From assembly GCA_041305185.1 (NCBI GenBank), contig JBFYLW010000065.1:1-63523 (forward strand): a stretch of DNA of 63,523 nt. The letters are read 5' to 3'. Below the pieces are notes generated by a model. It saw only the letters and a program-made list of their open reading frames with translations. It made no database searches and was not told the DNA's origin. This stretch comes from Nanobdellota archaeon (GTDB lineage Archaea > Nanobdellota > Nanobdellia > Woesearchaeales > ARS49). The translations under genes were made by a program, and so were the position numbers. Positions within the stretch are counted from its first letter, which is position 1. Every line of letters begins with the position of its first letter. Of this stretch, positions 1 to 63,523 are shown piece after piece.

Positions 1-1
1 A

Positions 2-208
2 GAACAAAAACTCGAAATGGTAGCAGGAGAAGATGTTTTGAAGAAAGCCTGCGAAAAAGCAATAGCAGAAAACCCAAAAGCAGTCGAGGACTACAAAAAA
101 GGCGAAGAAAAAGCAATAATGTTCTTGATGGGAGCAGTGATGAAGATGACGAAAGGGACTGCGTCTCCCAATGTAGTGAAGGAATTACTAAAATCACTAT
201 TGAAATAA
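2..208 (+). CDS. gatB: C-terminal fragment of Asp/Glu-tRNA amidotransferase subunit B (GatB/YqeY tail); 5' end lies outside the window
   Basis: The frame is open from the window edge to the TAA at 206-208. The tail ...EEKAIMFLMGAVMKMTKGTASPNVVKELLKSLL resembles the conserved GatB/YqeY C-terminal domain. Confidence 0.6.
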   Translation, partial: EQKLEMVAGEDVLKKACEKAIAENPKAVEDYKKGEEKAIMFLMGAVMKMTKGTASPNVVKELLKSLLK

Positions 209-297
209 CGCATTGAATGACGATTCTTATAGACGGATAGAGAATGTGAGGTCGTTCTACGAAAAAAATAAATAGCGGCTCAATTTCTTGGTTTTTT

Positions 298-1266
298 ATG
301 GCTGATTTTGACGTACAAGAAATTGTTGAATCTCTAAAAAAGAAAGGCATCAACGTTTCAGATAAGTTTGAGCCGATGACAAAAGGGCAGATAAATTTTA
401 TTTTCAAGCTCACTTCAATTAGTGGCGAAAAAAATTATGTTCTTAGAATAGGCGGCAGTAAGGCTTATGAAATTGAAAGATTCGCAAAGCTTGAAAAGTT
501 AACCAAGTGGCTCCGTGAACATAATATACTTATTCCAGATTACTATGACTCGGGAATTGTAGTGTTTAAAGACGGTTCTGCCCATCCTTACGCCGTCCTT
601 GAATATGTCGAGGGAAAAGAAATAGATGAATTAGCGCTTGAAAAATACCGTGATGCGGTTCATGAATCGGTGGCTCTGGAACTTATCAAATTGCACAAAC
701 TTAGCAGCGAGGAGTGTTATAACCTTATGGGCCGTCAAGCGTTTGATGGCAAAAAGTCTTGGAGTGATTACTTGAGCGGCATAATTGAAACGAGTATACG
801 AGAACTGGTACTCGCAGAAACTTCAGGAAAAATTCCTTTCCTGACAAGCATTGGAACAAATACTCTTCGTGAAAAATTCTACAATCTCTTTAACAAATAC
901 AAGGCTGTTTTCGAGAATACACCACTTGGAGTCTTGCATGGAGATATTCATGGACGAAACTTTCTCATAAAGAATGACCAATTAAAAGCTATACTCGACT
1001 TTGACCATGCTGACCTAGGAGATCCTGCATTTGATTTTGTCGGTTATCGTCAACCATTCAATCCAAGGCTTGATATTTATCTGGATTTAAGAGTTAAGGA
1101 TGATCCAACGTTCAACGCTGCAGAATTCAGACAGCGCGTCATCATCTATGGAGCATTTAAGCGTCTTCGTCAGGCCGCGTGGTACGTCCATGACGGAAGA
1201 CTCAGAGAGGCCGAAGATATGCTAAAAGATGCCTGGAAGCTAGTTAATGAATTATTGTCCCATTGA
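298..1266 (+). CDS. Phosphotransferase (APH/choline-kinase-like) family kinase
   Basis: 322-aa ORF with the APH catalytic and Mg-binding signature ...LHGDIHGRNFLI...ILDFDHADLGDPAFDF. Its composition is ordinary purine-rich sense strand, unlike the native flanks. Confidence 0.75.
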   Translation: MADFDVQEIVESLKKKGINVSDKFEPMTKGQINFIFKLTSISGEKNYVLRIGGSKAYEIERFAKLEKLTKWLREHNILIPDYYDSGIVVFKDGSAHPYAVLEYVEGKEIDELALEKYRDAVHESVALELIKLHKLSSEECYNLMGRQAFDGKKSWSDYLSGIIETSIRELVLAETSGKIPFLTSIGTNTLREKFYNLFNKYKAVFENTPLGVLHGDIHGRNFLIKNDQLKAILDFDHADLGDPAFDFVGYRQPFNPRLDIYLDLRVKDDPTFNAAEFRQRVIIYGAFKRLRQAAWYVHDGRLREAEDMLKDAWKLVNELLSH

Positions 1267-1333
1267 GAGTTTCTAACCATTAGAATTTGCCTAGTTTCTT
1301 AGACCATCCAAGAATTTCTACCTTTTATGAGAG

Positions 1334-1387
1334 TTATTGCAACAACCCATCCAGCTCAGAATGCACCCTTGACTCAAAATCAGCAAC
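1334..1387 (-). repeat. Orphan duplicate of the mre11 3' end, including a stop codon
   Basis: The minus-strand reading ...ADFESRVHSELDGLLQ* parallels the real mre11 terminus ...ADFESRVHSELDKLLE* at 2452-2505. 1350-1387 and 2468-2505 match at 37 of 38 nt, and 1355-1387 equals 2473-2505 exactly. Confidence 0.85.
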
Positions 1388-1436
1388 ACTCCTGACAACA
1401 AAAACTTTAAATAGTATATCTGAGTCATACCATTTT

Positions 1437-1988
1437 ATGGCGAGCCCGAGCAAGGAAGAAAACGTGCTAAAACTCATACTGGAAAACAGCCCCCTCAAAG
1501 AATGGCATTTCGAAGAGATAGTCAGAGAAGCCAAAACCACAAAAGCAGTATCAAACAAATGGCTTAAAAAATACACAAAAAAAGGACTGCTGAAAAGAAT
1601 CAAGAAAAAAGGAAAATTTCCCTACTTTACATCAGGAAGCAACAACCCCGCTTATCAGTCCTTGAAGAAAATTTACGCCCTAGAACAACTTTTCAAAAGC
1701 GGACTAATCCAAAAACTATTATCACTCAAAAAAGCCAGAACAATCATAATATTCGGCAGCACAATAAAAGGCGACTGGTACAAAGACTCAGACATAGACA
1801 TTTTCATATACGGAAACGCAGACGAACTTGAAAAAAACATTTATGAACTAAAACTAGGCAGAAACATAGAATTGCACGTTTTCGAAAACAAAGAGGAAAT
1901 ACAAGAAGTCAAGACAGGATTAATAAAAAACATTATCAACGGATATTTCGTAAAAGGCCAAATACAAGACATAGCAGAGGTCGCATGA
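1437..1988 (+). CDS. Minimal nucleotidyltransferase (MNT) with an N-terminal winged-helix-like region
   Basis: Motif IIIFGSTIKGDWYKDSDIDIFIY (GS...DxD). ATG at 1437 lies 22 nt after the TATA-like ctttaaatag. The TTG start at 1287 in the ORF track would read through the orphan mre11 fragment and is unlikely. Confidence 0.75.
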   Translation: MASPSKEENVLKLILENSPLKEWHFEEIVREAKTTKAVSNKWLKKYTKKGLLKRIKKKGKFPYFTSGSNNPAYQSLKKIYALEQLFKSGLIQKLLSLKKARTIIIFGSTIKGDWYKDSDIDIFIYGNADELEKNIYELKLGRNIELHVFENKEEIQEVKTGLIKNIINGYFVKGQIQDIAEVA

Positions 1989-2449
1989 AAATTGATATTG
2001 ACGATTTGGACAAAACATACAAATTATGCATTAGCACAGGAAAATTCAAGGAAAAAACACCTGACACAGAATTGATAAGGTCACTAAAAATTGTGGCTGA
2101 GAAAGGACTGGAATTCATAAAAAACAAATCTAAAGACATACCAAAAGACAGCACTGATTGGACATTCGTATTCAGAGACTACTACGAATCACTAAGGGGA
2201 CTCATTGAAGCATACCTTCTATTCGAAGGCATAGAAGCCGACAACCACCAATGCAAAAACGCACACATCTGCTTTAAGCATCCAGAACTCGAACTCGACT
2301 GGAAATTCCTAGAAACAATCAGACTAAAAAGAAATGCAATAAATTACAGAGGACAATTATTAAAGTATGACGACTGGAATATTTTCAAAATAAGGTTTGA
2401 ACTCCACATAAACCTTTTAAAAAACAAAATTGATGAAAAACTAAAATAA
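1985..2449 (+). CDS. HEPN/KNTase_C-like partner of the MNT
   Basis: 154-aa helical protein whose start overlaps the MNT stop (ATGA at 1985-1988). It has an R-x-x-R-N-x-x-x-Y region (RLKRNAINYRG) but no obvious Rx4-6H histidine. The MNT-plus-HEPN gene order is classic. Confidence 0.55.
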   Translation: MKIDIDDLDKTYKLCISTGKFKEKTPDTELIRSLKIVAEKGLEFIKNKSKDIPKDSTDWTFVFRDYYESLRGLIEAYLLFEGIEADNHQCKNAHICFKHPELELDWKFLETIRLKRNAINYRGQLLKYDDWNIFKIRFELHINLLKNKIDEKLK

Positions 2450-2451
2450 CC

Positions 2452-3633
2452 TCATTCAAGCAGCTTGTCCAACTCAGAATGCACCCTTGACTCAAAATCA
2501 GCAACCCTTTCACCATCAGCTTTCTCAGCAGACAAAACAAGCATCAACTTCTTCGCAAGCTCAACATCAAACTCCTTGAACTGAGCAGAATGCTGGTGCA
2601 ACAAAGAATCCTCAACCTCCTCAACATTCGCCTCCTTAACCATAATAACTTCCAACTCCTTGCTCGAAAAAGCATTCGTATTCTTCAAAACAACAAAAGC
2701 ACCCTTAGCATAAACATCAAGAAAAATATCATTCCAACGCAAATCAGCAGGACGACCAGTCTTCAAACAACCAGACACGCGAATTGTAACAATGGCATTA
2801 TTCACATTCGGCAACCTGCGAACTTCAGCCTCAACCTCAGACAAACTCTTGTTATCAGCACTAACAGAAATACAAACAACAGGATGCGCTGCAAGAGGAA
2901 TATGCTTAATGTCTCCATCATTATACAAAACAAAACTGCCCTGTTTCAGTTTTTCAAGCTCGGAAAAACTGTTAGGAAAAACAGGACCAGGAAAAACAAT
3001 ATTCTTGTACTTGCCAACAGAAGAATTCTCAACAACATGAACATGACCACCAGCATAATAATCAAAACCAGCAGGCAACAAACTAACAGCCAAAGCATCC
3101 ATCTCTCCAAGATCTTTAGGTTTCAATTCAGCCAAAGCGCTATGAAACAAAAAAATCTTGAAACCAGACTCATCCTCCAAAAACTCACGAGCAAGAAGCT
3201 TATAGTAACTCGACTCAAGACCAGCCTTCTTGCCAATCAATCCAACAATCTTAGCACCAGACTTGTCTAAAGTAAAATGAAGTTTAATCCTGTTGTCAGG
3301 CAATTCCTCACCTTTTGCGACGTTAACGCCAAGACCAGCATGCTCCAAAACATCAAGCATGGTTTTACCACTTGGAGAAAAATCATGACTGCCAGCAATA
3401 AAGTAAAGCGGAATACTAGAATCATGCAAACGCTTGAACTGCTCAACAGCAACCTTCAAACTATCAATACCAGGAACAGCAGTATTAAACAAATCACCGG
3501 ATAACAAGACAAAGTTCACTTTTTCGGATAGACATTTGTCGATTGCAGAAACAAAAGCTTCAGTATTAGCCATCCTCAACTTAGGCTCACGCCAGCTACC
3601 CAAATGACAATCAGCAAGATGCGCGAATTTCAT
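2452..3633 (-). CDS. mre11: Mre11-type DNA double-strand-break repair nuclease (calcineurin-like metallophosphoesterase)
   Basis: MKFAHLADCHLG, SGDLFN, AGSHD and GGHVH phosphoesterase motifs in the canonical order. It sits directly downstream of herA. Confidence 0.85.
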   Translation of the reverse strand: MKFAHLADCHLGSWREPKLRMANTEAFVSAIDKCLSEKVNFVLLSGDLFNTAVPGIDSLKVAVEQFKRLHDSSIPLYFIAGSHDFSPSGKTMLDVLEHAGLGVNVAKGEELPDNRIKLHFTLDKSGAKIVGLIGKKAGLESSYYKLLAREFLEDESGFKIFLFHSALAELKPKDLGEMDALAVSLLPAGFDYYAGGHVHVVENSSVGKYKNIVFPGPVFPNSFSELEKLKQGSFVLYNDGDIKHIPLAAHPVVCISVSADNKSLSEVEAEVRRLPNVNNAIVTIRVSGCLKTGRPADLRWNDIFLDVYAKGAFVVLKNTNAFSSKELEVIMVKEANVEEVEDSLLHQHSAQFKEFDVELAKKLMLVLSAEKADGERVADFESRVHSELDKLLE

Positions 3634-3757
3634 GATGATACCTCAAAATAGGCTTCGCAATCATGCCAAGGGGGACTACTCAAAAACAGAGTTTTTGAGT
3701 TCCCGGAAATCAAAGATTTCCGCGATAACGCCCGTCCCCCTTTCGAACCCCCGACGC
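3634..3757 (-). other. Structured herA-mre11 intercistronic element: an outer helix enclosing two 8-9-bp hairpins
   Basis: gggggac (3670-3676) pairs with gtccccc (3734-3740). Inside are ctcaaaaac-aga-gtttttgag (3679-3699) and cggaaatc-aaa-gatttccg (3704-3722). The reverse complement of the double hairpin aligns with 7970-8018. Confidence 0.5.
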
Positions 3758-5239
3758 TCATACTAACTTCAATCCCCCAAAACTTTGCCTAACCTTAACA
3801 ACCTTCTTTTCCTCATGCAAAATCTTAATCGGCATAGCAAAAGAAAGGAAATTACTCGTAACAACCGCCTCGCCCTTGTCAAGAGAAGCAATCATACGCT
3901 CATCAGAAGACAAATCCTGCGCAGCACTCTCAATAATAGCCTGACGCTCGGGCTTAAGCTCAATACCCAAAATAATCTTTGTATTAATATTAGCAAGAAC
4001 CTCTCTTGGAATCAAAGAAGGCAACTGAGTAATCGCAATCAAACCAACATTAAACTTACGACCTTCCCTTGCAATCGTAGAAAAAACATTAGAACCACGC
4101 TCAAGCACATCCTTGCCAAGAACTCTAGGCGCTTCCTCCAAAACAATACTAACAACAGGCCTGCTCTTCATCTCCTGCAAAGAATAAGTCTTATGACGCT
4201 CCAAAACCATATTAGCAATCACGCTCCCAATCAAAATCTCAACATTACCATGAAAAGAACTAGTATCAATAATAACAGTCTGACCAGACTCCAAAGCGTT
4301 CACAATATCAGGAACAGTAGTCTGACCAGCATGAACATCAAACACGCCCTGACAAACAACAGCATTGCCGTCAACATCCAAACGCAACAACTGCATCAAA
4401 GTACGCTTAACAACAGCCAAAGTACCCTCATGAAAATCCTGCTTGATAGGATGCTCCAACAAAATAGCACCAATCCAAGCATCCTTGTAAGCATGATAAA
4501 AAGCAGCCAAAGCCTGCCTCTGCGCATCACTCCAATCAACAACACCATCAAAATGACGAGGCAACAACTGACTCAGATTAATCTTCAAAGACCTCCCACC
4601 AGGAGGAGGCTCATGAACAGTAAAATAAACAATCTTATCAGACCTCAATTTCTCAAAATACTCATTATGAGGATCAAGCACTAGCATAGCAGAAAAATCC
4701 TTGTCAAGAGCATCAGACAACAAATTAGTCATCAAGACGCTCTTGCCACGACCAGTAGTGCCTGCAATCAAAACATGATGACTCAAAGCAAGCCTGCCAT
4801 CAATAGAAACAGGAACGTCCAAAACCTTCGAACCAGACCTCAACTTGCCCAAAAACAAAGGATTATGAGGCGTAGTCAAAAAAGAAACATCAGAAGCACA
4901 AATCTCCCTGACTTTCGTAAAAAACGTAGGCAAAGTCTTCGCAGACCGAGCAGACTGCCCAGAAACAAAAGCAAGATTCTTCAAACGCGCAAGAACATAA
5001 TTACGCAACTTAGCATCCATCAACTCAAGCTTGTCATCCTCCTCCAACTTCAAGCCAGAAATAAGCTCCAAATTCTGAGGAGACAACTGAGAGCCATACA
5101 ACAAATCAAAAACCTGCAACAACATCTGACCATCAGAAGTATCAGCAATCAACAACTCGCCAAGCTCCAAAGAAAACCCGCTCTTCTGCCTAACAAGAAT
5201 ATTTCCGAACTCACCACCGATAATCAACCCTTTTGTCAC
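3758..5239 (-). CDS. herA: HerA-type (DUF87/FtsK-like) hexameric helicase ATPase
   Basis: 493 aa with Walker [10 protein letters not shown]. It has the typical HerA N-terminal barrel-like region and lies next to mre11. Confidence 0.8.
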
Positions 5240-5328
5240 AACAAAACTGCTTCAGATGCTCTATATATTCTTTATGCGTCTGGAAAATAATCGTTAGATT
5301 TATAACAAAGAACAAACTAACCACGACC

Positions 5329-5559
5329 ATGAAAAAAGAAGTCCGTAAGGCATTGGTGAAAGCGAAAGAGCTTGAAAAAATACCAACACCAACAAAAGAA
5401 GAAATAATCGGCATCTACAAAGAAGGCATGGGAGAAGCAGAAAAACTAAGAAAACTACTCAAGCCAGAATGGTTCGTCAAAGACGAAGATGCAAAAAAAT
5501 GCAAACGAGAACACCTGAAAAAAGCTCGTTCACCGACGAGAAAAAAGAAAACTTTATAA
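5329..5559 (+). CDS. Small Lys/Glu-rich hypothetical protein
   Basis: ATG at 5329 gives MKKEVRKALVKAKELEKIP... The upstream part of the 5233 ORF overlaps the herA start and looks non-coding. Confidence 0.45.
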   Translation: MKKEVRKALVKAKELEKIPTPTKEEIIGIYKEGMGEAEKLRKLLKPEWFVKDEDAKKCKREHLKKARSPTRKKKTL

Positions 5560-5646
5560 ACAACGGTGATTTCTGAAAAGTTGTCGAGAACAAAAATATC
5601 GACGGGGGAAGGTTACACCTTTCTAAAAAAGACGGAGGAATACAAA

Positions 5647-5877
5647 ATGGCAGAAAAAGTAGCTAAAGTCGGAGTAAAAAAAGTTGAAGGCCATCTCTAC
5701 TTTGTAGACAAGGCAGGCGATGTTTCCAGAGCAAAAATGGCTCGCGGAAGAAAAGGAAAAGCAGGAAAAATAGAAAAAGTAGCCAAAGTAAACGTCAAGA
5801 AAGTCGGCGGATACTTGTACTTTGTAGACAAGGCAGGAGATGTCTCACGAGCAAAAATGGCACGAGGAGGCAAATAA
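5647..5877 (+). CDS. Small basic protein built from a tandem duplication of a ~36-aa module
   Basis: GGAGG lies 7 nt before the ATG at 5647. The modules are EKVAKVGVKKVEGHLYFVDKAGDVSRAKMARG and EKVAKVNVKKVGGYLYFVDKAGDVSRAKMARG. Confidence 0.6.
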   Translation: MAEKVAKVGVKKVEGHLYFVDKAGDVSRAKMARGRKGKAGKIEKVAKVNVKKVGGYLYFVDKAGDVSRAKMARGGK

Positions 5878-5898
5878 ATTATTTTTTTTATCTTTTTC
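5878..5898. terminator. T-rich bidirectional terminator region between convergent genes
   Basis: A T8 run (5882-5889) and a T5 run follow directly after the TAA at 5875-5877. Oligo-T is the archaeal termination signal. Confidence 0.5.
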
Positions 5899-6417
5899 TT
5901 ATAATTTTAGCCCTTTAACAGAATTAGGATAATTAGCTTCAAACAAAGCAAGAACCCGTTTTCTAAGATCCTTAAAAACAGAATTAGCATTGCATACAGC
6001 CTCGCCTGTATCCTTGCCAAGAACTTTATTTTGCAAGTAATCTCTTCGAAGCTTGTTAAGTGTTGATACATAAACATCAGCATCCTCCCTGGGCAAGCCA
6101 TACTTTTTCTGCTCCTCTATACATCTAAGACACTCAGTCAAAGACAATGCAAGATTAAGACCAATAGTATTATGCCTCCAGCCATGATAATAATCATACA
6201 AGTTTTTGAATTCCTTTGCAAGAAAATAAGCCAGATGACCTGAAGGAGTGACGTTATTACTATTCATCCAACCATACTTATCCATTAAATCAAGACCAAC
6301 AGCTATAAGTTCATGCTCATCATCCAAAGGATTTGCAATAGAAACTTCCAACCCCGAAACCTCTTTCATAATATTATGAATGACTCTAAACCGCATAAGA
6401 ATCTTATATTCCCACAT
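5899..6417 (-). CDS. Hypothetical protein; start uncertain (alternatives at 6396 and 6369)
   Basis: No recognisable motifs. A TATA-like attcttaaatatct on the minus strand (~6437-6450) would place a leaderless start near 6417. Composition is non-native (T-rich on the + strand). Confidence 0.4.
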   Translation of the reverse strand: MWEYKILMRFRVIHNIMKEVSGLEVSIANPLDDEHELIAVGLDLMDKYGWMNSNNVTPSGHLAYFLAKEFKNLYDYYHGWRHNTIGLNLALSLTECLRCIEEQKKYGLPREDADVYVSTLNKLRRDYLQNKVLGKDTGEAVCNANSVFKDLRKRVLALFEANYPNSVKGLKL

Positions 6418-6537
6418 AAAAACCAGAAAAATTAAGAGATATTTAAGAATATGCTCGATTAAACAGTCAAATATTCTTAAACAACGAAAATTATATATAC
6501 AGCCCAAAAAAGCATACATGAAAAAGAGAGTGGGTTA

Positions 6538-7170
6538 ATGCTAAACAAAATAAAACAATTTTTCAAAGGATTCCTGACAATGTGGGGACCCAGACAAAAC
6601 TTCAAACTAGGATTGTATGGACCGCCAAACTCCGGAAAAACAACACTAGCCAACAAGATATGCATAGACTGGCTAGGCGAAGAAATGGGAAAAGTCAGCC
6701 CGGTACCACACGAAACAAGAGAAGTAAACATCAAAGAAAAAGTCACAATCAAAGCAAAAGACGGAAGAGAACTAATCTTCAACCTGGTAGACACCCCAGG
6801 CATAGCAACAAAAATCGACTATGAAGACTTCATGAAAACAGGAATGCCTGCAACAAAAGCAAAAAAAAGAGCAAGAGAAGCAACAAAAGGAGTCATAGAA
6901 AGCATCAAATGGCTCGATGAAGTCGACACGGTCCTAGTAGTTCTCGACGGCACACAAGACCCATATTCACAAGTAAACGTCACAATCATAGGCAACCTGG
7001 CAGCAAGAAACATACCAGTACTCATAGTCGCAAACAAAGCAGACCTAAAAAAATACAAAGTCAAAAAAGTACAATCAGCATTCCCACAATACGAAGTCCT
7101 GGGAATCAGCGCAAAATACGGCAAAAACATCGACAAGCTATACGAAAAACTATTCGAACTGGCAAAATAA
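6538..7170 (+). CDS. Small GTP-binding protein (Era/Arf-like P-loop GTPase)
   Basis: G1 GPPNSGKTT, G3 DTPG and G4 NKAD motifs. It is the first gene of a tightly packed three-gene operon. Confidence 0.8.
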   Translation: MLNKIKQFFKGFLTMWGPRQNFKLGLYGPPNSGKTTLANKICIDWLGEEMGKVSPVPHETREVNIKEKVTIKAKDGRELIFNLVDTPGIATKIDYEDFMKTGMPATKAKKRAREATKGVIESIKWLDEVDTVLVVLDGTQDPYSQVNVTIIGNLAARNIPVLIVANKADLKKYKVKKVQSAFPQYEVLGISAKYGKNIDKLYEKLFELAK

Positions 7171-7171
7171 A

Positions 7172-7540
7172 ATGGTAACAATACAATTCGTACCCTACAC
7201 AGAAATAGAAAACCTAAGCGGACTAGGAAGAATAAGAAAACTACTCAACATAGCAAAAACAAACAAGATAGTCCTCCTGCAAGGCAGACTCAGAAAAGAA
7301 GAAGAAACAGAACTCATAAAAACAACAATGGAAGAAATAGACAAAAAATTCAAAGGAATAGAACTAGCAGTAATCAATCCCTCACAAACAGCAAAAGACG
7401 AAATACAAAAGTTCAAGTACGGATTCCTAAACATGTTCTTCGGAGACACACAAGGAATGACAATAATCGGGCCATCAAGCATAGTCAAAAGCATAAAAAA
7501 AGACCCAAACAAAATAGAACTTCTAACCAAAGGGAGATAA
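7172..7540 (+). CDS. Archaeal conserved protein of unknown function (recalled as DUF2073-like)
   Basis: It starts 2 nt after the GTPase stop. I recall this GTPase / DUF2073 / Zn-ribbon DUF2072 gene order as archaeal. Family assignment is from memory only. Confidence 0.5.
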   Translation: MVTIQFVPYTEIENLSGLGRIRKLLNIAKTNKIVLLQGRLRKEEETELIKTTMEEIDKKFKGIELAVINPSQTAKDEIQKFKYGFLNMFFGDTQGMTIIGPSSIVKSIKKDPNKIELLTKGR

Positions 7541-7541
7541 C

Positions 7542-7916
7542 ATGCCCCACCAGTGCATCAGATGCAGCAAAATGTATGCTGACGGCGCACACGAAATACT
7601 ATCAGGATGCCCCTGCGGAGCAAAACTATTCTTCTTCATAAGACAGGAAAAACTAGAACAAGCAAAAAAAGAATTCCCAACAGAACTACCAACAGAACAA
7701 AAAAAACAAATAGAAAACGACGTGCTAAACCTAGTAGGAGCAAAAGACGACCTGCCAGTAGTACTCGACTTTGAAAGCATACACGTAGTCAAACCAGGCA
7801 AATACGAACTAGACTTAGTCAAGCTGTTCAACAACTCACCCCTAATATTCAAACTAGAAGACGGCAAATACGTGATAGACATAGCCGAGAGCTTCCAACG
7901 ATTGAGAAAAAAATGA
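7542..7916 (+). CDS. Zn-ribbon protein (DUF2072-like)
   Basis: The N-terminus MPHQCIRCSKMYADGAHEILSGCPCG has a CxxC...CxC ribbon. It starts 2 nt after the previous stop. Confidence 0.55.
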   Translation: MPHQCIRCSKMYADGAHEILSGCPCGAKLFFFIRQEKLEQAKKEFPTELPTEQKKQIENDVLNLVGAKDDLPVVLDFESIHVVKPGKYELDLVKLFNNSPLIFKLEDGKYVIDIAESFQRLRKK

Positions 7917-8046
7917 TTCTTTTTGCATCACGAAGAACTTAGACACTCCTCACTATGCCCTCCGAATATCGGAAAACTGCTGTTTTCCGGAACATCAAAA
8001 ACTTGCGAGTTTTAGATGCTCCCTTCAGTCGGGCTAGTTCGTTGAA
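7917..8046 (+). repeat. Intergenic hairpin-module element E2
   Basis: Hairpins are ttcttt/gaagaa (7917-7937), cggaaaac-tgct-gttttccg (7970-7989) and catcaaaaact-tgcg-agttttagatg (7993-8018). The 16-mer ttagacactcctcact (7939-7954) recurs exactly at 8960-8975. Confidence 0.6.
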
Positions 8047-8401
8047 ATGATGATATTACTTCCTGTCTTTTTCCTAAACCCATCGAATTCGATGGGATTA
8101 AAATCTTCCGGCTTTGCTTCTAATTATGGCATATTTGCCATATTAAAAAGACTGGATAATTCTGAACATATTTTTCGTATTTGCACAATCCGTTTTCCTC
8201 AATTTTCCATCTTCTGCTGGCAATTTCAGTTGGTTACAATTTGTAACCACCCGGCAAATCGGTTTATAAATCCCGCGCGCACAGTTGTCCAGTGGGTTGT
8301 GAACAAATCAGACGTGACAGACCAATAAACAAGGAAAAGTAACATTTATATATAAGAAGTCGTTCATATCGACTATCAAGTTCAAACGAGGTGATTAAGT
8401 T

Positions 8402-8899
8402 ATGGAAGAAGAACATAGAGGAATAGCACTCGTAATTCTAGGCATAATAGCCGTAATTGCAGTGATAGGTCTAGTGTTAATGTTCTCAGGCGCAAAAAAA
8501 AGCGCAGGAGCAATACCAACATTATTTGGAAGCGAAGCCCCATCAGGATTCTGCGACAGCCCATGCACATTTGCATTCGGCGCCTCACAATCCGAAGTAG
8601 CAATGCAAACACAAAGATTCATGGCAAGAGGCTTCGTACCAGTAGGACAAGTACAATTCAAGTACATAGCTGACGATTTCGGCCTAATGGGACAGTGCTT
8701 ATGCCCACCAGAAGGAATACCACAATTCGTACCAACAACCGAGCAAGCACAAATAGTCTACGGAACACCATTATCGGGAAGAACACCAGGAACACCATCA
8801 CCAATGTATGTAGAAACACCTGGACCAACAATCGGACAATACCCGGTAAACGTACAAAAAGTTCCAAGCTATCCATACCCAGCAAGCTTGAACAAGTAA
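8402..8899 (+). CDS. Cys/Pro-rich secreted or membrane-anchored protein; possible class III (pilin-like) signal peptide
   Basis: TATA tttatatata (8343-8352) and SD gaggtga (8388-8394). The N-terminus is MEEEHRG followed by the hydrophobic stretch IALVILGIIAVIAVIGLVLMF. Confidence 0.6.
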   Translation: MEEEHRGIALVILGIIAVIAVIGLVLMFSGAKKSAGAIPTLFGSEAPSGFCDSPCTFAFGASQSEVAMQTQRFMARGFVPVGQVQFKYIADDFGLMGQCLCPPEGIPQFVPTTEQAQIVYGTPLSGRTPGTPSPMYVETPGPTIGQYPVNVQKVPSYPYPASLNK

Positions 8900-8940
8900 T
8901 TTTTTTTTAATTTCTAATTTTTTCTTCTGATTTTTTATTT
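8900..8940 (+). terminator. Oligo-T terminator region
   Basis: A T9 run (8900-8908) follows the stop codon, then T6 and T6 runs. Confidence 0.5.
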
Positions 8941-9000
8941 TCTTCAGCATAACGAAGAATTAGACACTCCTCACTCCATAATGTCGCATTTGTTCGTCGG
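8940..9000 (+). repeat. Intergenic hairpin-module element E3
   Basis: Hairpin ttcttc-agcataac-gaagaa (8940-8959), then ttagacactcctcact (8960-8975) and ccataatgtcgca. This parallels E2 and the 3' module of the inserts at 54094 and 62210. Confidence 0.55.
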
Positions 9001-9016
9001 ATAAATAAGAAAAAAA

Positions 9017-9937
9017 TTATTCCTCATCCATAACAAGACGAGCAATATTGTTAGTCAAAGTAACCATGCTCCTGAACAATTCAGCAATACCAGCAGGCAA
9101 CTCACCAGCATCCTTCAAGAGCTCTTCACGCTGCAAAGCAACACCATCAGCCAACTTCCTGTCACGCGTGAAATAACCCTTCATAACCTCCAAATAGCCC
9201 TTCTCAACACGCTGGAAAATAGATTTCAACTTATCCTTCTTCTTTTCCTTGCCAAGATATTCGGCCAACTGCTTAGCGCAATCAGCAAAATTCTCCAAGT
9301 TAATAGTCAAATAATAATAACTCAAAACCTTATTGTTAGACAACTGGAAAAAGTCAGCAATCTGCTTGTTAGACAACGAACTCTTCAACAAACGAATCAA
9401 AAGAAAATAAGCACGATTAACCTCATAATCACGCACAACAACAGACTGAGAAAGCTCAGCATTATCAACAGCAGCAATACTATCCTGAATCATACTCCTA
9501 ACAAGCATGTCCATCCTGCGCAAAGTCTTATCAATACTGATTTCCTTCAAATTCAACAAGTCCTTAGCAATAATACTGTTAGCACTCTGATCAGCAACCT
9601 CCAAAGCAACAAAATCATGCAAAACTTTACGGATGTCTTTTGTCTTCTGGGTAATAGTCTGACCAGACAAAATAATCGTGTTATAATTGTTAATGTATGC
9701 ACTAGTAATCTCGCGCTGAATAGTACTAAGCTCCTTATTATCAACAGAAATAGTCACAGTCTTCTCAGGAACAACCTCATCAGCCTTGCTCTCAGGAGAA
9801 ATAACAAGCTCCTTATCACCTTTCTCATACAAGTAAACAAGATCACCCTTCTTCAACTTATGAGAGTCCAACCACTCTTTGGGCAAAGAAATAGTATGCG
9901 ATGCCTGACCAGCCTTGACTAATCTACGAATTATCAT
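9017..9937 (-). CDS. AbrB/SpoVT-domain plus PhoU-like phosphate-uptake-type regulator
   Basis: Starts at MIIRRLVKAGQASHTISLPKEWLDSHKLKKGDLVYL (AbrB-like swapped hairpin). SD gaggtg lies upstream of the ATG at 9937. The helical PhoU-like remainder follows. Confidence 0.65.
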   Translation of the reverse strand: MIIRRLVKAGQASHTISLPKEWLDSHKLKKGDLVYLYEKGDKELVISPESKADEVVPEKTVTISVDNKELSTIQREITSAYINNYNTIILSGQTITQKTKDIRKVLHDFVALEVADQSANSIIAKDLLNLKEISIDKTLRRMDMLVRSMIQDSIAAVDNAELSQSVVVRDYEVNRAYFLLIRLLKSSLSNKQIADFFQLSNNKVLSYYYLTINLENFADCAKQLAEYLGKEKKKDKLKSIFQRVEKGYLEVMKGYFTRDRKLADGVALQREELLKDAGELPAGIAELFRSMVTLTNNIARLVMDEE

Positions 9938-10178
9938 TTTAACACCTCTTTTAGCCGTACTATCGTACATTATGTTCCATAAGTATATATAAATCTTTTG
10001 CCAAACAAAATAACATTGATGCTGGCGTGTATCACAACACAACACAAAAAAAACGCATCACTCACAGGGCAGGCCTAAAAAACCTGCCACTTTTATTATC
10101 AACCCCCCTCAATTGGCGCGTCCCAAAAATCTTATTCTCGCGCCAAACAAAGCGAGCTAGAGAGAAAACTGTAAAATC

Positions 10179-11252
10179 ATGACACAATCCCAAGTAATTG
10201 AACAAGCAAAAAGATTTCTCACAAATATTTCCAAAACTGACAAAGTCTGCATAATACACGACACAGACCCAGACGGAGTATTCTCCGCAATAATAACAGC
10301 CAAATGCATAGAAAGACTACGAGGCAAAAAAATAGAACTACACATACCTTTGGAGAAAGAAGAATACGGAATAACCTCGCGAATGATAAAACAAATACAA
10401 AAACACAAAATCACAAAACTCATAACACTCGATTTCAGCGCAGAACAAAACCTGCCAGTACTAAAAAAACTCGAAAAACAAGCAGACATACTAGCCATAG
10501 ACCACCACAAAATATACGCAGACTACAAAAGCAACAAAACAATCCTCTACAAACCACAATACTTCACAAACATACAACCCAGCACTTACTGCACAGCAAA
10601 ACTCGCATACGATCTAACAAGCAAAGTAACAGACGTATCAGACCTAGACTGGATGGCAGCAACAGCATCAATAGCAGACATAGCAACAGCACCCTGGAAA
10701 AAATGGCTCTCACAAGTATTCAAAAAATACAAAATGAAAACGAACAAGGAATTATTCAAAACAAAACTCGGAAAAGTCGCAGCAATAATCAGCAGCACAG
10801 AAGTATACGACGTCAGATTAATACCAGAATGCTACGAAATAGTCTACAAAACAAAAAAACCACAAGACATATTCAAAACAAAACTTCGCAAGTATAACAA
10901 AATAATCGACGATGAACTCAACAAGCACATCAACCTATTCAAAACAAAAGCAAAAAGAAAAGGACAACTGCACGTATACGAAATGACCTCAAAATACAGA
11001 ATCCACTCCCCAATAAGCACACTAATAGCAATAAAAAACCCCCACAAAACCATCATAATTATAAACAAGAAAAACAAAATAATAGCAGCAAGCGCCAGAA
11101 GAGAAGACTACAAAGTCGCGGTCAACAAACTGCTGGAAAACGCGATCAAAGGATTCAAAGGCGCAAACGCAGGAGGCCACACACCAGCAGCAGGAGCAGG
11201 CTTCCACAAAAAATATTTGAAAAAATTCAAGGAAAGACTATGGAACTCCTAA
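10179..11252 (+). CDS. DHH/DHHA1-family phosphoesterase (RecJ/NrnA-like)
   Basis: Motifs IIHDTDPDG, AIDHHK and a C-terminal GGHTPAAG (DHHA1 GGGH-type). Confidence 0.75.
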   Translation: MTQSQVIEQAKRFLTNISKTDKVCIIHDTDPDGVFSAIITAKCIERLRGKKIELHIPLEKEEYGITSRMIKQIQKHKITKLITLDFSAEQNLPVLKKLEKQADILAIDHHKIYADYKSNKTILYKPQYFTNIQPSTYCTAKLAYDLTSKVTDVSDLDWMAATASIADIATAPWKKWLSQVFKKYKMKTNKELFKTKLGKVAAIISSTEVYDVRLIPECYEIVYKTKKPQDIFKTKLRKYNKIIDDELNKHINLFKTKAKRKGQLHVYEMTSKYRIHSPISTLIAIKNPHKTIIIINKKNKIIAASARREDYKVAVNKLLENAIKGFKGANAGGHTPAAGAGFHKKYLKKFKERLWNS

Positions 11253-11348
11253 AAGCAGGACTAGCAGTAGCAAGCATCATCGCCGTAATGGCAATATTCG
11301 CAGCACTACTCGTGATAAGCGGAAGAATGGTGTTAATGGCGTAAGATA

Positions 11349-11356
11349 TTTAAATA
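11349..11356 (+). promoter_or_regulatory. TATA box for ugd (leaderless-type spacing)
   Basis: tttaaata ends 22 nt before the ATG at 11378. Confidence 0.55.
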
Positions 11357-11377
11357 AGACAAAGCCAGTTTCTTATT

Positions 11378-12772
11378 ATGAACATAGCAGTAATTGGTGC
11401 CGGGTGGGTGGGTGCAACCCACGCAGCCGTCATGGCATTTTTTGGTCATAAGGTGTATGCCTATGATTTAAACAAAGAAAAAATAGCAGATTTCGCTTCT
11501 GGAAAAGAAGAGCTAATAGAACGCAACGTGTTTGAACCAGAGCTGGCTCATTTAATAAAAGCACATCCTGAAACTTTAAAATTCACATCAGACATTAAAA
11601 CACTTGAAGAGTTTCTAAACGTGGTTGATGTCATATTTCTCTGCCTGCCAACTCCGGCACAGGAATTGGAACTGCCATACCAGAAAAGAAGCCTATTCAT
11701 TGCAATAAAATCCTTGTCTGAAATTCTCTGCAAACGTAACAGCGGAAAACAGTCAAAACATGTTTTGATAGTCACAAAAAGCACAGCTCCAATTGGAACA
11801 GCGGATTTGCTAAAAAAAGAATTAGAGTTAAACGGAGTGAAAAACTTCGGTGTCGGCTCAAATCCTGAATTTTTGGCAGAAGGAAAAGCAATATTAGGAG
11901 GTCAGAATCCAGATAGGGTCGTAATCGGAATATCTTCACAGATGGACGAAGAAATTTTAAGAGATGTTTATAGATCTTTGAGCAGCCAAAAACTCAAGGC
12001 AGTGAAACCAGCAGACGCGGAAGCTATAAAGTTGTTGTCAAACTATGAGCTCTTCAGCAGAATCGTCATGACTTACCAGGTTGGTGGAAGATTATGCGAA
12101 TTAATTCCTGCATTGACATTCGAGAATGTGATGGCAGGAGTCACAAGTGATGAACGCATACCAAAATGGGGTCACTTTACTAGCTTATATGCAGGGGGAA
12201 GCTGTTTCAAAAAAGATGCAGAGAATTTGTTAAGAACGGTGAGTGTTTATGATAATGTTGACTGCACAAAAAACTTCATAAAAGTTGTACTTGAAGGCAA
12301 CGAAAACCAATTTAAAAGATTTTATGAAAGAGCTAAGAAGGAGGCTAATTTTTCTTTTAAAGAAAAAAAAATAGCGTTTTTGGGTACTTCATTCAAACGG
12401 GGCACTAATGACGTGCGATGCTCGCCTTCTGTTATGCTAACTGAATGGTTGTGCCGTGATGGTGCAAAAGAGATAAAAACCTACGATCCTAAAGGAAATG
12501 AGCATTATTTGAGTTTGTTTAAAAACAAGCCAGAAGAGAAAATAATAACATTATGCAAAAACACAGAAGAAGCACTCAAAGATACAGACGTATGCATAAT
12601 CTGCACAGACTGGCCGGAGTTCGAATTCATAACACCGCACTTTTTGGAACTCAAAAAGTCATGCTTAATAATGGATGGCAGAAGAAGCCTGGCAAAAGAC
12701 TACGTGAAGCTTAATAAGGCAGGGTTCTCGATTGTTGCAGTTGGTTCTCCATACCTTCCCGCAAGTTCCTGA
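11378..12772 (+). CDS. ugd: UDP-glucose/GDP-mannose dehydrogenase family enzyme (nucleotide-sugar 6-dehydrogenase)
   Basis: N-terminal Rossmann MNIAVIGAGWVG, NPEFLAEGKA, and the catalytic-Cys motif GGSCFKKD. Confidence 0.85.
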   Translation: MNIAVIGAGWVGATHAAVMAFFGHKVYAYDLNKEKIADFASGKEELIERNVFEPELAHLIKAHPETLKFTSDIKTLEEFLNVVDVIFLCLPTPAQELELPYQKRSLFIAIKSLSEILCKRNSGKQSKHVLIVTKSTAPIGTADLLKKELELNGVKNFGVGSNPEFLAEGKAILGGQNPDRVVIGISSQMDEEILRDVYRSLSSQKLKAVKPADAEAIKLLSNYELFSRIVMTYQVGGRLCELIPALTFENVMAGVTSDERIPKWGHFTSLYAGGSCFKKDAENLLRTVSVYDNVDCTKNFIKVVLEGNENQFKRFYERAKKEANFSFKEKKIAFLGTSFKRGTNDVRCSPSVMLTEWLCRDGAKEIKTYDPKGNEHYLSLFKNKPEEKIITLCKNTEEALKDTDVCIICTDWPEFEFITPHFLELKKSCLIMDGRRSLAKDYVKLNKAGFSIVAVGSPYLPASS

Positions 12773-12855
12773 AATGTTTTTAAACCAAATACTTATCGCG
12801 AATTTATGCGAGTTTTAGTAACAAGCGTAGCTTCAGGGTGAAAAATAAATATTAA

Positions 12856-13074
12856 AAACACAAATTCAATATAACAATACCATTACAGAGAATAAGTAAA
12901 GTGAATGAGGTCATACTTGTAGTAGCACACAAAAAGTATCAAAGCCTGGTATTTGAACAACTCAAGAAGTACAAGCCAGACAACTCATTGTTAATAGACA
13001 GAAAGAACTTCTATGATGGAAAGGAAGCAGAGAAGATGGGAATATTGGTGGTAGCTTGTAACAAGCTTTATTAA
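12856..13074 (+). pseudogene. Remnant of the C-terminal end of a second nucleotide-sugar dehydrogenase
   Basis: A short open frame with no good start reads ...VNEVILVVAHKKYQSLVFEQLKKYKPDNSLLIDRKNFYDGKEAEKMGILV... This resembles the C-terminal domain of WecC/TviB-type dehydrogenases (xVILAVAHxxF...LIDxK). Confidence 0.45.
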
Positions 13075-13096
13075 TGCCCTTTTGCATCTTTTGTAT

Positions 13097-14584
13097 ATGT
13101 ATTTGAGAAACACTGCAATAAACAGTATAATAGCATTAGTATTCACATTTATCGCAGCTGTGGCAGGATATGCTTTTAGATTGCTGCTGGCACATAAGTT
13201 GACAGTTGCTGATTATGGTCTTTTTTATGCGATATTCTCATTTTTCGGCTTTTTTGTCATATTTATAGATCTTGGACTAACACAATCGCTTGCCAGAACA
13301 ATAGTTGAATTCAGAGTGAAAAAAAGACTGGATTTGATAAAAAGTGCTATTTTATCCTGTTTTTTTCTGCAAATAACTCTATCAATAATAATATCAACAA
13401 TATTTTTAGTCCTGGCATTATACACTCCGGTAATAAACAATTACTTTAAAACACAAAATTCAGCACTTTTTATTCTAATGTTAATATGGTTTGTAACTCT
13501 TCCCATAGACCTGATAATTCAATCATTTCTGACAGGATTTCAAAGAATAAAACTTTTTTCAGCTATGGGATCGATAAAAGCCACACTCATTTTTTGCTTT
13601 GCTTTTATCTTATTTTATCTCGGCTGGGATAAAATGGCACCATTTTTAAGCTATGCTATATGCAACATATCGCTGCTAATCCTGCTTTTTCCATTTCTAT
13701 TATCAACATTTCCTAATTTTCTATATGTCCCCTATGAATTGAATTATAAAATATTAAAAAAAATAATAGTTTATGGCGCATTTCTTGCATTTGCTGGATT
13801 GGCCTGGTCAGTTGTGACCTATACTGACAGCATGATGATTTTGCTATTTAGAGATACAACTGAAGTGGGATTGTACCAGGCAGCTCTGCCATTGGCCGGA
13901 ATTTTAATGTTTTTCATAAATGCATTAAATACAGTTGTATATCCCTTATTTTCCAGACTGAGCGCAGAAAAAAACAATGAAAAAATTGTACAAGGCGCAA
14001 GCCTACTATATAAGTATATATTTGTCGGAATGATACCTCTTGCGTTTGTAATGTTCAGCTTTCCAGAAATAATAATCGATTTGCTTTTCGGAACAAAATT
14101 CATAGGAGCGGTAAATGCATTACGAATACTCTCCGTAGGAACAATATTTTTCTCGCTTGCAGGTTTTAATATAACTGTACTTTTAGCAACTGGAAATGCG
14201 AAAGTCATTGCCAAGCTCGCGGGAATGATAGCCATTTTCAATATTATCAGCAATTTTATTTTCGTACCATACTATGGATTTACCGGCGCTGCTTTCACTA
14301 CGGCTCTAAGCTTCACTCTTCTACTTTTAGGAACATTATTTATCATCAAAAAACATTTTATAATCTCTCTGCCTATAAGAAACTGGATATTGAATTTCCT
14401 TATTGGCTTACTAACAATAGCTTTAATCTGGTATGTAAAAAATAAATTGATTATGAACTTGTGGCTAGAACTTTTTGTTATAATACTTATTGCGGGCATA
14501 TTTTATACAGCTTTACTATTTTTGTTCAGAATAGTGCGATTAAAGGAAATATTTTCGATTATGAAAGCGGTTATAAAAGGTTAA
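13097..14584 (+). CDS. Wzx-like oligosaccharide/polysaccharide flippase (MOP superfamily)
   Basis: Protein of about 495 aa with roughly 12-14 hydrophobic segments, in a glycan-cluster context. ATG at 13097 is preferred over TTG at 13082. Confidence 0.7.
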   Translation: MYLRNTAINSIIALVFTFIAAVAGYAFRLLLAHKLTVADYGLFYAIFSFFGFFVIFIDLGLTQSLARTIVEFRVKKRLDLIKSAILSCFFLQITLSIIISTIFLVLALYTPVINNYFKTQNSALFILMLIWFVTLPIDLIIQSFLTGFQRIKLFSAMGSIKATLIFCFAFILFYLGWDKMAPFLSYAICNISLLILLFPFLLSTFPNFLYVPYELNYKILKKIIVYGAFLAFAGLAWSVVTYTDSMMILLFRDTTEVGLYQAALPLAGILMFFINALNTVVYPLFSRLSAEKNNEKIVQGASLLYKYIFVGMIPLAFVMFSFPEIIIDLLFGTKFIGAVNALRILSVGTIFFSLAGFNITVLLATGNAKVIAKLAGMIAIFNIISNFIFVPYYGFTGAAFTTALSFTLLLLGTLFIIKKHFIISLPIRNWILNFLIGLLTIALIWYVKNKLIMNLWLELFVIILIAGIFYTALLFLFRIVRLKEIFSIMKAVIKG

Positions 14585-14648
14585 TACAAAGAAGGTTTTT
14601 TAACCAAAAAAGTTAAATACCCTATTCTTTCTAAACATTACATATAAC

Positions 14649-15428
14649 ATGAAGGTGGTAATATTAGCAGGGGGGCTTGGTTCAAGACTAAGCGAAGAAA
14701 CCGATTTAAAACCAAAGCCAATGGTAGAAATAGGCGGCAAACCAATACTTTGGCACATAATGAAAATATACTCGCACTACGGGTTCAACGATTTCATAAT
14801 ATGCTGCGGATACAAAGGACACCTCATAAAAGAATATTTTGCCAACTATTTCCTCTATAATTCCGATATAACTGTCGATATTAAGCAGAATCAATTAACA
14901 ATACATGATTCACATGCAGAACCCTGGAAAATCACACTGGTAGATACAGGCCCAAACACCATGACTGGAGGAAGAATAAAACGCATCCAAAAATATGTAA
15001 ACGGTGAAACCTTCATGGTGACTTACGGAGATGGAGTCGGCTCAATAGATATTGCCAAACTTGTTGAATTCCATAAAAACCAGAAAAAACACGCAACAGT
15101 CACTGCAGTCAGACCACCAGGACGATTTGGAGCACTTAAACTATCACCAGACGAACGTTTAGTCTCTCTTTTCCAAGAAAAACCGCAGGGAGACGGCGGC
15201 AGGATAAATGGAGGATTTTTTGTATTCGAACCGGAAATATTCAAGTATTTGAACGCAGATGAAACAAAGCTTGAACAGGATGCCTTAGAGCAATTAGCCA
15301 AGGCAGGACAACTCTCAGCATTCAAGCACGAAGGATTCTGGAAACCAATGGACACACTCCGAGACAAAATGGATCTTGAGCAGCTCTACCAATCAGGTAC
15401 TGCGCCATGGATAATATGGAAAACGTGA
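14649..15428 (+). CDS. rfbF: Glucose-1-phosphate cytidylyltransferase
   Basis: MKVVILAGGLGSRLSEETDLKPKPMVEIGGKPILWHIMKIYSHYGFNDFIICCGYKG is highly characteristic of RfbF/DdhA. Confidence 0.85.
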   Translation: MKVVILAGGLGSRLSEETDLKPKPMVEIGGKPILWHIMKIYSHYGFNDFIICCGYKGHLIKEYFANYFLYNSDITVDIKQNQLTIHDSHAEPWKITLVDTGPNTMTGGRIKRIQKYVNGETFMVTYGDGVGSIDIAKLVEFHKNQKKHATVTAVRPPGRFGALKLSPDERLVSLFQEKPQGDGGRINGGFFVFEPEIFKYLNADETKLEQDALEQLAKAGQLSAFKHEGFWKPMDTLRDKMDLEQLYQSGTAPWIIWKT

Positions 15429-16528
15429 ACTTTAAGGCTTATAATAACAAGAAGGTTCTGATTACTGGTCATACAGGTTTCAAAGGAGCCTGGCTGGCAT
15501 TATGGCTGCACAAATTAGGCGCGAAAATAATCGGTTATTCTTTACCTCCGCCAACACAACCAAACCTTTTCGAAGCCATACAGTTGGAAAAAGATATCAT
15601 TCACATAACTGGAGATATGCGCGACAAAGAAGCTCTTGAAAAAGCATTCAAAGAACACAACCCTGAAATCGTTTTTCATCTTGCCGCTCAGCCACTCGTA
15701 AGATACTCACACCAGGACCCGAGATACACCTACGAAACAAACGTTCTCGGCACGCTAAATGTGCTCGAAGCAGTAAAAAAAACACCCAGCGTAAAAGTAT
15801 TCATCAACATAACCACAGACAAATGCTATGAAAACAAAGAAGTACTTTACGGCTATAAAGAAACAGACCCGTTAGGCGGAAACGACCCGTACAGTTCAAG
15901 CAAAGCCTGCTCAGAAATCATTACACATGCTTACAGACATTCCTTTTTCAACCCTGAGCAATACGGCAGCAAGCATAATGTCGCAATAGCAACTGTCAGA
16001 GCCGGGAATGTGATTGGAGGAGGCGACTGGGCAGAAGACAGACTCGTACCTGACTGTGTAAAAGCACTATCACAAAAAAAGACAATCATATTAAGAAATC
16101 CAAAAGCAATACGCCCCTGGCAGTTCATTCTAGAACCACTCTCAGGCTATCTTTGCCTGGGTGCACATTTACTACAAAATGGCGCTAATTTTTCACAAGC
16201 CTGGAATTTTGGACCAGATGAGAGTGATGCAGTTCCTGTCGAGACTGTGGTTAAATCAGCCATACAACATTGGGGCTCTGGAGAGTACACTGTTACGCCT
16301 GATTTAAATATCAAAGAAGCAAAATTGCTCACTCTTAACGCACAAAAAGCGCAAACACAACTCAACTGGAAACCAATCTATAAGTTCAGCGATGCAATCA
16401 AACACACCCTTAATTGGTACAAAAAATACTACATAAACAAGAGTGGATTACGAGAACAATGCTTGCAGGACATAAACAATTATACTGAGACTGCAAAAAA
16501 ACAAAACCTGCCTTGGAGCGCAGAATAA
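15407..16528 (+). CDS. rfbG: CDP-glucose 4,6-dehydratase
   Basis: The SDR fold motif VLITGHTGFKGAWLALWL and its position after rfbF. YSSSK supplies the catalytic Tyr/Lys. Confidence 0.8.
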   Translation: MDNMENVNFKAYNNKKVLITGHTGFKGAWLALWLHKLGAKIIGYSLPPPTQPNLFEAIQLEKDIIHITGDMRDKEALEKAFKEHNPEIVFHLAAQPLVRYSHQDPRYTYETNVLGTLNVLEAVKKTPSVKVFINITTDKCYENKEVLYGYKETDPLGGNDPYSSSKACSEIITHAYRHSFFNPEQYGSKHNVAIATVRAGNVIGGGDWAEDRLVPDCVKALSQKKTIILRNPKAIRPWQFILEPLSGYLCLGAHLLQNGANFSQAWNFGPDESDAVPVETVVKSAIQHWGSGEYTVTPDLNIKEAKLLTLNAQKAQTQLNWKPIYKFSDAIKHTLNWYKKYYINKSGLREQCLQDINNYTETAKKQNLPWSAE

Positions 16529-17076
16529 TGGAATTTACAGAAACACCATTGAAAGGAGCATACATTCTAAAACTCAGCCCTATTGCCGACAACAGAGGCT
16601 CTTTTGTAAGACTGTTTGCCAAAGAAGAACTTAAAAAAATCGGGCACACTGAAGAAATCGTCCATATCAATCATAGTGTTAACAAACAAAAAGGCACAAT
16701 AAGAGGAATGCACTACCAACTGCCACCACATTCAGAAGTTAAAATCATCCGTTGCATTAAAGGAGCAGTATTTGACGTGATAATAGACTTAAGAAAAAAC
16801 TCGCCAACCTTCTTAAAATGGCACGGAGAAATCCTATCCAGAGACAAAATGAACATGATATACATACCAAAAGGATTTGCGCACGGTTTCCAGGCATTAG
16901 AGGACGACTGTGAGCTCATTTATCTGCATACAAATACTTATCAGGCCGCAAGCGAGCGAGGAATACGACACGATGACCCATTGATTAAAATTGATTGGCC
17001 GTTGCCATCAACACAAATATCTGACAGGGATAAAAGTTTTCCTTTGCTTGACAAGGATTTTGGAGGAATAAAATGA
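16528..17076 (+). CDS. RmlC-like cupin, NDP-4-keto-6-deoxyhexose 3,5- (or 3-/5-) epimerase
   Basis: The ATG overlaps the rfbG stop (TAATG). RfbC-family signature regions are ...RGMHYQ...KIIRCIKGAVFDVIIDLR...PKGFAHGF. Confidence 0.75.
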   Translation: MEFTETPLKGAYILKLSPIADNRGSFVRLFAKEELKKIGHTEEIVHINHSVNKQKGTIRGMHYQLPPHSEVKIIRCIKGAVFDVIIDLRKNSPTFLKWHGEILSRDKMNMIYIPKGFAHGFQALEDDCELIYLHTNTYQAASERGIRHDDPLIKIDWPLPSTQISDRDKSFPLLDKDFGGIK

Positions 17077-18302
17077 ACTGCAGATTCTGCGGAAACCCGC
17101 TTTCCTGCCAATTCATAAATCTCGGGCACACACCGGTTTCAAACGATTTCTTAACAGAAAAACAGTTGAACGAACCAGAAATCCAATACCCTTTAAACGT
17201 GTTAGTCTGCGAAAAATGCTTTCTCGTGCAAGTAGACGAGTTCAAAAAGGCAAACGACATATTTGACAACAATTACGCGTATTTTTCATCCTATTCAACA
17301 ACCTGGCTTGAACACTGCAAGAAATATGCAGAAATGATAAGTTCCAGACTAGAATTGAACAAAAACTCACTGGTTATTGAAGTTGCATCCAATGACGGCT
17401 ATTTATTACAGTATTTCAAAGAACAAGGAATACCTGTACTCGGCATAGAGCCGACATTAAACACTGCAAAAGTTGCCAGAGAAAAAGGAATAGAGACTAT
17501 CGAGGAGTTCTTTGGAGAACAACTGGCCAAACAGCTTGGCACCCAGAACCGAAAAGGAGATTTGGTAATAGGTAACAATGTATTGGCGCACGTTCCAAAC
17601 ATCAATGACTTTGTCAAAGGACTAAAACTAACTCTTGCAGAAAAAGGCGTTATCACCATAGAATTCCCCCACCTTATGCAATTAATAGAAAACAACCAAT
17701 TTGACACCATATATCACGAACATTTCTCTTATTTGTCATTCAGCACAGTCAAAAAAATATTCAATCATTACAAGCTAGAACTTTTTGACGTCGAGGAGAT
17801 TCCAACACACGGAGGCTCATTAAGAATATATGCGAAACATCAGGAAGACGACAGCAAGCCAGTCTCAAAGGCAGTCAAAGACCTTCTTGAACTCGAAAAA
17901 CAAAAAGGCATGAACAAAACTGAATATTACTCTGAATTCCAAAAAAAAGCAGACAAAATAAAACATGATTTCCTGAACTTTTTAATAGAACAGAAAAAGA
18001 AAGGAAAAAAGATTGCAGCATATGGCGCAGCAGCCAAAGGTAATACTTTTTTGAATTACTGTGGGATAAAAAAAGATCTAATAGATTTTGTAGTCGACAG
18101 ATCACCATTTAAACAAGGAAAATACTTGCCTGGAAGCCATATGCCTGTTGTGAAAGAGGAAGTTTTAAAACAGGAGAAACCGGACTATATAGTGATATTG
18201 CCTTGGAACTTAAAAGATGAAATTTCTACCCAGCTAGATTATGTGAATGCCTGGAATGGAAAATTCATAGTTGCAGTACCTGCACTGGAGAAATTAAATT
18301 GA
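17073..18302 (+). CDS. NDP-hexose C-methyltransferase (TylCIII-like; Zn-ribbon plus SAM methyltransferase plus C-terminal domain)
   Basis: N-terminal CRFCGN...C Zn-binding segment, a class I methyltransferase core (VIEVASNDG), and a long C-terminal domain typical of sugar C-methyltransferases. Confidence 0.7.
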   Translation: MNCRFCGNPLSCQFINLGHTPVSNDFLTEKQLNEPEIQYPLNVLVCEKCFLVQVDEFKKANDIFDNNYAYFSSYSTTWLEHCKKYAEMISSRLELNKNSLVIEVASNDGYLLQYFKEQGIPVLGIEPTLNTAKVAREKGIETIEEFFGEQLAKQLGTQNRKGDLVIGNNVLAHVPNINDFVKGLKLTLAEKGVITIEFPHLMQLIENNQFDTIYHEHFSYLSFSTVKKIFNHYKLELFDVEEIPTHGGSLRIYAKHQEDDSKPVSKAVKDLLELEKQKGMNKTEYYSEFQKKADKIKHDFLNFLIEQKKKGKKIAAYGAAAKGNTFLNYCGIKKDLIDFVVDRSPFKQGKYLPGSHMPVVKEEVLKQEKPDYIVILPWNLKDEISTQLDYVNAWNGKFIVAVPALEKLN

Positions 18303-18514
18303 AAATCCTAGTTAATTGTGTAACCAGTTTTATTTACCGTCAGGTGGTTGTTATGAATGAGAACTATCTCGAAGAGATTAAATCGAGTTTGAAAAGTAAA
18401 GATATAAAAATAATCGCCCTTGGATGAGTATCATGGAACCTATTTAACAATTTGATTATGCGGCTGAATTGGGCTGCAATTTTATTACAACAGTCCCGCT
18501 TTTAGAGGTCACTA

Positions 18515-19642
18515 ATGGATAAAATATACTACGCCAAACCTTCAGTTACTCAACTGGAAATAGATTATGTAACTGATGCCATCACCAACGGCTGGGGAGA
18601 CCACTGTGCCGATTACATAAAGAAATTTGAAAAAAAATTCAGAGATTATTTGGGCAGCAAATTCAGCATGGCGACATCCAGTTGCACAGGCGCCCTAACA
18701 ATAGCATTAGCCGTTTTAGGCATAGGTTCAGGAGATGAAGTAATTGTACCAGAACTCACCTGGATTGCCACAGCAGCTCCGATAGTTCATTTAGGTGCAG
18801 AACCGGTTTTTGTTGATGTATTGCAGGATACTTGGTGCATAGACCCTAAAAAAATTGAAGAAGCCATAACACCAAAAACCAAAGCTATTATTGTAGTACA
18901 CCTTTATGGAAATATTGCAGAAATGGATGAAATACAAGAGATTGCAAGAAAACACAACTTATACATCATTGAAGATGCAGCAGAAGGATTAGGCTCAGAA
19001 TACCATAATAAAAAAGCAGGTTCAATGGGACATTTCGGGGTTTTCTCTTTTCACGGAACCAAAACAATCGCAACAGGAGAAGGAGGAATGCTTGTCACAA
19101 ATGATGAGACGCTTTACAACAAGGCAAGAATTCTTGCTGACCATGGAAGAAATCCAAACGAAAAAAAAATGTTCTGGCCGGAAATAATTGGCTACAAGTT
19201 CAAAATGTCAAACCTGCAGGCAGCCATGGGTCTTGCCCAGATAGAAAGGATTGACAACCTGATAAAAAGAAAAAGAGAAGTCTTTAAACAATACAAATTA
19301 GATTTGGGCAGTGTAAACGGAATTTCGTTCAATCCTGAAAAATCAGGCACAAAAAACAGTTATTGGATGACGACCATATTATTTGATAAGCACCTGCAGG
19401 TAGATAGGAATGAATTGTTGGCGCAGTTCAAGAATCATAATATTGATATAAGGCCGTTTTTCTATCCATTATCGTCTCTTACATTCTTTAAGAAAAACGA
19501 AAAGAATATGGCTGCCTATGATATCGCACCCAGAGGCATAAATTTACCATGTTATAACGATATAACAAATGAACAAATTAAAAAAGTGTGCCTTATTCTT
19601 AGCGAGTTTATAGGAGGGAAACAATGGAATACGATGAAGTGA
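18515..19642 (+). CDS. DegT/DnrJ/EryC1/StrS-family PLP-dependent sugar aminotransferase
   Basis: Family-typical length and blocks, including ...FHGTKTIATGEGGML with the PLP lysine region. Confidence 0.8.
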   Translation: MDKIYYAKPSVTQLEIDYVTDAITNGWGDHCADYIKKFEKKFRDYLGSKFSMATSSCTGALTIALAVLGIGSGDEVIVPELTWIATAAPIVHLGAEPVFVDVLQDTWCIDPKKIEEAITPKTKAIIVVHLYGNIAEMDEIQEIARKHNLYIIEDAAEGLGSEYHNKKAGSMGHFGVFSFHGTKTIATGEGGMLVTNDETLYNKARILADHGRNPNEKKMFWPEIIGYKFKMSNLQAAMGLAQIERIDNLIKRKREVFKQYKLDLGSVNGISFNPEKSGTKNSYWMTTILFDKHLQVDRNELLAQFKNHNIDIRPFFYPLSSLTFFKKNEKNMAAYDIAPRGINLPCYNDITNEQIKKVCLILSEFIGGKQWNTMK

Positions 19643-20403
19643 AAGAATATTGGGATTCAAGGGCTGGAAAAGACAAAAGTCCTCAGTCTACAACAAATGA
19701 TTATTATCTTAGAGAATTAGAGATAAGAAATCTTAAAGCAGCCATATCCAAGTATAAAAAATCAAAAAAAACAGTAGCTGATTTTGGATGTGGAGATGGA
19801 TTTTCAACCGTCGAACTGGCAAAGACCTTCCCAGATATGTTATTCTTCGGATACGATTACTCGAAGAACATGATAGACATAGCCAATAAAATAAAAAATG
19901 AACAGAAGATAAAAAATGTTTCTTTCGAAGTAATAGATGTGGTTAAGGACCAAGTTCCATCCAAGTTCGATATTGTCTTTACGGACAGGTGCATTATCAA
20001 TCTTCTTACGTGGGATTTGCAGAAGTTATCAATAAAAAGAATATTTGATTCTCTTAATCCGGAAGGAGTATTCATAATGATTGAGAATTTTGCTGACGGT
20101 CAAGATGAGTTTAATAAATTAAGAAAGGAAGTAGGTCTAGATGAAATTCCAATAAGAGAACATAACTTTTATTTGGATAAAAAAATATTAATCCCCTACT
20201 TGAAAGAATTCGGAAAAGTTCTGGAAATACAAAACATCAGCAGTTTGTATTATGTGGTGAGCAGAATCATTTATTCCCAAATTTGCAAAATGAATAACAT
20301 CACTCCAGATTATTTTGATATACATCATAAGTTGGGAAGCTTGCTGCCTTCTGCGGGAAATTTTGGTCCTGTATCAATGATTGTTGTTGAGAGGGGAAAA
20401 TAA
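19624..20403 (+). CDS. Class I SAM-dependent methyltransferase
   Basis: Motif I VADFGCGDGFST. It overlaps both neighbouring genes, so it is operonic. Confidence 0.7.
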   Translation: MEYDEVKEYWDSRAGKDKSPQSTTNDYYLRELEIRNLKAAISKYKKSKKTVADFGCGDGFSTVELAKTFPDMLFFGYDYSKNMIDIANKIKNEQKIKNVSFEVIDVVKDQVPSKFDIVFTDRCIINLLTWDLQKLSIKRIFDSLNPEGVFIMIENFADGQDEFNKLRKEVGLDEIPIREHNFYLDKKILIPYLKEFGKVLEIQNISSLYYVVSRIIYSQICKMNNITPDYFDIHHKLGSLLPSAGNFGPVSMIVVERGK

Positions 20404-21134
20404 TGAGTGACATCGAGGAATTTGAAAATAGTAGGAAACAGAACATAGCCCGATTAGGAGAATCAAAAACAATCCGAGAACTGGCAAATTTATTCATTAG
20501 AGAGAGTGCCAAGCTGAATTATTCATACAATTTCAACTGGCTTGGAGTGCCCATTATCCAATATCCGCAGGATATAGTAGCAATGCAGGAACTTGTTTGG
20601 AAAATAAAACCTGATTTAATTATTGAAACGGGAATTGCAAGAGGAGGCTCATTGATTTTTTATGCCTCTTTGCTTGAGTTAATCGGCAAAGGCGAAGTAG
20701 TAGGCATAGATATTGACATAAGAGCGCATAACAGAAAAGTGATTGAAGACCACCCATTATTCAAAAGGATAAAAATGATAGAAGGGTCGTCGGTTGCACA
20801 AGAGATAATCGAAAAAGTAAAAGAAATAACCAAGGACAAAAAGAAAGTGCTGGTTTGCCTCGATTCAAGCCATACATATGAACACGTGGCAAAAGAAATT
20901 GAATTGTATTCTCCATTTGTGACAAAAGACAGCTATTTGGTGGTATTTGATACGATTATAGAGGATTTACCAGATGAACTGTTTAAAGATAGACCGTGGA
21001 AAAAAGGCAACAATCCGAGAACAGCCGTTGATGAATTCCTGAAAAAAACCGACAGGTTTGTGGTAGACAAAGAAATAGAGAATAAAATATTAATTTCTGT
21101 AGCACCTGACGGATATTTGAAAAGAGTACGGTAA
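20403..21134 (+). CDS. CmcI/cephalosporin-hydroxylase-family (sugar O-)methyltransferase
   Basis: NWLGVPIIQYPQDIVAMQELVWKIKPDLIIETGIARGGSLIFYA is typical of the PF04989 family. Confidence 0.7.
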   Translation: MSDIEEFENSRKQNIARLGESKTIRELANLFIRESAKLNYSYNFNWLGVPIIQYPQDIVAMQELVWKIKPDLIIETGIARGGSLIFYASLLELIGKGEVVGIDIDIRAHNRKVIEDHPLFKRIKMIEGSSVAQEIIEKVKEITKDKKKVLVCLDSSHTYEHVAKEIELYSPFVTKDSYLVVFDTIIEDLPDELFKDRPWKKGNNPRTAVDEFLKKTDRFVVDKEIENKILISVAPDGYLKRVR

Positions 21135-21138
21135 ACTT

Positions 21139-22158
21139 ATGCTTCAGAACGCGACTATATTAATTCCAACGCATAACAGGAGCAAATATTTAAGGCGCAT
21201 TATGGATTATTATTCCAATTTTAAAGTAAATATTCTTGTTTGTGATTCTTCCAGTGAGCCATATGCGCAAAAAATGGACAAGAATGTCAAGTATGAACAT
21301 TATAAGAATTATTCTTATTTTAAAAAAATGCATAACTGTATCAAGAAAATAAAAACGCCATATACCATACTGTGCGCAGATGATGATTTTGTCATTCCAG
21401 AATCGGTCAAAAAGTGCGTCGAATTCATGAAAAAAAATTCTGAATACGTATCTGTTGAAGGAGAATGCGAACCCTTTTTGAACTTCAATAAAAAAATAAT
21501 ATATCAATTCACAAAAAATCATCCGATTGACATGTCAGATGAAAAACCATCAGAGAGACTTAAAAAACTTTCATATGGGTGCAAAATATATAATAATATC
21601 TATTACTGTTTACATAGGACTGAAAATTTAAAATTTATTTTTGACTTTGCAAATAAGAAGCTGAAAGAATTAAATTTATTAGAAACATTTTTCGTATATG
21701 CCACATTTATTAACGGAAAACATAAATTACTGCCAGTTTTGTTAAATGTCAGAGAATTTATTCCTGATTCTGGAGGGCTGAAACTTCCTCCCATTCATGA
21801 ATTAATGTCAGACTCCAAATTCAGACTGAAATATGAGAGATTATTGGATTTTTGTGCAGAATTTTTATCAAAAAAGGAAGATATTGATGTTAAAACAGCA
21901 AGAGAGTTAATAGAAAACAAGATAATGCAGGCGGTATCAAACAGCAAGAAGGCATCCAGTTCTTTTCCTACAAAGATTATGAAAAACCTCACTCTGCGAA
22001 ATCCTCCACTTGCAGGATTTTTAAGAAAAATGCATTTCATTTTTTTAAATTGGAAAAACGTCCTTTTTAATAATTATTTCACACTCAGAGAGTATGACGA
22101 TAAAGAAATAGAGGAAATCAAAAGAATAGAACATTTCATTAAAAAATATAATATTTAG
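21139..22158 (+). CDS. Putative GT2-like glycosyltransferase
   Basis: N-terminal TILIPTHNRSKYL and a later CADDDF acidic motif. The rest is uncharacterised. Confidence 0.5.
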   Translation: MLQNATILIPTHNRSKYLRRIMDYYSNFKVNILVCDSSSEPYAQKMDKNVKYEHYKNYSYFKKMHNCIKKIKTPYTILCADDDFVIPESVKKCVEFMKKNSEYVSVEGECEPFLNFNKKIIYQFTKNHPIDMSDEKPSERLKKLSYGCKIYNNIYYCLHRTENLKFIFDFANKKLKELNLLETFFVYATFINGKHKLLPVLLNVREFIPDSGGLKLPPIHELMSDSKFRLKYERLLDFCAEFLSKKEDIDVKTARELIENKIMQAVSNSKKASSSFPTKIMKNLTLRNPPLAGFLRKMHFIFLNWKNVLFNNYFTLREYDDKEIEEIKRIEHFIKKYNI

Positions 22159-22201
22159 ATGCTTTTTCATGATTTATTAGACTTATGACTATTCAAAAGT
22201 A

Positions 22202-23335
22202 TTATTCAAAGATTTTCAGCAGTGTTTTTTCCCAAATGTCTTCTGCAAACCGATTTTTAAATATTTTTTTAGAATGGTTTCTCCAAACTTTAAAGTCCTG
22301 GCTTGCTTTAAAAATTGCAATCTTTAAGGAGTTGAATAATGAATTACAAAAGTCTTTTTTGAGAAATTTCTTATAAAATTGCGGAATGGTCCATTTAGTA
22401 ACGTCAACAAAAGAGGTTTCACCATAATGCACAGGTTTCAGGAAAGGATGAGGAATGAGCATTCCATTTTGCTTGTTGATTACTAATTCCGGCAGCGCAT
22501 AAGTATTTGTTGTAATAATCCCCAATCCGAAAGACAATGATTCCAGAGCAACCATGCCAAAAGATTCGTGAAGGGTAGGAAAAATCAAAACATCCGCCAG
22601 CGGGTAAACTTTATTAAATAGTTTATCTCTTTTCATTACCCCCAAAAATTTAATCCTTTTATCTGAAGCATATTGTGCTTGTATGTTTTTATCAACTTCT
22701 CCCACTATTAACAATTCGCAATCCTTATCGTTCAGTTCATGAAATGCGCGCAAAGTTTCTCTTCCGCCTTTTCTAATGAAATCAAGTCCGACAAACAGAA
22801 AATTCAATTTATTGTGTTTCTTGAGACGACCAGTATTATCCGGCATATATGGGTAAAGAACACAGGCTTTATCCTTTATATCAGATCCGAGTTCGCTAAT
22901 CAAACTTAAACGGCATGCCTCGGACATGCATACTATTTTATGACATTTAGTTGATAACAAAATACTTTTTATGATTGGCTTTAACAGTTTGAATGCCCAA
23001 TAATTATAGTACGTAAGTGTATAAGGATTGTCAAGTTCAATTACGTATGGTTTTTTGCTGTTAAATGGAATGGCAAACCAAGTATAAACAAAATCGGCAT
23101 TCTTATGGATGTCGGGCAGTTTTGTAAATTTTATTAAAGGCAAGAACGAAAGGAGGTATTTTGTTAGAAATTCTTTAAATCGCAGGGATTGATTATTTGG
23201 GCTTTTTTTAGCTGCTGTTTCATTCAAATTTGATATCACATTAAAAATGTTATTGGCATGTCTAGGCGTATCTTTTTGTCTTTCTCTATGTTCTAATTTT
23301 TGATGAAAATACACTGTGCGCTTCAATCGTTTCAT
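22202..23335 (-). CDS. GT4 (group 1) glycosyltransferase
   Basis: C-terminal GT-B E-x7-E region ...FPTLHESFGMVALESLSFGLGIITTN. The start at MKRLKRT follows the upstream stop directly. Confidence 0.7.
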   Translation of the reverse strand: MKRLKRTVYFHQKLEHRERQKDTPRHANNIFNVISNLNETAAKKSPNNQSLRFKEFLTKYLLSFLPLIKFTKLPDIHKNADFVYTWFAIPFNSKKPYVIELDNPYTLTYYNYWAFKLLKPIIKSILLSTKCHKIVCMSEACRLSLISELGSDIKDKACVLYPYMPDNTGRLKKHNKLNFLFVGLDFIRKGGRETLRAFHELNDKDCELLIVGEVDKNIQAQYASDKRIKFLGVMKRDKLFNKVYPLADVLIFPTLHESFGMVALESLSFGLGIITTNTYALPELVINKQNGMLIPHPFLKPVHYGETSFVDVTKWTIPQFYKKFLKKDFCNSLFNSLKIAIFKASQDFKVWRNHSKKIFKNRFAEDIWEKTLLKIFE

Positions 23336-23337
23336 TT

Positions 23338-24015
23338 TCAACTGCCGGTTTTTTGACCTATATATAAAATTTCGTCTCCATTTACGGAAGAAAGCCAATT
23401 CTGAATTTTTTTGTTAAATAAATATCCGAGAGTGAAGAAATTGTAGGAAAATTTACGTGATGCAATAGTTTTAAATCCATGGGATCTGAATGCGCTATCT
23501 AAAGACTGTATAGTGTAAGGCTTTACATGGGTGAAATCATTCCAAAATAAAAACTCATTTACGAGAATGTTAGGGCAACGAATAACAACAAATCCTCCTG
23601 GTTTTATCATTTGATAAAGTTCATTTATGGCTGAATTATAATCAAGAATATGCTCTATCACATGGTTAAGAATGACTAAATCAAATTGACTTCTAAGTTT
23701 TAATTCATTTGCGCCCAATCTGGCATGAATAAAATTCATGCCTGCTTTCCTAAGCGAGCGTTCATACATGTTATCAGAATCTATCATTGTTTTTTTCATA
23801 ATATTTTTGCTATTGCAGGAAATTGCCCACCCATCTGCGCCTCCTATTTCACAAACTGAAATATTCTTATTTTTCAGCTTTAATAATTCAATAAAATATT
23901 CAAGATAAAGCTGATAATGAGATTTAACATTATGTTTATTGCAGATTAAACGAATAATCATAGTTCTAATGAAAGAAGAATTTCCTCGTTGCGGATTATG
24001 TTTTAAGTATTCCAT
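23338..24015 (-). CDS. Class I SAM-dependent methyltransferase
   Basis: VCEIGGADG motif I and DLVILNHVIEHI post-motif. Confidence 0.65.
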   Translation of the reverse strand: MEYLKHNPQRGNSSFIRTMIIRLICNKHNVKSHYQLYLEYFIELLKLKNKNISVCEIGGADGWAISCNSKNIMKKTMIDSDNMYERSLRKAGMNFIHARLGANELKLRSQFDLVILNHVIEHILDYNSAINELYQMIKPGGFVVIRCPNILVNEFLFWNDFTHVKPYTIQSLDSAFRSHGFKTIASRKFSYNFFTLGYLFNKKIQNWLSSVNGDEILYIGQKTGS

Positions 24016-24027
24016 ATTTTACAAATG

Positions 24028-24753
24028 TTATTTGCTGTTAAGTTGCGGGAATCCATCTTTTGGACAAATAAAAACAGATGTTTCCCAAATTCCATTGGAA
24101 AAAGTTTTTGATTCGACATTCTTAAGTGAGAAATGTAGCGGTTTAAACTCCGCTAAATCAGCATTATCCAAAATGAGAATCCCGCCTGGTTTTATTTTTG
24201 AGAGTGCATGATGCAAACAGAGAACTCGCACGTGACCATCAACAATGATGATATCTAATGTCTTATCGCCAAAACTATCTATGTGCGACGCATATCTTTC
24301 AATCTCTTTCTTATCAAATTCGTATTCGGAAGTTATCTCAGCAAGATGCAAATCTGCCTTCTTTTCAAGATTCTGCTCTTTGAGCATTTTTTTTACATTT
24401 TCAAACCACGATTTACGGCCCTCGACACTTGTCAGGTGACTGATTTTCTTCGCAAACCAAATAGTCGAGCGACCGCAACCCCATTCAAAACCAATGAAAT
24501 CCGGCTTCAACAGCGATTCAATATATGGAATGCTTTCCTGAGCAAACCAAGGCACATCAGGGTGCTCACGTTGAAATCTTGCCTCGCGTCTGCGTGCAGG
24601 ACTGACCAACACTTGAACAGATGATAACCAATGGTCAATTATGCCGGCAAATTTGGAGCGATACAGAATATCAGGACCAAATATCGTGCGTATAACTGTG
24701 TGTGCAACATCACGAGTAAGTTTTTTAATTCTCCATAAGAATTTATTTATCAT
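24028..24753 (-). CDS. Putative class I methyltransferase-fold protein
   Basis: GFEWGCGRSTIWFA and DIIIVDG...LSKIKPGGILILDN resemble Methyltransf_24-type proteins. Confidence 0.5.
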   Translation of the reverse strand: MINKFLWRIKKLTRDVAHTVIRTIFGPDILYRSKFAGIIDHWLSSVQVLVSPARRREARFQREHPDVPWFAQESIPYIESLLKPDFIGFEWGCGRSTIWFAKKISHLTSVEGRKSWFENVKKMLKEQNLEKKADLHLAEITSEYEFDKKEIERYASHIDSFGDKTLDIIIVDGHVRVLCLHHALSKIKPGGILILDNADLAEFKPLHFSLKNVESKTFSNGIWETSVFICPKDGFPQLNSK

Positions 24754-25061
24754 AATCTTGCCTCAATGTTGCAGGATAACTGTTTTTTTTCGAACATAGA
24801 TGACGGGCGTAAACCCGATTTTAAAAATCTATCTCTTATTTTTCAGCTGCTTTCACATAGGTAGTTCAATTAACAATACCTTTTCAACAAGCTCTTCCAG
24901 TTAGTTCTCAATAAATCATTTTATTTAATGTTATGACCTAAACCTATTTTTTATCTTAGGAAATATAGATTCCTCTGCCATCAGGGCCACGGTAAGCCTA
25001 TGTTTTATTCATGATTTCAATATCCGTTCTATCGACGTGTCCTGAAAAACAACAAATACCG

Positions 25062-25928
25062 CTAATGCCGCGCATATAGTTTTCCATCGATTTTTTTTGC
25101 AAGTATGATAATCACAGGATAAAATTTTGCTAATCTTATCATCGATAGCAATAAATACTGAATACCTGCAGTTCTGAAGATATTAATTACTTTCTGCAGA
25201 ATGGGGTGTGTTGGAGCGACTGTAGACTTTCCTTCTAAGACATCTTTAACGAGCTCTTCAGATATATTCCTGCATCTTAGACCGCGCTTATGCAGTTCAC
25301 GGGTAATCCGAAAAGGAGTTATATACTTTAAGTGTTTTAGGAATGAAGGATTTTTCCCAGCCAGTCTTAGATATATACTAAAAAGCCATTTTGGCATCAT
25401 AGGCATCATATATACATTGTAGTGACCTTCTTTTATCCATAAATAATTAGGACATTCGATATAAATTGTGCCCTCTTTTTTAAGAACCCTTGACATCTCC
25501 TGGATAGTCTTATTAACATCGGCAACGTGCTCAAGAACAGTTTTGCAAACAATCAAATCAAAAAATCCATCCTTAAATGGAAGCTTTTCAGCAGGAGCAT
25601 TAAAGAATTCAACATTTTCTCGTTTTAAAAAATCCTTTTTCAAGTCACAAATCTTGATAAAGTCCTTATTAACATCAATTCCATAAACCTGTTTTCCGTA
25701 TTTTGATAAAGAAAAAACCAAATCACCAAAACCGCAGCCGATATCCAGAACCTTCCCGACTTCATTTAAATTACATTTTTTCAGAATATTTTTGGCTATT
25801 TCATCATGGACTTCTTTGGCTTTGGCAAAAATATATTTTTCAGAATAATTAGAATAAATTCCAGTTTTTTCACTTATCATTATTCTATTAATACGATCTT
25901 CAATTTTTCCTATATTTTCAGTTTTCAT
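25062..25928 (-). CDS. Class I SAM-dependent methyltransferase
   Basis: VLDIGCGFGDLVF motif I, then DLIVCKTVLEHV. Confidence 0.7.
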   Translation of the reverse strand: MKTENIGKIEDRINRIMISEKTGIYSNYSEKYIFAKAKEVHDEIAKNILKKCNLNEVGKVLDIGCGFGDLVFSLSKYGKQVYGIDVNKDFIKICDLKKDFLKRENVEFFNAPAEKLPFKDGFFDLIVCKTVLEHVADVNKTIQEMSRVLKKEGTIYIECPNYLWIKEGHYNVYMMPMMPKWLFSIYLRLAGKNPSFLKHLKYITPFRITRELHKRGLRCRNISEELVKDVLEGKSTVAPTHPILQKVINIFRTAGIQYLLLSMIRLAKFYPVIIILAKKIDGKLYARH

Positions 25929-26134
25929 TTTTTTCCCCTAAGATGAATGTGATTGATGGACTAATTTTTTCAAAATTTCGCAAAATAAGATAAAAATACT
26001 TAACATATCGTGAATGAAACTATTTTCATAGTTTCCTAATGGTCCAGTGTGTAACACAGATTTTCCTTTGTATAACTGGTAGAGAATGTTTTTTGTCATT
26101 TTAAACAATTTTTTTGAAGTCTTTATATTTCTTA

Positions 26135-28024
26135 TCATTTCATATACCTCTCGAACCATTCATCAAAACAAATGAGCGCCATAATAGTCTCTCCATGACT
26201 GGCAGTACCATCTATATGTTCTTGAACAATCTTCTTAACGTAATCCATATTAAACAAACCGCACTTTTCAAGGTTTCCGCGAAACAAGCGCTTATTAACT
26301 TCGTTTTTCAACTCATTCCTGAAAAGCTTGTAAATTTTAATGTTATACCCAAAACCCATCTTGGACGCATACACGATATCTTTCGGCAAAAATGATTCAG
26401 CCACTTTTTTCATTATATACTTATTCTGCGTTCTAGAAAAATAAGAGCGAATCTTGAACTTATTCGGCACTCTGCCACCAAATTCTATTAGTTCGTGATC
26501 CAAAAAAGGAGAACGAATCTCAAGCGAATGAGCCATACCAGTAATGTCTGAAGTATAAGTCATCGAATGGGCGTTGGCGAGAGACAAATCACAATAAAAA
26601 TGCTTCTTGAAGGTATCATTCGTTACAGTCAAATTAAAAGTATCATCAATAACCTTTCCTGCATCAAATTCTGTAATCCCCTGCTTGAAGTTATCAGAAT
26701 ACAATCTCTCAGAAAGCTTTTTCTGCTCAATACGATACAGTTCACCCTTAGTTTTCTCGTCAGGAATAGACATAAAACGAATAAATTTGGAAATCGTTGA
26801 TTTAGGTTCCGTTACATCAAAAAATTTAAACAATTTTGTTCCAAATATCTTTTTAAGTTTCATCAATTTAGTTAATAACAACAAGATATTGTGATGAGAA
26901 TAACCACAAAAATACTCGTCTGCACCAGTACCATTCATAACCACCTTAATGCCTGCGTTCTTTATCTTCTCGCTCAACTGCATAGCATACAAGGCAGAAG
27001 GCACATTAAACGGCTCGCCTGCTTTATCAATCAAATCACCCAAATATGAAAAACCAGTTCCCTCAAAAGTAAATTCATGATGCTTTGTGCCAAATTTTTG
27101 AGATACAATACGCGCTCTTTGCAATTCAGGATCATCTTTATCATATCCAATAGCAAAAGTATGAATGTTCTTGTTGCTCATCAAAGCAAGAACAGTGGAA
27201 GAATCAAGACCGCCAGACAATAAAATGCCGACAGGAACATCACTACGCTCACGAATCTTAACAGATTCCTGAGTTAGTGTAAGATATTTGTTCTTAAGCT
27301 CATCAAAAGATTCAGTAAGTTCTTCAGAAAAATCAGGCTTCCAGTAACGATTCAACGAAGATTTTCCAGTTTTTAGGTCGATAAGCATAAAAGAAGCAGG
27401 TTCAAGCTTTTTGACATTCTTAAAAATAGTATAGGGTGCAGGAACGTGAAAGTAAACGTGAGTGAAAAAATGATTCAGACCATCCAAATCAATCTCGTGC
27501 TTTAAACCATTCACTTCAACAACAGGACGTATTTCAGAACTAAAAAAGAAACTTTTTGTTTTATTATTAAAACAATAAATCAAAGGCTTTTTTCCAATAC
27601 GGTCACGAGCCAAAAAAGCCTTATGTTTCTCCAAATCAACAATGCAGAACGCAAACATGCCTCTAAGCTTGTCAAGACATTTTTCGCCGTATTTTTTGTA
27701 AAGATGAATAATAACTTCAGTATCAGTATCTGAAGAAAATTTAATACCGTCTTTCAATAATTCATCTTTCAATTCGATGTAATTATAAATTTCGCCATTA
27801 AAAGTAATCCAAACATTCTTTCCAGCATCGCTCATCGGCTGAGCGCCCCTATTAGATAAATCAATTATGCTCAGACGACGATGACCTAAAGCAATCTTCT
27901 TGTTAGGACTAAGCCAAATGCCCTCGCCATCAGGTCCCCGATGCTTCAGGCAGTCATTCATCTTTTGAATATTTTTTTTGTCTACCTGTTCTCCAAAACT
28001 AATAATTCCATTAATCCCGCACAT
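26135..28024 (-). CDS. asnB: Asparagine synthase (glutamine-hydrolysing) family amidotransferase
   Basis: MCGINGI Ntn nucleophile Cys at position 2, so the start is 28024 rather than 28030. The SGGLDSS PP-loop is present. Confidence 0.85.
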   Translation of the reverse strand: MCGINGIISFGEQVDKKNIQKMNDCLKHRGPDGEGIWLSPNKKIALGHRRLSIIDLSNRGAQPMSDAGKNVWITFNGEIYNYIELKDELLKDGIKFSSDTDTEVIIHLYKKYGEKCLDKLRGMFAFCIVDLEKHKAFLARDRIGKKPLIYCFNNKTKSFFFSSEIRPVVEVNGLKHEIDLDGLNHFFTHVYFHVPAPYTIFKNVKKLEPASFMLIDLKTGKSSLNRYWKPDFSEELTESFDELKNKYLTLTQESVKIRERSDVPVGILLSGGLDSSTVLALMSNKNIHTFAIGYDKDDPELQRARIVSQKFGTKHHEFTFEGTGFSYLGDLIDKAGEPFNVPSALYAMQLSEKIKNAGIKVVMNGTGADEYFCGYSHHNILLLLTKLMKLKKIFGTKLFKFFDVTEPKSTISKFIRFMSIPDEKTKGELYRIEQKKLSERLYSDNFKQGITEFDAGKVIDDTFNLTVTNDTFKKHFYCDLSLANAHSMTYTSDITGMAHSLEIRSPFLDHELIEFGGRVPNKFKIRSYFSRTQNKYIMKKVAESFLPKDIVYASKMGFGYNIKIYKLFRNELKNEVNKRLFRGNLEKCGLFNMDYVKKIVQEHIDGTASHGETIMALICFDEWFERYMK

Positions 28025-28033
28025 AGACACCTT

Positions 28034-28288
28034 TCATACTTTCTTTAATATTTCGTCATTGAGTTTAAAAACATATAATATATGCTGACTTAATAAACCG
28101 GTTAAAAACGAAGGGACATGTATAAATATTCCGAATAGGCATGCCCAGAATGAGTTGACTTTCGGTTTAAAGCCTTCTTTAGCCGTAACTTTTAGAAGAA
28201 TTCTTCTCGAGTATGTTCTTAAATGTTCACTATTCACAATTATTGTTCTCCTGTTGTATGCTGGTGTTCTAATGCTTAGTTTTTTCAT
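28034..28288 (-). CDS. Small hypothetical protein, possibly membrane-associated
   Basis: Its start overlaps the stop of the upstream methyltransferase. No motifs recognised. Confidence 0.3.
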   Translation of the reverse strand: MKKLSIRTPAYNRRTIIVNSEHLRTYSRRILLKVTAKEGFKPKVNSFWACLFGIFIHVPSFLTGLLSQHILYVFKLNDEILKKV

Positions 28289-28935
28289 GTTTTAGGTTTC
28301 AAAATGAAAAGCATATTGGGTCCGTATGATGGACGAAAAAAACAGATAAGTCTCTCTATCAAATATTTTATTTTCGAACTCTCTGGATTGAAATACAAAT
28401 AATATTCAAATATATCGATACCTTGAGTTTCGCATAATTTTCTAAAAGTAATAGGTGTAAACCAACATGTATGTTCTTCATTTGTGGGTATAACACCTAA
28501 TAATATGCCTCTTAATAAGTTTCTAAATGAAAAAGCATTTGGTGTTGTTATTATTAATATGCCTGAATCTTTTAGGTGCTTTTTACAACATTCTATTAAT
28601 TTTCCGGGATTAGGTAAATGCTCTATCAATTCGCCTGCGACGATAATATCAAATTTCTTTCCCAGATCAAAATTCTGTGCATCACCATATTCTATTCGGT
28701 ATCCATCTTTTTTTAATTTTTCAACTTCCACTTTATCATAATCAAGACCTAGCAAAGATTTTGCATGGTTTTTTATAAATCTATGAAGCCAAAATTTATC
28801 TTTGGCCCTCTCAGCTTCATGATTAACACAGCCTATATCGAGAACATCTTTATCTTTTATTATTTTATATATGACGTCCAATCTAGACCTTATTAATTTT
28901 GGTTTAAGATTCTCTTTTATTATTCTAAGTTTCAT
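28285..28935 (-). CDS. Class I SAM-dependent methyltransferase
   Basis: VLDIGCVNHEAE and DIIVAGELIEHLPNP. Confidence 0.7.
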   Translation of the reverse strand: MKLRIIKENLKPKLIRSRLDVIYKIIKDKDVLDIGCVNHEAERAKDKFWLHRFIKNHAKSLLGLDYDKVEVEKLKKDGYRIEYGDAQNFDLGKKFDIIVAGELIEHLPNPGKLIECCKKHLKDSGILIITTPNAFSFRNLLRGILLGVIPTNEEHTCWFTPITFRKLCETQGIDIFEYYLYFNPESSKIKYLIERLICFFRPSYGPNMLFILKPKT

Positions 28936-30043
28936 TTTGTTTCACTTTTAATATATTACTCCATATTTTTTCATATTTTTCTGCAATTATTGACCAGTCG
29001 AGACTTTCAAGAGCGAATTTTCTCGCTCTCTGTGATTCTTTTTTAAAGTCTGTTTTTTCTAAATAGTTTATAATTCTTTGTGCTCGATCATTTTTATTAA
29101 AATCAACGATTATCCCAACTCCGCTTTCTTCAATTATGTGCGTCAGATTGGGAATATTTGAAAGAATGCAGGGGGTGCCAGTACTTAAGGATTCCAAAAC
29201 AGTCAAGGGCTGACCTTCATAACAGCTGGCCAGTATATATGCAGTAGCCTTGGCGAATAGGCCTGGTAATTTTTCGTGTGGTACGGGTCCCAGCATTCGA
29301 ACGTTTTTACAGTTTAATTCTTTGATGAGTTTCTTTGTATCTTCTATAAGTTCTCCTGTTCCTGCCCAGATAAGACATATTTTATCATTTATTTTTTCTA
29401 TCTCCTTAAGTGTTCTAATAAGTTTAAAGGGACTTTTTTGATAAGTTACTCTACCTACGCAAAGTAAGATTTTCATCTTATTAGTTAAAGCATTAAACTT
29501 CTTTTCTGATAATTTAAATTTATCAGTATCAACACCATTAGGAATATATGTTGGATTTTTTGCTCCTAAATTCAATGCCTCGTCTATCAATGCAGGGCTT
29601 ATAACATTTACATTAAATTTATTTTTTTTATAACAATATTTTTCTATTAATTTCATTACCTTATAATATTGTTTGATATGCCAGGGATAAGGAAAAGTCT
29701 TGTAAATTTCAGCATATTGCACGTATGTTGTATGAATTGTCGCAAAAATCTTATTTGGTTTTATCTTTCGTAAAAATAAAGGATTATGAACCCAAAAAAG
29801 ATCATAATCCTCATAAGATGCAATGATGCACTTTCTTGCCTTTTCCCAAAAGCCTATTAATGCAAGCCCCCCAAATTTACTAATTCTGCTTTCATATTCT
29901 TTGAAATTAATGTCTCCGCAATCAGTTGAGAGGACAGTAATTGAATGACCTTTTTTTTTAAGTTCTTGAGCAACGTAATATGCTACGTTAGCAATTCCGG
30001 ATCCTTTTGGATAATATTCCGACGAACATATTAAAATCTTCAT
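28925..30043 (-). CDS. GT4 (group 1) glycosyltransferase
   Basis: GT-B fold with ...ASCYEGQPLTVLESLSTGTPCILSN (E-x7-E). Confidence 0.75.
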   Translation of the reverse strand: MKILICSSEYYPKGSGIANVAYYVAQELKKKGHSITVLSTDCGDINFKEYESRISKFGGLALIGFWEKARKCIIASYEDYDLFWVHNPLFLRKIKPNKIFATIHTTYVQYAEIYKTFPYPWHIKQYYKVMKLIEKYCYKKNKFNVNVISPALIDEALNLGAKNPTYIPNGVDTDKFKLSEKKFNALTNKMKILLCVGRVTYQKSPFKLIRTLKEIEKINDKICLIWAGTGELIEDTKKLIKELNCKNVRMLGPVPHEKLPGLFAKATAYILASCYEGQPLTVLESLSTGTPCILSNIPNLTHIIEESGVGIIVDFNKNDRAQRIINYLEKTDFKKESQRARKFALESLDWSIIAEKYEKIWSNILKVKQNET

Positions 30044-31020
30044 TTTATCTTCATCTGATTTTTATGCCATTTCCATGCAGTTGTGATAATCTTTTTTAAA
30101 TCATATTTTGGAAACCAACCAAGTTCATTTTTAATCTTGGTTGGATCTGCTACTAAAAAGGGAGAATCTCCTTTTCTTCTGGAAACAAGTTCTTCTTCTA
30201 TCTGAATGCCAGTAATTTGTCTTACTGAAGAAATAACTTCTTTAACTGAATATCCTATGCCGGAACCAATATTATATTCAAAATTATTGTTGGTATTCAG
30301 AATTTTTTTCAATATTAAAACATGTGCTTCCGCCAAATCATTAACGTGAATATAATCCCTGATACATGTTCCATCCTTAGTTGGGTAATCGGTTCCAAAA
30401 ATCTGAACTTTTTTATTCTTTCCAAGGGCCGTTTGGAGTATTAATGGTATTAAATGATTTTCAGGACTATGATCCTCACCGATATCGCCTTCGTCGTCGG
30501 CTCCTGCGGCGTTAAAATATCTCAAAATTCCATAGTTCATCTTTCCAGTGGCATTAATATCTTTTATCAAGTTTTCTATGATAAGTTTAGTGCGCCCATA
30601 TACGTTGCTGGGTGCCTTTTTTGAATCTTCGTTCAACGGTTTGTTTTCGCCAGCAAATATGGCTGCAGTAGATGAAAAAATAATTTTTCTGACACCAATC
30701 ATTTCCATTGCTTTTAGTAAATTTATACTATTAATGACATTATTCTGGTAATATTTCAGTGGATCTAACATTGATTCTCCGACCGAAATAGAACCTGCCA
30801 AGTGAATAACTGCATCCACTTTCTCTTTTTTCAATATTTCCGATATTTTGTCGCTTTCTGAAAGGTCACATTTGTAAAATGGAATTGATTTAGCAACGGA
30901 TTCCCTGTGACCGGTTGACAAATCATCGATAACGACAATATCCATATTTTCTTTAATCAAAAATCTAATAATGTGGCTTCCAATATACCCGGCGCCTCCC
31001 GTGACAAGAATTTTTACCAT
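30040..31020 (-). CDS. galE: UDP-glucose 4-epimerase
   Basis: MVKILVTGGAGYIGSH, YGRTK catalytic pair, GalE-like length. Confidence 0.8.
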   Translation of the reverse strand: MVKILVTGGAGYIGSHIIRFLIKENMDIVVIDDLSTGHRESVAKSIPFYKCDLSESDKISEILKKEKVDAVIHLAGSISVGESMLDPLKYYQNNVINSINLLKAMEMIGVRKIIFSSTAAIFAGENKPLNEDSKKAPSNVYGRTKLIIENLIKDINATGKMNYGILRYFNAAGADDEGDIGEDHSPENHLIPLILQTALGKNKKVQIFGTDYPTKDGTCIRDYIHVNDLAEAHVLILKKILNTNNNFEYNIGSGIGYSVKEVISSVRQITGIQIEEELVSRRKGDSPFLVADPTKIKNELGWFPKYDLKKIITTAWKWHKNQMKIK

Positions 31021-31091
31021 TTGTTTTCAATCTTCAATACGTTTGATAATATAAAAAACCATAGGTTGTTTTGTCATTAACTTGTAAATTA

Positions 31092-31997
31092 TCATACTTT
31101 CATCATCTTTTGAATTATTTTGTAAATATTTAAAAAATTCTCATAACCCGAGAAACTTAACAACAGGGCAATTACTGCTTTAAATGATACGCAAAATTTT
31201 AAAGATTGTTTTAGCAATTCGCGACCACGTTGCATATGATCGCTTAGGAGCCTATAAACTCCTGCGGTGAACAGTAGACTGCTATATTGTTTTTTTAATC
31301 CAAAGCCAAGATAATCTTTTCTGAATTCTTTAATGAAGGATTCATAATCTTCGCCCTGTTTTTCTGCTTTTTTAGGACTAATCAATTTACGCGAAATGCG
31401 ATTTTCGGCATCGTAACTATAAAGCCTGAGAATATTCTCGGAAACAAAAACTCCGTATTTTTTGATAACTCTGTTCCAGAAAAAATTTTCAAAAGCTAGA
31501 TGGGATTCGTCAAACTGATACTCTTTGAACACGCTTCGTTTTACAACTGACAAAAACTCGCCTTTCACCCGCCCCGAAAGCCAGTCCCTATAGAAATATT
31601 TTCCTTCTTTTACTCCAGTATACATCTTGCGAAAATTCTTTTTCTCCACAGTACCAAAAAAATTAATAGGGTGCAGTTTATTGAAATAGCTATCGAGTAT
31701 TGCGCCCCAGTTAGGCACCAGAGCATCATCCGAATCCAAAAGAAGAACAAAATTCCCTCTAGCTTTCTGTACTGCCTTATTTCTTGCTACATTTACTCCG
31801 CAGTTCTTCTTAAAATAAAAATAGCGAACACCTGGAATATTCTTCTTGAAGAGCGTATAAGTTCCATCAGTACTTCCATCATCGACAATTATCATCTCAA
31901 CTTTCCATTTTGAGGGCAACCCATTGAAAACGCTCTTTACAGCGTTCATAATAACCTTTTTTCTATTGAACGTCGGAGTTATAACACTTAGTTTCAT
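31092..31997 (-). CDS. GT2 glycosyltransferase
   Basis: LSVITPTFNR...IIVDDGSTDGT...LLDSDD. Confidence 0.75.
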   Translation of the reverse strand: MKLSVITPTFNRKKVIMNAVKSVFNGLPSKWKVEMIIVDDGSTDGTYTLFKKNIPGVRYFYFKKNCGVNVARNKAVQKARGNFVLLLDSDDALVPNWGAILDSYFNKLHPINFFGTVEKKNFRKMYTGVKEGKYFYRDWLSGRVKGEFLSVVKRSVFKEYQFDESHLAFENFFWNRVIKKYGVFVSENILRLYSYDAENRISRKLISPKKAEKQGEDYESFIKEFRKDYLGFGLKKQYSSLLFTAGVYRLLSDHMQRGRELLKQSLKFCVSFKAVIALLLSFSGYENFLNIYKIIQKMMKV

Positions 31998-32013
31998 TTT
32001 GAAAACAAAGAAA

Positions 32014-33078
32014 TTATTTCAGTCCCTCCAAAACTTTTTCCATTTTATCAGAAATGTTTTTCCAGTCAAATTTAATTTTAACTGTTTTTTGCAAAGCACT
32101 GCTTAGCTTCGAGCGCAAAGCTGCATCACTAATAAGCAATTTAATTTTTTTTCTCAACTCAGAAACATTTCCCGGATGCACCAAAAAACCATTCTTACTG
32201 TCCTCTATAATTTCAGAAGTGCCGCCAACATCAGTAGCAATGACTGCCAGACCCATAGCGCCTGCTTCCAAAACAGAAGTAGGCAAGCCCTCACCATAAG
32301 ACGGATTAACAAGAATATCACAACCAGCAAGAACCTCGCGAACGCCAGCAGAATCCTTCTCACCAACAAACTTATCGCCAAGCTTCTTCAATTCCTGCTC
32401 AAAAGGACCCTTACCAACAACAACAACCTCAACATCCAAATCTTTAACAGCCTTCAACAAGTCCTGAACACCCTTCTCCTTAATCAACCTGCCAACATAA
32501 GCAATCCTGAAACCTTTATGCTTCTTCAATCTGCCATCAAAAAACTTGGTATCAACACCATTATACAAAACCAAACAAGACTTCGCACCAAGCCTTTCAG
32601 CAAACCTGCAAGAAGCCTTAGAAACACCAGCAACAACAGCATTACGCAAAATCCACCTGCCAGCAGTCGCATCAACCAATTTAGCAGTAGCATTAACAAC
32701 AAGGTTAGCATAAGCGACCTGCTTACTACCATGCTCAACGTGCAGCCAAGGAATACCATGATGACGAGCATACAAACCGCCAAACAAAGACAGAGGGTAA
32801 AAACGCGTATTAGTAATTACAACATCCACAACACCAACCTTCTTTGTAATACTTGTAACAAAAGGCAAAGGAAGCCTGCCCGGCAAAACATCAACAGCAG
32901 GAACGCGAACAACATCAATACCATCAATCTTTTCCCGGGCTTTCATACCTTTAAGCTTAGAAGTAACAACCCAAACCTTATGACCTCTCTTAACCAAACG
33001 TTTGGAAGTCTGATAAACATAATTCTCAACACCACCCCTGTGAGGCAGAAAATACGATGAAAAAACAAGAATTCTCAT
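32014..33078 (-). CDS. GT4 (group 1) glycosyltransferase, native strand composition
   Basis: GT-B fold with NPSYGEGLPTSVLEAGAMGLAVIATDVGG. Confidence 0.75.
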   Translation of the reverse strand: MRILVFSSYFLPHRGGVENYVYQTSKRLVKRGHKVWVVTSKLKGMKAREKIDGIDVVRVPAVDVLPGRLPLPFVTSITKKVGVVDVVITNTRFYPLSLFGGLYARHHGIPWLHVEHGSKQVAYANLVVNATAKLVDATAGRWILRNAVVAGVSKASCRFAERLGAKSCLVLYNGVDTKFFDGRLKKHKGFRIAYVGRLIKEKGVQDLLKAVKDLDVEVVVVGKGPFEQELKKLGDKFVGEKDSAGVREVLAGCDILVNPSYGEGLPTSVLEAGAMGLAVIATDVGGTSEIIEDSKNGFLVHPGNVSELRKKIKLLISDAALRSKLSSALQKTVKIKFDWKNISDKMEKVLEGLK

Positions 33079-33755
33079 TTCAGCTTGTGCACCAACATTT
33101 TATAAAAAATCTTCAAAGCATTCCAACTGCTCTGACCATGCTCCTGACTGTACTCAGTATACTTAATAACAACAGGCACCTCAACATAACGCAAATGCTT
33201 CTTCTTAATCTCAGACAAAATCTCGCTGGCGTGCTCCATCCTGTTCATCGTAATCTCAATCTGTTCAGCAGCCTTTCTCGAAAGAGCACGAAAACCATTA
33301 TGCACATCAGTCAACTTAATACCATAAAACAGCCAAACAACCAAAATTCCAATCTTCAAAGTAATCTTACGGAAAAAAGGAACATCAGAACCACCCTTAA
33401 GAAAACGACTGCCAAGAGCAACATCAACCTCTCCATCAACAACAGGCTTAATCAAAGCAGGAATGTCCTCAACACGATGCTGACCATCAGCATCAAAAGT
33501 CACAATAATATCAGCACCATGCCTCAAAGCATAATTGATACCAGTCCTCAAACCAGCACCCTGACCCTGATTAACCTCGTGACGGACAACATACTTAGTA
33601 AACTTCTTAGCAATCTCACTCGTCTTATCCTTAGAACCATCATCAACAACAACCACATTCTTGTAGCCGGCTTTTACTAATTCTTTAACAACAGAACCAA
33701 TACTATGCTCCTCATTATACGCTGCAATAACAATCCACACATTCATAGAAAACAA
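33075..33755 (-). CDS. GT2 polyprenyl-phosphate sugar synthase (Dpm1/AglD/AglJ-like)
   Basis: WIVIAAYNEE...VVVDDGSKDKT...FDADGQH, about 226 aa. It sits divergently next to aglB. Confidence 0.7.
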   Translation of the reverse strand: MFSMNVWIVIAAYNEEHSIGSVVKELVKAGYKNVVVVDDGSKDKTSEIAKKFTKYVVRHEVNQGQGAGLRTGINYALRHGADIIVTFDADGQHRVEDIPALIKPVVDGEVDVALGSRFLKGGSDVPFFRKITLKIGILVVWLFYGIKLTDVHNGFRALSRKAAEQIEITMNRMEHASEILSEIKKKHLRYVEVPVVIKYTEYSQEHGQSSWNALKIFYKMLVHKLK

Positions 33756-33831
33756 TCAATAATTGGGATTTATAAAGGTTTAGAACCAAAAGACACAAAC
33801 TTTTTAAAACCAGCACTGGTACACACACTTT

Positions 33832-36800
33832 ATGGAATTAACAGGGGTGCGGGAAAAGGCTGAGACCTTATGGGTGTTCTTAAAAAAACACGCATTCCTA
33901 ATAGCACTCCTAACAGTTCTAATATTACAATTCGTTCCAAACGGCAACGGAACATACCCTTGGGGCGGAATATGGATGCGAATGCAGGTAAAAGACCTGC
34001 CAATGGCAGAATCCGCAGCAGCATCAAGCGTGGAAAACTACATCACAAACCAAGTCAACACAGAAGTACAACAAAAATACCCCAACTTACCAGAAGAAAA
34101 CAGAAAAAAAGTCGCTGACGACCTAAAGAAAAAAATCAAAGAAGAAAACAAAGACCAATTCGCAAGCGAAACAAAAAGATTAGCCCAAGAAGTCAGAAAC
34201 CAGTATTCTTACGAAGAAAACAACCAAACATTCCTCTACATGCCAGACATAGACCCATACTTCTATCTACGATACGCAAGAAACATTGTAGAAAAAGGAC
34301 ACGTGTATGATGAATTAAAGGACGGAAAGCCATGGGACAACCACATGATAGCGCCAATAGGCGCACCAGCAGACCAAACGTGGCACGCACCAGTGCTCGC
34401 TTTCATCTACCGCATACACTCAATGTTTGACAAATCAACAACTCTAATGAATTCAGCATGCTATTTCCCAATCATATTCATTTTCCTATCATTAATATTC
34501 ACATTCCTCGTAGCATACAGAATCTCAGGACCAGTAGGAGGAATGTTCGCAACAACCTTACTAGCAATACTTCCAGCAGTCATGGGAAGAACACCCTGGG
34601 GACACGCAGACACAGACGCATACAACATATTCTTCCCAACACTAATCATCTGGCTATTATTCGAAGCATTATCTGCCAAAACAGTAAAAAAACAAGCAAT
34701 ATTCGGAGGACTAACAGGTTTAGCATTTGTTTGCTTCGCAAAATTCTGGATGGGCTGGTGGTACCTAATAGATTTTGTAGGTGCAGCATTCGCAATCGCA
34801 ATAATCGCAGACATAATAATGAATTCTGCTTTGCTAAAACAAGGATTCAACCATTTCTGGCAACACTCACAAACCAAAAAGTTTGTAATAATAGGAGTTT
34901 CACTTTTCGTTGTCGGAGCAGTTTTCTCAACATTCACAATAGGCTTTACAAACTTCTTCCCAGGACCAATCATCACAGCAATACAATCAACAGCACTAAA
35001 AGAAGCAGCAGCACCAGGACTCTGGCCAAACACACTAACAACCGTTGCAGAACTAAACCCAGGCTCAATAGCGGCCACGATAAACTCAGTAGGAGGCAAA
35101 CTAGTATTCCTAATAGGAATATTAGGAATCATACTATTACTTCTCAGAAAAGATGAAAAAGGAAAATACGACCTAACATACAGCGCACTGCTCGCCATAT
35201 GGTTCCTGGGAACAATGTACATGGCAATCAAAGGAACACGATTTATTTTACTAATCGGACCAGCATTCGCAATCGCATTCGGAGCAGGAGCAGGAATAAT
35301 ATACCAAAAAGTGTCAGTCCTCGCAGAAAAACACCTGCGCGTCCACAAAATAATAACAGGAGTGCTGATAATAGCAGTCATAGCAATAATTATCATCAAC
35401 CCTGCAAAAGCAGGAGTACACATGGCAAAAGACTCATACAACAGCGTAATAAATGATGTTCCACTCGTAAACGATGCATGGTGGAACACCCTAACAAAAA
35501 TCAAAGACAACAGCCAGCCAAACGCGATAATAAACTCATGGTGGGACTTCGGACACCACTTCAAATATATAGCAGACAGGGCAGTATCATTCGATGGAGC
35601 ATCACAAACACTCCCACACGCACACTGGGTAGGAAGAGTACTACAAACAGACAACGAAGAAGAAGCAATAGCGATATTACGAATGCTCGACTGCGGAGCA
35701 CACACAAGCTATGAAGTGGCACTCGAAACCCTCAAAGAACCACTAACAACAGTCGACTTCATAAAAAGCATAATCATGATGGACAAAGAAACAGCAAGAG
35801 AAGAAATACAAAAAGCAGGAGTGCCAGAAAAAGTATTAGAACTAACACACTGCAACCCGCCAGAAGACTTCTTCATAGCATCAGGAGACATGGTAAGCAA
35901 ATCAGGAGTGTGGGCGCACTTCGGACTATGGAATTTTGACAAAGCAGAAATATGGATAAAATGGCGCTTAATGGACGAGAAAACAGCAATTCCCAAAATG
36001 GCAGAAAGATTCAACATAACAGAAGACGCAGCCAAAAAATTGTACAAAGAAGCAAACAACCTTGACACAGAAGAAGCAGCAAACGCGTGGATAAGCCCAT
36101 GGCCGCATTACGTAATGCAAGACCCGGCATCATGCTCAACAGAAGGAGAACTGCTAAAGTGCGGAAGCATAACAATAAACATGACAGACGGGCAAGCATC
36201 ACTCAGAACAAACCAAGGCACAGGAAACCTCAACAAAGTAATCATCTACGACAAAAAAGGAAACAAAAAAGTGCACGAAACACAAGGCGGAAACAACGTA
36301 GTAGCAATCCTATGGCCAACAGCAAGCGGAATGAACGCAATAGCAGCATTCCCAGAATTAGCAGACAGCATATTCACACGCCTCTACTACATGGGCGGAC
36401 TCGGACTCAAACACTTCAAACCATTCGACACCCAAAGCCAAATATTCGGCGCAGGAATGATATACACCTACAAAATAGACTGGGAAAGCAATGAAAGCTA
36501 CATACCACCAGAACTCATGCCAAAAGAAAAAGTAGAACCAGGAGCACAAGTAACATTCAACTACATAGGATGGACAGAAGAAGGAATATTTGACAGCAGC
36601 ATAACAAACTGGAAAGAACAAAACATCACACAATACGACACCTTTGAAAACTTTGAAACAAAACCAATGACTTTCGTAGCAGGAAAAAGCATGATAATAC
36701 CAGGACTTGAAAGCAGAGTAACAGGAATGAAACCAGGAGAAACAAAAACAGTCACCATACCACCAGAAGAAGCATACGGCACAAACCCGGCAACACACGA

Positions 36801-36852
36801 ACTCGGCAACAAAACACTCAATTTCAAAATACAAATAAAAACAGTACAATAA
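33832..36852 (+). CDS. aglB: Archaeal oligosaccharyltransferase AglB (STT3 family) fused to a C-terminal FKBP-type peptidyl-prolyl isomerase domain
   Basis: Multi-TM N-terminal half with acidic loop motifs (HADTDAYN) and the WWDxG motif as SWWDFGHH. The last ~110 aa (about 36520-36849) read GAQVTFNYIGWTEEGIFDSS...FVAGKSMIIPGLESRVTGMKPGETKTVTIPPEEAYG...LNFKIQIKTV, which is FKBP-like. Confidence 0.85.
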   Translation: MELTGVREKAETLWVFLKKHAFLIALLTVLILQFVPNGNGTYPWGGIWMRMQVKDLPMAESAAASSVENYITNQVNTEVQQKYPNLPEENRKKVADDLKKKIKEENKDQFASETKRLAQEVRNQYSYEENNQTFLYMPDIDPYFYLRYARNIVEKGHVYDELKDGKPWDNHMIAPIGAPADQTWHAPVLAFIYRIHSMFDKSTTLMNSACYFPIIFIFLSLIFTFLVAYRISGPVGGMFATTLLAILPAVMGRTPWGHADTDAYNIFFPTLIIWLLFEALSAKTVKKQAIFGGLTGLAFVCFAKFWMGWWYLIDFVGAAFAIAIIADIIMNSALLKQGFNHFWQHSQTKKFVIIGVSLFVVGAVFSTFTIGFTNFFPGPIITAIQSTALKEAAAPGLWPNTLTTVAELNPGSIAATINSVGGKLVFLIGILGIILLLLRKDEKGKYDLTYSALLAIWFLGTMYMAIKGTRFILLIGPAFAIAFGAGAGIIYQKVSVLAEKHLRVHKIITGVLIIAVIAIIIINPAKAGVHMAKDSYNSVINDVPLVNDAWWNTLTKIKDNSQPNAIINSWWDFGHHFKYIADRAVSFDGASQTLPHAHWVGRVLQTDNEEEAIAILRMLDCGAHTSYEVALETLKEPLTTVDFIKSIIMMDKETAREEIQKAGVPEKVLELTHCNPPEDFFIASGDMVSKSGVWAHFGLWNFDKAEIWIKWRLMDEKTAIPKMAERFNITEDAAKKLYKEANNLDTEEAANAWISPWPHYVMQDPASCSTEGELLKCGSITINMTDGQASLRTNQGTGNLNKVIIYDKKGNKKVHETQGGNNVVAILWPTASGMNAIAAFPELADSIFTRLYYMGGLGLKHFKPFDTQSQIFGAGMIYTYKIDWESNESYIPPELMPKEKVEPGAQVTFNYIGWTEEGIFDSSITNWKEQNITQYDTFENFETKPMTFVAGKSMIIPGLESRVTGMKPGETKTVTIPPEEAYGTNPATHELGNKTLNFKIQIKTVQ

Positions 36853-36893
36853 TTCTGAAAAGTTGCCACTATGGAATAGTCACGTTACGAAAG

Positions 36894-36903
36894 TTTTAAA
36901 TAT
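36894..36903 (+). promoter_or_regulatory. TATA box of the first surface-cluster gene
   Basis: ttttaaatat lies 46 nt before the ATG at 36949, leaving a leader that carries GGGGGG (36937-36942). Confidence 0.45.
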
Positions 36904-36948
36904 CGGGGATATAAGACTACACTAATTAGTTATATTGGGGGGTAAAGA

Positions 36949-38025
36949 ATGACACTTACTGATCTTGTGAGAAAAGGAATTCTAACAGCTGTAGTTGGAG
37001 CAAGCGCACTAATAGCAAAAGATGCATCCGCACAAGGATTTGACAACAAACAAAATTGGGACAAGCCACAACAACAAGCATCACAAACATCTCCTGATGA
37101 AATGGATGCATCATTAACTGCAAGCGCGAAAACTGCACCAAAAGAAACAGCAATCAACATATCAGGATTCTTATCATACAAACACGACGCCATAACACCA
37201 AGCATATACGCAATAAGTTCGTGGCAAAGATTTGAAAATGATAATCCAATGGAAATTTCAGTAAACAGACTAATAACAAACTTCGGAGCATACCTGTGGC
37301 AGGCAAAAGACCTGGAATTATTTATCAACCCCGGAATAGGCGTTGAAAACCAACATTTCACAGGCGCCATAAAAAACAATGCGACCAAAATGATAGTAGG
37401 AGGAGATGCAGGACTTGCAGTTCCTGAAACAGGAACAAGAATATTAGTCGGAGTTTACGGCGGCATAGGACAATATGATGCAGAACTGCAAAGCGGATTC
37501 AAAACAAACGGACAATTTGACACATTCTTCTTAGGCATGAGCGCAACACAAAAACTCTTCGGAACAGGCAAAAAGCCAATACAAACCAAAGGAGAGTTCG
37601 ACCAAAAAGACATAGGAGAAGAATTCAGATACTCAATGCACGCAGCATTAGAAGCAATAACATCAATAGAAAACTACGGAGAACTCAGAAATATAACAGC
37701 AGGAAAACTGCGATTCTCACTACCAAACGTGCTAAACCTGCGTGAATATGGAAGAGACGCAAAAGGAAACATATATGCGAGAGGAACACGATGGCAGTTC
37801 ACACCATATGTAGAAATGGAGACTAGCGAAGCAAGAAGCAACATTTCAATAGCAGTAACAAACGCGAACAGGTATCGAGTCGGAATAACTGCTGAATTAG
37901 AGATCAACGACTATGTGGGAATCAGAGCCGGAACAGGATACCAATGGCACAGAGCTAACACTAACGGTCACATAGACGAAAAAAACGGCATAACACTAGA
38001 AGGATCGCTCGATATTAAACTCTAA
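36949..38025 (+). CDS. Secreted beta-rich protein of unknown function (porin-like sequence pattern)
   Basis: Signal-like N-terminus ...ILTAVVGASALIAKDASAQG. Gly/aromatic-rich alternating segments follow (GIRAGTGYQWHRA, ITLEGSLDIKL at the C-terminus). Confidence 0.6.
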   Translation: MTLTDLVRKGILTAVVGASALIAKDASAQGFDNKQNWDKPQQQASQTSPDEMDASLTASAKTAPKETAINISGFLSYKHDAITPSIYAISSWQRFENDNPMEISVNRLITNFGAYLWQAKDLELFINPGIGVENQHFTGAIKNNATKMIVGGDAGLAVPETGTRILVGVYGGIGQYDAELQSGFKTNGQFDTFFLGMSATQKLFGTGKKPIQTKGEFDQKDIGEEFRYSMHAALEAITSIENYGELRNITAGKLRFSLPNVLNLREYGRDAKGNIYARGTRWQFTPYVEMETSEARSNISIAVTNANRYRVGITAELEINDYVGIRAGTGYQWHRANTNGHIDEKNGITLEGSLDIKL

Positions 38026-38095
38026 GAAACATTTAAATATTAGTGCTACTCTGAAGTAGATATATATTGTATCTTATAGTAATGGGGGGAGAAAA

Positions 38096-39028
38096 ATGAG
38101 TTATACACAAAAAGCAAAAAGTTATGTTTCTAACACTGTCCGAGCAGCCGCACTGGTTGCAGGAGGAATAGCATTAGCTGTTCTTGCAGGCGGATGCAAA
38201 AGCACACCATCAGAATTGGAATTAAAAGCAGAAGCATACCGAACAGCAAGACAAACAGAAAAAACAACATATGAAGGAAAAGGAATATCAGAAAGAATAA
38301 AACACATCACAGAAAAACTCGCAGAAGCCAAAAAAGACGGCGCGATAAACCCAGCAACAAAAATGTACGAGCTGGACGAAATTATCACAGTCTATGAACA
38401 AAAAGCACGCCTTGAAAACGAAAGAAAAACATTGAAAGGCACTGATGATGAATCAAAAGCACAATTGGCCAAAATAGATGAACAATTAAACTTAGCCAAC
38501 CAATACATAACAGAACTGGCTAACAGCGACAGAGTAACAGGATACGTCATATTGAAAATACAAGAAGCACCAGGCATGCTGCCCGTAATCTCAGGACTGA
38601 TAAGCAACAACCACTTACAATTGCAAGGAACACTCGCAACACATGCACAAAACCTTGGCTTTTCAATTGAGGAAGCACTCAAAAAGAACCAAAGCGTTTA
38701 CGGAGAAGGTTTCGGCTGCACTCCAGGTCCAGTAAGAAGCGAGAGAAACAAACAACAGATAAGAGAAAGCAGCGTTGACGTTCCAAGAGAAAACTGGAAA
38801 AACCTCGCACAATTCTTCCCAGAAGTAAAAGACGGCGATACAGCCATTGGAAACGAGCTCAGAAACAAAGCTGGAGAAAGAATAACAGCAGCATCATTCG
38901 ATGATATGCTGGCAACCGGCAAAATAATCGGAGTACGCGTTGCCTATGTTGCAAAACCAGCAGAAACACAAGCAAAAACTGAAGCGCCTGCAGAAGTCAA
39001 ACCAGCAGAACTTGCTGAAAACAAATAA
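38096..39028 (+). CDS. Putative lipoprotein with a coiled-coil region
   Basis: Lipobox-like LAVLAGGC after a hydrophobic N-terminus. GGGGGG lies 6 nt before the ATG. Confidence 0.6.
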   Translation: MSYTQKAKSYVSNTVRAAALVAGGIALAVLAGGCKSTPSELELKAEAYRTARQTEKTTYEGKGISERIKHITEKLAEAKKDGAINPATKMYELDEIITVYEQKARLENERKTLKGTDDESKAQLAKIDEQLNLANQYITELANSDRVTGYVILKIQEAPGMLPVISGLISNNHLQLQGTLATHAQNLGFSIEEALKKNQSVYGEGFGCTPGPVRSERNKQQIRESSVDVPRENWKNLAQFFPEVKDGDTAIGNELRNKAGERITAASFDDMLATGKIIGVRVAYVAKPAETQAKTEAPAEVKPAELAENK

Positions 39029-39041
39029 TTTTTTTTATTTT
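39029..39041 (+). terminator. Oligo-T terminator
   Basis: A T8 run follows directly after the TAA at 39026-39028. Confidence 0.45.
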
Positions 39042-39065
39042 CATTAATTCAAAAAAGTGAAAAAA

Positions 39066-40112
39066 ATGAAAAAAACCAACACATTACCATTCATTTCCCT
39101 GCTAATAATAGCAGCCATGATTACTGCACCTCTGATAGTTGCAGACGCGTGGGATTCAGATGCCTGGGCAGTAACTGACTCAAGCTGGAGCGGAAACTCT
39201 TTCTCAGTCTTTGACTGGAGCTGGAGCGGAGACGCGTGGGCAGTAGATGATAACAGCTGGAGCGGCGACTCTTTTGCAGTAGACGATAACAGCTGGAGCG
39301 GTGATTCTTTCGCAGTAGATGATAACAGTTGGAGTGGAAGTTCAGATTACGGCAGTACAACAGGCATGGACACAACAACACCAAGCACGCCAGGAGCGAA
39401 TGACTTTGTAGAAGGACTAGGAGGAGTACCTCCAGGAGGACCACTACCACAGCCAGAACCATTCCCAACAAACGCAGACGCCAAATGGCAAAGTTTAGAT
39501 GACATAACAATATACCAAGGAGCAACATCAGGAACAACAATACAGCAAAACATATTCTCAAAATGCTCAGACCCTGATGACAAAAACCTCGAATTCAAAA
39601 TAACAAGCAAATCACAAAACTTCGAACTGGCATTCTCAGGAAGCGACCTCAAAATATACAACCTCAAAACAGCATTCATAGGAAAAGAAATAATAACAAT
39701 TGAATGCAACAAAGTACCAGAAAGCTTTGCATTAAACGTAATACCAAGACAAATAACACCAACACCGCCTGCAACAAGTTCAAGTGATGATGGAGACGGA
39801 ATCAGCGTGTTCATAGGAGCGATAAGACTGCCGGAAGAATCAACAGCAGGAGAACAAATCCCAATACTAATTTCTTTCAAAAACAGCGGCGATAAAAAGC
39901 TTGAAAACGTCAAAGCAGTAGTGGTAATAACAGACTTGGGCGTAAGAGCATCAATAGGCCCATTCGACCTGACAAAAGGAAAAAGCATAAGCAAAACAAT
40001 ATACGTGGAACTGCCTGAAGACACACAAACAGGAACATACACTGCAAGAATAACGATTGACAGCTCATCAGTCCACAGAGTAAAACACCGCGACGTAGAA
40101 GTCATATCTTAG
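39066..40112 (+). CDS. Secreted protein with Trp-rich DDNSWSGDSFAV repeats and a C-terminal CARDB/Ig-like domain
   Basis: Signal peptide MKKTNTLPFISLLIIAAMITAPLIVADA, then repeats, then a beta-sandwich-like tail (GEQIPILISFKNSGDKKLENVKAVVVITDLG...). Confidence 0.65.
   Translation: MKKTNTLPFISLLIIAAMITAPLIVADAWDSDAWAVTDSSWSGNSFSVFDWSWSGDAWAVDDNSWSGDSFAVDDNSWSGDSFAVDDNSWSGSSDYGSTTGMDTTTPSTPGANDFVEGLGGVPPGGPLPQPEPFPTNADAKWQSLDDITIYQGATSGTTIQQNIFSKCSDPDDKNLEFKITSKSQNFELAFSGSDLKIYNLKTAFIGKEIITIECNKVPESFALNVIPRQITPTPPATSSSDDGDGISVFIGAIRLPEESTAGEQIPILISFKNSGDKKLENVKAVVVITDLGVRASIGPFDLTKGKSISKTIYVELPEDTQTGTYTARITIDSSSVHRVKHRDVEVIS
39240..39347 (+). repeat. Three tandem 36-bp coding repeats, with degenerate copies upstream from about 39160
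   Basis: gcagtagatgataacagctggagcggcgactctttt / gcagtagacgataacagctggagcggtgattctttc / gcagtagatgataacagttggagtggaagttcagat. Confidence 0.85.
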
Positions 40113-40222
40113 AAAGCTTTTTATATAGGTTGTAACTGACAAGTAGTATTGAAGTTAGACTACTCTAGAATAGAAAAGAATTAATAGCAGAACAGTGTTT
40201 TGCACCGAGGGGGGATATAAAA

Positions 40223-41440
40223 ATGAAAAAAATTCACGCAATCACAGCATTGGCGCTCTTTTTAGCAATAATCAGCGCAGTTTCAGCACTGCCAGTCAAC
40301 CTTGAAGAGGTAGAAATCGACGGAACAGTACTGAAGGAAAACGCAGAAAACAGGCTCTCCCTTGAAAGAGGAGAAGACTACCAGGTAAGAATCAGGTTCA
40401 CAGCAACACAAGACATAACAGACGCAGAAGTCAGAGTGTTCGTTTCAGGATACGAGTACAGCGATATCAAAGACATTGAAGACAAAACAGCAGTATTTGA
40501 CGCAGAAACAAACGTAACCTACGTAAAAAAACTAAACATAGTCTTCCCAGATGATGTAGACACAGACGACTACAAATTAAGAGTCATAATCTCAGACAGG
40601 TACAACGACGAAAAAATAGCAAACTACAACATCAAACTCGACCTGCCAAGAAACGCACTAAAAATCGATGACATAATATTCAACCCATCAAACGGCGTAA
40701 AAGCAGGAAGCTCACTATTAACCACAGTAAGAATAGAAAACAGCGGAGAAAAAGACCAGAGCAGCGTCAAAGTCACAGTAAACATACCAGGCCTCGGCAT
40801 AAGCGCAACAGAATACATAGATGAAATAAACAATGACGATGACGAGGAAACAGAAGAAATATTCCTCAGAATACCAAAATGCGCAAAAGCAGGCAACTAC
40901 GACGCAACAATAGACGTTGAATTCTCAAACGGCAACCGAAAATTAACTGAAAAAGAAACAATACAAATCATTGCAGACGACACCTGCACAGAAGCATCAC
41001 CAAAAACAACCATAACACTCGGAAGCCAAATGCAAAATGTGGAATCAGGACAAACAGCAATATTCCCAATCACTGTAACAAATGCAGGCAAAACCAGCAA
41101 AACGTTCGTTGTAACAGTGCCAAGCGCAGACTGGGCAACAATAACAATAACGCCAACCAGCACACTCGTTGTTCCAGCTGGACAAGCACAAACAATATTC
41201 GTAAACGTGCAAACAAACAAAGAAACACCATCAGGAGCACACTCACTAACAGCAACAGTCCAATCTGACGGCAAAACAGAAGAGCTGACACTAACTTCAA
41301 CAGTGCTGCACTCAAAAACAACAGCACGCACAGTGTTCGAAGTAATATTCATCGTACTAGTGGTCCTGCTAGCAATAATCGGCATAGTACTCGCAATTGC
41401 GCACCTACGCAACAAAGGGGAAGCCGAAACATACTACTAA
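40223..41440 (+). CDS. Surface protein with CARDB/Ig-like repeats and a C-terminal TM anchor (S-layer-like candidate)
   Basis: Signal peptide, repeated beta-sandwich-like segments (LLTTVRIENSGEKDQSSVKVTVNIPGLG; TAIFPITVTNAGKTSKTFVV), and a C-terminal hydrophobic helix followed by HLRNKGE. Confidence 0.65.
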   Translation: MKKIHAITALALFLAIISAVSALPVNLEEVEIDGTVLKENAENRLSLERGEDYQVRIRFTATQDITDAEVRVFVSGYEYSDIKDIEDKTAVFDAETNVTYVKKLNIVFPDDVDTDDYKLRVIISDRYNDEKIANYNIKLDLPRNALKIDDIIFNPSNGVKAGSSLLTTVRIENSGEKDQSSVKVTVNIPGLGISATEYIDEINNDDDEETEEIFLRIPKCAKAGNYDATIDVEFSNGNRKLTEKETIQIIADDTCTEASPKTTITLGSQMQNVESGQTAIFPITVTNAGKTSKTFVVTVPSADWATITITPTSTLVVPAGQAQTIFVNVQTNKETPSGAHSLTATVQSDGKTEELTLTSTVLHSKTTARTVFEVIFIVLVVLLAIIGIVLAIAHLRNKGEAETYY

Positions 41441-41466
41441 AAAAATAACACGGTTCGGGGGGACCA

Positions 41467-43830
41467 ATGCAAAAAGCAATCATTATCATTTTGCTCATAG
41501 CATTACTTCTACCAAGCGTCAGCGCTGAATTTTTGGCATTCGGAGACCTTGAAATAAAAACAGGACCCTGCCAATCAGAAATAAGAAACCTGACAATCCA
41601 AAACACAGGACAACAAGCAACATACAGCATAACAGTCGACGGAGAAGGAAGCGACTACATCACATTCTCAGCAATCAATTTTGCGCTAAAAGCAGGACAA
41701 AAAGCACTAATCAACAGCCACTACACAATACCCTGCAACGCAAAACCAGGAACATATCCATTATCAATCTACTTTTCCGACGGAGAAATAGAACAACAAC
41801 TCGACCAGCAAATAACAATAGAACTTTCTGACAACATAAACATAACAGCCACAAACACCAGCGCAGTAATAACGCCCTGCGACACCGCAGCATACTCAAT
41901 AAACCTGCACAACCCGCTCAACTTCACAGAAATCTACACAATAACAGCAACAGGACACCCCAATGTCCACGTCAGCGAGAAACAAGCAGTACTCAAAGGA
42001 GGAGAAAGAAAAAACATAATCATAAGCGCAACACCAGACGACTGCACACAATCAGGCAGTTTCCCGCTAAAAACAGAATTCACAACTGAAAAATCACACC
42101 AGCAGAAAGAACAACTCCTGGAATTAATAATAAAATCAACAGACATACCAATACTCGCAGAGAGCATAGACAAAATCAGAACAGACTACACAGACAGCAC
42201 AGCAGAACTAACAATCGAAAACACTGGAGACAGAACAACACAATATATTCTCACTGTAGAAGGAGCAGATTGGGCAACAATAAGCCCAAAACAAGTATCA
42301 CTAAGCCCAGGACAAACAAAAACATTAGCGCTCAGACTAACACCAAAAACAGAAACGCCAAAAGGAAACTATCCACTCATACTAACAGCAACAGTTGAAG
42401 AAACAGGAATAAAATACGGCAAAGAACTTCTAGTAAAACTACAGCCACCAACATTCATCGAGAAAAACCCGGCAATTGTAATAGCAATAGCAATAATCAT
42501 ACTCGCAATAATAGCAGGAGCATACTTTGTCATCAAATACTTCAAAAGCCAAGCATTCAAAGAAGCATACAGAAAATGGAAAGAAAAAAGAGAAGCAAAA
42601 AGAAAAGCAAAAGAACAGAAAAAAGCAGAATTACTCAAAAAACAACAAGAACAACAAAAAAAAGAACATGAAAGAAAACAAGCAGAAAAAGAACACCTCA
42701 AAAAACAACTACAAAAACAAATCGAACAAGACTACAAAAAAGAATACCACGTAATAGCCAAAAAACAACTGGTAACAGGAAAAACAAAAACAAACTGGAA
42801 CAAGATATTTGCGGTAATAATCGGAATCGCAATAATACTCCTAATAATGTCGTTCTGGAGCGTAATCTCGCCAAACATAACGTACGTAGCTCTTGGATTG
42901 ATAATACTTGCAGCAATCTACCTTGCACACAAAATATCAAGATTAACAATCATAAAAGCCAAATGGAAACTGCTTTTAGAAAAACAAGAAACAAGCATAA
43001 CCTGCTGGAAAAAAGGACTCTCACTGCTAAACATCACAGCAAAAAAACCAATCAAAAACCTCAAACTAATAATAAAAAGAACAAAAGCAAGAATAGCGCC
43101 ATCACCAGCAGTATACCGAACATTCACGATAAAAACAAACACTCCAGAAGAAGCCCTGGCATTAAAAGCAACAATCACAGTATCCAAAAAATGGATAGCA
43201 TTCAAAAAAGTAAATATAGACGACATAAAACTCGCAAGATACAACAACCAAAACTGGACAACAATACCGCTCAAAAAAACAGGCGAAAACAAACAATACG
43301 TACACTTCACAGCAGACATCAAAACAGGAGCATACAGCATCTACACAAAACCACCAAAACAAACAACAAATCACACAAAAAAACTAATCTGGGGACTAAT
43401 CGCAATAGCAATAATCGCAGGAATAGCAGTCATACTCACACCAAACCCGGCACCAATAGCACACGGAATACAACCACAAACCTGGCAGCAAGACACAGTA
43501 CACAGAATAGACCTAAGCAAATACTTCAGCGACCCAGATGACGACAAACTCACCTTCACAACAACAGAAACAAAAAACGTGCTAATAGAAATATCAGGAA
43601 ACACAGCTTACATCACACCCAAAACCGGATGGAATGGAGAAGAAAAAGTAAGATTCATAGCAAACGACGGAAAAGGAGGACAGGCGAGCAGCAACACAGT
43701 CTCCCTCAGAGTACGAAGACAAATAATACCAACCTGGATACAACCGTACATAGCACTAATACTGGCAATACTAACCGCGATTTTCTTAATCTGGACAGCA
43801 GTATCACAACGTTCACAAAAGAAGAAATAA
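41467..43830 (+). CDS. Large multi-domain membrane/surface protein (Ig-like domains, several TM helices, Lys/Glu-rich coiled coil, cadherin-like DPDDD domain)
   Basis: Signal peptide; NxT-rich Ig-like segments; KEKREAKRKAKEQKKAELLKKQQEQQKKEHERKQAEKEH; DPDDDKLTFTTTE...FIANDGKGG; terminal TM helix. Confidence 0.65.
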   Translation: MQKAIIIILLIALLLPSVSAEFLAFGDLEIKTGPCQSEIRNLTIQNTGQQATYSITVDGEGSDYITFSAINFALKAGQKALINSHYTIPCNAKPGTYPLSIYFSDGEIEQQLDQQITIELSDNINITATNTSAVITPCDTAAYSINLHNPLNFTEIYTITATGHPNVHVSEKQAVLKGGERKNIIISATPDDCTQSGSFPLKTEFTTEKSHQQKEQLLELIIKSTDIPILAESIDKIRTDYTDSTAELTIENTGDRTTQYILTVEGADWATISPKQVSLSPGQTKTLALRLTPKTETPKGNYPLILTATVEETGIKYGKELLVKLQPPTFIEKNPAIVIAIAIIILAIIAGAYFVIKYFKSQAFKEAYRKWKEKREAKRKAKEQKKAELLKKQQEQQKKEHERKQAEKEHLKKQLQKQIEQDYKKEYHVIAKKQLVTGKTKTNWNKIFAVIIGIAIILLIMSFWSVISPNITYVALGLIILAAIYLAHKISRLTIIKAKWKLLLEKQETSITCWKKGLSLLNITAKKPIKNLKLIIKRTKARIAPSPAVYRTFTIKTNTPEEALALKATITVSKKWIAFKKVNIDDIKLARYNNQNWTTIPLKKTGENKQYVHFTADIKTGAYSIYTKPPKQTTNHTKKLIWGLIAIAIIAGIAVILTPNPAPIAHGIQPQTWQQDTVHRIDLSKYFSDPDDDKLTFTTTETKNVLIEISGNTAYITPKTGWNGEEKVRFIANDGKGGQASSNTVSLRVRRQIIPTWIQPYIALILAILTAIFLIWTAVSQRSQKKK

Positions 43831-44943
43831 TTCATAAACCATACCAATAGCGAACAAAAAGATTAACGCGCCATAAAAAACCCAATTCATCCTAATACTA
43901 TATTCAGGCTTTCTCTCAGAACGCTTAACAGCCTTAGCATGCATTAAAACAATAGTAATCCCGGCAATACCACCAGCAAAAGTACCTGCAACTTGCAAAG
44001 CACCAATAAAAGAATTAGCACCCAGCGCGATAAGCACAGCAGGAACAACCATAGTCAACGCCCAAGCCTCCCAACGAGGAAGACCAAAATCAATCCGATA
44101 CATATCCCTCAAAGCATAACCCAAAGCAACAAAAGAAGTAGCCATGGCAAGAATGGCAAAAACATTCAGGAAAACGCCCAAACCATCAAACAAAGAAGCC
44201 AAACCAATAGTAGCAACGTCAGTAGTAAAATTCCCAGACACCCCAACAACAGCAAACGTGAACAAAAGATAAACAAGCATAGGAATCAAAGTGCCAAAAA
44301 CAATCGCCCACTTCAACAAAGACCTGAACTTACCAAGCTCCTCACGAACCTCAGGAATAGCAGCAGTACCAATATAAGCAAACAAGATAACACCATAAGG
44401 CAATAGCAAGTTCTTCCAGGAAAAACCAGCAAGACGCGACGGAGAAAAATAACTCGAAGAAAACAAAACGATAAGAATAAAGATAAGAATAAACAATTTA
44501 ACACCCTCCATCCACAACTCAGACTTCTCAAGAACCTTCAAGCCACCATACAATAAAACGCCCATCACAACATAAAACACAATCATCCACAACCACTCAG
44601 AACCGCCAAAAATTGAAAGCAAACTCTCACCAACACCAAGAGTGTAAGCAAGCATGGCACCATAAACACCAATAACCATAGAAACCATCATCAAATACTT
44701 ACCAACCTTACCCAAATGCACCTCAGCATAACCAGCAAGCTGATGAGGCTTACTTGAACGCAAACTAATCTCGCCCATAAGCAAATGAAGCAACAACATG
44801 GCAAAACCAACAACCAAAATAACCAGCATACCAGTCCAAAAACCAGCACGTACAACAACATAAGGAATACCAAGAACACCAGCACCAATAACACAACCAG
44901 TCAAAGTGGCAATTGACTCATAAAATACACGCGGAAACTTCAT
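43813..44943 (-). CDS. Amino-acid permease (HAAAP/Trp-Tyr-permease-like)
   Basis: About 11 TM segments. The N-terminal ...TGCVIGAGVLGIPYVV is typical of aromatic/hydroxy amino-acid permeases. Confidence 0.65.
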   Translation of the reverse strand: MKFPRVFYESIATLTGCVIGAGVLGIPYVVVRAGFWTGMLVILVVGFAMLLLHLLMGEISLRSSKPHQLAGYAEVHLGKVGKYLMMVSMVIGVYGAMLAYTLGVGESLLSIFGGSEWLWMIVFYVVMGVLLYGGLKVLEKSELWMEGVKLFILIFILIVLFSSSYFSPSRLAGFSWKNLLLPYGVILFAYIGTAAIPEVREELGKFRSLLKWAIVFGTLIPMLVYLLFTFAVVGVSGNFTTDVATIGLASLFDGLGVFLNVFAILAMATSFVALGYALRDMYRIDFGLPRWEAWALTMVVPAVLIALGANSFIGALQVAGTFAGGIAGITIVLMHAKAVKRSERKPEYSIRMNWVFYGALIFLFAIGMVYELFLLL

Positions 44944-45054
44944 AATAACCTCTTTTTCAAGAACAAGCTCTTACACTGTTTTAAATGTTTTTGCAAACTT
45001 TCCCGATTTTCCCGAAAAAAACCACTGGACACACTGGACAGACGTGCACAGCGT

Positions 45055-45062
45055 ATTTAAAT
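45055..45062 (+). promoter_or_regulatory. TATA box for the PIN gene (leaderless spacing)
   Basis: atttaaat ends 23 nt before the GTG at 45085. Confidence 0.45.
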
Positions 45063-45084
45063 GAAAACACCTGCTTGATTACAG

Positions 45085-45528
45085 GTGACAAGATATTACA
45101 TCGATACATCAATATGGTTGAATCTGTTCAAACAAGAGGGTGATTCTTCCAAAGGCATTCCATATTGGCAAATAGCAAAAGAGTTTATTGAACGTGCAAT
45201 GTTTTCAAAAGATGATGAGATTATCTATTCAAATATTATTCTGCGCGAGATCAAACTAAAGCTTGGAGACTGCGCGTACATTAAAGTATATGAATTCTTT
45301 TTCAAAGAACCAAAATGCGTAAAAATTGACTTGACCAGCGATGATAAGGCAATTGCAAGACAATTGGAATCACGGTATCAGTTTGAAATAAGCTTTTACG
45401 ATCTCATACATATGGTTTTATGCAAACGCTTTAATTGCATCTTAGTCACAAGAGATAAACAACTATTAGATGTTAGTCGAGCAAACGGCATCGGTGCGTA
45501 TAAGCCTGAAGATATTATAAATTCTTGA
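45085..45528 (+). CDS. PIN-domain (VapC-like) ribonuclease
   Basis: YYIDTSIW (first acidic residue), ...FYDLIHMVLCKRFNCILVTRDKQL (distal Asp). GTG start. Confidence 0.7.
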   Translation: MTRYYIDTSIWLNLFKQEGDSSKGIPYWQIAKEFIERAMFSKDDEIIYSNIILREIKLKLGDCAYIKVYEFFFKEPKCVKIDLTSDDKAIARQLESRYQFEISFYDLIHMVLCKRFNCILVTRDKQLLDVSRANGIGAYKPEDIINS

Positions 45529-45757
45529 GTCCTTTAAGATCAGGATCCATTTTTGAAAGCATCTTTCGCATCGCACGCACTTCTTTAACTGAATCTCCTG
45601 TGTTTGGGATGATGCCAATCATACTGTCCAGAACAAATCGTCTAAGCGCATCCCGAATAACATCAGATTTGCTTGCATAGTTTCTTTTAAGTACGAGCTC
45701 ATCAATTTGCTTGATCAACCCTTTTGGAAGCCGCACTTGAACCAAGTCCATAGTCAT
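45515..45757 (-). CDS. Ribbon-helix-helix (CopG/MetJ-type) DNA-binding protein
   Basis: VRLPKGLIKQIDELVLKRNYASKSDVIRDALRRFV is a classic RHH N-terminus. Its 3' end overlaps the PIN gene 3' end by 14 nt (convergent). Confidence 0.7.
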   Translation of the reverse strand: MTMDLVQVRLPKGLIKQIDELVLKRNYASKSDVIRDALRRFVLDSMIGIIPNTGDSVKEVRAMRKMLSKMDPDLKGLKNL

Positions 45758-45760
45758 TGT

Positions 45761-45793
45761 ATTACAAATGTAATGTGAATGAATATATAAATG
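45761..45793 (-). promoter_or_regulatory. RHH gene promoter: TATA (45784-45793) plus inverted repeat attaca-aa-tgtaat (45761-45774) as a candidate operator
   Basis: The minus strand reads atttatatat about 30 nt upstream of the ATG at 45757. A perfect 6-bp inverted repeat lies between the TATA and the start. Confidence 0.45.
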
Positions 45794-45875
45794 CTTCGGC
45801 AGTTTTTAAAATATTATCTCAACACGTCGGAAAAATACCACCAATCTTATGACTTGTAGTCCTTGACACGAAATG

Positions 45876-45883
45876 TTTAAATA
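45876..45883 (+). promoter_or_regulatory. TATA box for tRNA-Trp
   Basis: tttaaata ends 25 nt before tRNA position 1. Confidence 0.6.
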
Positions 45884-45907
45884 AGCTTAAAATCGACGGT
45901 TCCTCAA

Positions 45908-45981
45908 GGGGAGATAGTTTAACCTGGCTAGAATAGGCGGCTCCAACCCGCCGGATCAGGGTTCAAATCCCTGCCTCCCCA
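45908..45981 (+). tRNA. tRNA-Trp (anticodon CCA); no encoded CCA tail, no intron
   Basis: Acceptor ggggaga/cctcccc (one A-C mismatch at 7:66). Anticodon stem ggcgg/ccgcc with loop ctCCAac. T arm caggg-ttcaaat-ccctg. Discriminator A. The D stem is weak. Confidence 0.8.
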
Positions 45982-45991
45982 CCTTATTATC

Positions 45992-46762
45992 ATGGAAGAA
46001 AAACACTATTTCAAAAGCGGCGACTTAACGCTAAGCGGAATTCTAATAAAACCTGCCAAAAAAACATACAAGTGCATTGTACTATGCCACGGCATAACCG
46101 TCGACAAAAATGAACATAACAATATCTTTGCTGAACTGGCAAAAAAACTAGCTGAAAAAGGCTTTGCAGTATTCAGATTCGATTTTAGAGCACACGGAGA
46201 AAGCGAAGGCAATTCTGTCGAACTGACAGTTACTGGCGAAAAAAGAGATTTAGAAGCTGCAATAGACTACCTGCAAAAATCAGGCTACAACACATTCGGA
46301 ATAGTGGCAGCAAGCTTTGCAGGAGGAGCAGTCTCCCTATACGCAGCCGAACACGACATCAAATCACTCGTTTTATGGAATGCAACAATAGATTATCACA
46401 GCATTCTTGAGCCAGAACTGCCCTGGGCAAAGAAAAATTTCGGAAAAAAAGCCATGCAAAAACTAGAGAGAGACGGATTTATCGCGATTGGCAGCAGCAA
46501 ATTCAAAATCGGAAAACCATTGCTCGCAGAAATAAGAAAATTAGAACCCTGGAAAGAATTATTAAAACTGAAAATTCCAATACTGTTCATCCACGGAGAC
46601 AAAGACTCCTATGTTCCCTATGCAGACTCTGTAAAATACGCAAAAATGCTAAACGCAAAACTTATTACCATAAAAGGAGCAGAACACGGATTCCACGACA
46701 AAAAAGAAAACACTGAACAAGCAGACAAAGCAACAATCGAATACTTCCTTCAAAATATGTGA
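45992..46762 (+). CDS. Alpha/beta-fold hydrolase
   Basis: LCHGITVDKNE..., AASFAGG nucleophile-elbow-like segment, and a C-terminal ...GAEHGF His region. The ATG lies 10 nt after the tRNA 3' end. Confidence 0.65.
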   Translation: MEEKHYFKSGDLTLSGILIKPAKKTYKCIVLCHGITVDKNEHNNIFAELAKKLAEKGFAVFRFDFRAHGESEGNSVELTVTGEKRDLEAAIDYLQKSGYNTFGIVAASFAGGAVSLYAAEHDIKSLVLWNATIDYHSILEPELPWAKKNFGKKAMQKLERDGFIAIGSSKFKIGKPLLAEIRKLEPWKELLKLKIPILFIHGDKDSYVPYADSVKYAKMLNAKLITIKGAEHGFHDKKENTEQADKATIEYFLQNM

Positions 46763-46830
46763 ACTTAAGCGATTAACCATAGAAATACTTATTAACCACC
46801 CCAATAGCTGTTTTATCGACGGTGAGGACA

Positions 46831-47175
46831 ATGAATGAAAAAACAATTCTATACACGCAACGAGGATGCTATGCAATCTACAGTGATTCAAGCGAGATAT
46901 ACAGAGGAAAATCAAGAAACGGCTCTCCAATCGGGGCATGCATAGGCGCGGTTGAAAATACAAACTTTGAAGGCATAGAAGCAAACTCGCAAGGCGAGTT
47001 CATAGTTGACAAATCCATTCAAGGCAGGGTTTTAAGACAGTTAAGACAACTACCCATCCAAACATTCCAACATCCTGTCATCGCCGGACAAGAATTACTG
47101 ATGATACTCCCAGTTGTAACAAAAATAGAGTCAGGACAGGCGACCCGCGAGATAAGACTTGAAAAAAGAGTTTAA
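46831..47175 (+). CDS. Hypothetical protein
   Basis: ORF with no recognisable motifs. The start is uncertain (GTG 46822 or ATG 46831). Confidence 0.35.
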   Translation: MNEKTILYTQRGCYAIYSDSSEIYRGKSRNGSPIGACIGAVENTNFEGIEANSQGEFIVDKSIQGRVLRQLRQLPIQTFQHPVIAGQELLMILPVVTKIESGQATREIRLEKRV

Positions 47176-47516
47176 TGAATGTGGATGACATCTCCTAACT
47201 GGGTACCAGACTTCCAGATAGTCTCAGCAGGCAGTTCCAGCAAAAACATAAAAGATTTCTGAGGAGAAAAACTGCTCCAAGGAGGCCATTCAGGCTGAAG
47301 CTCAACAACCTCCCAGTTCTCGTCGAGAAAAACCAAATCAATGTTGTCCGGGCAGAACCAGGAATGCAAATTAACAATCTGCTCCTTAGAAAAACGAAAA
47401 ACCAAAGGAACAACTTTTTTCCTGAACATCATGCCCTTGGTCTGCTGCCAAAAAGAACGGCACTCCTCAAAAGAGTCAGCCAACACACTGTCCTTTGTTT
47501 TGTTGATTATCGGCAT
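47172..47516 (-). CDS. DUF192-family protein
   Basis: ...TKGMMFRKK...IDLVFLDENWEVV... matches the DUF192 G(L/M)MFR / (I)D(x)(x)F(x)D pattern. Confidence 0.6.
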   Translation of the reverse strand: MPIINKTKDSVLADSFEECRSFWQQTKGMMFRKKVVPLVFRFSKEQIVNLHSWFCPDNIDLVFLDENWEVVELQPEWPPWSSFSPQKSFMFLLELPAETIWKSGTQLGDVIHIH

Positions 47517-47532
47517 TATAGTATTTTTCCTT

Positions 47533-49245
47533 TTACCTTCTTAAAAATTTTTCCAATTTTTTCAACGGCCAAGTATTAATAACATCCTTAGCCTCTGCCC
47601 AACCACGCCTCGCCTGAGCAACACCGAATTTAATGAAACGCAAATGGTCAACAGAATGAGAATCAGTATCAATTGAAATCTTACAGCCAACCTCAATCGC
47701 CTTTCTGATATGCACGTCCTTCAAATCAAGACGGTCAGGATAAGAATTCACTTCCAACGCAATCCCCCTTTCCTTAGCGGCAACCGCAACCTTCTCAAAA
47801 TCAAAATCGTAAGGCTCACGACGGCCAATCAACCTGCCAGTCGGATGAGCAAAAATGTTCAAGTAAGGATTCTCAAAAGCCTTCAAAATACGCTTCGTCA
47901 TATCCTCACGTGAGGACTTAAAGCGCGAATGAACAGAAGCAACAACCAAATCAAGCTCTTTCAAGTATTTATCACTATAATCAAGAGAGCCGTCAGCTAA
48001 AATATCAACCTCAGAACCCTTCAAAATACGAATGCCAACTTTCTTCTGAACCCTATCAATTTCCTTCAAATATCTCACAAGACGCTTCTCATCCATGCCA
48101 TTAGCAATATGCTCGCTTTTTGAATGATCAGTAAACGCAACGTACTGGTAACCCATCTTCTCAGCAGTTCTCGCCATCTGCTCAATACTATACAAACCAT
48201 CACTCCAATTCGAATGAACGTGCAAATCACCCTTAATATCACCATAAGAAATCAAATCAGGCAATCTGTGCTTTTTAGCAGCCTCAATCTCGCCATGATT
48301 CTCCCTCAATTCAGGAGGAATCAAAGGCAAACCAAGCTTTGCATAAACCTCCCTCTCAGACCTGCCACAAACATACCGGTCTTTCTTGAACAAACCATAC
48401 TCTGACAGCTTGAAACCCTTCTTAATGGCAATCTGCCTGAGCACGATATTATGATCCTTACTGCCGGTAAAATACTGCAAAGCAGAACCAAAAGACCTCT
48501 CGTCAAGAACGCGGACATCGGACTGGATACCCTCAGACAAAATAACAGTGCTCTTAGTAAGACCTTTAGCAAGAACAACCTTGACCTCAGGCATCTTTGT
48601 GAAAAAGTCCATAACCTTCGCAGGCTTCTTGCTGATAACAAGAATATCAATATCACCAACAGTCTCGCTCATACGACGCAAGCTGCCAGCAGGCTCAACT
48701 CTCGCAACACCATCAACCCTTGACAAACGCTCAGCAATCTCCTGCGCAACAGGCAAAGCAACACCCAGCAAAGAACGCTCAGCACCTTTCTTAACGATTT
48801 CCAAACCACGCAAAATATCCTGCTCGCTCTTAATACCAAAACCAGCAAGCCTCCTCAACTTACCGGCCTTAGCAGCACGCTCAAGCTGCTCAACAGACTT
48901 AATCTTCAACTCCTTGTACAAACGCATAACCTTCTTAGGACCAAGACCAGGAACGCGCATCATCTCCTCAACACCCTCAGGAATCTTCTTCACAATCTGC
49001 AAAAATTCCTTCATCTTTCCAGTCCTCAAAAACTCCTCAATCTTCCCAGCAATACTTTGACCAACACCAGGAATGTCCATCAACGCCTTTATTCCGCCTG
49101 TAGCATAGAGTTTCTCAACAGGCTCACAAATTTCCAAAGCACGAGCAGCCTTACGATAAGCAGCAGGCTTCCAATCAATGCCCTGCATCTCCAGAACGTC
49201 AGCCATCTCGTAAAACATCTCAGCAATCTCACGATTTCGGGTCAT
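47533..49245 (-). CDS. polX: Family X DNA polymerase with C-terminal PHP phosphoesterase domain
   Basis: HhH segments (IPGVGQSIAGKI, VPGLGPKKV), the nucleotidyltransferase motif GSLRRMSETVGDIDILV, and PHP DLHVHSNWSDG. The start at MTRNREIAEMF is preferred. Confidence 0.85.
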   Translation of the reverse strand: MTRNREIAEMFYEMADVLEMQGIDWKPAAYRKAARALEICEPVEKLYATGGIKALMDIPGVGQSIAGKIEEFLRTGKMKEFLQIVKKIPEGVEEMMRVPGLGPKKVMRLYKELKIKSVEQLERAAKAGKLRRLAGFGIKSEQDILRGLEIVKKGAERSLLGVALPVAQEIAERLSRVDGVARVEPAGSLRRMSETVGDIDILVISKKPAKVMDFFTKMPEVKVVLAKGLTKSTVILSEGIQSDVRVLDERSFGSALQYFTGSKDHNIVLRQIAIKKGFKLSEYGLFKKDRYVCGRSEREVYAKLGLPLIPPELRENHGEIEAAKKHRLPDLISYGDIKGDLHVHSNWSDGLYSIEQMARTAEKMGYQYVAFTDHSKSEHIANGMDEKRLVRYLKEIDRVQKKVGIRILKGSEVDILADGSLDYSDKYLKELDLVVASVHSRFKSSREDMTKRILKAFENPYLNIFAHPTGRLIGRREPYDFDFEKVAVAAKERGIALEVNSYPDRLDLKDVHIRKAIEVGCKISIDTDSHSVDHLRFIKFGVAQARRGWAEAKDVINTWPLKKLEKFLRR

Positions 49246-49636
49246 GCAAAAACTCACCTGCCTTTTTCAAAACCTCTTTAGCATTATCATAAGTAAGCTT
49301 AGCCAAAGCATCATTAAAAGAAAGCCAGATAAAATCCTTGTGCTCGTGCGACAAAACAACTTTGCTGGTCCTTGTCTTGGCAACAAAAAAAACAACCTCC
49401 TTAGAAATAAGCTGACCCTCTTTCCTGAAAAAATAACGAATGCCTGCGGAAAAACCAGGCAAAAGTTCAGCATCAACAATGCCGGTTTCCTCCTTTAACT
49501 CTCTTAAAGCAGCCTGCTCAGCAGACTCATCCTTCTCAATATGACCCTTAGGAAAATCCCAATGACCTGCATCGTAAAGAAGCAACAAAAACTTGCCATC
49601 ATTAACAACAACAACACCAGCACATCTCTCTTGCAT
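49229..49636 (-). CDS. NUDIX hydrolase (Ap4A-hydrolase-like)
   Basis: Nudix box GHWDFPKGHIEKDESAEQAALRELKEETG. It overlaps the polX start by 17 nt. Confidence 0.8.
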   Translation of the reverse strand: MQERCAGVVVVNDGKFLLLLYDAGHWDFPKGHIEKDESAEQAALRELKEETGIVDAELLPGFSAGIRYFFRKEGQLISKEVVFFVAKTRTSKVVLSHEHKDFIWLSFNDALAKLTYDNAKEVLKKAGEFLHDPKS

Positions 49637-49711
49637 ACATAAACAATTATGTTGTAATATTTAAACGCTTTCACAATAAAGCTTATAAAGGGCTTGCTGG
49701 AAAAATATATT

Positions 49712-50587
49712 ATGAAATACTTACCATTAATCGTGGCAATATTACTCGTTCTTGCAGCATGCGCTCAAGAAACGACTAAAGACAGCAAAGCAAAAGAAAT
49801 AGCAGACCAACTCAAAGAACAGGCAACAGAAGAACAGCCAGAAACAACAACACAGCCAGAGACAACGCCAGAAATAGTGGAAGTAGAAGAAAAACCTGTT
49901 GAACAACCTCCAGCAGAAAATACAACGACAGAAGCCAAAGAGGAAGTGAAAGAAGAAACAATATCAACAGCCAAACCAACACGAATGTACAAGTTCCTTG
50001 ACAAATTCGCAAAAGTAACAGGATACCGATTCATGTACAAAGGAGACAGATATTTTGTGAAAGGAACAACATACAAGATAATACTAAACGTTCCCAGAAC
50101 AGTAAAAGACGTATCATTCGGAGACATCAAGAAAAACATGTTCTATTACGACACAGTATACGTAGACAGAGCAAACAAGAACGCAATAGCATACTGCGAA
50201 GGGCAAACAAGCCAGTTAAACAGACAATGCTCGCAACTGGAAATATTTGATTTAGGATATCCAGTATCATTCACAGAATACGATGCAACACTCCCAGAAG
50301 ACTGGCTGTTCTCATACCTTGACAAAGAACCAGCATTCCTAGAAGAAAACAAATACCACCTTGAAGGCGGAAGAATAGTAACGCTGGCCAAATTTGACGA
50401 AATTCCTGCAGTAGAACTAAACATAGACCCTGCAACAGGAATTGTGATGAGAGCAGACAAAAGAAAAGGAGATATACTGGTAGCAAGGTACGACTATGAA
50501 GAATATGCGCCAAACGTAGTCAGAGACGTAGATGTTATACACAGAAGCAAAAGTGACATACCAACAAGCGAAACATTCTATAAATAG
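49712..50587 (+). CDS. Putative lipoprotein with an acidic Thr/Glu/Pro-rich linker
   Basis: MKYLPLIVAILLVLAAC lipobox-like, followed by the low-complexity EQPETTTQPETTPE. Confidence 0.6.
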   Translation: MKYLPLIVAILLVLAACAQETTKDSKAKEIADQLKEQATEEQPETTTQPETTPEIVEVEEKPVEQPPAENTTTEAKEEVKEETISTAKPTRMYKFLDKFAKVTGYRFMYKGDRYFVKGTTYKIILNVPRTVKDVSFGDIKKNMFYYDTVYVDRANKNAIAYCEGQTSQLNRQCSQLEIFDLGYPVSFTEYDATLPEDWLFSYLDKEPAFLEENKYHLEGGRIVTLAKFDEIPAVELNIDPATGIVMRADKRKGDILVARYDYEEYAPNVVRDVDVIHRSKSDIPTSETFYK

Positions 50588-50767
50588 ATTTTTTACTTTT
50601 TATTATTACTTTCCTTTATGAATTAACATAGTGAAACCAAGAAAAAGATTTCTCCCTGCATAAAAGAGCTTCCTGATAATGGATAAAAAGAATAAAACTG
50701 TCTTTTAAACCAATTAAAAGCCATTACAAACAAAAGGTTTTTATAACAAATCAGGTTCAAAAACACC

Positions 50768-51166
50768 ATGCACAAAGAAGAGTTTGAAAGGGATATGGAA
50801 GAATACCTGCACGCGAGAAAAAGAGCAGGATTCAACTTAAAAGACATACTTAAAAAATTCCTTCCAGAAAAGAAAAAAGAACACGTAGAACTGCCAGAAC
50901 AAGTAGAGGTTTACGAAGAAGAGGCAAAAACAGAGCCAAAAGAAGGAATGCTGGCAAAACTATTCAAAAAAGAAGAACCACTAAACGAAGAACTGCTAAG
51001 AACAAAAATGCAAGTAGAAGACATGTCCGGCGACATGAAAGAAATATCAAAAATAGCACTATCCGTGGTAAAACAGCTTCCAGACGAACAATTAAGAACC
51101 TTCAAAGAATCACCAGACTTTGAAAAACTCAAGATAATTCTCAAAAAACACGACCTAATCAAATAA
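50768..51166 (+). CDS. Lys/Glu-rich hypothetical protein
   Basis: 132-aa ORF with native composition and no motifs. Confidence 0.4.
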   Translation: MHKEEFERDMEEYLHARKRAGFNLKDILKKFLPEKKKEHVELPEQVEVYEEEAKTEPKEGMLAKLFKKEEPLNEELLRTKMQVEDMSGDMKEISKIALSVVKQLPDEQLRTFKESPDFEKLKIILKKHDLIK

Positions 51167-52039
51167 ACGCGCAAATTCCTGTTCAAACTCCTGAGCAATC
51201 CCAGAATCACGAATAATCATAACATTCTCGTCATTCTGCTCATTGCCGTTTTTTGTGGGATTGTAACTGCCAGTGATGACAGTATGTCCGTCAACAATAA
51301 ACACCTTGTGATGAACCTTAACAATCTTGGAGACGCTCTTTAGTTTCTCATACTCGCTATACTTATCCTTCCTCGGATCAAAGATGCCTTTCACACCAAC
51401 ACCTTCGTCTATTTTTTCAAGAAGCAGAGAGCTGATATCATCATCAGTGAAAGAGTACGCCATAAAATGAATAGATGTTTTTGCATCACGAAGAACACTC
51501 AAAACATGAGACTGACAATCATCCTCAGGACAAAAATAACTTTCAACAAGATTGCCATTCAATTTAACAAGACCAGGAGAGGAATCACCGCCATGAAACA
51601 CCCCGCTGTAAAGCTCATCAAATTCTGCCTGATAAGCCCTTGCCAAAGTCTTACTCTGAACAAAAACAACATTATTAGCAATAGACATCTCCTGAGCAGG
51701 ATTCCAGGAACCAGTCCAAACAAACTCGTTATTGATAACACAAAACTTATTGTGCATCAAACCCCCTCCATACTCCTTAACAGCACCCTTAAGAGGATGC
51801 TCACCATCAACAACCAGCCTAGCATTCCTAGCTTCCAAAACCTCAAAAAAAGGCTCATTAGCATGATAAAACGCACAATCAAGGGAACTGGCATTATCGG
51901 TCTTTTCAATGAAGACCTGCCTGCAATCAACCTGATCGCAAAAATAAGCCTCAATAGAGCCGGTTTCCTCAGGAATATGCACTACAAGACCGGTAATACA
52001 GGCAGAAAGCAAGAACAGCAAAACAGCCCATTTACTCAT
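51155..52039 (-). CDS. Phospholipase D-family protein (two HKD motifs) with an N-terminal signal/anchor
   Basis: HNKFCVINNEFVWTGSWNP and HHKVFIVDGHTVITGSYNPT. Hydrophobic N-terminus MSKWAVLLFLLSACITG. Confidence 0.8.
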   Translation of the reverse strand: MSKWAVLLFLLSACITGLVVHIPEETGSIEAYFCDQVDCRQVFIEKTDNASSLDCAFYHANEPFFEVLEARNARLVVDGEHPLKGAVKEYGGGLMHNKFCVINNEFVWTGSWNPAQEMSIANNVVFVQSKTLARAYQAEFDELYSGVFHGGDSSPGLVKLNGNLVESYFCPEDDCQSHVLSVLRDAKTSIHFMAYSFTDDDISSLLLEKIDEGVGVKGIFDPRKDKYSEYEKLKSVSKIVKVHHKVFIVDGHTVITGSYNPTKNGNEQNDENVMIIRDSGIAQEFEQEFARLFD

Positions 52040-52205
52040 AGAACCCTTTATAAAGAGCCCCTCTATAATCCTTCTGTTGCCACTCCGTAGTAGTCGAAAA
52101 GCGAAAGATTTAAATATGTCATATACTATACGAGAGTAGTAACAGGGGTGTAAGAGGCGATAAGCATTCTTATACCTTGTAACGATTTCAAAATCACCTC
52201 TTTTT

Positions 52206-52238
52206 CCCTCGCAGGCGTCCGCAAGGGCGTCTGCAGGG
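52206..52238. other. GC-rich 14-bp stem-loop with one bulge; the loop is GCAA on the + strand
   Basis: ccct(c)gcaggcgtcc-gcaa-gggcgtctgcaggg lies just downstream of the Lon-like gene stop (52247). It stands out in a G-poor context. Confidence 0.5.
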
Positions 52239-52246
52239 TTTAAAAA

Positions 52247-53986
52247 CTACCTTCTAGATGAACGTCTTTTCCTGCCTTTTTCAGACTTTTTAGAACTCCT
52301 TGTAAGAAGCAAAACAAAAATTCCGCCAAGACCAAAACCAACAACAAAAACAAACAAAGCAGGAGGAATAGAGAATTTCTCAACAACAGGCAATACAGGC
52401 TTTTTTTCCTGAAAATAAATATCCAAATTCGACAATTCCAAAGCATACTCAGTAAACAACAGACAGGAAACCCTGTCAAAACTCCTCAAAGATTTAGCAT
52501 ACTCATAATAACTATACGCAATAATAGGGAAAATGTTCTTTTGCTGAGCCTTAATCAAAGCCTGCCGGGTAATCTCAAGCTTCAAATCAATAACCTCATC
52601 AAAACGAGACTCCTCAACACCCATCAAGCCAAGAACAACATCAGCCTCTGACTTTGCCTTAGAAGCAACATAAAGACACATAATATAATCACCGTTATTC
52701 AAAAGACCATAAGACTTGTCAATATCATCCCTAGTAGCATCAAGCGCTTCAGGAATCATGCTCTTAACATAATTATAACGCTCCTCAGCCTCAGAAATCT
52801 TGGAAATGCAAACAGACTTCAAATCCTCAGTATTAATAACAAAAGTCTGATTGCCATTAAAAAACCTCGCCCAAGTAATACCAGAAAACAAGCGCTCCTC
52901 AGCATAACCAAGCTCGCCAGCCATATCCGTCTCATTTTTATCAAGAGCTTCAGAAACAACAGCCAAAGAATCCTCAGCCTCACCAATACGCTCCATAACA
53001 GCCATGAACGTTTGAACGTCACCCAAACTTGAAACATTCCTACCATTAAACTTCTTCTTAACCGCTTCAGTCTCATGCTTCAACAAGTCAACCTTTTCCA
53101 ACAATTGCTCCTTAGAAAAATTCTGCTCCTCATACCAAGCACGCTTGTACTCAACATTAGCACGGAAACAATAAGAAGCAGAAGCATAAAATGCACCATC
53201 CAACTGTTCCTTCGCAGCCCGCTCAGTATAATTTGCGACCTGCGTCATATTCGCCTTAATCGGCACAGAAAGATAATCCTTAGTACGCTGACACAAATCA
53301 TTAGAAACATCACGCATAATCCTCTGATAACGCTCCTCAATATTCAACGAATCACTGCCACGATACTGCGGAAAACCAAGAGAAAGCTCCAAAGCATCAC
53401 CAAGAGTGGAAACCTCCATAACAGTCAAATTCAATCCCCTGCCAAACTCAACAAGATCAGTAGTCACATTATTCTCCTTAGAATCCTTTGTGCCCGCAGG
53501 CAAATAAACAGTCCTAATGCTATTATTAGCAGCAGCCATAACCTTATACTTCAAACCACCAACAGGACCAATAATCCCGCCGCTATTGATAGTCCCAGTC
53601 ATAGCAACATCCTGAGGAACAGTCTTATTCAAAAGCAAAGCCGCAGTCAAAAAAGCAGCAGCACTACCAGCACTCGGACCACCAACAATACCCGGCATAG
53701 CACGAATCGTAAACAAGAAATCATACTTAGAACAATCAACTTCAACCTGCTTACAAGCAACCTGCTGAGCAAAACGCAAAGACGCCTGAGTAGTAACCTT
53801 AGTCATAGGATAAGTCGCCAAAAAAACGCGCTCACTACCCGGACGCAATTCCAGATTAAGATTAGCAACAGTGCCAGACTTGCCAGCCTCACTCTCCATC
53901 AAAGCAAGCAAGGTAATATTACCCGAGTTAATAACATTCGCAACTACTACAGTAGAAAGCAAAAGAAAAATAATCACCCATTTCAT
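52247..53986 (-). CDS. Membrane-anchored Lon-like S16 serine protease without an AAA+ module
   Basis: Signal/anchor at the N-terminus. Lon proteolytic domain ...GIVGGPSAGSAAAFLTAALLL...AMTGTINSGGIIGPVGGLKYKV (Ser-Lys dyad regions). C-terminal TM helix and a basic tail. Confidence 0.75.
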   Translation of the reverse strand: MKWVIIFLLLSTVVVANVINSGNITLLALMESEAGKSGTVANLNLELRPGSERVFLATYPMTKVTTQASLRFAQQVACKQVEVDCSKYDFLFTIRAMPGIVGGPSAGSAAAFLTAALLLNKTVPQDVAMTGTINSGGIIGPVGGLKYKVMAAANNSIRTVYLPAGTKDSKENNVTTDLVEFGRGLNLTVMEVSTLGDALELSLGFPQYRGSDSLNIEERYQRIMRDVSNDLCQRTKDYLSVPIKANMTQVANYTERAAKEQLDGAFYASASYCFRANVEYKRAWYEEQNFSKEQLLEKVDLLKHETEAVKKKFNGRNVSSLGDVQTFMAVMERIGEAEDSLAVVSEALDKNETDMAGELGYAEERLFSGITWARFFNGNQTFVINTEDLKSVCISKISEAEERYNYVKSMIPEALDATRDDIDKSYGLLNNGDYIMCLYVASKAKSEADVVLGLMGVEESRFDEVIDLKLEITRQALIKAQQKNIFPIIAYSYYEYAKSLRSFDRVSCLLFTEYALELSNLDIYFQEKKPVLPVVEKFSIPPALFVFVVGFGLGGIFVLLLTRSSKKSEKGRKRRSSRR

Positions 53987-54025
53987 GAAAACAAAAACAT
54001 CATACCCATTTAAGAACTTTTGTTT

Positions 54026-54093
54026 TTTTCAGCACTCTTTTTTGCAGTCTGGTTCGGATTATTAATACGCTCAATATTTCTGCACTTAGGAAA
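54026..54093. repeat. Orphan copy of the 68-bp topA 3'-end segment
   Basis: Identical by eye to 54228-54295. The minus-strand reading continues ...AEKNKSS* to the stop at 54010-54012. Confidence 0.9.
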
Positions 54094-54227
54094 CAAACTT
54101 TTCAAAAAAGTTTGATCAAAACTGCTTTTTGTTCGTGACTCGAGAAGCAATTCATAAATGCTTGCGTTGCAAGCATGTTTAAGACTCTTCTCTCGCACTC
54201 ACAATGTCGCAAACTCAGGCTTTGCCC
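54094..54227 (+). mobile_element. 134-bp hairpin-rich non-coding insert (family member T)
   Basis: Bracketed by the 68-bp duplication. Hairpins are aaactttt-caa-aaaagttt (54095-54113) and atgcttgc-gtt-gcaagcat (54158-54176), with the palindrome tttgatcaaa. It is collinear with 62210-62393. Confidence 0.6.
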
Positions 54228-56428
54228 TTTTCAGCACTCTTTTTTGCAGTCTGGTTCGGATTATTAATACGCTCAATATTTCTGCACTTAGGAAAACGAT
54301 TGCAAGCAAGGAAACTACCATAAACAGACTTACGCACGACCATTTTACCCTCCTTACACTTAGGACAAGGCTTCTCTGCAGTCGCAGGAACAGCCTTACT
54401 AGGACAGTCAAGATTAATACAGACCTCCTGAGGACGCTTGGCTTTGCGAATAATCTTAATCATAGGAAACTTGCAATGAGGACACAAGTTATGAGTAACC
54501 TCAATCAATCCAGAAGAAGGAAGCTTGAAAGTAGTCTTACACTCAGGATACTTGTCACAAGCAATAAACCTGCCAAACTTTCCAAAACGCAAAGTAAGAG
54601 CGCCAGACTTGCAGGCAGGACACTGACCAACAGTCGTCAAAGTAGCCCTAGTCTCACCAAAAGTCTTCTTTAACTCCTCACCAACAATTTTTTCCTTAGA
54701 CTTAAACTCAGAAAGCATTTTCACAAGAACAGTCTTTGCCTCATCAAGAATCTCATCACGATGCTTCTTACCCTCACGAATAGACTCCATATCAATCTCA
54801 AAATGCCTGGTAAGCTCCTCATCCAAAATAGCAGGCGAGTGCTTCTCAAGAATAATAATAATCTCCATACCCAGCTGAGTAACAGTAAAAGACTCACCAG
54901 TAACATAATTACGCCTCTTCAAAGTCTCCACAATCTCAGCACGAGTAGCCTTTGTGCCTAAGTTCCTCTTCTCAAGCTCGCGAATCAAGCTTGCAGGCGT
55001 GTACCTCTTAGGAGGCTGGGTTTGCTCATCATGCAAAACAAACTTCTTGACAGAAATCTCATCGCCCTCCTCCATCTTAGGCAATTCCTCTTCCTCAAGC
55101 TTCACATAAGGAGCATAGAAAATATGCCAGTTCTTCTCAACAGTGCGAGTGCCCTTTGCAACAAAAATTTCCGTATTAACATCAATCCTTGCAATAACAG
55201 TCTCACGAATAGCAGGAGTGCCAAAAACAGAAAAGAAGCGCTTCACAACCAAATCATAAACCTTAGCCTGCCTGTTTTCCAAACTCTTCGGCAAAATACC
55301 AGTAGGAAAAATAGCCGGGTGAGCAGGATCAGTCTTCTTGCCATTATTCGGAACCAACTTATCCTTCTTCAACAACAAATTAGCAAGCTCTGCAAATTCA
55401 GGATGCCTGGCCAAACCCTTCAAAATCTTCTGAAAACCAATACTAGGAGGCAATTCCTGCGAACTAGTACGCGGATAAGAAATCCAACCATTAGTATACA
55501 ATTCCTGAGCAATAGACAAAGTAACACTCGGATTAAGACCAAAACAACGATACGCCTCTGTCTGCAAACTCGTAAGATCAAAAGGAACAGGAGGATTCTG
55601 ATGGAATTGCCCTTTCTTAACCTGAGCAACCTTACCCTTCTTCTTATCCTGCACCTTGCCCATCACGGCAACAGCCTTATCCTTTTCCCAGAACTTATCA
55701 GCCTCATGCCAAGCAACAAGAGACTCACTCTTAGCCTTAGCCTGAAGCTCAATCATCCAATAAGGCACAGGCTTGAAAGCAAGAATCTCACGCTCCCTGT
55801 CAGCAAGAATCTTCAAAGCAGGACCCTGAACACGACCAGTGCTCAAAATCTTGAACATACCAGCATTCTTAATCGCGCTCGTCAACGCCCTTGACAAATT
55901 AATACCATAATAAAAATCCAAAAAGTGACGAGTCTCACCAGCCTCTGCCTGACCCCAATCCAGATGAGCAGAAGCCTTCTCATAAGCCTCAACAAGATCC
56001 TCCTTAGTCAAAGTCGAAAACTTCAAACGATGAGCATCATTCTTATTACAAACAAAACGAACAATATTCAATCCAATAACTTCGCCCTCAACATCGTAGT
56101 CAGTTGCCACAGAAACACTTGAAGCACCCTTAGCAAGCTTTTTCAAAGCATCCAAATACTTCTTAGTAAAAGCAGAATTCTTGTTAATCGTACACGTAGG
56201 CACCCACTCAATATCAAAAACAGGATAAGCAAAACCCTTGGACTTAGTCTTCTCAGCCAAACCAAACAAGTGACCAACAGCACAGCCAACAACAATATCC
56301 TTCTTACCATGCTTAAGCTCATAATAAGGAATACCCTTAATGTCCTTTTTTGATGGAGACCCATCAGCCAAAGCCTCTGCAATACGCTTGGCGGCATCAG
56401 GTTTTTCAGAAACGATTAATTCGTACAT
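54215..56428 (-). CDS. topA: Type IA DNA topoisomerase I with C-terminal Zn-ribbon repeats
   Basis: N-terminal Toprim MYELIVSEKPDAAKRIA...; repeated CPxC...C(x)C zinc ribbons (CPACKSG, CPHCKFP, CPKCKEG). The last 4 codons plus the stop come from the insert. Confidence 0.9.
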   Translation of the reverse strand: MYELIVSEKPDAAKRIAEALADGSPSKKDIKGIPYYELKHGKKDIVVGCAVGHLFGLAEKTKSKGFAYPVFDIEWVPTCTINKNSAFTKKYLDALKKLAKGASSVSVATDYDVEGEVIGLNIVRFVCNKNDAHRLKFSTLTKEDLVEAYEKASAHLDWGQAEAGETRHFLDFYYGINLSRALTSAIKNAGMFKILSTGRVQGPALKILADREREILAFKPVPYWMIELQAKAKSESLVAWHEADKFWEKDKAVAVMGKVQDKKKGKVAQVKKGQFHQNPPVPFDLTSLQTEAYRCFGLNPSVTLSIAQELYTNGWISYPRTSSQELPPSIGFQKILKGLARHPEFAELANLLLKKDKLVPNNGKKTDPAHPAIFPTGILPKSLENRQAKVYDLVVKRFFSVFGTPAIRETVIARIDVNTEIFVAKGTRTVEKNWHIFYAPYVKLEEEELPKMEEGDEISVKKFVLHDEQTQPPKRYTPASLIRELEKRNLGTKATRAEIVETLKRRNYVTGESFTVTQLGMEIIIILEKHSPAILDEELTRHFEIDMESIREGKKHRDEILDEAKTVLVKMLSEFKSKEKIVGEELKKTFGETRATLTTVGQCPACKSGALTLRFGKFGRFIACDKYPECKTTFKLPSSGLIEVTHNLCPHCKFPMIKIIRKAKRPQEVCINLDCPSKAVPATAEKPCPKCKEGKMVVRKSVYGSFLACNRFPKCRNIERINNPNQTAKKSAEKGKA

Positions 56429-56448
56429 TTACCAGCAGACTAAAACAC

Positions 56449-56460
56449 TTATTTAAAAAG
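56449..56460 (-). promoter_or_regulatory. TATA box for topA
   Basis: The minus strand reads tttttaaataag about 22 nt upstream of the ATG at 56428. Confidence 0.45.
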
Positions 56461-56541
56461 CCTTCGATACTATAATAATAGTTAGCTTTCGAGAGCAACA
56501 TAATTTATATATACTAAGAAACGAATAAATCGGAAAAAGAG

Positions 56542-58173
56542 ATGAAAAGCGGCAATATAGAAAGAGTAGGAGAAGTAATCAAAGTATTAGCAAAACACGG
56601 ACTAGGCAGCATACTCAGCAGGTACGGGTTCACCTGGCAACTGCCATTCTTCAACCGAGGAGAAGAAGAACTCCCATCTGACCTGCCAAGAAGACTAAGA
56701 ATGGCAATGGAAGAATTAGGAGGAGCATACATAAAACTCGGACAACTGCTCAGCATAAGACCTGATTTAGTTCCGCAGGAATATTGTGAAGAATTCTCAA
56801 AACTGCTTGACGAAGTCCCGCCAGAAAAACTAAGCACAGTCGAACAAGTAATAATAAAAGAATTCAACAAACCAGTCAAAGACATATACAGCCACATAGA
56901 CGCAAAGCCACTAGGAAGCGCGAGCGTAGCACAAGTACACAAAGCAAGACTGAAAACAGGAAAAGCAGTCGCGATAAAAGTACAAAGACCAGACATAGCA
57001 AAAAAATTCTCAGCAGACATAGACATCATACGCTACATAGCACAAAAACTCCAAAAACACCTCCACAACGGAATCAACATACCAATAATAGTAGATGAGT
57101 TCGAACAATACACCAGAAAAGAACTCGATTTCACAGTAGAAGCAGGAAACATAGACAACATGAGAAAAGCATCCAGAACAGTAGTCATACCTCAAGTATA
57201 CTGGTCACAAACAACAGAAAAAGTATTGACAATGGAATACCTGGAAGGCAAAAAACTATCAGAAACAAGCAAAACAGACAAACCACAAATCGCAAAAAAA
57301 ATAATTGACGCCTTCCTCGACCAGATGTTCAACACAGGAACATTCCACGCAGACCTCCACCCAGGAAATGTCCTGCTACTCAAAAACGGCAAAATAGGAC
57401 TGCTGGACTTCGGCATAGTAGGACACATAGACAAAACAACAACCGAGCTAGGACTCAAATTGTATTTAGCAATACTCAACAAAGACCCTGAACAAATATC
57501 AGAAGTACTCCTGACGTATGGAAGACCATCAAGCAAAACAAAACTTGAAGACTTCACAACACAAGTACAAGACTTATACAGAAAATGGTGGGAAAACAAT
57601 CCAGAACAAAGAAGAGTCACACACCTCATGCATCAATTGTTCACACTCTGCTACAAAAACCACATACAACTACCAAAAGACATCGTACTGCTGGGAAAAG
57701 GAATGATGACAGCAGAATCAACAGCAAGAAAACTAGACCCCAGATTCAACTTTGTAGATTACTCAAGACCAAAAATAGCACAATTGCTGAAAAAACAGAA
57801 ATCACCAAAAAAAATAATCGAAAAGTTCGCACAAAGCTCAAAACAATTTGCACAAGCAATAGCAGAACTTCCAGGAAGAACAATAGACGCACTCGAAGCA
57901 GTCAAAAGAGGAAGAATAGACTTTCACCTTGACGACACAAAATTCAGGCATCTAGGAAAAGACATCAACCTCTCAAGCAACAGGCTAAGCTATTCGATGC
58001 TCTCAGCAGCACTCATACTCTCAGGAGCAATGCTCACAGAAGTAGGACCAAAAGTAGGAACGTACAGCATGATAAGCATTGCATGCCTGACAGCAGCAAG
58101 CGTGTTCATCATATCATTATTCATTTCCATATCCAGAGAAGGAAATCCAAAATACGACAATCACGAGAGGTGA
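56542..58173 (+). CDS. ABC1/UbiB (AarF) atypical kinase-family protein with C-terminal TM segments
   Basis: LGSASVAQVHKARLKTGKAVAIKVQRPDI and FHADLHPGNVLL motifs. Confidence 0.8.
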   Translation: MKSGNIERVGEVIKVLAKHGLGSILSRYGFTWQLPFFNRGEEELPSDLPRRLRMAMEELGGAYIKLGQLLSIRPDLVPQEYCEEFSKLLDEVPPEKLSTVEQVIIKEFNKPVKDIYSHIDAKPLGSASVAQVHKARLKTGKAVAIKVQRPDIAKKFSADIDIIRYIAQKLQKHLHNGINIPIIVDEFEQYTRKELDFTVEAGNIDNMRKASRTVVIPQVYWSQTTEKVLTMEYLEGKKLSETSKTDKPQIAKKIIDAFLDQMFNTGTFHADLHPGNVLLLKNGKIGLLDFGIVGHIDKTTTELGLKLYLAILNKDPEQISEVLLTYGRPSSKTKLEDFTTQVQDLYRKWWENNPEQRRVTHLMHQLFTLCYKNHIQLPKDIVLLGKGMMTAESTARKLDPRFNFVDYSRPKIAQLLKKQKSPKKIIEKFAQSSKQFAQAIAELPGRTIDALEAVKRGRIDFHLDDTKFRHLGKDINLSSNRLSYSMLSAALILSGAMLTEVGPKVGTYSMISIACLTAASVFIISLFISISREGNPKYDNHER

Positions 58174-58176
58174 AAA

Positions 58177-58452
58177 ATGGCAAAACGAATAAGAAAAGCA
58201 GTCAGCCTTGGAGCAAGAATAGCCGGAAAAGCAAAAGAAAAACTACTAAAAGAACTAAAAATGCTGGTAAGCGCGGGAATAATAGACAAAAAAGAAGCAA
58301 AAAGACTCTACTCTGCACTAATGACTGAAATAAAAGCAGAAAAAGAAAGAATAAAAACCTTCGCGAAACAGGAACTAAAAAGAGAAATGGGAAAAGTTCG
58401 AAAACACGCAAAACCAGTCATAAAAAGAGCAATGAAAAGATACAAACGTTAA
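58177..58452 (+). CDS. Small Lys-rich hypothetical protein
   Basis: It starts 4 nt after the ABC1 stop. 91 aa, helical and basic. Confidence 0.4.
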   Translation: MAKRIRKAVSLGARIAGKAKEKLLKELKMLVSAGIIDKKEAKRLYSALMTEIKAEKERIKTFAKQELKREMGKVRKHAKPVIKRAMKRYKR

Positions 58453-58454
58453 GT

Positions 58455-58462
58455 ATTTAAAC
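58455..58462 (+). promoter_or_regulatory. TATA box for the AAA+ ATPase gene
   Basis: atttaaac ends 25 nt before the ATG at 58487. Confidence 0.45.
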
Positions 58463-58486
58463 CAACGTTTACTAAAAATAAAGGCT

Positions 58487-59503
58487 ATGAGTGAACACTT
58501 CCAAAAAGTATTCCTGCAAACAGACCCATTCACAGACATTCTGGGACAGGAAAGAACAAAACACCAGCTAAAAAGCGCCCTGCTAATGGACAGGCACCTG
58601 ATAATACTTGGACCGCCAGGCATAGGCAAAACAACACTGGCAAAGAACATAGCTAAACTACTACCACAATTAACCCTGAACGAATGCCAATACCACTGCG
58701 ACCCAAAACAACCACTATGCCCGGAATGCAAACTAAAAAAACAAAAAACAGCAAAAGTAACAGGAGAAGAAAGATTTGTACGAGTACAAGGCAGCCCGGA
58801 TTTAACAGTCGAAGATTTGTTAGGAGACATAGACCCAGTCAAAGCACTACAGTTCGGACCAACAAGCATACAAGCATTCACTCCAGGCAAGATATTCAAA
58901 GCAAATTATGGAATACTATTCTTTGACGAAGTAAACAGGTGCCCTGAAAAACTACAAAACGCACTATTACAAGTTCTTGAAGAAGGAAAAGCAACATTAG
59001 GCGCGTATACAGTTGAACTACCAGCAAACTTCATCTTCATCGGCACAATGAACCCAGAAGAAACAGCAGCAACAGAAAAACTATCAGACGTCTTCATGGA
59101 CAGATTTGACATAGTCCACATGGGATACCCAGAAAGCCTGGACATAGAAAAAAGAATAGTACTGGACAAAGGACAGAAATTAACAGTCACCTTCGAAGAA
59201 GATTTACTCGCTCTCGCAATACTATTCGTAAGAATGCTCCGCGAACACAAAAACATACTGAGAAAACCAAGCGTCAGAGCATCAATAGGAATATACGAGC
59301 GAGCACAAGCAAACGCATTCCTGGCAAAAAGAAAAACAGTAACAGCAGAAGACATAACAGAAGCAATAATCTCAGTACTCGCGCACAGAATCGAACTAAA
59401 ACCAAGCGTCAAATACATGCAAACAAACGAAGAATTCATACAAGAACAATTTGACGCATTCTCAGGCCAACACCCCGAGTTAACCGGTGGTGGTGGTCTT
59501 TGA
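58487..59503 (+). CDS. ChlI/MoxR-like AAA+ ATPase
   Basis: Walker A GPPGIGKTT, Walker B ILFFDEVNR, and a Cys-rich insert CQYHCDPKQPLCPECK. It is paired with a downstream VWA protein. Confidence 0.75.
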   Translation: MSEHFQKVFLQTDPFTDILGQERTKHQLKSALLMDRHLIILGPPGIGKTTLAKNIAKLLPQLTLNECQYHCDPKQPLCPECKLKKQKTAKVTGEERFVRVQGSPDLTVEDLLGDIDPVKALQFGPTSIQAFTPGKIFKANYGILFFDEVNRCPEKLQNALLQVLEEGKATLGAYTVELPANFIFIGTMNPEETAATEKLSDVFMDRFDIVHMGYPESLDIEKRIVLDKGQKLTVTFEEDLLALAILFVRMLREHKNILRKPSVRASIGIYERAQANAFLAKRKTVTAEDITEAIISVLAHRIELKPSVKYMQTNEEFIQEQFDAFSGQHPELTGGGGL

Positions 59504-60674
59504 CATCGAGCAAGAAGTAGAAGACATTTCTAAAGGAGAATCCGCCGAAGGAAAACTACACAAACAATACGTAGAAGACAAACTAATGAATTCAGTTCTA
59601 CAGTCAGACAAAAACACAATAGAACACGCAGAACTAATACACGAAGCAACAAACAGAAGCATAGGAGCATTCACGCCCAGCCTGCTGTTTGCGCAAATGG
59701 TCCAAAACTTCTCAATAACAAAACAATTACTCGGAGACAAACTCATAAGATTATTAACAGGGTATGACCCCAATTACATCGAGAAAAACCTGAAAATACC
59801 AGAATTCAGAAAAGAACTACAGAAAGCTTTGTACCAAAACGTTGAGAAACTAAAAGAAGAAGACCTTGTAGACAGAGAAGGACTCATAACGAGCAAAGGA
59901 GCAGAACTCGGAGCAATAGTTCTAGTAAAAGAACTCGACAATTTCATAACAAAAGACAAAATAGGCGAAAAAGTAAACAAAAAAACAGCACATTACGGAG
60001 AAAAAACAGAAACAAGAAAATACAAACACGGAGACAGGTACAAGGATTTGAACATGAAAAGGTCAGTTCACATGGCAATAAGAAGACAACACGCCAAACT
60101 TCACGGAGAAGACCTAATGACCTCGCAAAGAGAAGGCAGAGGAAAAATATCTTTGATATTCGCTTTGGACGCATCAGCAAGCATGAAAGGCAGAAAACTT
60201 GATACTTGCAAAAGAGCAGGAATAGCACTCGCATACAGAGCAATAGAAGACAAAGATGACGTGGGAGTAGTAGTATTTGGAAGCGAAATCAAATCAGCAA
60301 TACCACCAACAAGAGACTTTACAACAATACTAAACGAAATATCACGCATAAAAGCCAGCAGGCAAACAGACTTCGCAGCCATGATAGCAAAAAGCGTCGA
60401 AATGTTTCCAGCAACAGACGAAACAAAACATTTGATAATACTCACAGACGCACTGCCAACAGTAGGCATTGAACCAGAAAAAGAAACACTACAAGCAATA
60501 AGCGCGGCAAGAGGAGCAGGAATAACAGTTTCTTTGATAGGAGTACAATTAGACGAAGCAGGAGCAAAACTGGCAAAACAAATAGTCCGAATAGGAGAAG
60601 GCAGATTCAGCATGGTAAAAGATTTAGACCAAGTAGGACACATAGTATTGGAAGACTATTACGCGATGAGATAG
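59487..60674 (+). CDS. von Willebrand factor A (VWA) domain protein; start uncertain
   Basis: MIDAS-type LIFALDASASMKG... in the C-terminal half. It overlaps the AAA+ gene by 17 nt. Confidence 0.7.
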   Translation: MVVVFDIEQEVEDISKGESAEGKLHKQYVEDKLMNSVLQSDKNTIEHAELIHEATNRSIGAFTPSLLFAQMVQNFSITKQLLGDKLIRLLTGYDPNYIEKNLKIPEFRKELQKALYQNVEKLKEEDLVDREGLITSKGAELGAIVLVKELDNFITKDKIGEKVNKKTAHYGEKTETRKYKHGDRYKDLNMKRSVHMAIRRQHAKLHGEDLMTSQREGRGKISLIFALDASASMKGRKLDTCKRAGIALAYRAIEDKDDVGVVVFGSEIKSAIPPTRDFTTILNEISRIKASRQTDFAAMIAKSVEMFPATDETKHLIILTDALPTVGIEPEKETLQAISAARGAGITVSLIGVQLDEAGAKLAKQIVRIGEGRFSMVKDLDQVGHIVLEDYYAMR

Positions 60675-60704
60675 TTTATAAATAAAAAATAATTCTTAAC
60701 ACAC

Positions 60705-61232
60705 ATGAAACTCGTAGTCCTATACGGACCGCCAGGAGTAGGCAAGCTGACAATCGCGAAAGAACTAGCCAAAATAACAGGCTACAACAATTTCCACAAC
60801 CATCTGACATTTGAACCAGTAAGATCAATTCTTCCAATTGAGCATCCGGATTTCTGGAGCATAGTCAAACGCTGGAGATTACAACTCCTGGAAATTGCTG
60901 CAAAAAACAAAGTCAAAGGACTAATCATCACAGTAGTGTACACAAAAAAAGAATCAATGATACCAAGAGTGATAAGACTCATGAAAAAGTACCATGCGCA
61001 GACATACTTCGTCAAACTGCACTGCGACCACCACATACTCAAAAAAAGAGTAAAACACCCATCAAGAAAAGCATACAGAAAACTACGCACAATAAAAGGA
61101 CTAAACGCATTCTGCAAAAAACACGACGTCCACTCCAGCGTGCCAAACGTCAAAAATTTTGAAATAGACAACACGCACGTTTCTCCCAAGCAGTGCGCGA
61201 AGATGATTGCAAAACACTACAAACTGCGGTAG
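60705..61232 (+). CDS. P-loop kinase-like protein (AAA_33/adenylate-kinase-like fold)
   Basis: MKLVVLYGPPGVGKLTIAKELA Walker A at the extreme N-terminus; 175 aa. Confidence 0.55.
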   Translation: MKLVVLYGPPGVGKLTIAKELAKITGYNNFHNHLTFEPVRSILPIEHPDFWSIVKRWRLQLLEIAAKNKVKGLIITVVYTKKESMIPRVIRLMKKYHAQTYFVKLHCDHHILKKRVKHPSRKAYRKLRTIKGLNAFCKKHDVHSSVPNVKNFEIDNTHVSPKQCAKMIAKHYKLR

Positions 61233-61285
61233 TCACTCTTCCGTCATAACGTGTTTTTAAAAAGAACCCTTCTTAAAACAAGCAT

Positions 61286-62134
61286 ATGGTACTAGAAGAA
61301 CTATACAGTTCAGAATTCCTCCACAAACATCCATGGTACGGATTACTGCTAGGAATAGGCTACACAATAATAGGACTGTTCATAGCAATAATGATATTTC
61401 CAAAAGACCCAGCACTAATAGCACTGGGAATAACCTGTTTGTTCCTTCTGCCCTCACTGGCAAAACTGACGAACAGCGAGGAAATCACAAACCAGCGCAA
61501 GCCAACATTCAAACAATTCATAAAAGACGCAATACCACACACAAAAGTTTACGCATCAATCTTCTTCGGAATATTCTTCACATTCGCATTCTTCTCAATA
61601 ATGCTGCCCTCGCTAGCAGTAGGACACCTGTTCAAAACACAACTCGCAGTCGTAACAGGACAAGCAATAACATTCAGCATGCCATTATTCTGGGACTTAT
61701 TCACATGGAACTTACAAGTATTAGCCATGGCATTCATACTCTCACTAATAGCAGGAAACGGAGGAATAATCTTCGTAGCCTGGAATGCAAGCGTATGGGG
61801 AACAGTCTTCGGCAACCTCGCAAAAACAGCAGCAGTACAATCATCCCTCAACCCGATAATACTATTCATCCTGGTAATACTAAGCGTGTTCCCACACACA
61901 CTACTCGAAGGACTAAGCTACATGCTATCCGCAATCTCAGGAAGCTCGCTATCAGATGGAATAGTCAAACAAAAAACGCTAGCCTCAGAAAATATGAAAA
62001 CAATACTCAAATACAACCTATTATTGCTATTAATAGCAATCGGAGTACTAGCAATAGGAATGATAGTAGAAACATACGTACTAGGAAATTTTGAAGTCTA
62101 CAGAAAAATTATAACAATAGCATTCCCCAGATAA
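61286..62134 (+). CDS. SpoIIM/DUF95-like integral membrane protein
   Basis: About 6 TM segments with the ...FPHTLLEGLSYMLSAISG motif typical of the family. Confidence 0.55.
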   Translation: MVLEELYSSEFLHKHPWYGLLLGIGYTIIGLFIAIMIFPKDPALIALGITCLFLLPSLAKLTNSEEITNQRKPTFKQFIKDAIPHTKVYASIFFGIFFTFAFFSIMLPSLAVGHLFKTQLAVVTGQAITFSMPLFWDLFTWNLQVLAMAFILSLIAGNGGIIFVAWNASVWGTVFGNLAKTAAVQSSLNPIILFILVILSVFPHTLLEGLSYMLSAISGSSLSDGIVKQKTLASENMKTILKYNLLLLLIAIGVLAIGMIVETYVLGNFEVYRKIITIAFPR

Positions 62135-62172
62135 ACTCACAAAGCTTAAAAACAAAACCATCTGACAACTTC

Positions 62173-62209
62173 TCATGAAAATACTCGCCTTCACAGATTT
62201 GCACTCCAA
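62173..62209. repeat. Orphan copy of the 37-bp metallophosphoesterase 5'-end segment (includes the ATG)
   Basis: tcatgaaaatactcgccttcacagatttgcactccaa is identical to 62394-62430. Confidence 0.9.
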
Positions 62210-62393
62210 ACTTTTGGAAAGTTTCAAAGAGCAAAGCTCTTTGAGACCCCGTCGAACTTCGTTCGACGTTGGTTTGATCAAAAGGCGTTCTTCGTTCAGG
62301 CTCCAGAAGCAATTTGATAAATCCTTGTCTTCGACAAGGATGTTTATGACTCTTCTCTCGCCCTCACGATATCACGCAATCCGGAGGCTGCTT
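62210..62393 (+). mobile_element. 184-bp hairpin-rich non-coding insert (family member M)
   Basis: Hairpins are tcaaagagc-aaa-gctctttga (62224-62244), cgtcgaac-ttc-gttcgacg (62250-62268) and atccttgtc-ttc-gacaaggat (62321-62341), with the palindrome tttgatcaaa. The 3' module gtttatgactcttctctcgccctcacgatatcacgcaa matches the topA-locus insert. Confidence 0.6.
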
Positions 62394-62395
62394 TC

Positions 62396-63004
62396 ATGAA
62401 AATACTCGCCTTCACAGATTTGCACTCCAACATAATAGCATATGAAAGAATAAAAGCAAAAGTCAAAAAGTTCAAGCCAGAACTCATATTCTGCCTGGGA
62501 GACTTCACCTACTTCGAACAATACATAGAACAAGTACTGCGAAAACTAAACGAGCTAAAAAAACCAGTCTACATCATACATGGAAACCATGAAAATGAAT
62601 CCATAGTAAAAAAAATCTGCCAAAGACACCGCAACCTGATATACGCACACAACAAAGTAATACCGCTCAACGGATACACAATAATAGCGCATGGCGGCGG
62701 AGGATTCTACACCAGCGGAAAATCAGCAAGAGACAAAGATTTCGACAAACTCATCAGAAAAAACAAGAAAAAACTCAAAGGCAAACTAATACTGTTAACA
62801 CATGCACCGCCCAGAAAAACAAAACTGGACAGACTCAGCTGGGCAGGACACGTAGGATGTGAAAGCTACCTGGAATTCATAAAAAAGTACAAACCAATAC
62901 TCGCACTATCCGGACACCTACACGAAAACTTTAACACCAAAGACAAAAAAGGAAAAACATTAATCTGCAATCCCGGGCCAGCAGGAACGGTGTTCACGAT
63001 ATGA
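62396..63004 (+). CDS. Calcineurin-like metallophosphoesterase (MJ0936/YfcE-like)
   Basis: MKILAFTDLHS, GDFTY, GNHE, and the HGGG...TH...GH motif order. Confidence 0.8.
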   Translation: MKILAFTDLHSNIIAYERIKAKVKKFKPELIFCLGDFTYFEQYIEQVLRKLNELKKPVYIIHGNHENESIVKKICQRHRNLIYAHNKVIPLNGYTIIAHGGGGFYTSGKSARDKDFDKLIRKNKKKLKGKLILLTHAPPRKTKLDRLSWAGHVGCESYLEFIKKYKPILALSGHLHENFNTKDKKGKTLICNPGPAGTVFTI

Positions 63005-63523
63005 GCAACCAAAAAATACTACTAACAAACGCGGCATTCTGGGCAGCATTCGACGGACTAACATCAGTCTATCTGGTAGCATTCGCACTCGCCCTAGGAG
63101 CATCAAACGTCGTAATAGGACTGCTCGGAGCGATGCCCTGGCTGGCAAGCCTTCTGACACAAATACCAGGCTCAGAACTAGTACAACACTACGCAAGAAA
63201 AAAAGTCTACATATTCTTCGCACTGCTCGGCAGACTATTCTGGATACCAATACTCCTCGCGCCATTCATATTCGAAAAACCAATACTGATGATAATAATC
63301 TTCTACCTGCTCGTAAAACTCGGAGAAACAATAACAGAACCAGCATACGCAACAATGCTGGCAGACATGATTCCGACAAAAAACTTCGGAGAATTCAACA
63401 GCAAAAGATACAGGCTCATATCAACATTCGGAATGATATCTTTGGTTCTCGGAGGACTCTGGCTCAAACAATTCCCAAAAGAAAGCCCAACAGGATTCGC
63501 AATAATGTTCGCATTTGGAGCAG
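63001..63523 (+). CDS. MFS-type transporter, N-terminal part (3' end lies outside the window)
   Basis: The ATG overlaps the previous stop (ATGA). The frame stays open to the window end with consecutive hydrophobic helices (…AFWAAFDGLTSVYLVAFALALGAS…). It is absent from the ORF track because no stop is reached. Confidence 0.6.
   Translation, partial: MSNQKILLTNAAFWAAFDGLTSVYLVAFALALGASNVVIGLLGAMPWLASLLTQIPGSELVQHYARKKVYIFFALLGRLFWIPILLAPFIFEKPILMIIIFYLLVKLGETITEPAYATMLADMIPTKNFGEFNSKRYRLISTFGMISLVLGGLWLKQFPKESPTGFAIMFAFGA

Follow-up and report, generated by a model that had tools for sequence, protein, structure and literature searches.

An archaeal AglB oligosaccharyltransferase with a C-terminal FKBP-type prolyl isomerase domain

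Prolyl isomerases (PPIases) such as PrsA, FkpA and SurA work in the extracytoplasmic space, where secreted proteins emerge unfolded and ATP is absent. PrsA of B. subtilis, FkpA and SurA share with the protein described here a PPIase that is anchored on the outside of the cytoplasmic membrane. PrsA, however, is a parvulin-type lipoprotein that brings its own chaperone domain and is independent of any modifying enzyme, whereas here the anchor is an oligosaccharyltransferase (OST) itself. SlyD-type and archaeal FKBPs owe their activity on protein substrates to a chaperone module, the insert-in-flap (IF) domain; FKBP17 of M. thermolithotrophicus, FKBP26 of M. jannaschii and SlyD of T. thermophilus are cytoplasmic proteins with this domain. 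Hardly anything has been described of how archaea fold proteins outside the cytoplasm, and two reviews, one on archaeal N-glycosylation and one on the biogenesis of archaeal surfaces, are silent on prolyl isomerases.

How an OST gains access to sequons ahead of substrate folding is a question across all domains of life. The side of the WWDFG motif is the outside in every solved OST, and the acidic motif in loop 1 of PglB and AglB serves metal and acceptor binding. We know of no solved or described AglB, PglB or STT3 with a folding-catalyst domain in the same chain. Eukaryotic OSTs have folding-related modules beside the STT3 active site that handle the acceptor polypeptide, namely Ost3/Ost6 (TUSC3/MagT1) and FKBP11-CCDC134. 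These are separate subunits and not fusions, and Ost3/6 are thioredoxin-like and act on disulfides. FKBP11, which belongs to the same fold family as the domain described here, is anchored to the membrane on the lumenal side, which corresponds topologically to the outside, and adjoins OST-A at the human translocon (PDB 9N9J; PMC12804085). In the one case studied, its site is buried and it is an adaptor.

We analysed a window of 63,523 nt from a tiny DPANN (Woesearchaeota-type) archaeon. Positions 33832-36852 (+) form one uninterrupted frame of 1006 aa with zero internal stops, in which an AglB is followed by an FKBP-type PPIase domain. This is the sole STT3-family gene of the 1.12-Mb, 95%-complete genome. 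The features of the locus are:

33802..33810, + strand: TATA-like box TTTTTAAAA, ~26 nt 5' of the ATG, read directly in the sequence
33832..36852, + strand: aglB-FKBP gene, 1006 codons plus TAA stop
33832..35406, + strand: membrane (GT-C) core, aa 1-525 (Pfam, hydropathy, AF2 helices, Z 28-29 to STT3/AglB)
34240..34260, + strand: MPDIDPY, aa 137-143, first acidic DxD-type motif, in outer loop 1, with invariant D141
34603..34623, + strand: HADTDAY, aa 258-264, second acidic motif, with invariant D260 and D262
35041..35052, + strand: TVAE, aa 404-407, TIXE/SVSE-type motif of outer loop 5; T404, V405, A406 and E407 invariant
35407..36486, + strand: AglB extracytoplasmic globular domain, aa 526-885 (Pfam STT3-PglB_core, invariant residues, structure matches to PglB and AfAglB-S2)
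35539..35553, + strand: WWDFG, aa 570-574, in SWWDFGHH, aa 569-576
35887..35913, + strand: invariant D686/K690/W694 block (homologue alignment)
36487..36522, + strand: linker SNESYIPPELMP, aa 886-897, without regular secondary structure in the AF2 model
36523..36849, + strand: FKBP-type PPIase domain, aa 898-1006 (Pfam, 1ix5 alignment, 102 homologues, Z 14.8 to SlyD)

The position of the TATA-like box suggests a putative promoter of the leaderless archaeal type.

The first-pass annotation had read the gene as a single 1006-aa frame with an STT3/AglB core and the motif SWWDFGHH. This was borne out by the uninterrupted ORF and by the Pfam match to STT3 (PF02516, aa 135-520; E 3.2e-31, 109.7 bits against a cut-off of 24.5); the STT3/PglB/AglB core profile (PF21436) matched aa 567-618 (E 4.6e-6, 27.6 bits against 23). 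Hydropathy and the AF2 model place TM1 at about aa 13-32 and further TM helices up to aa 506-522. Outer loop 1 is long and helical (~aa 45-125) and contains on the outer face an invariant YPNLP motif (aa 83-87; P84, L86 and P87 invariant). In the full-length AF2 model (mean pLDDT 91, pTM 0.83), aa ~10-890 superposed on human and yeast STT3 and on A. fulgidus AglB with Z of 28-29 and an rmsd of 3.5-4.2 over 550-570 residues. The individual Z values were 29.3 for human STT3A, 28.0 for A. fulgidus AglB and 25.3 for PglB, and Foldseek matched the model to the OST fold with E 4.5e-22.

W570, W571, D572 and G574 are invariant among 65 homologues, as are D141, D260, D262, E407 and K690 in the homologue alignment. 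We take the acidic motifs and TVAE to be the counterparts of those known from PglB/AglB, an assignment made by motif and not by side-chain superposition. The block D686-M687-x-x-K690-x-x-x-W694 is invariant or nearly so; compared by sequence spacing only, it is an exact fit to neither of what we take to be the DK and MI Ser/Thr-pocket motifs. The solved enzymes (A. fulgidus AglB-L, 3WAK/5GMY/7E9S; C. lari PglB, 3RCE/5OGL/6GXC; human and yeast STT3) match the protein in the membrane core and in the outer catalytic domain (Z 24-29), and the acidic loop motifs, the TVAE motif in loop 5, WWDFG and the location of the gene inside a glycosyltransferase gene cluster are also held in common. However, the aglB-FKBP product is only 14-17% identical to solved OSTs and has an extra helical insert of ~80 aa in outer loop 1. 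Because the OST catalytic motifs are invariant and no other STT3 was found in the 95%-complete genome, we consider the OST part, as judged from its sequence, to be functional. Membership in the archaeosortase-A-associated STT3 subfamily TIGR04154 was rejected (41.4 bits against a cut-off of 450).

The globular domain of AglB terminates in ...YKIDWE and is followed by the linker, the least conserved stretch of the protein, and by the tail. All strings from which an FKBP signature had been read earlier are present in the same frame (VTFNYIGWTEEGIFDSS at aa 907-923, then FVAGKSMIIPGLESRVTGMKPGE, IPPEEAYG and LNFKIQIKTV). Pfam FKBP_C matched aa 898-1002 over profile positions 2-93 of 94 (E 4.1e-17, 62.7 bits against 21.1; 67.3 bits in the genome-frame search), which is far beyond chance. 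The AF2 model, in which both folds were matched, agreed with this domain search: aa 899-1006 superposed on SlyD with Z 14.8 and an rmsd of 0.8 over 85 residues and on MjFKBP26 with Z 14.2, and the Foldseek TM was 0.79 to FKBP13 and 0.74 to FKBP12.

The tail has the same fold as FKBP17 (1IX5), FKBP26 (3PRB) and SlyD (3CGM), with Z of 14-15 and 30-32% identity. It is an archaeal short-type FKBP with a 'bulge' insert (aa ~924-944), which follows the FDSS motif and precedes the next strand, a feature in common with archaeal FKBPs and SlyD. The insert contains a family-specific sequon, N931-I-T, that is kept in 79 of 102 tails. In contrast to these cytoplasmic proteins, the AglB tail is extracytoplasmic by prediction, is covalently joined to an enzyme and has no IF domain after AYG: the last strand follows AYG after just 13 residues, and in the alignment chain residue 84 of 1ix5 is succeeded directly by 128, so that 1ix5 85-127 has no counterpart in the tail. 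Since the IF domain is absent, membership of the tail in the SlyD/archaeal FKBP17-type chaperone-PPIases was rejected, although the tail is related to this group. A recent duplication of the genome's own free FKBP was also rejected as its origin (27% identity).

The pocket residues of the tail are Y911, F920, D921, M946, F948, I955, I956, L959, Y982 and F998. They were mapped by motif to what we take to be the FKBP12 set (Y26, F36, D37, F48, V55, I56, W59, Y82 and F99). Y911, F920, D921, F948, I955, I956, Y982 and F998 are kept and are 84-100% conserved among 102 tails (D921 in 102, Y911 and Y982 in 101 each, F998 in 100, F920 in 97 and I956 in 86). Position 959, the equivalent of W59, is L here and F in 89 and L in 12 of the 102 tails; F or L is likewise found there in archaeal FKBPs and SlyD, and an IPGFE/IPGLE-type motif replaces W59 in the tail as in archaeal short FKBPs and SlyD. 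Among 102 homologues, the FKBP domain had a mean pairwise identity of 0.49, compared with 0.42-0.46 in the AglB parts and 0.29 in the linker. In conservation, the FKBP domain equals or exceeds the enzyme core, and its near-invariant pocket residues show purifying selection on the catalytic pocket. We conclude that the tail is a genuine FKBP whose pocket is intact; it would have PPIase activity.

From aa 522 to the C-terminus, no hydrophobic segment was found by hydropathy. The FKBP domain therefore lies on the same side of the membrane as the WWDFG domain, and this is predicted to be the outer side. An extracytoplasmic PPIase beside the catalytic domain had been proposed in the first-pass annotation, and the match to the PglB/AglB/STT3 fold agrees with it.

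The fusion is not an assembly artefact. The annotation had named a joining of two genes as a finding that would overturn it, and such a joining of aglB to a neighbouring FKBP gene by misassembly or frameshift can be regarded as effectively refuted. The same uninterrupted architecture was found in more than 100 independent clusters (33-98% identity; ~95 in one search) from many assemblies, some on contigs of up to 875 kb; a 98%-identical protein of 1006 aa lies on a separate metagenome contig; the linker and the junction are kept in frame across homologues; and searches of relatives' genomes found no close stand-alone form of the tail adjoining aglB. The one observation in favour of an artefact comes from a 76%-complete MAG (G047), in which the gene is split by a frameshift. 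This MAG is one of two relatives with shorter frames among the 16 species that carry the FKBP fusion in a sample of 150 species drawn evenly from the host's order; the other 14 have intact frames of at least 1000 aa. Among full-length homologues, 102 of 223 are FKBP-tailed, and the fusion is present in 16 of 23 published family-mates (17 of 24 when G325 is counted). Although it had been thought worth seeking in DPANN and other archaea, the fusion is present in one order only in the genomes searched: a 300-genome sample of the phylum contained none outside the host's order, the single match in another order lying in a 297-aa frame. No published description of an AglB-FKBP fusion was found in the literature, in agreement with the first-pass annotation.

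A word-based search for relatives of the tail with 62-200 aa yielded only two SlyD-like FKBPs with signal peptides, both with the IF domain. An exhaustive phmmer search yielded mostly AglB fragments and one singleton, P0262, a stand-alone relative of the tail's FKBP subtype that has a lipoprotein signal. With P0262 as query, the 150 genomes of the order gave only AglB tails as matches. The existence of this lipoprotein fits an extracytoplasmic working place of the tail.

In other lineages, ...YKIDW is followed at this junction by a parvulin (Pfam Rotamase_3, E 1e-23 to 1e-27), an arrangement present in 13 species of the 150-species sample. The parvulin tails retain their His motifs (HILV ... 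GYHII). On the AglB core tree, the tail type switched at least 18 times, and well-supported branches force at least seven FKBP and at least six parvulin changes. Prolyl-isomerase chemistry, predicted for both tails, is their common denominator. Many relatives, including the family-mates G175 and G222, have no PPIase tail, which indicates that it is dispensable; in the 223 full-length homologues, 73 tails were of neither type and were short or acidic, of low complexity and sequon-rich (6.8 NxS/T per 100 aa). A disulfide-forming domain was not found at the tail position in these 223. CxxC domains are present on free PrsA-like proteins of the order.

We hypothesize that the FKBP domain, tethered outside the cytoplasm, serves as a foldase or holdase for AglB substrates, and we assign this reading a probability of about 0.6. 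AglB would bind exported unfolded chains at N-x-S/T and glycosylate them on the outer membrane face, while the 12-residue linker would keep the FKBP a few nanometres at most from the acceptor site, where it could bind Xaa-Pro segments of the same chains. It may then speed cis/trans isomerization, allowing fast folding of glycosylated surface proteins in a compartment free of ATP, or it may hold the chains transiently so that sequons remain accessible. AglB would provide the substrate binding and the membrane anchor that free FKBPs have in an IF domain or a lipid anchor. We infer PPIase activity, action on AglB substrates and an effect on glycosylation or folding from the sequence data. A coupling of N-glycosylation with proline-limited folding had been put forward in the first-pass annotation, and the idea gains support because an unrelated PPIase, the parvulin, stands at the same position of AglB in sister lineages. 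The data suggest a physical coupling between glycan addition and the folding of exported proteins; the functional coupling remains a hypothesis.

Several observations speak against the foldase reading. The tail lacks the IF module and has L in place of the FKBP12 W59, many close relatives manage without a PPIase tail, a lipoprotein-type cyclophilin that the genome also encodes could serve general extracytoplasmic folding, and FKBP11 at the human translocon is an adaptor with a buried site. It is conceivable, as a tentative extension, that the PPIase tail is an OST accessory module that catches or isomerizes acceptor Xaa-Pro bonds, widens or speeds the use of sequons and couples glycan transfer to folding. 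It would then be a single-chain counterpart of Ost3/Ost6 and FKBP11, invented independently at least twice (FKBP and parvulin). The likeness to eukaryotic OST accessory subunits would be one of convergence, with no evolutionary link implied. The fusion has a parallel in FKBP11, which was recently found next to human OST-A.

An unlikely explanation is that the FKBP is a non-catalytic adaptor or holdase whose pocket binds a partner or substrate segment and thereby regulates the choice of sequons or recruits a surface factor. CCDC134 buries the FKBP11 site in the human complex, and the authors of that study dispute an isomerase role (PMC12804085). Binding alone predicts conservation of the pocket equally well, the tail has no IF chaperone domain, and the linker pLDDT (86-94) and the pTM of 0.83 hint at a tail that is docked in a fixed position more than at one that is freely tethered. 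However, replacement by a parvulin, which shares with FKBP only the recognition and isomerization of prolyl bonds and here retains its His motifs, argues for a generic proline-directed function and not for a specific partner interface, and a comparison of loci among relatives found no conserved partner gene beside aglB except GT2. The docked appearance of the tail, which the AF2 model gives with high confidence, would also suit an intramolecular chaperone that serves the folding or conformational switching of AglB itself, e.g. of proline-containing outer loops such as YPNLP with its invariant residues on the outer face. We regard this as very unlikely: YPNLP and the remaining core are equally conserved in relatives without a PPIase tail, and the many losses and exchanges of the tail left no visible compensating change.

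It is also quite unlikely that the fusion is just an economical membrane anchor for a general foldase in a reduced genome, with no link to glycosylation. Free foldases with a membrane anchor occur widely in the order, where frames of 300-700 aa suggest PrsA-like parvulin proteins in 73 of 150 species (three of these frames were read), and P0262 is a lipoprotein of this FKBP subtype. Such frames are found in only two of the 16 FKBP-fusion genomes and are absent here, so that the fused FKBP may replace them. Yet nine of the 13 parvulin-fusion genomes retain a PrsA-like gene, and two different PPIases were fixed repeatedly at one C-terminal point of AglB and not on other membrane proteins. The present evidence does not cleanly separate this explanation from the foldase reading. 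The natural FKBP, parvulin and tail-less versions of the OST in close relatives form a comparative system for the coupling of isomerization and N-glycosylation, and the single-chain OST-PPIase is a compact enzyme for glyco-engineering.

The five genes downstream of aglB had been proposed as secreted, NxT/S-rich clients. All five encode signal-like N-termini and Ig-like, CARDB or NEW3 domains, but just two of them are rich in sequons, with 1.1 and 1.0 NxS/T per 100 aa, as against 0.32, 0 and 0.25 in the rest and a genome median of 0.35. These genes are not special client candidates, because three of them are not sequon-rich, the first has its own TATA-like box, and aglB is divergent from, and not co-directional with, the downstream genes in two family-mates.

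The aglB-FKBP gene reads as a single ORF of 1006 codons. In a phmmer search of PDB sequences its front part matched STT3A and PglB and its tail matched FKBPs, and every peptide string cited by the first-pass annotation for an AglB-FKBP fusion was found in the translated frame. The gene and its Pfam domains are as follows.

Window 33832–36852 (+): aglB-FKBP, oligosaccharyltransferase (OST) with a C-terminal FKBP tail
aa 135–520: STT3 N-terminal domain, E 3.2e-31
aa 567–618: STT3/PglB/AglB core, E 4.6e-6
aa 898–1002: FKBP_C, E 4.1e-17 (62.7 bits, cut-off 21.1)

A TATA-like TTTTTAAAA lies ~26 nt 5' of the ATG. This is the one STT3 gene in the source genome (1.12 Mb, 95% complete). The OST motif residues D141 (MPDIDPY), D260 and D262 (HADTDAY) and E407 (TVAE) were invariant in 65/65 fusion proteins, as were W570-W571-D572-G574 and D686/K690. 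This AglB clade also carries a helical insert of ~80 aa in outer loop 1 (window 33964–34206, aa 45–125), in which P84, L86 and P87 of a YPNLP motif are invariant; tail-less and parvulin-tailed relatives keep the motif too.

Using aa 620–1006 as query in a protein database search, we found a 98%-identical 1006-aa protein in a different assembly and ~95 clusters (33–63% identity) with STT3+FKBP_C architecture, some on contigs of 250–875 kb. Among 150 GTDB species genomes drawn evenly from the order (~136 families), the FKBP tail was part of an open frame of 1000 aa or more in 14 and of a shorter frame in two more. In one of these two, a 76%-complete MAG (G047), the gene [L015 (G047:C17) 2..1857] is broken by a frameshift in the outer domain near ...LNLTHCEPP, which is either a sequencing error or the mark of a pseudogene. 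In a 300-genome sample of the phylum, the fusion occurred in 17 of 24 genomes of its own family (16/23 without the unpublished G325, which enters as this one added count), in 7/7, 5/5 and 2/2 of three other families and in one species each of two more; the unpublished genomes G121 and G132 were left out of all claims. Within this sample it was found solely in the source order, the single match outside sitting in a 297-aa frame. We conclude that the fusion is not an assembly artefact.

An AlphaFold2 model built with 65 homologues as input had a mean pLDDT of 91 and a pTM of 0.83, with no segment below 50. Residues ~10–890 superposed on known OSTs, with Foldseek in agreement, and the tail on FKBPs.

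Structural matches of the model
Human STT3A: Z 29.3, rmsd 3.6, 563 aligned residues
Yeast STT3: Z 28.5
A. fulgidus AglB (3wak): Z 28.0, rmsd 4.2, 573 aligned residues
C. lari PglB (6gxc): Z 25.3, rmsd 4.5, 638 aligned residues
aa 899–1006, FKBP domain of T. thermophilus SlyD: Z 14.8, rmsd 0.8, 85 residues
aa 899–1006, M. jannaschii FKBP26: Z 14.2
FKBP tail, FKBP13 and FKBP12: TM 0.79 and 0.74

Over its N-terminal half the tail is closest, among solved structures, to archaeal FKBP17 (1ix5), with which it shares the archaeal bulge insert. The insert-in-flap (IF) chaperone domain of 1ix5 (residues 85–127) is absent. The side bearing the WWDFG domain is periplasmic, lumenal or external in all solved OSTs. 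Since the sequence has no hydrophobic segment after aa 522 and the model no membrane-like helix past 506–522, the FKBP tail lies on the same side as that domain.

The FKBP pocket was nearly fixed among 102 FKBP-tailed homologues.

Pocket residues (conservation among 102 homologues; in brackets the FKBP12 residue that we take to be equivalent, from motif mapping)
Y911 (Y26): 101/102
F920 (F36): 97/102
D921 (D37): 102/102
F948 (F48): 84/102
I956 (I56): 86/102
L959 (W59): F in 89/102, L in 12/102
Y982 (Y82): 101/102
F998 (F99): 100/102

Mean pairwise identity was 0.49 in the FKBP domain, 0.46 in the outer AglB domain, 0.42 in the membrane core and 0.29 in the linker, so that the tail is constrained at least as strongly as the enzyme. 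The pocket is under strict purifying selection. Of the 102 tails, 79 had a sequon in the bulge, at N931; the sequon N993-K-T falls on the general FKBP 'NATL' motif and is thus uninformative on glycosylation.

The homologues P0096, P0100 and P0105 have the same ...YKIDWxG junction, followed by a PpiC/parvulin domain (Rotamase_3, E 1e-23 to 1e-27). A search seeded with P0096 gave ~50 parvulin-tailed clusters among the best 120, and in 13/150 order genomes a frame of 1000 aa or longer contained the parvulin tail. We built a core-only FastTree from columns equivalent to aa 130–885 of 223 full-length proteins (eight fragments excluded), with 102 FKBP, 48 parvulin and 73 other tails, proportions that are biased because the queries for both sequence sets contained a tail. 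The tail state changed at least 18 times on this unrooted tree, on which gain and loss are indistinguishable; well-supported branches forced at least seven changes for FKBP and at least six for parvulin. A smaller IQ-TREE run left the picture unchanged. Tail-less relatives, including the family-mates G175 and G222, have short or acidic low-complexity ends. Such acidic tails, of 50–110 aa with ~6.8 NxS/T per 100 residues (P0099, P0133, P0139, P0154, P0155, P0157 and others, all lacking a PPIase), are probably heavily self-glycosylated; that of P0155 has near-perfect repeats. In P0084 the FKBP tail has decayed, retaining the NFIGW...FDSSIINW start with an unrecognisable second half and no Pfam match, and resembles a tail caught midway through loss.

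The source genome encodes three further peptidyl-prolyl isomerases (PPIases): a free FKBP of 223 aa with an IF domain, no signal and 27% identity to the AglB tail; a 93-aa parvulin without signal; and a 215-aa cyclophilin [L008 1489..2136 (-), G000:C92]. The lipoprotein-like signal (MKYAVLLLVLLVAC...) and acidic linker of the cyclophilin make it a second, free extracytoplasmic PPIase. Elsewhere, P0262 (150 aa) is a free-standing FKBP of the AglB-tail subtype (NYIGW...FDSSIVNW), preceded by a lipoprotein signal (LIVGC). This singleton from a 3-kb JGI metagenome contig is the sole plausible split form seen; its sole matches in the 150 order genomes were AglB tails.

Divergently upstream of aglB-FKBP lie genes for GT2, GT4, GT2, NAD-epimerase and GT4 (GT, glycosyltransferase). 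The five downstream genes had been proposed as secreted, sequon-rich clients. Their signal-like N-termini, with Ig-like/CARDB/NEW3/Big_9 domains, agree with the first half of this proposal; the second fails for three of the five, the sequon densities being 1.12, 0.32, 0, 0.25 and 1.02 per 100 aa against a genome median of 0.35 (90th percentile 1.12). The first of the five has its own TATA-like TTTTAAATA ~50 nt upstream and a G6 tract (window 36937–36942) directly 5' of its ATG. A genus-mate and a family-mate (G168, G156; L012, L013) have these surface and GT genes next to aglB-FKBP as well. With respect to both flanks, aglB is inverted between these genomes and window 33832–43830: in the former it points the same way as the GT genes and away from the surface genes, in the latter it runs with the five surface-protein genes and away from the GT cluster. 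A less closely related fusion genome retains the aglB-GT2 pair alone.

Full-text searches and reviews, as far as their coverage goes, yielded no description of an OST-PPIase fusion, and public records of these proteins bear automatic names alone (e.g. 'FKBP-type peptidyl-prolyl cis-trans isomerase', 'peptidylprolyl isomerase', 'STT3 domain-containing protein'). AglB and FKBP domains are each well known; the novelty is the architecture. To it we add the missing IF domain, the genome's PPIase inventory, the tail-turnover counts, the failed sequon-rich-client claim and a comparison with FKBP11.

The best-supported reading is that the tail works outside the cytoplasm, as a tethered prolyl isomerase or holdase for AglB-glycosylated polypeptides. 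The strongest argument for it is that two unrelated PPIase folds are fixed at the same point of AglB; the strict purifying selection on the FKBP pocket adds to this. Such a tail might speed folding once the glycan is transferred or, alternatively, keep sequons accessible for longer. In the human translocon FKBP11 adjoins OST-A but acts there as an adaptor whose pocket is buried (PMC12804085), offering a parallel in its position beside the OST and a caution in its role.

Fusion to AglB may instead be a mere membrane anchor for the tail. Frames of 300–700 aa suggesting PrsA-like membrane-anchored parvulins occurred in 73/150 order species (three frames were read), but in only 2/16 FKBP-fusion genomes and not in the source genome; this scarcity is no more than suggestive because the fusion genomes are kin. 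The three PrsA-like archaeal foldases at L009 (G148:C4), L010 (G021:C8) and L011 (G142:C3), of 342–449 aa, begin with a TM anchor, continue with a SurA_N-like helical region and then have a parvulin domain with 55–64% identity to the AglB parvulin tail; in two of them a CxxC (thioredoxin-like) domain follows at the C-terminus.

Follow-up and report, generated by a model that had tools for sequence, protein, structure and literature searches.

How a short non-coding insert comes to stand between two copies of the same gene end, and leaves the gene intact, is the question raised by the topA locus of this Nanobdellota contig (63,523 nt, hereafter the window). DPANN archaea have tiny, tightly packed genomes with few recognised mobile elements, and their acquisition of DNA is poorly understood. 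At the 3' end of topA, the duplication around a 134-nt insert described in an earlier note proved identical at 68 of 68 positions, and the repeat is still 96% identical when extended to 75 nt (Table 1). The topA product ends in ...SAEKGKA*, and the orphan end reads without interruption to ...AEKNKSS*, with its stop at 54010-54012, before running into the native spacer that precedes a Lon-like gene, just as both ends had been read before. The ending ...KSS* is the TopA C-terminus in many Woesearchaeota. We considered the 10-nt segment between the right repeat and the insert, which holds the GKA codons, as native topA sequence and rejected this; it is a degenerate insert tail (CTAGACC). The second insert proposed in the earlier note, 184 nt long and flanked by 37-nt repeats of a metallophosphoesterase gene start, is indeed homologous to and collinear with the first. 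We refer to the shared insert as element E. At both loci a functional gene end is retained, in agreement with the earlier view that the host gene survives the event.

Table 1. Coordinates of the duplicated gene ends in the window and of the sequences between them
Feature	Position	Strand	Remark
Orphan topA 3' end	54010..54093	-	Left repeat (54026-54093) plus native tail
Element E, short form, 134 nt	54094..54227	+	nhmmer E-value 1e-32
Right repeat, functional topA 3' end	54228..54295	-	Continuous with gene body
topA, type IA DNA topoisomerase	54215..56428	-	Last three codons and stop within the tail of E
Left repeat, orphan metallophosphoesterase start	62173..62209	+	ATG at 62175; native promoter region still upstream
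Element E, long form, 184 nt	62210..62393	+	nhmmer E-value 5e-26
Right repeat, functional metallophosphoesterase start	62394..62430	+	Gene at 62396-63004
Whole mre11 duplicated-end unit	1350..2508		Without E
Orphan mre11 3' end	about 1330-1390		...SELDGLLQ*
MNT/HEPN-like cassette, 1.08 kb	about 1391-2451
Functional mre11 3' end	2452-2508		...SELDKLLE*

The duplications at the topA locus and at 62 kb are genuine. Three independent JGI assemblies (L003, L053 and L057) carry the same topA structure, with 99.3-99.7% identity to the window over 9-16 kb and two mismatches in the orphan copy, and the 62-kb structure recurs in one NCBI MAG (L071). Dozens of other loci show this layout as well, and an assembly artefact, the alternative named in the earlier note, is effectively refuted. 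Empty topA sites were found in relatives at 77-82% identity (L067-L069), where 9-28 nt separate the topA stop from the Lon start. A look-up with the exact metallophosphoesterase protein found no empty site there, its sole match being a contig with the same E-bearing structure.

Folding of the short form places a hairpin, P1, with a 9-bp stem and a 3-nt loop at 54094-54114; the earlier note had drawn it with 8 bp at 54095-54113. Its other two structures stand, namely the palindrome TTTGATCAAA (54111-54120) and the perfect apical hairpin ATGCTTGC-GTT-GCAAGCAT (54158-54176), both of which the folding assigns to a long imperfect hairpin (54123-54211; z = -2.9). The short form ends in the tail ACTCAGGCTTTGCCC, whose reverse complement forms the last topA codons and the TGA stop. 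The long form has two additional hairpins between P1 and TTTGATCAAA, and its tail bears a GGAGG 9 nt upstream of the metallophosphoesterase ATG.

We recovered 47 unique copies of E, with 21 loci in GTDB genomes and about 38 in JGI metagenomes; nearly all of the records are titled Woesearchaeota, Nanoarchaeia or uncultured archaeon, and some Methanosarcinales. Neither the core nor the tail of E had a match in IMG/VR (0 each), and five matches there to the P1 motif alone, on phage or giant-virus contigs, look like unrelated AT-rich hairpins. Paired cells make up 96.5% of the alignment (38-49% in slid controls), and compensatory cells number 125 (3-20 in controls); the secondary structure is thus supported by covariation. 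The counts of G-U versus A-C showed no strand bias and do not indicate which strand is structured. E is an undescribed multi-copy family limited to Woesearchaeota/Nanoarchaeia, a small (~125-185 nt) non-coding structured repeat that has dispersed to a large number of gene ends and spacers between genes, which bears out the earlier description of a mobile, non-coding, hairpin-rich insert.

An Rfam scan at gathering and permissive thresholds assigned E to no family: only tRNAs passed the gathering score, and the best sub-threshold match over E had an E-value of 0.11. On reading the sequence we rejected a BHB intron, a C/D or H/ACA sRNA, an attC site and a bridge or omega guide RNA, because the internal loops are invariant across targets and box or core motifs are lacking. 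Nor is E an integron cassette: its ends (..CAAAC, GTCGCGC..) do not match the R''/R' core sites RYYYAAC ... GTTRRRY, and no integrase such as IntI is present. Around repeat-less copies, no long-range repeats were found in ~0.5 Mb of E-bearing loci, so we also rejected the idea that E marks a boundary of some larger integrated element; the same ~0.5 Mb held only one stand-alone P1-like motif outside E. The idea that some repeat-less copies are 'master copies' driven by a promoter of their own was dropped too: the conserved GGGGTTTATAAAG near them belongs to promoters that read leftward into the spt5-rpl11 and rpsB operons. In being hairpin-forming, multi-copy and located at gene ends, E resembles the bacterial REP/BIME, Correia/NEMIS and RPE repeats of ~100-150 nt, which like E may provide stops, terminators or ribosome-binding sites. 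These have short or no target duplications, however, and none is known to lie between duplicated gene ends of 15-103 nt.

Such repeats, 15-103 nt long, abut E in 29 of 44 evaluable copies. The other 15 lack them, which answers in the negative the question posed in the earlier note, whether every copy is flanked by a long gene-end duplication. As repeat lengths also differ between orthologous loci, flanking repeats are not an obligatory outcome of E insertion. They consist of protein 3' or 5' ends and tRNA halves, including the 3' half of tRNA-Cys (44 nt, anticodon loop through 3' end), the 5' end of tRNA-Met and many protein 3' ends whose stop codon is provided by the tail of E. Among at least 15 genes the repeat sequences are unrelated and share no core. 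The left end of E, the P1 hairpin, is joined exactly in every repeat-bearing copy examined, whereas the right end is ragged, being truncated or followed by 3-45 nt of filler, and junction microhomology at E is 0-4 nt. The repeat boundary beside P1 varies among orthologous loci of topA, of the metallophosphoesterase gene and of a gene in L014, L021 and L036. In L038, E lies at a topA end without an orphan copy, and four loci (L001, L005, L022 and L035) carry arrays of E with seamless tails.

Differences between the repeat copies bear on their origin. Third codon positions hold 71 of the 90 mismatches (p ~1e-18 against 1/3; 3e-8 against the ceiling of 0.5 expected under in-situ decay), which indicates that the two copies are two alleles. 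The repeats thus appear not to be a target-site duplication decaying in situ, and this pattern speaks against an insertion mechanism that duplicates gene ends by a staggered cut. Since the copies look like different alleles, the duplication most likely arose by recombination and not by the staggered cut of a transposase, although an excess of third-position differences could also build up if an ordinary target-site duplication underwent frequent allelic recombination. Between the sister strains L003 and L055 and the window, the orphan copies show only synonymous changes. L014 and L036 have identical E and gene bodies, yet their orphan alleles differ and their left flanks are non-homologous. 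Between loci, the identity of E copies does not exceed 93%, while flanking repeats reach 100%, and the formation or homogenisation of the repeats is therefore younger than E.

A diversity-generating retroelement, with a template and variable repeat pair, would also show repeats around a structured spacer at the 3' end of a gene, and such elements have been reported in DPANN archaea. Here the mismatches fall on all four bases (67/117 transitions) and are not adenine-specific, the targets include tRNAs and gene starts, and the window holds no reverse transcriptase; this explanation is effectively refuted as well.

The earlier note was wrong to regard the repeats as longer than those of any known transposase, since the IS1634/IS1549 insertion sequences, frequent in Euryarchaeota, are bounded by direct repeats that vary in length from 8 to 514 bp (PMC2266710). 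E might then be a non-autonomous derivative (MITE) of such a DDE element, flanked by true target-site duplications, and both of its ends agree with the terminal consensus of the family, C-----YT, which is itself very weak. Members of that family are 1.5-2 kb long, encode a transposase and make repeats that are identical at birth and should decay neutrally, unlike the third-position pattern found here. E encodes no transposase and has no convincing terminal inverted repeats: its left terminus CAAACTTT and the reverse complement of its right terminus CTAGACCT agree at 3/8 positions. Two exact ends would be expected where the right one is ragged, many copies have no repeat, and neither the window nor ~0.5 Mb of E-bearing loci showed a transposase or a partner element. 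We consider this origin very improbable.

An insert between two gene-end copies, with the gene kept intact, is likewise seen in integrative elements that bring a surrogate gene end of their own, with attP inside a tRNA or protein gene, in derivatives of these that lack an integrase (cis-mobilizable elements) and in tycheposon-type arrays. There too the copies differ as alleles do, and a tRNA repeat covers the anticodon loop through the 3' end, as at the tRNA-Cys copy of E. Arrays of E look like tandem accretion and recall the serial insertion that builds tycheposon arrays (bioRxiv 10.1101/2020.12.28.424599). Accordingly, E could be a miniature integrative element moved in trans by a tyrosine or serine integrase, with the repeats as attL/attR and the attP arm on E; surrogate gene ends with allelic repeats, the classic signature of integrase-mediated integration, are present. 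The att-carrying element suggested earlier fits the distinct gene-end alleles, but the repeats have no common att core, which makes a classical site-specific integrase unlikely. E is also only ~130 nt long, non-coding and without an integrase, one and the same core occurs at more than 15 unrelated targets, boundaries differ at a single gene, and P1 is not divided between the two junctions. Integrases were found neither near any copy of E nor, as had been noted, in the window, where 60 ORFs scanned against Pfam gave no hit to an integrase, transposase, reverse transcriptase or Cas1. Overall, integrase-driven movement seems improbable.

The asymmetry of the two E termini points in another direction. 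In target-primed, SINE-like insertion, the 3'-OH of a nicked target would prime copying of an E template, either RNA (copied by reverse transcriptase) or single-stranded DNA, from its exact 3' end at the P1 hairpin. The new strand would then rejoin the target by microhomology upstream of the nick, duplicating 0-100 nt or joining seamlessly at a resident E. One exact end with the other truncated or bearing filler, the short junction microhomology, repeat lengths from 0 to 103 nt, seamless arrays, the lack of terminal inverted repeats and an RNA-like covarying structure that ends in a terminal hairpin all fit such copying. At most loci, moreover, the gene that ends just before E points the same way as the reverse complement of E, which would thus be transcribed as a 3' UTR. 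SINEs and non-LTR retroposons are similarly small, structured and non-autonomous, with an exact 3' end, a variable 5' end, variable target duplications and junction microhomology. No SINE-like or non-LTR retroposon is known in archaea or bacteria. Unlike SINEs, E shows no A-rich tail or sign of an RNA intermediate, the window has no reverse transcriptase, and the G-U versus A-C counts show no strand preference. E copies are old, given their divergence between loci; allelic mismatches and differing orthologous boundaries would demand additional recombination. Target-primed insertion is a serious rival, although on balance a somewhat unlikely one.

It also cannot account for the same layout around toxin-antitoxin cassettes of 0.7-1.1 kb. 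At the mre11 gene of the window, a duplicated 3' end brackets an MNT/HEPN-like cassette, and the orphan end agrees with how the nearest homologue terminates. In relatives, two further loci (L077 and L078) carry arrays of toxin-antitoxin cassettes at the mre11 3' end in which the orphan ends retain frame and stop.

We give most weight to recombination anchored at E, with a confidence a little short of even, in which the repeats would reflect one homologous junction and one illegitimate junction at the terminus of E (Campbell-like or homology-facilitated illegitimate recombination). E-bearing DNA beside a gene end would recombine with a different allele of that gene. On one side, a homologous join would form within the gene; on the other, a DNA end exactly at the foot of the P1 hairpin would be joined illegitimately, with 0-4 nt of microhomology, to a variable point in the gene. 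The resulting order would be gene body, gene end, E, second ('orphan') gene end and native flank, and the gene would remain intact with its two ends derived from different alleles, one of them presumably foreign. Gene conversion between the copies can afterwards erase their differences, as would have happened in this window.

Campbell-type or homology-facilitated events are marked by a homologous junction, a second junction with microhomology and repeats that stem from different alleles; E shows all three, from which we infer the process. Homology-facilitated illegitimate recombination combines one homologous and one microhomology junction without a dedicated recombinase (PMC3240628). In it, as in a Campbell single crossover, the duplicated recipient length is variable, as at E. 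It is known from bacterial transformation and conjugation experiments, whereas at E the illegitimate junction always falls exactly at P1. Because purely random joining would keep some donor flank, recombination at E needs a putative break specific to E or to the hairpin; host recombination with a hairpin nuclease, or an element-specific enzyme, is a candidate agent. Homologous exchange over 20-100 nt at up to 25% divergence is inefficient and no recombinase was identified, both of which count against this reading, and recombination accounts for the repeats but not for the primary spread of E to new loci.

What emerges is a family of structured elements found across the lineage, together with a recurrent layout, an insert between two alleles of a gene end, which holds also for toxin-antitoxin cassette arrays. 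The layout provides testable footprints of recombination between lineages, consisting of one homologous and one illegitimate join. It is also a caution for annotation, since orphan gene ends, halves of tRNAs and changed C-termini at such sites result from these events. This would be a new mode of transposition if an element-specific nuclease or reverse transcriptase were responsible. In a bolder reading, which we regard as rather unlikely, E would be the first archaeal SINE-like target-primed retroposon, or else, just as new, a non-coding cassette, 'homology-armed', that a dedicated nuclease cuts at P1. Either way, E insertion would itself make gene-end duplications of up to ~100 nt, and would be a principal route for the gain and exchange of small DNA cassettes in DPANN genomes.

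The 3' end of topA is duplicated as a perfect 68-nt direct repeat bracketing a 134-nt insert, as the earlier note had claimed. The right repeat copy is the end of the gene, which now terminates inside the insert (...SAEKGKA*), and the left, orphan copy, detached from the gene body, reads through to its own stop as ...AEKNKSS*; the usual Woesearchaeota topA C-terminus is ...KSS*, as in the left copy. Both ends were thus read correctly in that note, as was the homology of the insert to a second one of 184 nt, flanked by 37-nt repeats in which a metallophosphoesterase gene has its start codon. The topA structure was found in three independent JGI assemblies (99.3–99.7% identity) and the structure of the 62-kb locus in one NCBI MAG, which excludes the assembly artefact considered earlier. 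Three relatives (77–82% topA identity) have empty topA sites, with a Lon-like gene 9–28 nt past the topA stop.

Positions of the features discussed, in the window and in related records
Feature	Record	Position	Strand
mre11 3'-end duplication	window	1330-2508	
Mre11-like nuclease, HerA, OapB, OapC cluster	window	2452-7916	
ORF with periodic repeat	window	39057-40112	
Periodic repeat	window	39158-39337	
Stop of orphan topA copy	window	54010	
Left (orphan) topA repeat copy	window	54026-54093	
Palindrome TTTGATCAAA	window	54111-54120	
Second palindrome in E	window	54139-54144	
Right topA repeat copy	window	54228-54295	
topA	window	54215-56428	minus
Site of L053 insertion	window	about 60672-60674	
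Second insert	window	62210-62393	
Strain-specific insertion	L053	1322-3128	
Cassette array 3' of mre11	L078 (CAYUHB010000034.1)	1780-5300	
Cassette array 3' of mre11	L077	455-2400	
Isolated P1-like hairpin	L006	7802-7823	
P1-like motif, viral contig	L073	400-510	
P1-like motif, viral contig	L075	~2600-2660	

Both inserts belong to a family of small, structured non-coding elements, E. A profile search recovered 47 unique copies, only two of them in the window; an exact-pattern scan returned 21 true loci among GTDB species genomes (at most five per MAG) and about 38 among JGI metagenomes, and no locus in IMG/VR. Most E-bearing GTDB records have Woesearchaeota, Nanoarchaeia or uncultured archaeon as their title, and some Methanosarcinales. 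The GTDB records L007, L013, L017, L018, L021, L022, L023, L024 and L026 come from several E-bearing MAGs titled 'uncultured Methanosarcinales archaeon'. Such titles may be misassigned, since L078 (CAYUHB01), a contig of one MAG so titled, encodes an Mre11 91% identical to that of the window.

In + orientation, E consists of the terminal hairpin P1 (CAAACTTT-loop-AAAGTTTG); ATCAAA, which with the P1 end forms the palindrome TTTGATCAAA; a long, imperfectly paired hairpin in which the segments TCGAGAAGCA and AGACTCTTCTCTC are invariant and the apical hairpin varies; and ATGTCGCGCAA, followed by a tail that closes with (A)CTCAGGTCTAG. In a long form, two additional hairpins follow P1. This secondary structure is well supported, with 96.5% paired cells (38–49% with slid partners as control) and 125 compensatory cells (3–20 in controls). 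Counts of G-U versus A-C favoured neither strand, and no Rfam family matched E. No two copies at non-orthologous loci exceed 93% identity, and the family is therefore old, though some flanking repeats are 100% identical. Short palindromes resembling restriction sites are conserved (GATC within TTTGATCAAA, CTCGAG, and TCTAGA/CTAG at the tail). A second P1-like hairpin stands alone in L006, 16 nt outside a complete E, in the stretch that separates this E from a tRNA gene, the only isolated P1 in ~0.5 Mb of loci. The motif CAAACTTT-loop-AAAGTTTGATCAAA, beside other hairpins but lacking the E core, occurs in a few viral contigs of IMG/VR, once in tandem; these motifs are probably unrelated AT-rich, terminator-like hairpins.

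Significant direct repeats abut E in 29 of 44 evaluable copies and are lacking in 15, so that a long duplication at every copy, as envisaged in the earlier note, was not found. The repeats (15–103 nt, 74–100% identity) consist of gene ends. Many are 3' ends of protein genes converging on the tail, the reverse complement of which supplies their TAG or TGA stops; others are the 3' half of tRNA-Cys from the anticodon loop onward (L008), the 3' end of tRNA-His (L011, L024), the tRNA-Met start with promoter (L013, L031, L045) and the metallophosphoesterase start (window, L004). These targets share no core, which makes a classical integrase acting in trans unlikely; the window itself encodes no integrase, transposase or reverse transcriptase, as previously stated, and no Cas1. 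The junction at the P1 end is exact, with an overlap of 2–3 nt in some copies, and the tail end is shortened by 0–14 nt or extended by 3–45 nt of other sequence. E may be a MITE derived from an element of the IS1634 type. Since that family has flanking repeats of 8–514 bp (PMC2266710), the claim that repeats of 37–68 bp lie beyond known transposases fails. A MITE origin is weakened by the lack of inverted repeats and of a partner element, and by the one ragged end. Differing E subtypes form repeat-E-repeat-E-repeat arrays with seamless tails (L001, L005, L022, L035), L038 has E next to the end of topA and lacks an orphan copy, and repeat boundaries differ between orthologous loci (L021 and L036; window and L004).

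At 13 protein-gene loci, 71 of the 90 mismatches between repeat copies fall on third codon positions, 15 on first and 4 on second. An orphan decaying in place would spread changes over all positions, with at most about half on the third, and is rejected by the observed 79% (p = 3e-8). The copies are therefore two alleles, each evolved as coding sequence. A DGR is ruled out because the mismatches are not adenine-specific. L014 and L036 are identical in E and gene body and have non-homologous left flanks; their orphan alleles show nine differences, all at third positions, and 11 differences cluster in one patch of the functional copy only. Sister strains L003 and L055 each have two synonymous differences between orphan and functional copy, whereas the two copies in the window do not differ at all, indicative of gene conversion between them.

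The same layout occurs without E. The window contains one further gene-end duplication, its third, which brackets an MNT/HEPN-like toxin-antitoxin cassette of ~1.08 kb between orphan (...SELDGLLQ*) and functional (...SELDKLLE*) mre11 3' ends; the orphan is still in frame, retains its stop and has the same C-terminal sequence as the nearest homologue (P0121, 92% identical). In the relatives L077 and L078, differing toxin-antitoxin cassettes (HEPN/MNT, PemK/MazE, MazE/PIN) are arrayed 3' of mre11, separated by orphan ends of 35–57 nt that retain frame and stop codon and shorten progressively (...GLLK*, ...GLLN*, ...GLLQ*). The hot spot is integron-like, and no integrase was seen. The window also holds a cluster of Mre11-like nuclease, HerA helicase and the origin-associated proteins OapB and OapC, and may lie near the replication origin. 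An ORF with no Pfam match contains a repeat with a 36-nt period (four 72-nt copies that overlap and end in ...AGCTGGAGCGG) and probably encodes a repetitive surface protein. The 99.7% identical sister strain L053 carries a strain-specific 1.8-kb insertion, with a TrmB-like regulator and small ORFs, between a VWA-domain gene and the next gene.

On the most economical reading, which we adopt tentatively, the repeats are products of recombination. An allele with E, or a cassette, beside its gene end would encounter a second allele; the first junction would be homologous, within the gene, and the second would be joined illegitimately, at differing points inside it. Formally, this would be a Campbell-type integration or an event of homology-facilitated illegitimate recombination (PMC3240628). 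Such an origin would account for the variable repeat lengths, the repeat-less copies, the P1-side boundaries that differ between orthologous loci, the arrays with seamless tails, the allelic nature of the copies and the toxin-antitoxin arrays. The main rival, target-primed copying as in SINEs, predicts the asymmetric E ends, microhomology and the observed span of repeat lengths, but needs a reverse transcriptase or polymerase, of which none was found, and leaves the cassette arrays uncovered. Recombination alone does not explain why the illegitimate junction always lies exactly at the P1 foot; a break there would be required, made by a hairpin nuclease or an E-specific enzyme.

The literature searched contained no description of E or of this layout in DPANN archaea, which is no proof of absence. 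An insert with a surrogate gene end on one side and the native end, displaced, on the other is already known in kind; new here are the nature of the insert, a 130-nt non-coding structured element, the many unrelated targets with variable repeat boundaries, and the single exact terminus with no recombinase. We have high confidence in E as a genuine element family with real, allelic repeats, and consider a new mode of transposition rather unlikely. Since the layout also surrounds cassettes without E, duplicated gene ends with allelic copies are not confined to E, and are a footprint that DNA insertion leaves in these archaea in general.

Follow-up and report, generated by a model that had tools for sequence, protein, structure and literature searches.

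An insertion at the start of a metallophosphoesterase gene

Near the right end of the window (the whole 63,523-nt stretch of Nanobdellota DNA that was analysed), the sequence around the start codon of a metallophosphoesterase (MPE) gene is present twice. The two copies are identical over 37 nt, exactly as the preliminary description had stated, and the match extends on neither side. The segment between them is termed here element E. The features of the locus are as follows:

62146–62152, + strand: TATA-like box at −29 relative to the orphan ATG (TTAAAAA; native, leaderless MPE promoter); conserved in the related lineage L030
62173–62209, + strand: orphan (left) copy of the target, consisting of TC, the ATG, codons 2–11 (MKILAFTDLHS) and AA; in continuity with the native promoter, an arrangement also found in L030
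62175–62399, + strand: predicted 74-codon frame running from the orphan ATG through E, its TGA overlapping the real ATG (ATGA)
62210–62393, + strand: element E, MPE copy, 184 bp (62207–62393 if the CAA common to E and target is counted)
62221–62247, + strand: extra hairpin 1, with a 12-bp stem; missing from the topA copy of E
62250–62268, + strand: extra hairpin 2, CGTCGAAC-TTC-GTTCGACG; also found in copy L001_A
62272–62283, + strand: GTTTGATCAAAA block, 3′ of hairpin P1, conserved across family E
62321–62341, + strand: apical hairpin ATCCTTGTC-TTC-GACAAGGAT (covarying helix 4), with double changes in six of its eight pairs
62348–62361, + strand: most conserved block, GACTCTTCTCTCGC, comprising the 3′ strand of the invariant GAGAAG/CTTCTC helix and an internal loop
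62383–62387, + strand: GGAGG in the 3′ tail of E, a putative SD-like motif 8 nt before the retained ATG at 62396
62394–62430, + strand: right copy of the duplication, joined to the gene body
62396–63004, + strand: MPE gene, intact, 202 aa (Pfam Metallophos, E = 3e-22; 343 homologues, full length)

From left to right, this copy of E is made up of a terminal hairpin (P1), two extra hairpins, a GATCAAA motif, a long irregular hairpin and a 3′ tail. The two extra hairpins, already noticed in the preliminary description, proved to be real. A covariance model built from 16 copies of E (model R1) recognised the MPE copy with 93.5 bits (E = 2e-20), and its fold had a z-score of −4.8. Since the first 37 bases of the gene were copied, the MPE gene stays whole. 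The 221-bp unit is very probably a recent insertion of E, a non-autonomous and non-coding element, accompanied by a 37-bp target duplication.

A second copy lies at the end of topA

The MPE insert had been proposed to be related to an insert next to topA. Comparison by blastn of 62210–62393 with 54094–54220 showed 78% identity over 103 nt (E = 1e-14), and model R1 gave the topA insert 126.7 bits, which places both in one family. No further match to the MPE insert was found within the 63.5-kb window. The topA locus is arranged as follows:

54019–54093, + strand: topA 3′ end, orphan copy; runs on into the last codons and stop codon of the ancestral gene (54010–54012), which overlap the TATA box of a Lon-like gene
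54094–54220, + strand: element E, topA copy, 127 bp
54215–56428, − strand: topA, 737 aa, with changed last residues (...AEKGKA* instead of ...AEKNKSS*)
54221–54295, + strand: gene-contiguous copy of the topA 3′ end

The topA duplication is 68 nt long if only the exact match is counted, or 75 nt with three mismatches, which cluster within 7 nt beside E. The tail of E provides the new topA stop codon (TGA, 54215–54217, − strand). The topA orthologues of L025, L026 and L028 lack E, and their C-terminus and TATA overlap agree with those of the left orphan copy in the window; those of L025 and L026 end in ...SETKSS* at the same TTTAAGAAC box.

Empty and mosaic sites in related lineages

The preliminary description had suggested looking for variants lacking the 221-bp unit. 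In L030, the closest relative found, the MPE site is empty, and the window corresponds to L030 plus exactly these 221 bp. Empty sites were likewise seen in L031, L024 and L025. Among same-population variants none lacked the inserts; L014, L015, L016, L021 and L022 all bear them. The pair L012 and L013 was considered as a possible before-and-after case and set aside as ambiguous, since L013 could equally be derived from L012 by recombination between two tandem copies.

E is present repeatedly at the same two spacers in several lineages. The copies found at the MPE spacer in three lineages are mutual closest relatives, yet are joined to the target at different positions. In L023, the promoter copy adjoining E at the MPE locus is of the window type, while the orphan copy is of the L024 type; the promoter and the first 30 nt beside E are 93% identical to the window, versus ∼78% for the rest of the locus. 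Mosaic flanks of this kind in older loci hint at an additional, joint transfer of E and the neighbouring gene end from one lineage to another.

Family E: distribution and make-up

Genome and metagenome scans with the conserved 3′ motif and with covariance models identified 23 copies of E in 15 loci, all of them on contigs resembling Woesearchaeota/DPANN. No copy was found in viral contigs (two patterns), phage records or plasmid records. Comparison with Rfam at gathering and permissive thresholds matched no family (the best match, at chance level, had E = 0.14), and no description of E was found in the literature. Genomes share subtypes of E at different loci; for example, the MPE copy of L023 resembles copy L005_2, which lies beside a tRNA-Gly gene.

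The basic element is ∼125 bp long and comprises the terminal hairpin, the GATCAAA motif and the long irregular hairpin. Its invariant end is hairpin P1, (AA)CAAACTTT...AAAGTTTG, and the opposite end is the tail that follows the long hairpin; the termini read CAAAC... and ...CAGG(TCTAG). Terminal inverted repeats of at least 10 bp are absent: when the 5′ end CAAACTTTTC is compared with the reverse-complemented 3′ end (CCTGAGTTTG or CTAGACCTGA), only 3–4 of 8–10 positions agree. The inverted repeats within E are its internal stems, and the best-conserved sequence lies in unpaired internal loops, not in the arms. E has no ORF. A conserved small ORF starting at an ATG inside E was considered and rejected, as the frames are not conserved and the skew of this genome makes antisense ORFs of this sort common; a promoter carried by E was also rejected, the TTTAAG box not being conserved across subtypes.

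No copy was split by a large cargo and no autonomous version of E was detected; the 5′ and 3′ motifs were always 75–180 nt apart. All model-recognised matches to the 3′ motif in the genome and metagenome scans were complete short elements, and none was the end of a longer, transposase-bearing element, although an IS with no more than a few terminal bases in common would escape such a search. Pfam scans of 20 ORFs in the window revealed no reverse transcriptase (RT), HUH enzyme, transposase or integrase, and no RT, HUH enzyme or transposase appeared in the Pfam lists of called genes from loci L021–L031, which represent a small part of each genome.

Conserved structure and strand asymmetry

In the alignment of E copies, 98.3% of stem cells were paired, compared with 85.5% in shuffled alignments. 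The covariation score was 0.35, as against 0.11 for shuffles and at most 0.09 for slid partners. Compensatory double changes, which the preliminary description had reported for the stems, affected 12 of the 22 pairs, a number reached in none of 500 shuffles. The paired substitutions it had singled out in the apical hairpin are indeed present, ATCCTTGTC/GACAAGGAT at MPE being replaced by ATGCTTGC/GCAAGCAT at topA. This structure is conserved across lineages that are ∼20–30% diverged.

All 23 copies fold better on one and the same strand, and the wobble-type deviations are all on that strand. It is the strand opposite to that used in the preliminary description. On the latter strand, none of 352 stem cells contains a G-U pair, the stems being strictly Watson-Crick. 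The asymmetry supports a single-stranded functional form of E. The optional hairpins are capped by cUUCGg, and the better-folding strand is opposite to these loops; the strand signals are thus conflicting, both as to RNA or DNA and as to the active strand.

Duplications, junctions and polarity

Young copies of E are flanked by direct duplications, ∼14–75 bp long, of the end of a gene or tRNA. The lengths recorded were ∼14, 21–25, 25, 34, 37, 40, ∼60, 68–75 and 75 nt. In ∼190 kb of DNA of this kind, all exact direct repeats that were at least 20 nt long and no more than 6 kb apart either were E itself or flanked it, with two exceptions, namely the mre11 case described below and a 20-nt internal repeat at 5698/5818. 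Older duplications have decayed: that of L010 is 82% identical, and divergence is likewise seen in L005_2 and in the third copy of the target in L007. Seven copies of E had no duplication. The flanking repeats are unrelated between loci; at tRNA genes they reach from the T-loop as far as the 3′ end.

The hairpin end of E pointed towards the orphan copy, and its other end towards the intact gene, in nine of nine independent events (p ∼ 0.004 if both orientations are equally likely). The shared polarity that had been noted at MPE, topA and mre11, with the intact gene body to the right of the insert, thus extends to these nine events. The junction at the hairpin end is precise, with 0–3 nt in common with the target (microhomology); the base preceding it was A in eight cases, T in three, G in four and C in four, and no motif was apparent. 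At about eight of 14 loci, the better-folding strand was co-oriented with both neighbours and started 0–10 nt after a stop codon or the 3′ end of a tRNA.

The mre11 locus had been regarded as a parallel case. It does have a genuine duplication (33 nt exact, or 41 nt at 95% identity) and the gene body does lie to the right of the insert, but the insert does not belong to family E. The insert gave no covariance-model match and is an unrelated cassette containing a nucleotidyltransferase ORF (NTP_transf_2) and a second ORF:

1334–2508, no strand given: mre11-linked insert, a related phenomenon; orphan mre11 3′ end (1334–1390), 1.06-kb cassette, and mre11-contiguous copy (2452–2508)

The two mre11 copies differ at eight positions in the 16 nt beside the insert; most differences are of the synonymous type and include a stop-to-stop change. 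Together with the L023 mosaic, this points to import of an insert along with a gene end, beyond mere duplication followed by drift.

Expression of the MPE gene after the insertion

Genes in the window are either leaderless, with a TATA-like box at −27 to −30, or preceded by GGAGG-like motifs; such SD-like motifs precede operon-internal genes. The GGAGG that had been reported in the tail of E and the 74-codon frame that stops in ATGA are both where the preliminary description had placed them. This frame was open in ∼4% of shuffled sequences (p ∼ 0.04), mildly above chance. It is plausible that termination-reinitiation at this site keeps the MPE gene expressible. The route that we infer is that MPE would be transcribed from its old promoter as the second cistron; ribosomes translating the 74-codon frame would cross E and then reinitiate at the overlapping ATGA, aided by the GGAGG.

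A probable polar mode of insertion

The explanation that best accounts for these observations, which we favour tentatively, is that E is a non-autonomous element that enters its target by a polar, single-strand-mediated copy-in process, either target-primed (SINE-like) or one-ended. That insertion is polar seems probable; a version involving RNA and RT is possible but doubtful. The tail end of E would first be joined at or just outside a gene boundary (at MPE, 2 nt before the ATG, approximately where the leaderless mRNA starts), and the hairpin end would then be joined 14–75 bp further on, inside the gene, at 0–3 nt of microhomology. A single strand of E would be copied into the nicked target, much as a SINE is by target-primed reverse transcription, and filling in the staggered gap would duplicate the gene end. 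The copying enzyme would be encoded elsewhere in the genome and act in trans. We infer that a single strand or RNA serves as the intermediate, that the joins take place in this order and that the enzyme acts in trans. With the gene end duplicated, one copy stays with the gene body and the other with the signals of the neighbour, so that both genes survive even where spacers are 10–40 bp. The recurrence of E at the same two spacers is not predicted by this explanation unless a target preference is added. Neither end of E bears an A-tract and no internal promoter is evident; the lack of a poly(A) or SINE-like tail and of such a promoter does not fit a SINE-type reading.

A somewhat unlikely alternative is a one-ended DNA mechanism, in which E would be mobilised from its fixed hairpin end along with a variable length of the adjacent gene, either by a rolling-circle or HUH-like process (as with IS91, ISCR, Helitrons or oriT) or by uptake and homology-facilitated illegitimate recombination. 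The gene-side flank would recombine homologously with the corresponding gene of the recipient, the hairpin end would join illegitimately inside the gene, and the gene end of the recipient would become the orphan copy. Such a mechanism would also explain the polarity, and it agrees with the mosaic at L023, the clustered differences beside the inserts at mre11 and topA, the close relationship of the MPE-spacer copies in three lineages despite their different joins, the copies lacking a duplication, and the strictly Watson-Crick stems on the strand of the preliminary description. It requires, however, a donor that already has E directly beside the same gene, and so leaves first arrivals unexplained. 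Further, the MPE duplication in the window is perfect, the only donor-type stretch would be a 14-nt tail, the homologous anchors would be short and diverged, and no HUH or relaxase gene was seen among the proteins scanned.

Less likely still, E could be a MITE that depends for its movement on a DDE transposase acting in trans, one whose staggered cuts are long. The direct repeats of IS1634/IS1549 vary from 8 to 514 bp by a mechanism that is not agreed upon, and the family is common and diverse in archaea (PMC2266710). The ends of E fit weakly the loose IS1634-family terminal consensus C-----YT, and E is small, non-coding, multi-copy and intergenic. Yet inverted repeats are missing from its termini, a polarity of nine in nine is unexpected from symmetric cut-and-paste, conservation peaks in internal loops instead of arms, and no model-recognised 3′ motif in the genome and metagenome scans ends a transposase-bearing element.

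It is improbable that E is primarily a host-useful RNA or DNA signal at gene boundaries (a terminator, 3′-UTR stabiliser or insulator) kept by selection, the duplications having arisen by local recombination or by replication slippage at its hairpins. The co-orientation with neighbours just past stop codons or tRNA 3′ ends and the conservation of structure across diverged lineages are consistent with a function, and tandem arrays of E plus target could grow or shrink by unequal crossing-over. However, the same spacers are empty in related lineages, copies of one subtype occupy unrelated loci in different genomes, and slippage cannot generate a first X-E-X arrangement from a single-copy site; a function would in any case be compatible with mobility, as in REP elements.

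That the duplications are attL and attR sites of a site-specific integrase, as in islands at tRNA 3′ ends, is hardly credible: the repeats at tRNA genes do occupy a classical integrase sublocation, but the lack of relationship between the repeats of different loci, which leaves no common att site, already contradicts this reading, and their variable length, the absence of an integrase or any gene in the insert, and a would-be circle of only 170–260 bp also speak against it.

Three further candidates were rejected: a CRISPR-like mini-array, with which the 184-nt length of the ‘spacer’ and the origin of the repeats from genes are at odds; the template and variable repeats of a diversity-generating retroelement (DGR), as there is no difference between the repeats and no adenine-specific pattern; and a self-splicing or archaeal bulge-helix-bulge (BHB) intron, which would produce no duplication and for which there was no ribozyme match.

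Implications

DPANN genomes are ∼1 Mb in size, their spacers measure a few tens of bases, and promoters overlap the stop codon of the neighbouring gene; ordinary insertions should therefore be lethal. Family E represents one way around this, since the duplicated gene end lets both neighbours keep their signals, and E itself supplies a new stop codon at topA and a putative ribosome-binding site at MPE. It is conceivable, though we hold it with considerable reserve, that E is the first archaeal example of a mobile element that is either retroposon-like (target-primed) or one-ended and flank-carrying. Its structured, single-stranded form and long duplications would let it enter compact genomes while sparing both neighbours, and it would in addition transfer promoters and gene ends from one DPANN lineage to another. 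Should the polar mechanism be confirmed, one could test directly whether prokaryotes have, apart from group II introns, any non-LTR-style retroposition (or a one-ended DNA analogue), and how the long, variable duplications of IS1634/IS1549 come about. E also marks recombination tracts between lineages, making it a possible tracer of gene flow in uncultivated archaea. In addition, it is a hazard for annotation, as it gives rise to orphan start codons, to spurious short ORFs and to changed C-termini, which pipelines will miscall.

Comparison with known systems

The insertion mode of E fits no described prokaryotic transposon. Like classical MITEs, E is small, multi-copy, intergenic and taxon-restricted. 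A survey of prokaryotic MITEs, which found a very high density in a Woesearchaeal genome, defined them by terminal inverted repeats of at least 10–15 bp and duplications of 2–10 bp (PMC11602168). E, in contrast, lacks terminal repeats, and its duplications (∼14–75 bp) are not of a fixed short length. With the 1.5–2 kb elements IS1634/IS1549, it has in common long and variable target duplications, but those elements carry a transposase and terminal inverted repeats, both of which E lacks, and E shows a single polarity.

REPINs and REP sequences with their RAYT, and palindromes derived from IS200/IS605, resemble E in being imperfect hairpins of ∼100 nt with compensatory changes, located between genes at gene ends, and in their strand-specific, single-stranded biology. 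To our knowledge, they generate no target duplication. E differs from them in its duplications and in the absence of a fixed 4–5-nt target; a Y1 transposase gene was not seen among the proteins scanned. Rolling-circle elements (IS91, ISCR, Helitrons) are similar to E in lacking inverted repeats, in being polar with a hairpin inside one end, and in co-mobilising adjacent DNA from one fixed end. As far as we know, they have defined terminal motifs and produce no target duplication. Unlike Helitrons and IS91, E has neither TC...CTRR ends nor a GTTC/CTTG target, and its young copies are flanked by duplications.

We know of no SINE-like retroposition described in archaea. E differs from the SINEs and other target-primed retroposons of eukaryotes in its archaeal host, in its longer duplications (up to 75 bp), and in lacking an A-rich or LINE-matching tail, a known internal promoter and, among the proteins scanned, an RT partner. 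Nevertheless, it resembles them in being short, non-coding and structured, without inverted repeats and presumably served by an enzyme encoded elsewhere, and in producing target duplications of variable length with two mechanistically different junctions, the second of which shows microhomology.

The insert at the metallophosphoesterase gene

The preliminary description had placed an insert within a 37-nt duplication at the start of the metallophosphoesterase gene (MPE), and this was borne out, the identity between the two 37-nt copies ending exactly at both limits. The kinship proposed with an insert at topA was also upheld (E=1e-14, with 78% identity along 103 nt), and this was the only match to the MPE insert in the window. 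Both are copies of a hairpin-rich, non-coding mobile element family, here called E. The relevant features of the window are:

62173-62209: first 37-nt copy (the orphan copy, cut off from the gene body by E)
62210-62393: E copy at MPE, 184 bp
62394-62430: second 37-nt copy, joined to the gene body
62396..63004 (+): MPE, Metallophos protein
54094-54220: E copy at topA (type IA topoisomerase)
1334-2508: 1.06-kb cassette at the 3′ end of mre11 (Mre11); 57 nt of the gene end are duplicated

The gene identities in this list agree with those first assigned. Variants without the 221-bp unit were found among the loci compared (L001-L031; suffixes denote separate E copies within a locus). The nearest relative found, L030, whose MPE is 82% identical, shares the promoter and the stop codon of the SpoIIM-like upstream gene and has a single 37-nt sequence and the remainder of the gene; its alignment to the window leaves a clean 221-nt gap. 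The site was likewise empty in L031, L024 and L025. Judged from these alignments, E at MPE is an insertion.

Two kinds of gene occur in the window. Leaderless ones have their TATA-like box at -27..-30, and operon-internal ones follow a GGAGG- or GGGGG-like motif; the position of the box relative to the ATG implies leaderless mRNAs for many of the other genes. The box of the native MPE promoter is 29 nt upstream of the orphan ATG, so the orphan copy is where transcription is expected to begin. The 74-codon frame described across the insert was found, terminating in ATGA, as was the GGAGG 8 nt upstream of the retained ATG. A ribosome would then translate 74 codons across E and halt where a TGA overlaps the real ATG, itself now preceded by that GGAGG. 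Shuffling leaves this frame open in about 4% of cases only; of the frames in other E copies about 27% are open, although those copies are shorter. Expression of MPE by such a route is plausible.

The window (38.6% G+C) looks like a DPANN archaeon, and the close relatives of its proteins are labeled Candidatus Woesearchaeota. An additional 1.8-kb island (L014 1323-3127) is present in a near-identical (99.7%) population at window position ~60673, between a VWA-domain gene (59487..60674) and the next gene, with no flanking duplication; its translated ORFs may encode a TrmB-type regulator, a RelE/ParE-like protein and a small membrane protein.

Copies and architecture of E

A scan with the most conserved block of E recovered the element from 6 genome and 11 metagenome contigs; three more matches, in high-GC bacteria, were discarded as chance matches. 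Additional syntenic loci were retrieved via MPE homologues, and a covariance model search then gave 23 copies at 15 loci. All E-bearing contigs look archaeal; their GC content is low, with a single exception at 54%. No copy was found in the viral contigs, phage records or plasmids searched, and E had no match in Rfam. The basic element is ~125 nt long and, on the forward strand (its orientation in the window), consists of:

Part 1: terminal hairpin P1, (AA)CAAACTTT-loop-AAAGTTTG
Part 2: GATCAAA
Part 3: long, irregular hairpin containing an invariant GAGAAG/CTTCTC helix; its internal loops are conserved and its tip varies
Part 4: short tail ...GTCGCAAACTCAGG, followed in some copies by TCTAG

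The copies examined have neither terminal inverted repeats nor a conserved ORF. Some carry optional hairpins; the two extra ones described for the MPE copy were present, one being common to L001_A. Another pair, covarying and cUUCGg-capped, is common to L005_1 and L017. The extra pairs in these long variants (L005 123-385 and L017 5878-6060) are homologous and sit between short direct repeats (GACTCG / GACTTG..GATTCG), their stems covarying between both genomes.

Structure and strand of E

The paired substitutions reported between the apical hairpins of the MPE and topA copies were present, and the covariation claimed from them proved correct for the whole family. In a MAFFT alignment of 16 copies, Watson-Crick combinations filled 98.3% of the cells across 22 predicted pairs (85.5% in shuffles). 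Double, compensatory changes occurred in 12 of the 22, a count equaled by 0 of 500 shuffles, and the covariation score was 0.35, against 0.11 for shuffles and ≤0.09 for slid partners.

G-U pairs were absent from the forward strand (0/352 cells). The rare deviations were A·C on that strand, i.e. G·U on the complement, and the complement folded more stably in 23/23 copies (mean advantage 5.7 kcal/mol), so the folded strand may be the complement. At about 8 of 14 loci the complement is co-oriented with both neighboring genes, starting 0-10 nt past a stop codon or tRNA 3′ end. Counter to this reading, the cUUCGg loops lie on the forward strand, in copies co-oriented with their neighbors in that sense.

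Target duplications and polarity

Duplications flanking E copies
L023, topA: about 14 nt
L019_1, 3′ part of an intron-containing tRNA: 21-25 nt
L019_2, tRNA-Met 3′ end and trailer: 25 nt
L019_3, tRNA-Met 3′ end and trailer: 34 nt
Window, MPE: 37 nt
L001/L007/L012, 3′ end of a 148-aa gene: 40 nt
L005_2, promoter and 5′ half of tRNA-Gly, diverged: about 60 nt
Window, topA: 68-75 nt
L010, copies 82% identical: 75 nt

Seven E copies, located in spacers, lack a flanking duplication. Over ~190 kb of such DNA, the exact direct repeats (≥20 nt, no more than 6 kb apart) were all E or E-flanking, apart from the one at mre11 and an internal repeat of 20 nt at 5698/5818. In all nine events counted as independent the P1 end adjoins the orphan copy and the tail adjoins the gene-joined copy; the gene end that is duplicated is either 5′, on the strand of E, or 3′, on the opposite strand (p ~0.004 against the equal orientations of symmetric cut-and-paste, with n=9 and some events in related MAGs that may share ancestry). 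The P1 end is precise, with 0-3 nt in common with the target (CTCCAA|ACTTTT at MPE, GGAAA|CAAAC at topA; AA precedes P1 in the L001 group). E is established as a non-autonomous element with a long, variable target duplication and a single polarity.

Other repeats in the window are a 103-nt direct repeat at 5652-5874 (78% identity, spacing 120 nt), just upstream of ORF 5899..6519 on the opposite strand, and four to five tandem 36-nt repeats (...AGCTGGAGCGG...) at 39158-39337, within ORF 39057..40112, a probable surface protein with a repetitive 12-residue motif. The L019 tRNA gene whose 3′ end directly abuts E (3042-3160, - strand; 119 nt, apparently intron-containing) was found by the Rfam tRNA model (40.5 bits) and missed by ARAGORN.

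Recurrence and mosaic loci

E is an insertion at topA as well: L025/L026 and L028 lack it there, and their topA to Lon-like gene spacing is just 9 or 28 nt. In L025/L026 the topA C-terminus (...SETKSS*) has its stop codon within the Lon TATA box, and the left, orphan topA copy of the window (AEKNKSS*) shows the same arrangement; at 53986-54016 the ancestral stop lies inside a TATA-like box, the ORF gap being only ~23 nt. The gene-contiguous copy extends 6 nt into E and terminates at an E-derived TGA.

Differences between gene-end copies concentrate beside the insert at topA (3 mismatches in the first 7 nt) and at mre11 (8 differences in 16 nt, mostly synonymous-type; three codons change synonymously and one stop replaces another, DKLLE* vs DGLLQ*). 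It is as if the mre11 cassette had arrived together with another lineage's mre11 end. The cassette holds a nucleotidyltransferase ORF (NTP_transf_2) and a 154-aa ORF with no Pfam match, possibly an MNT/HEPN-type toxin-antitoxin pair.

The same two spacers hold E in several lineages, at differing positions and with differing subtypes. L023 has a second E at the topA end, and the SpoIIM-MPE spacer contains:

Window: E at +35
L023: E at +23, promoter duplicated
L017: E upstream of the promoter, no duplication
L028 (9862-10000): degenerate, apparently permuted remnant (...CTCTCGC..CTCACAATG - hairpin - CTTGTTCGTCG), uncalled by the covariance model

The remnant suggests long residence of E in this spacer. 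The L023 MPE locus is a mosaic: its orphan copy is of the type of its closest relative, L024, while its promoter and the first 30 nt adjoining E are 93% identical to the window (~78% between both genomes elsewhere). Tandem arrays are ordered E, target copy, E, gene-joined target copy, with identical target boundaries, and apical hairpins have been exchanged between otherwise identical copies. Two near-identical populations (L012 210-508 and L013 535-663) differ by one unit of E plus a 40-nt target copy, the single E in L013 resembling a recombinant of the two in L012.

Simple target duplication leaves the recurrence, the mosaic, the clustered differences and the arrays unexplained; taken together, they suggest additional movement of E with its adjoining gene end from lineage to lineage, and recombination. 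Another possibility is homing of E to these loci by flank homology.

Possible insertion mechanisms

We infer that the two junctions of E arise by separate steps. One end would be set at or near a gene boundary, the second joined via microhomology 14-75 bp away, and the stretch between them duplicated through fill-in. In these genomes an insertion would be survivable only if the stretch it duplicates includes a gene end, which would explain the observed locations. A family X DNA polymerase encoded in the window (47533-49257, - strand; Pol beta thumb/palm, HHH and PHP domains) is a candidate gap filler at the microhomology joins, although nothing ties this gene to E.

The polarity, precise end, microhomology, strand-asymmetric structure and absence of terminal inverted repeats favor an intermediate that is single-stranded and is copied into a nicked target, by analogy with TPRT or SINEs. 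An RNA/RT version of this is less likely than not, since no RT was seen among the proteins scanned, E has neither a SINE-like tail nor an internal promoter, and its stems pair by Watson-Crick rules alone. A one-ended DNA route, whether rolling-circle or HUH-like or by homology-facilitated illegitimate recombination, would account better for the mosaics but leaves first arrivals unexplained, and we hold it to be rather unlikely. Action of a DDE transposase on E has a precedent in IS1634 and IS1549, whose DDE enzyme can make 8-514-bp duplications (PMC2266710), but is improbable, as E lacks terminal inverted repeats and a symmetric reaction fails to predict its polarity.

Comparison with known elements

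No description of E was found in the literature searched; that its mechanism is new for archaea is conceivable, though we would not expect it. A 2024 survey reported a very high MITE density in one Woesearchaeal genome, defining MITEs by terminal repeats and 2-10-bp duplications (PMC11602168). E differs from the surveyed elements in falling outside that definition on both counts, although it may be hidden in MITE catalogues by way of its internal stems.
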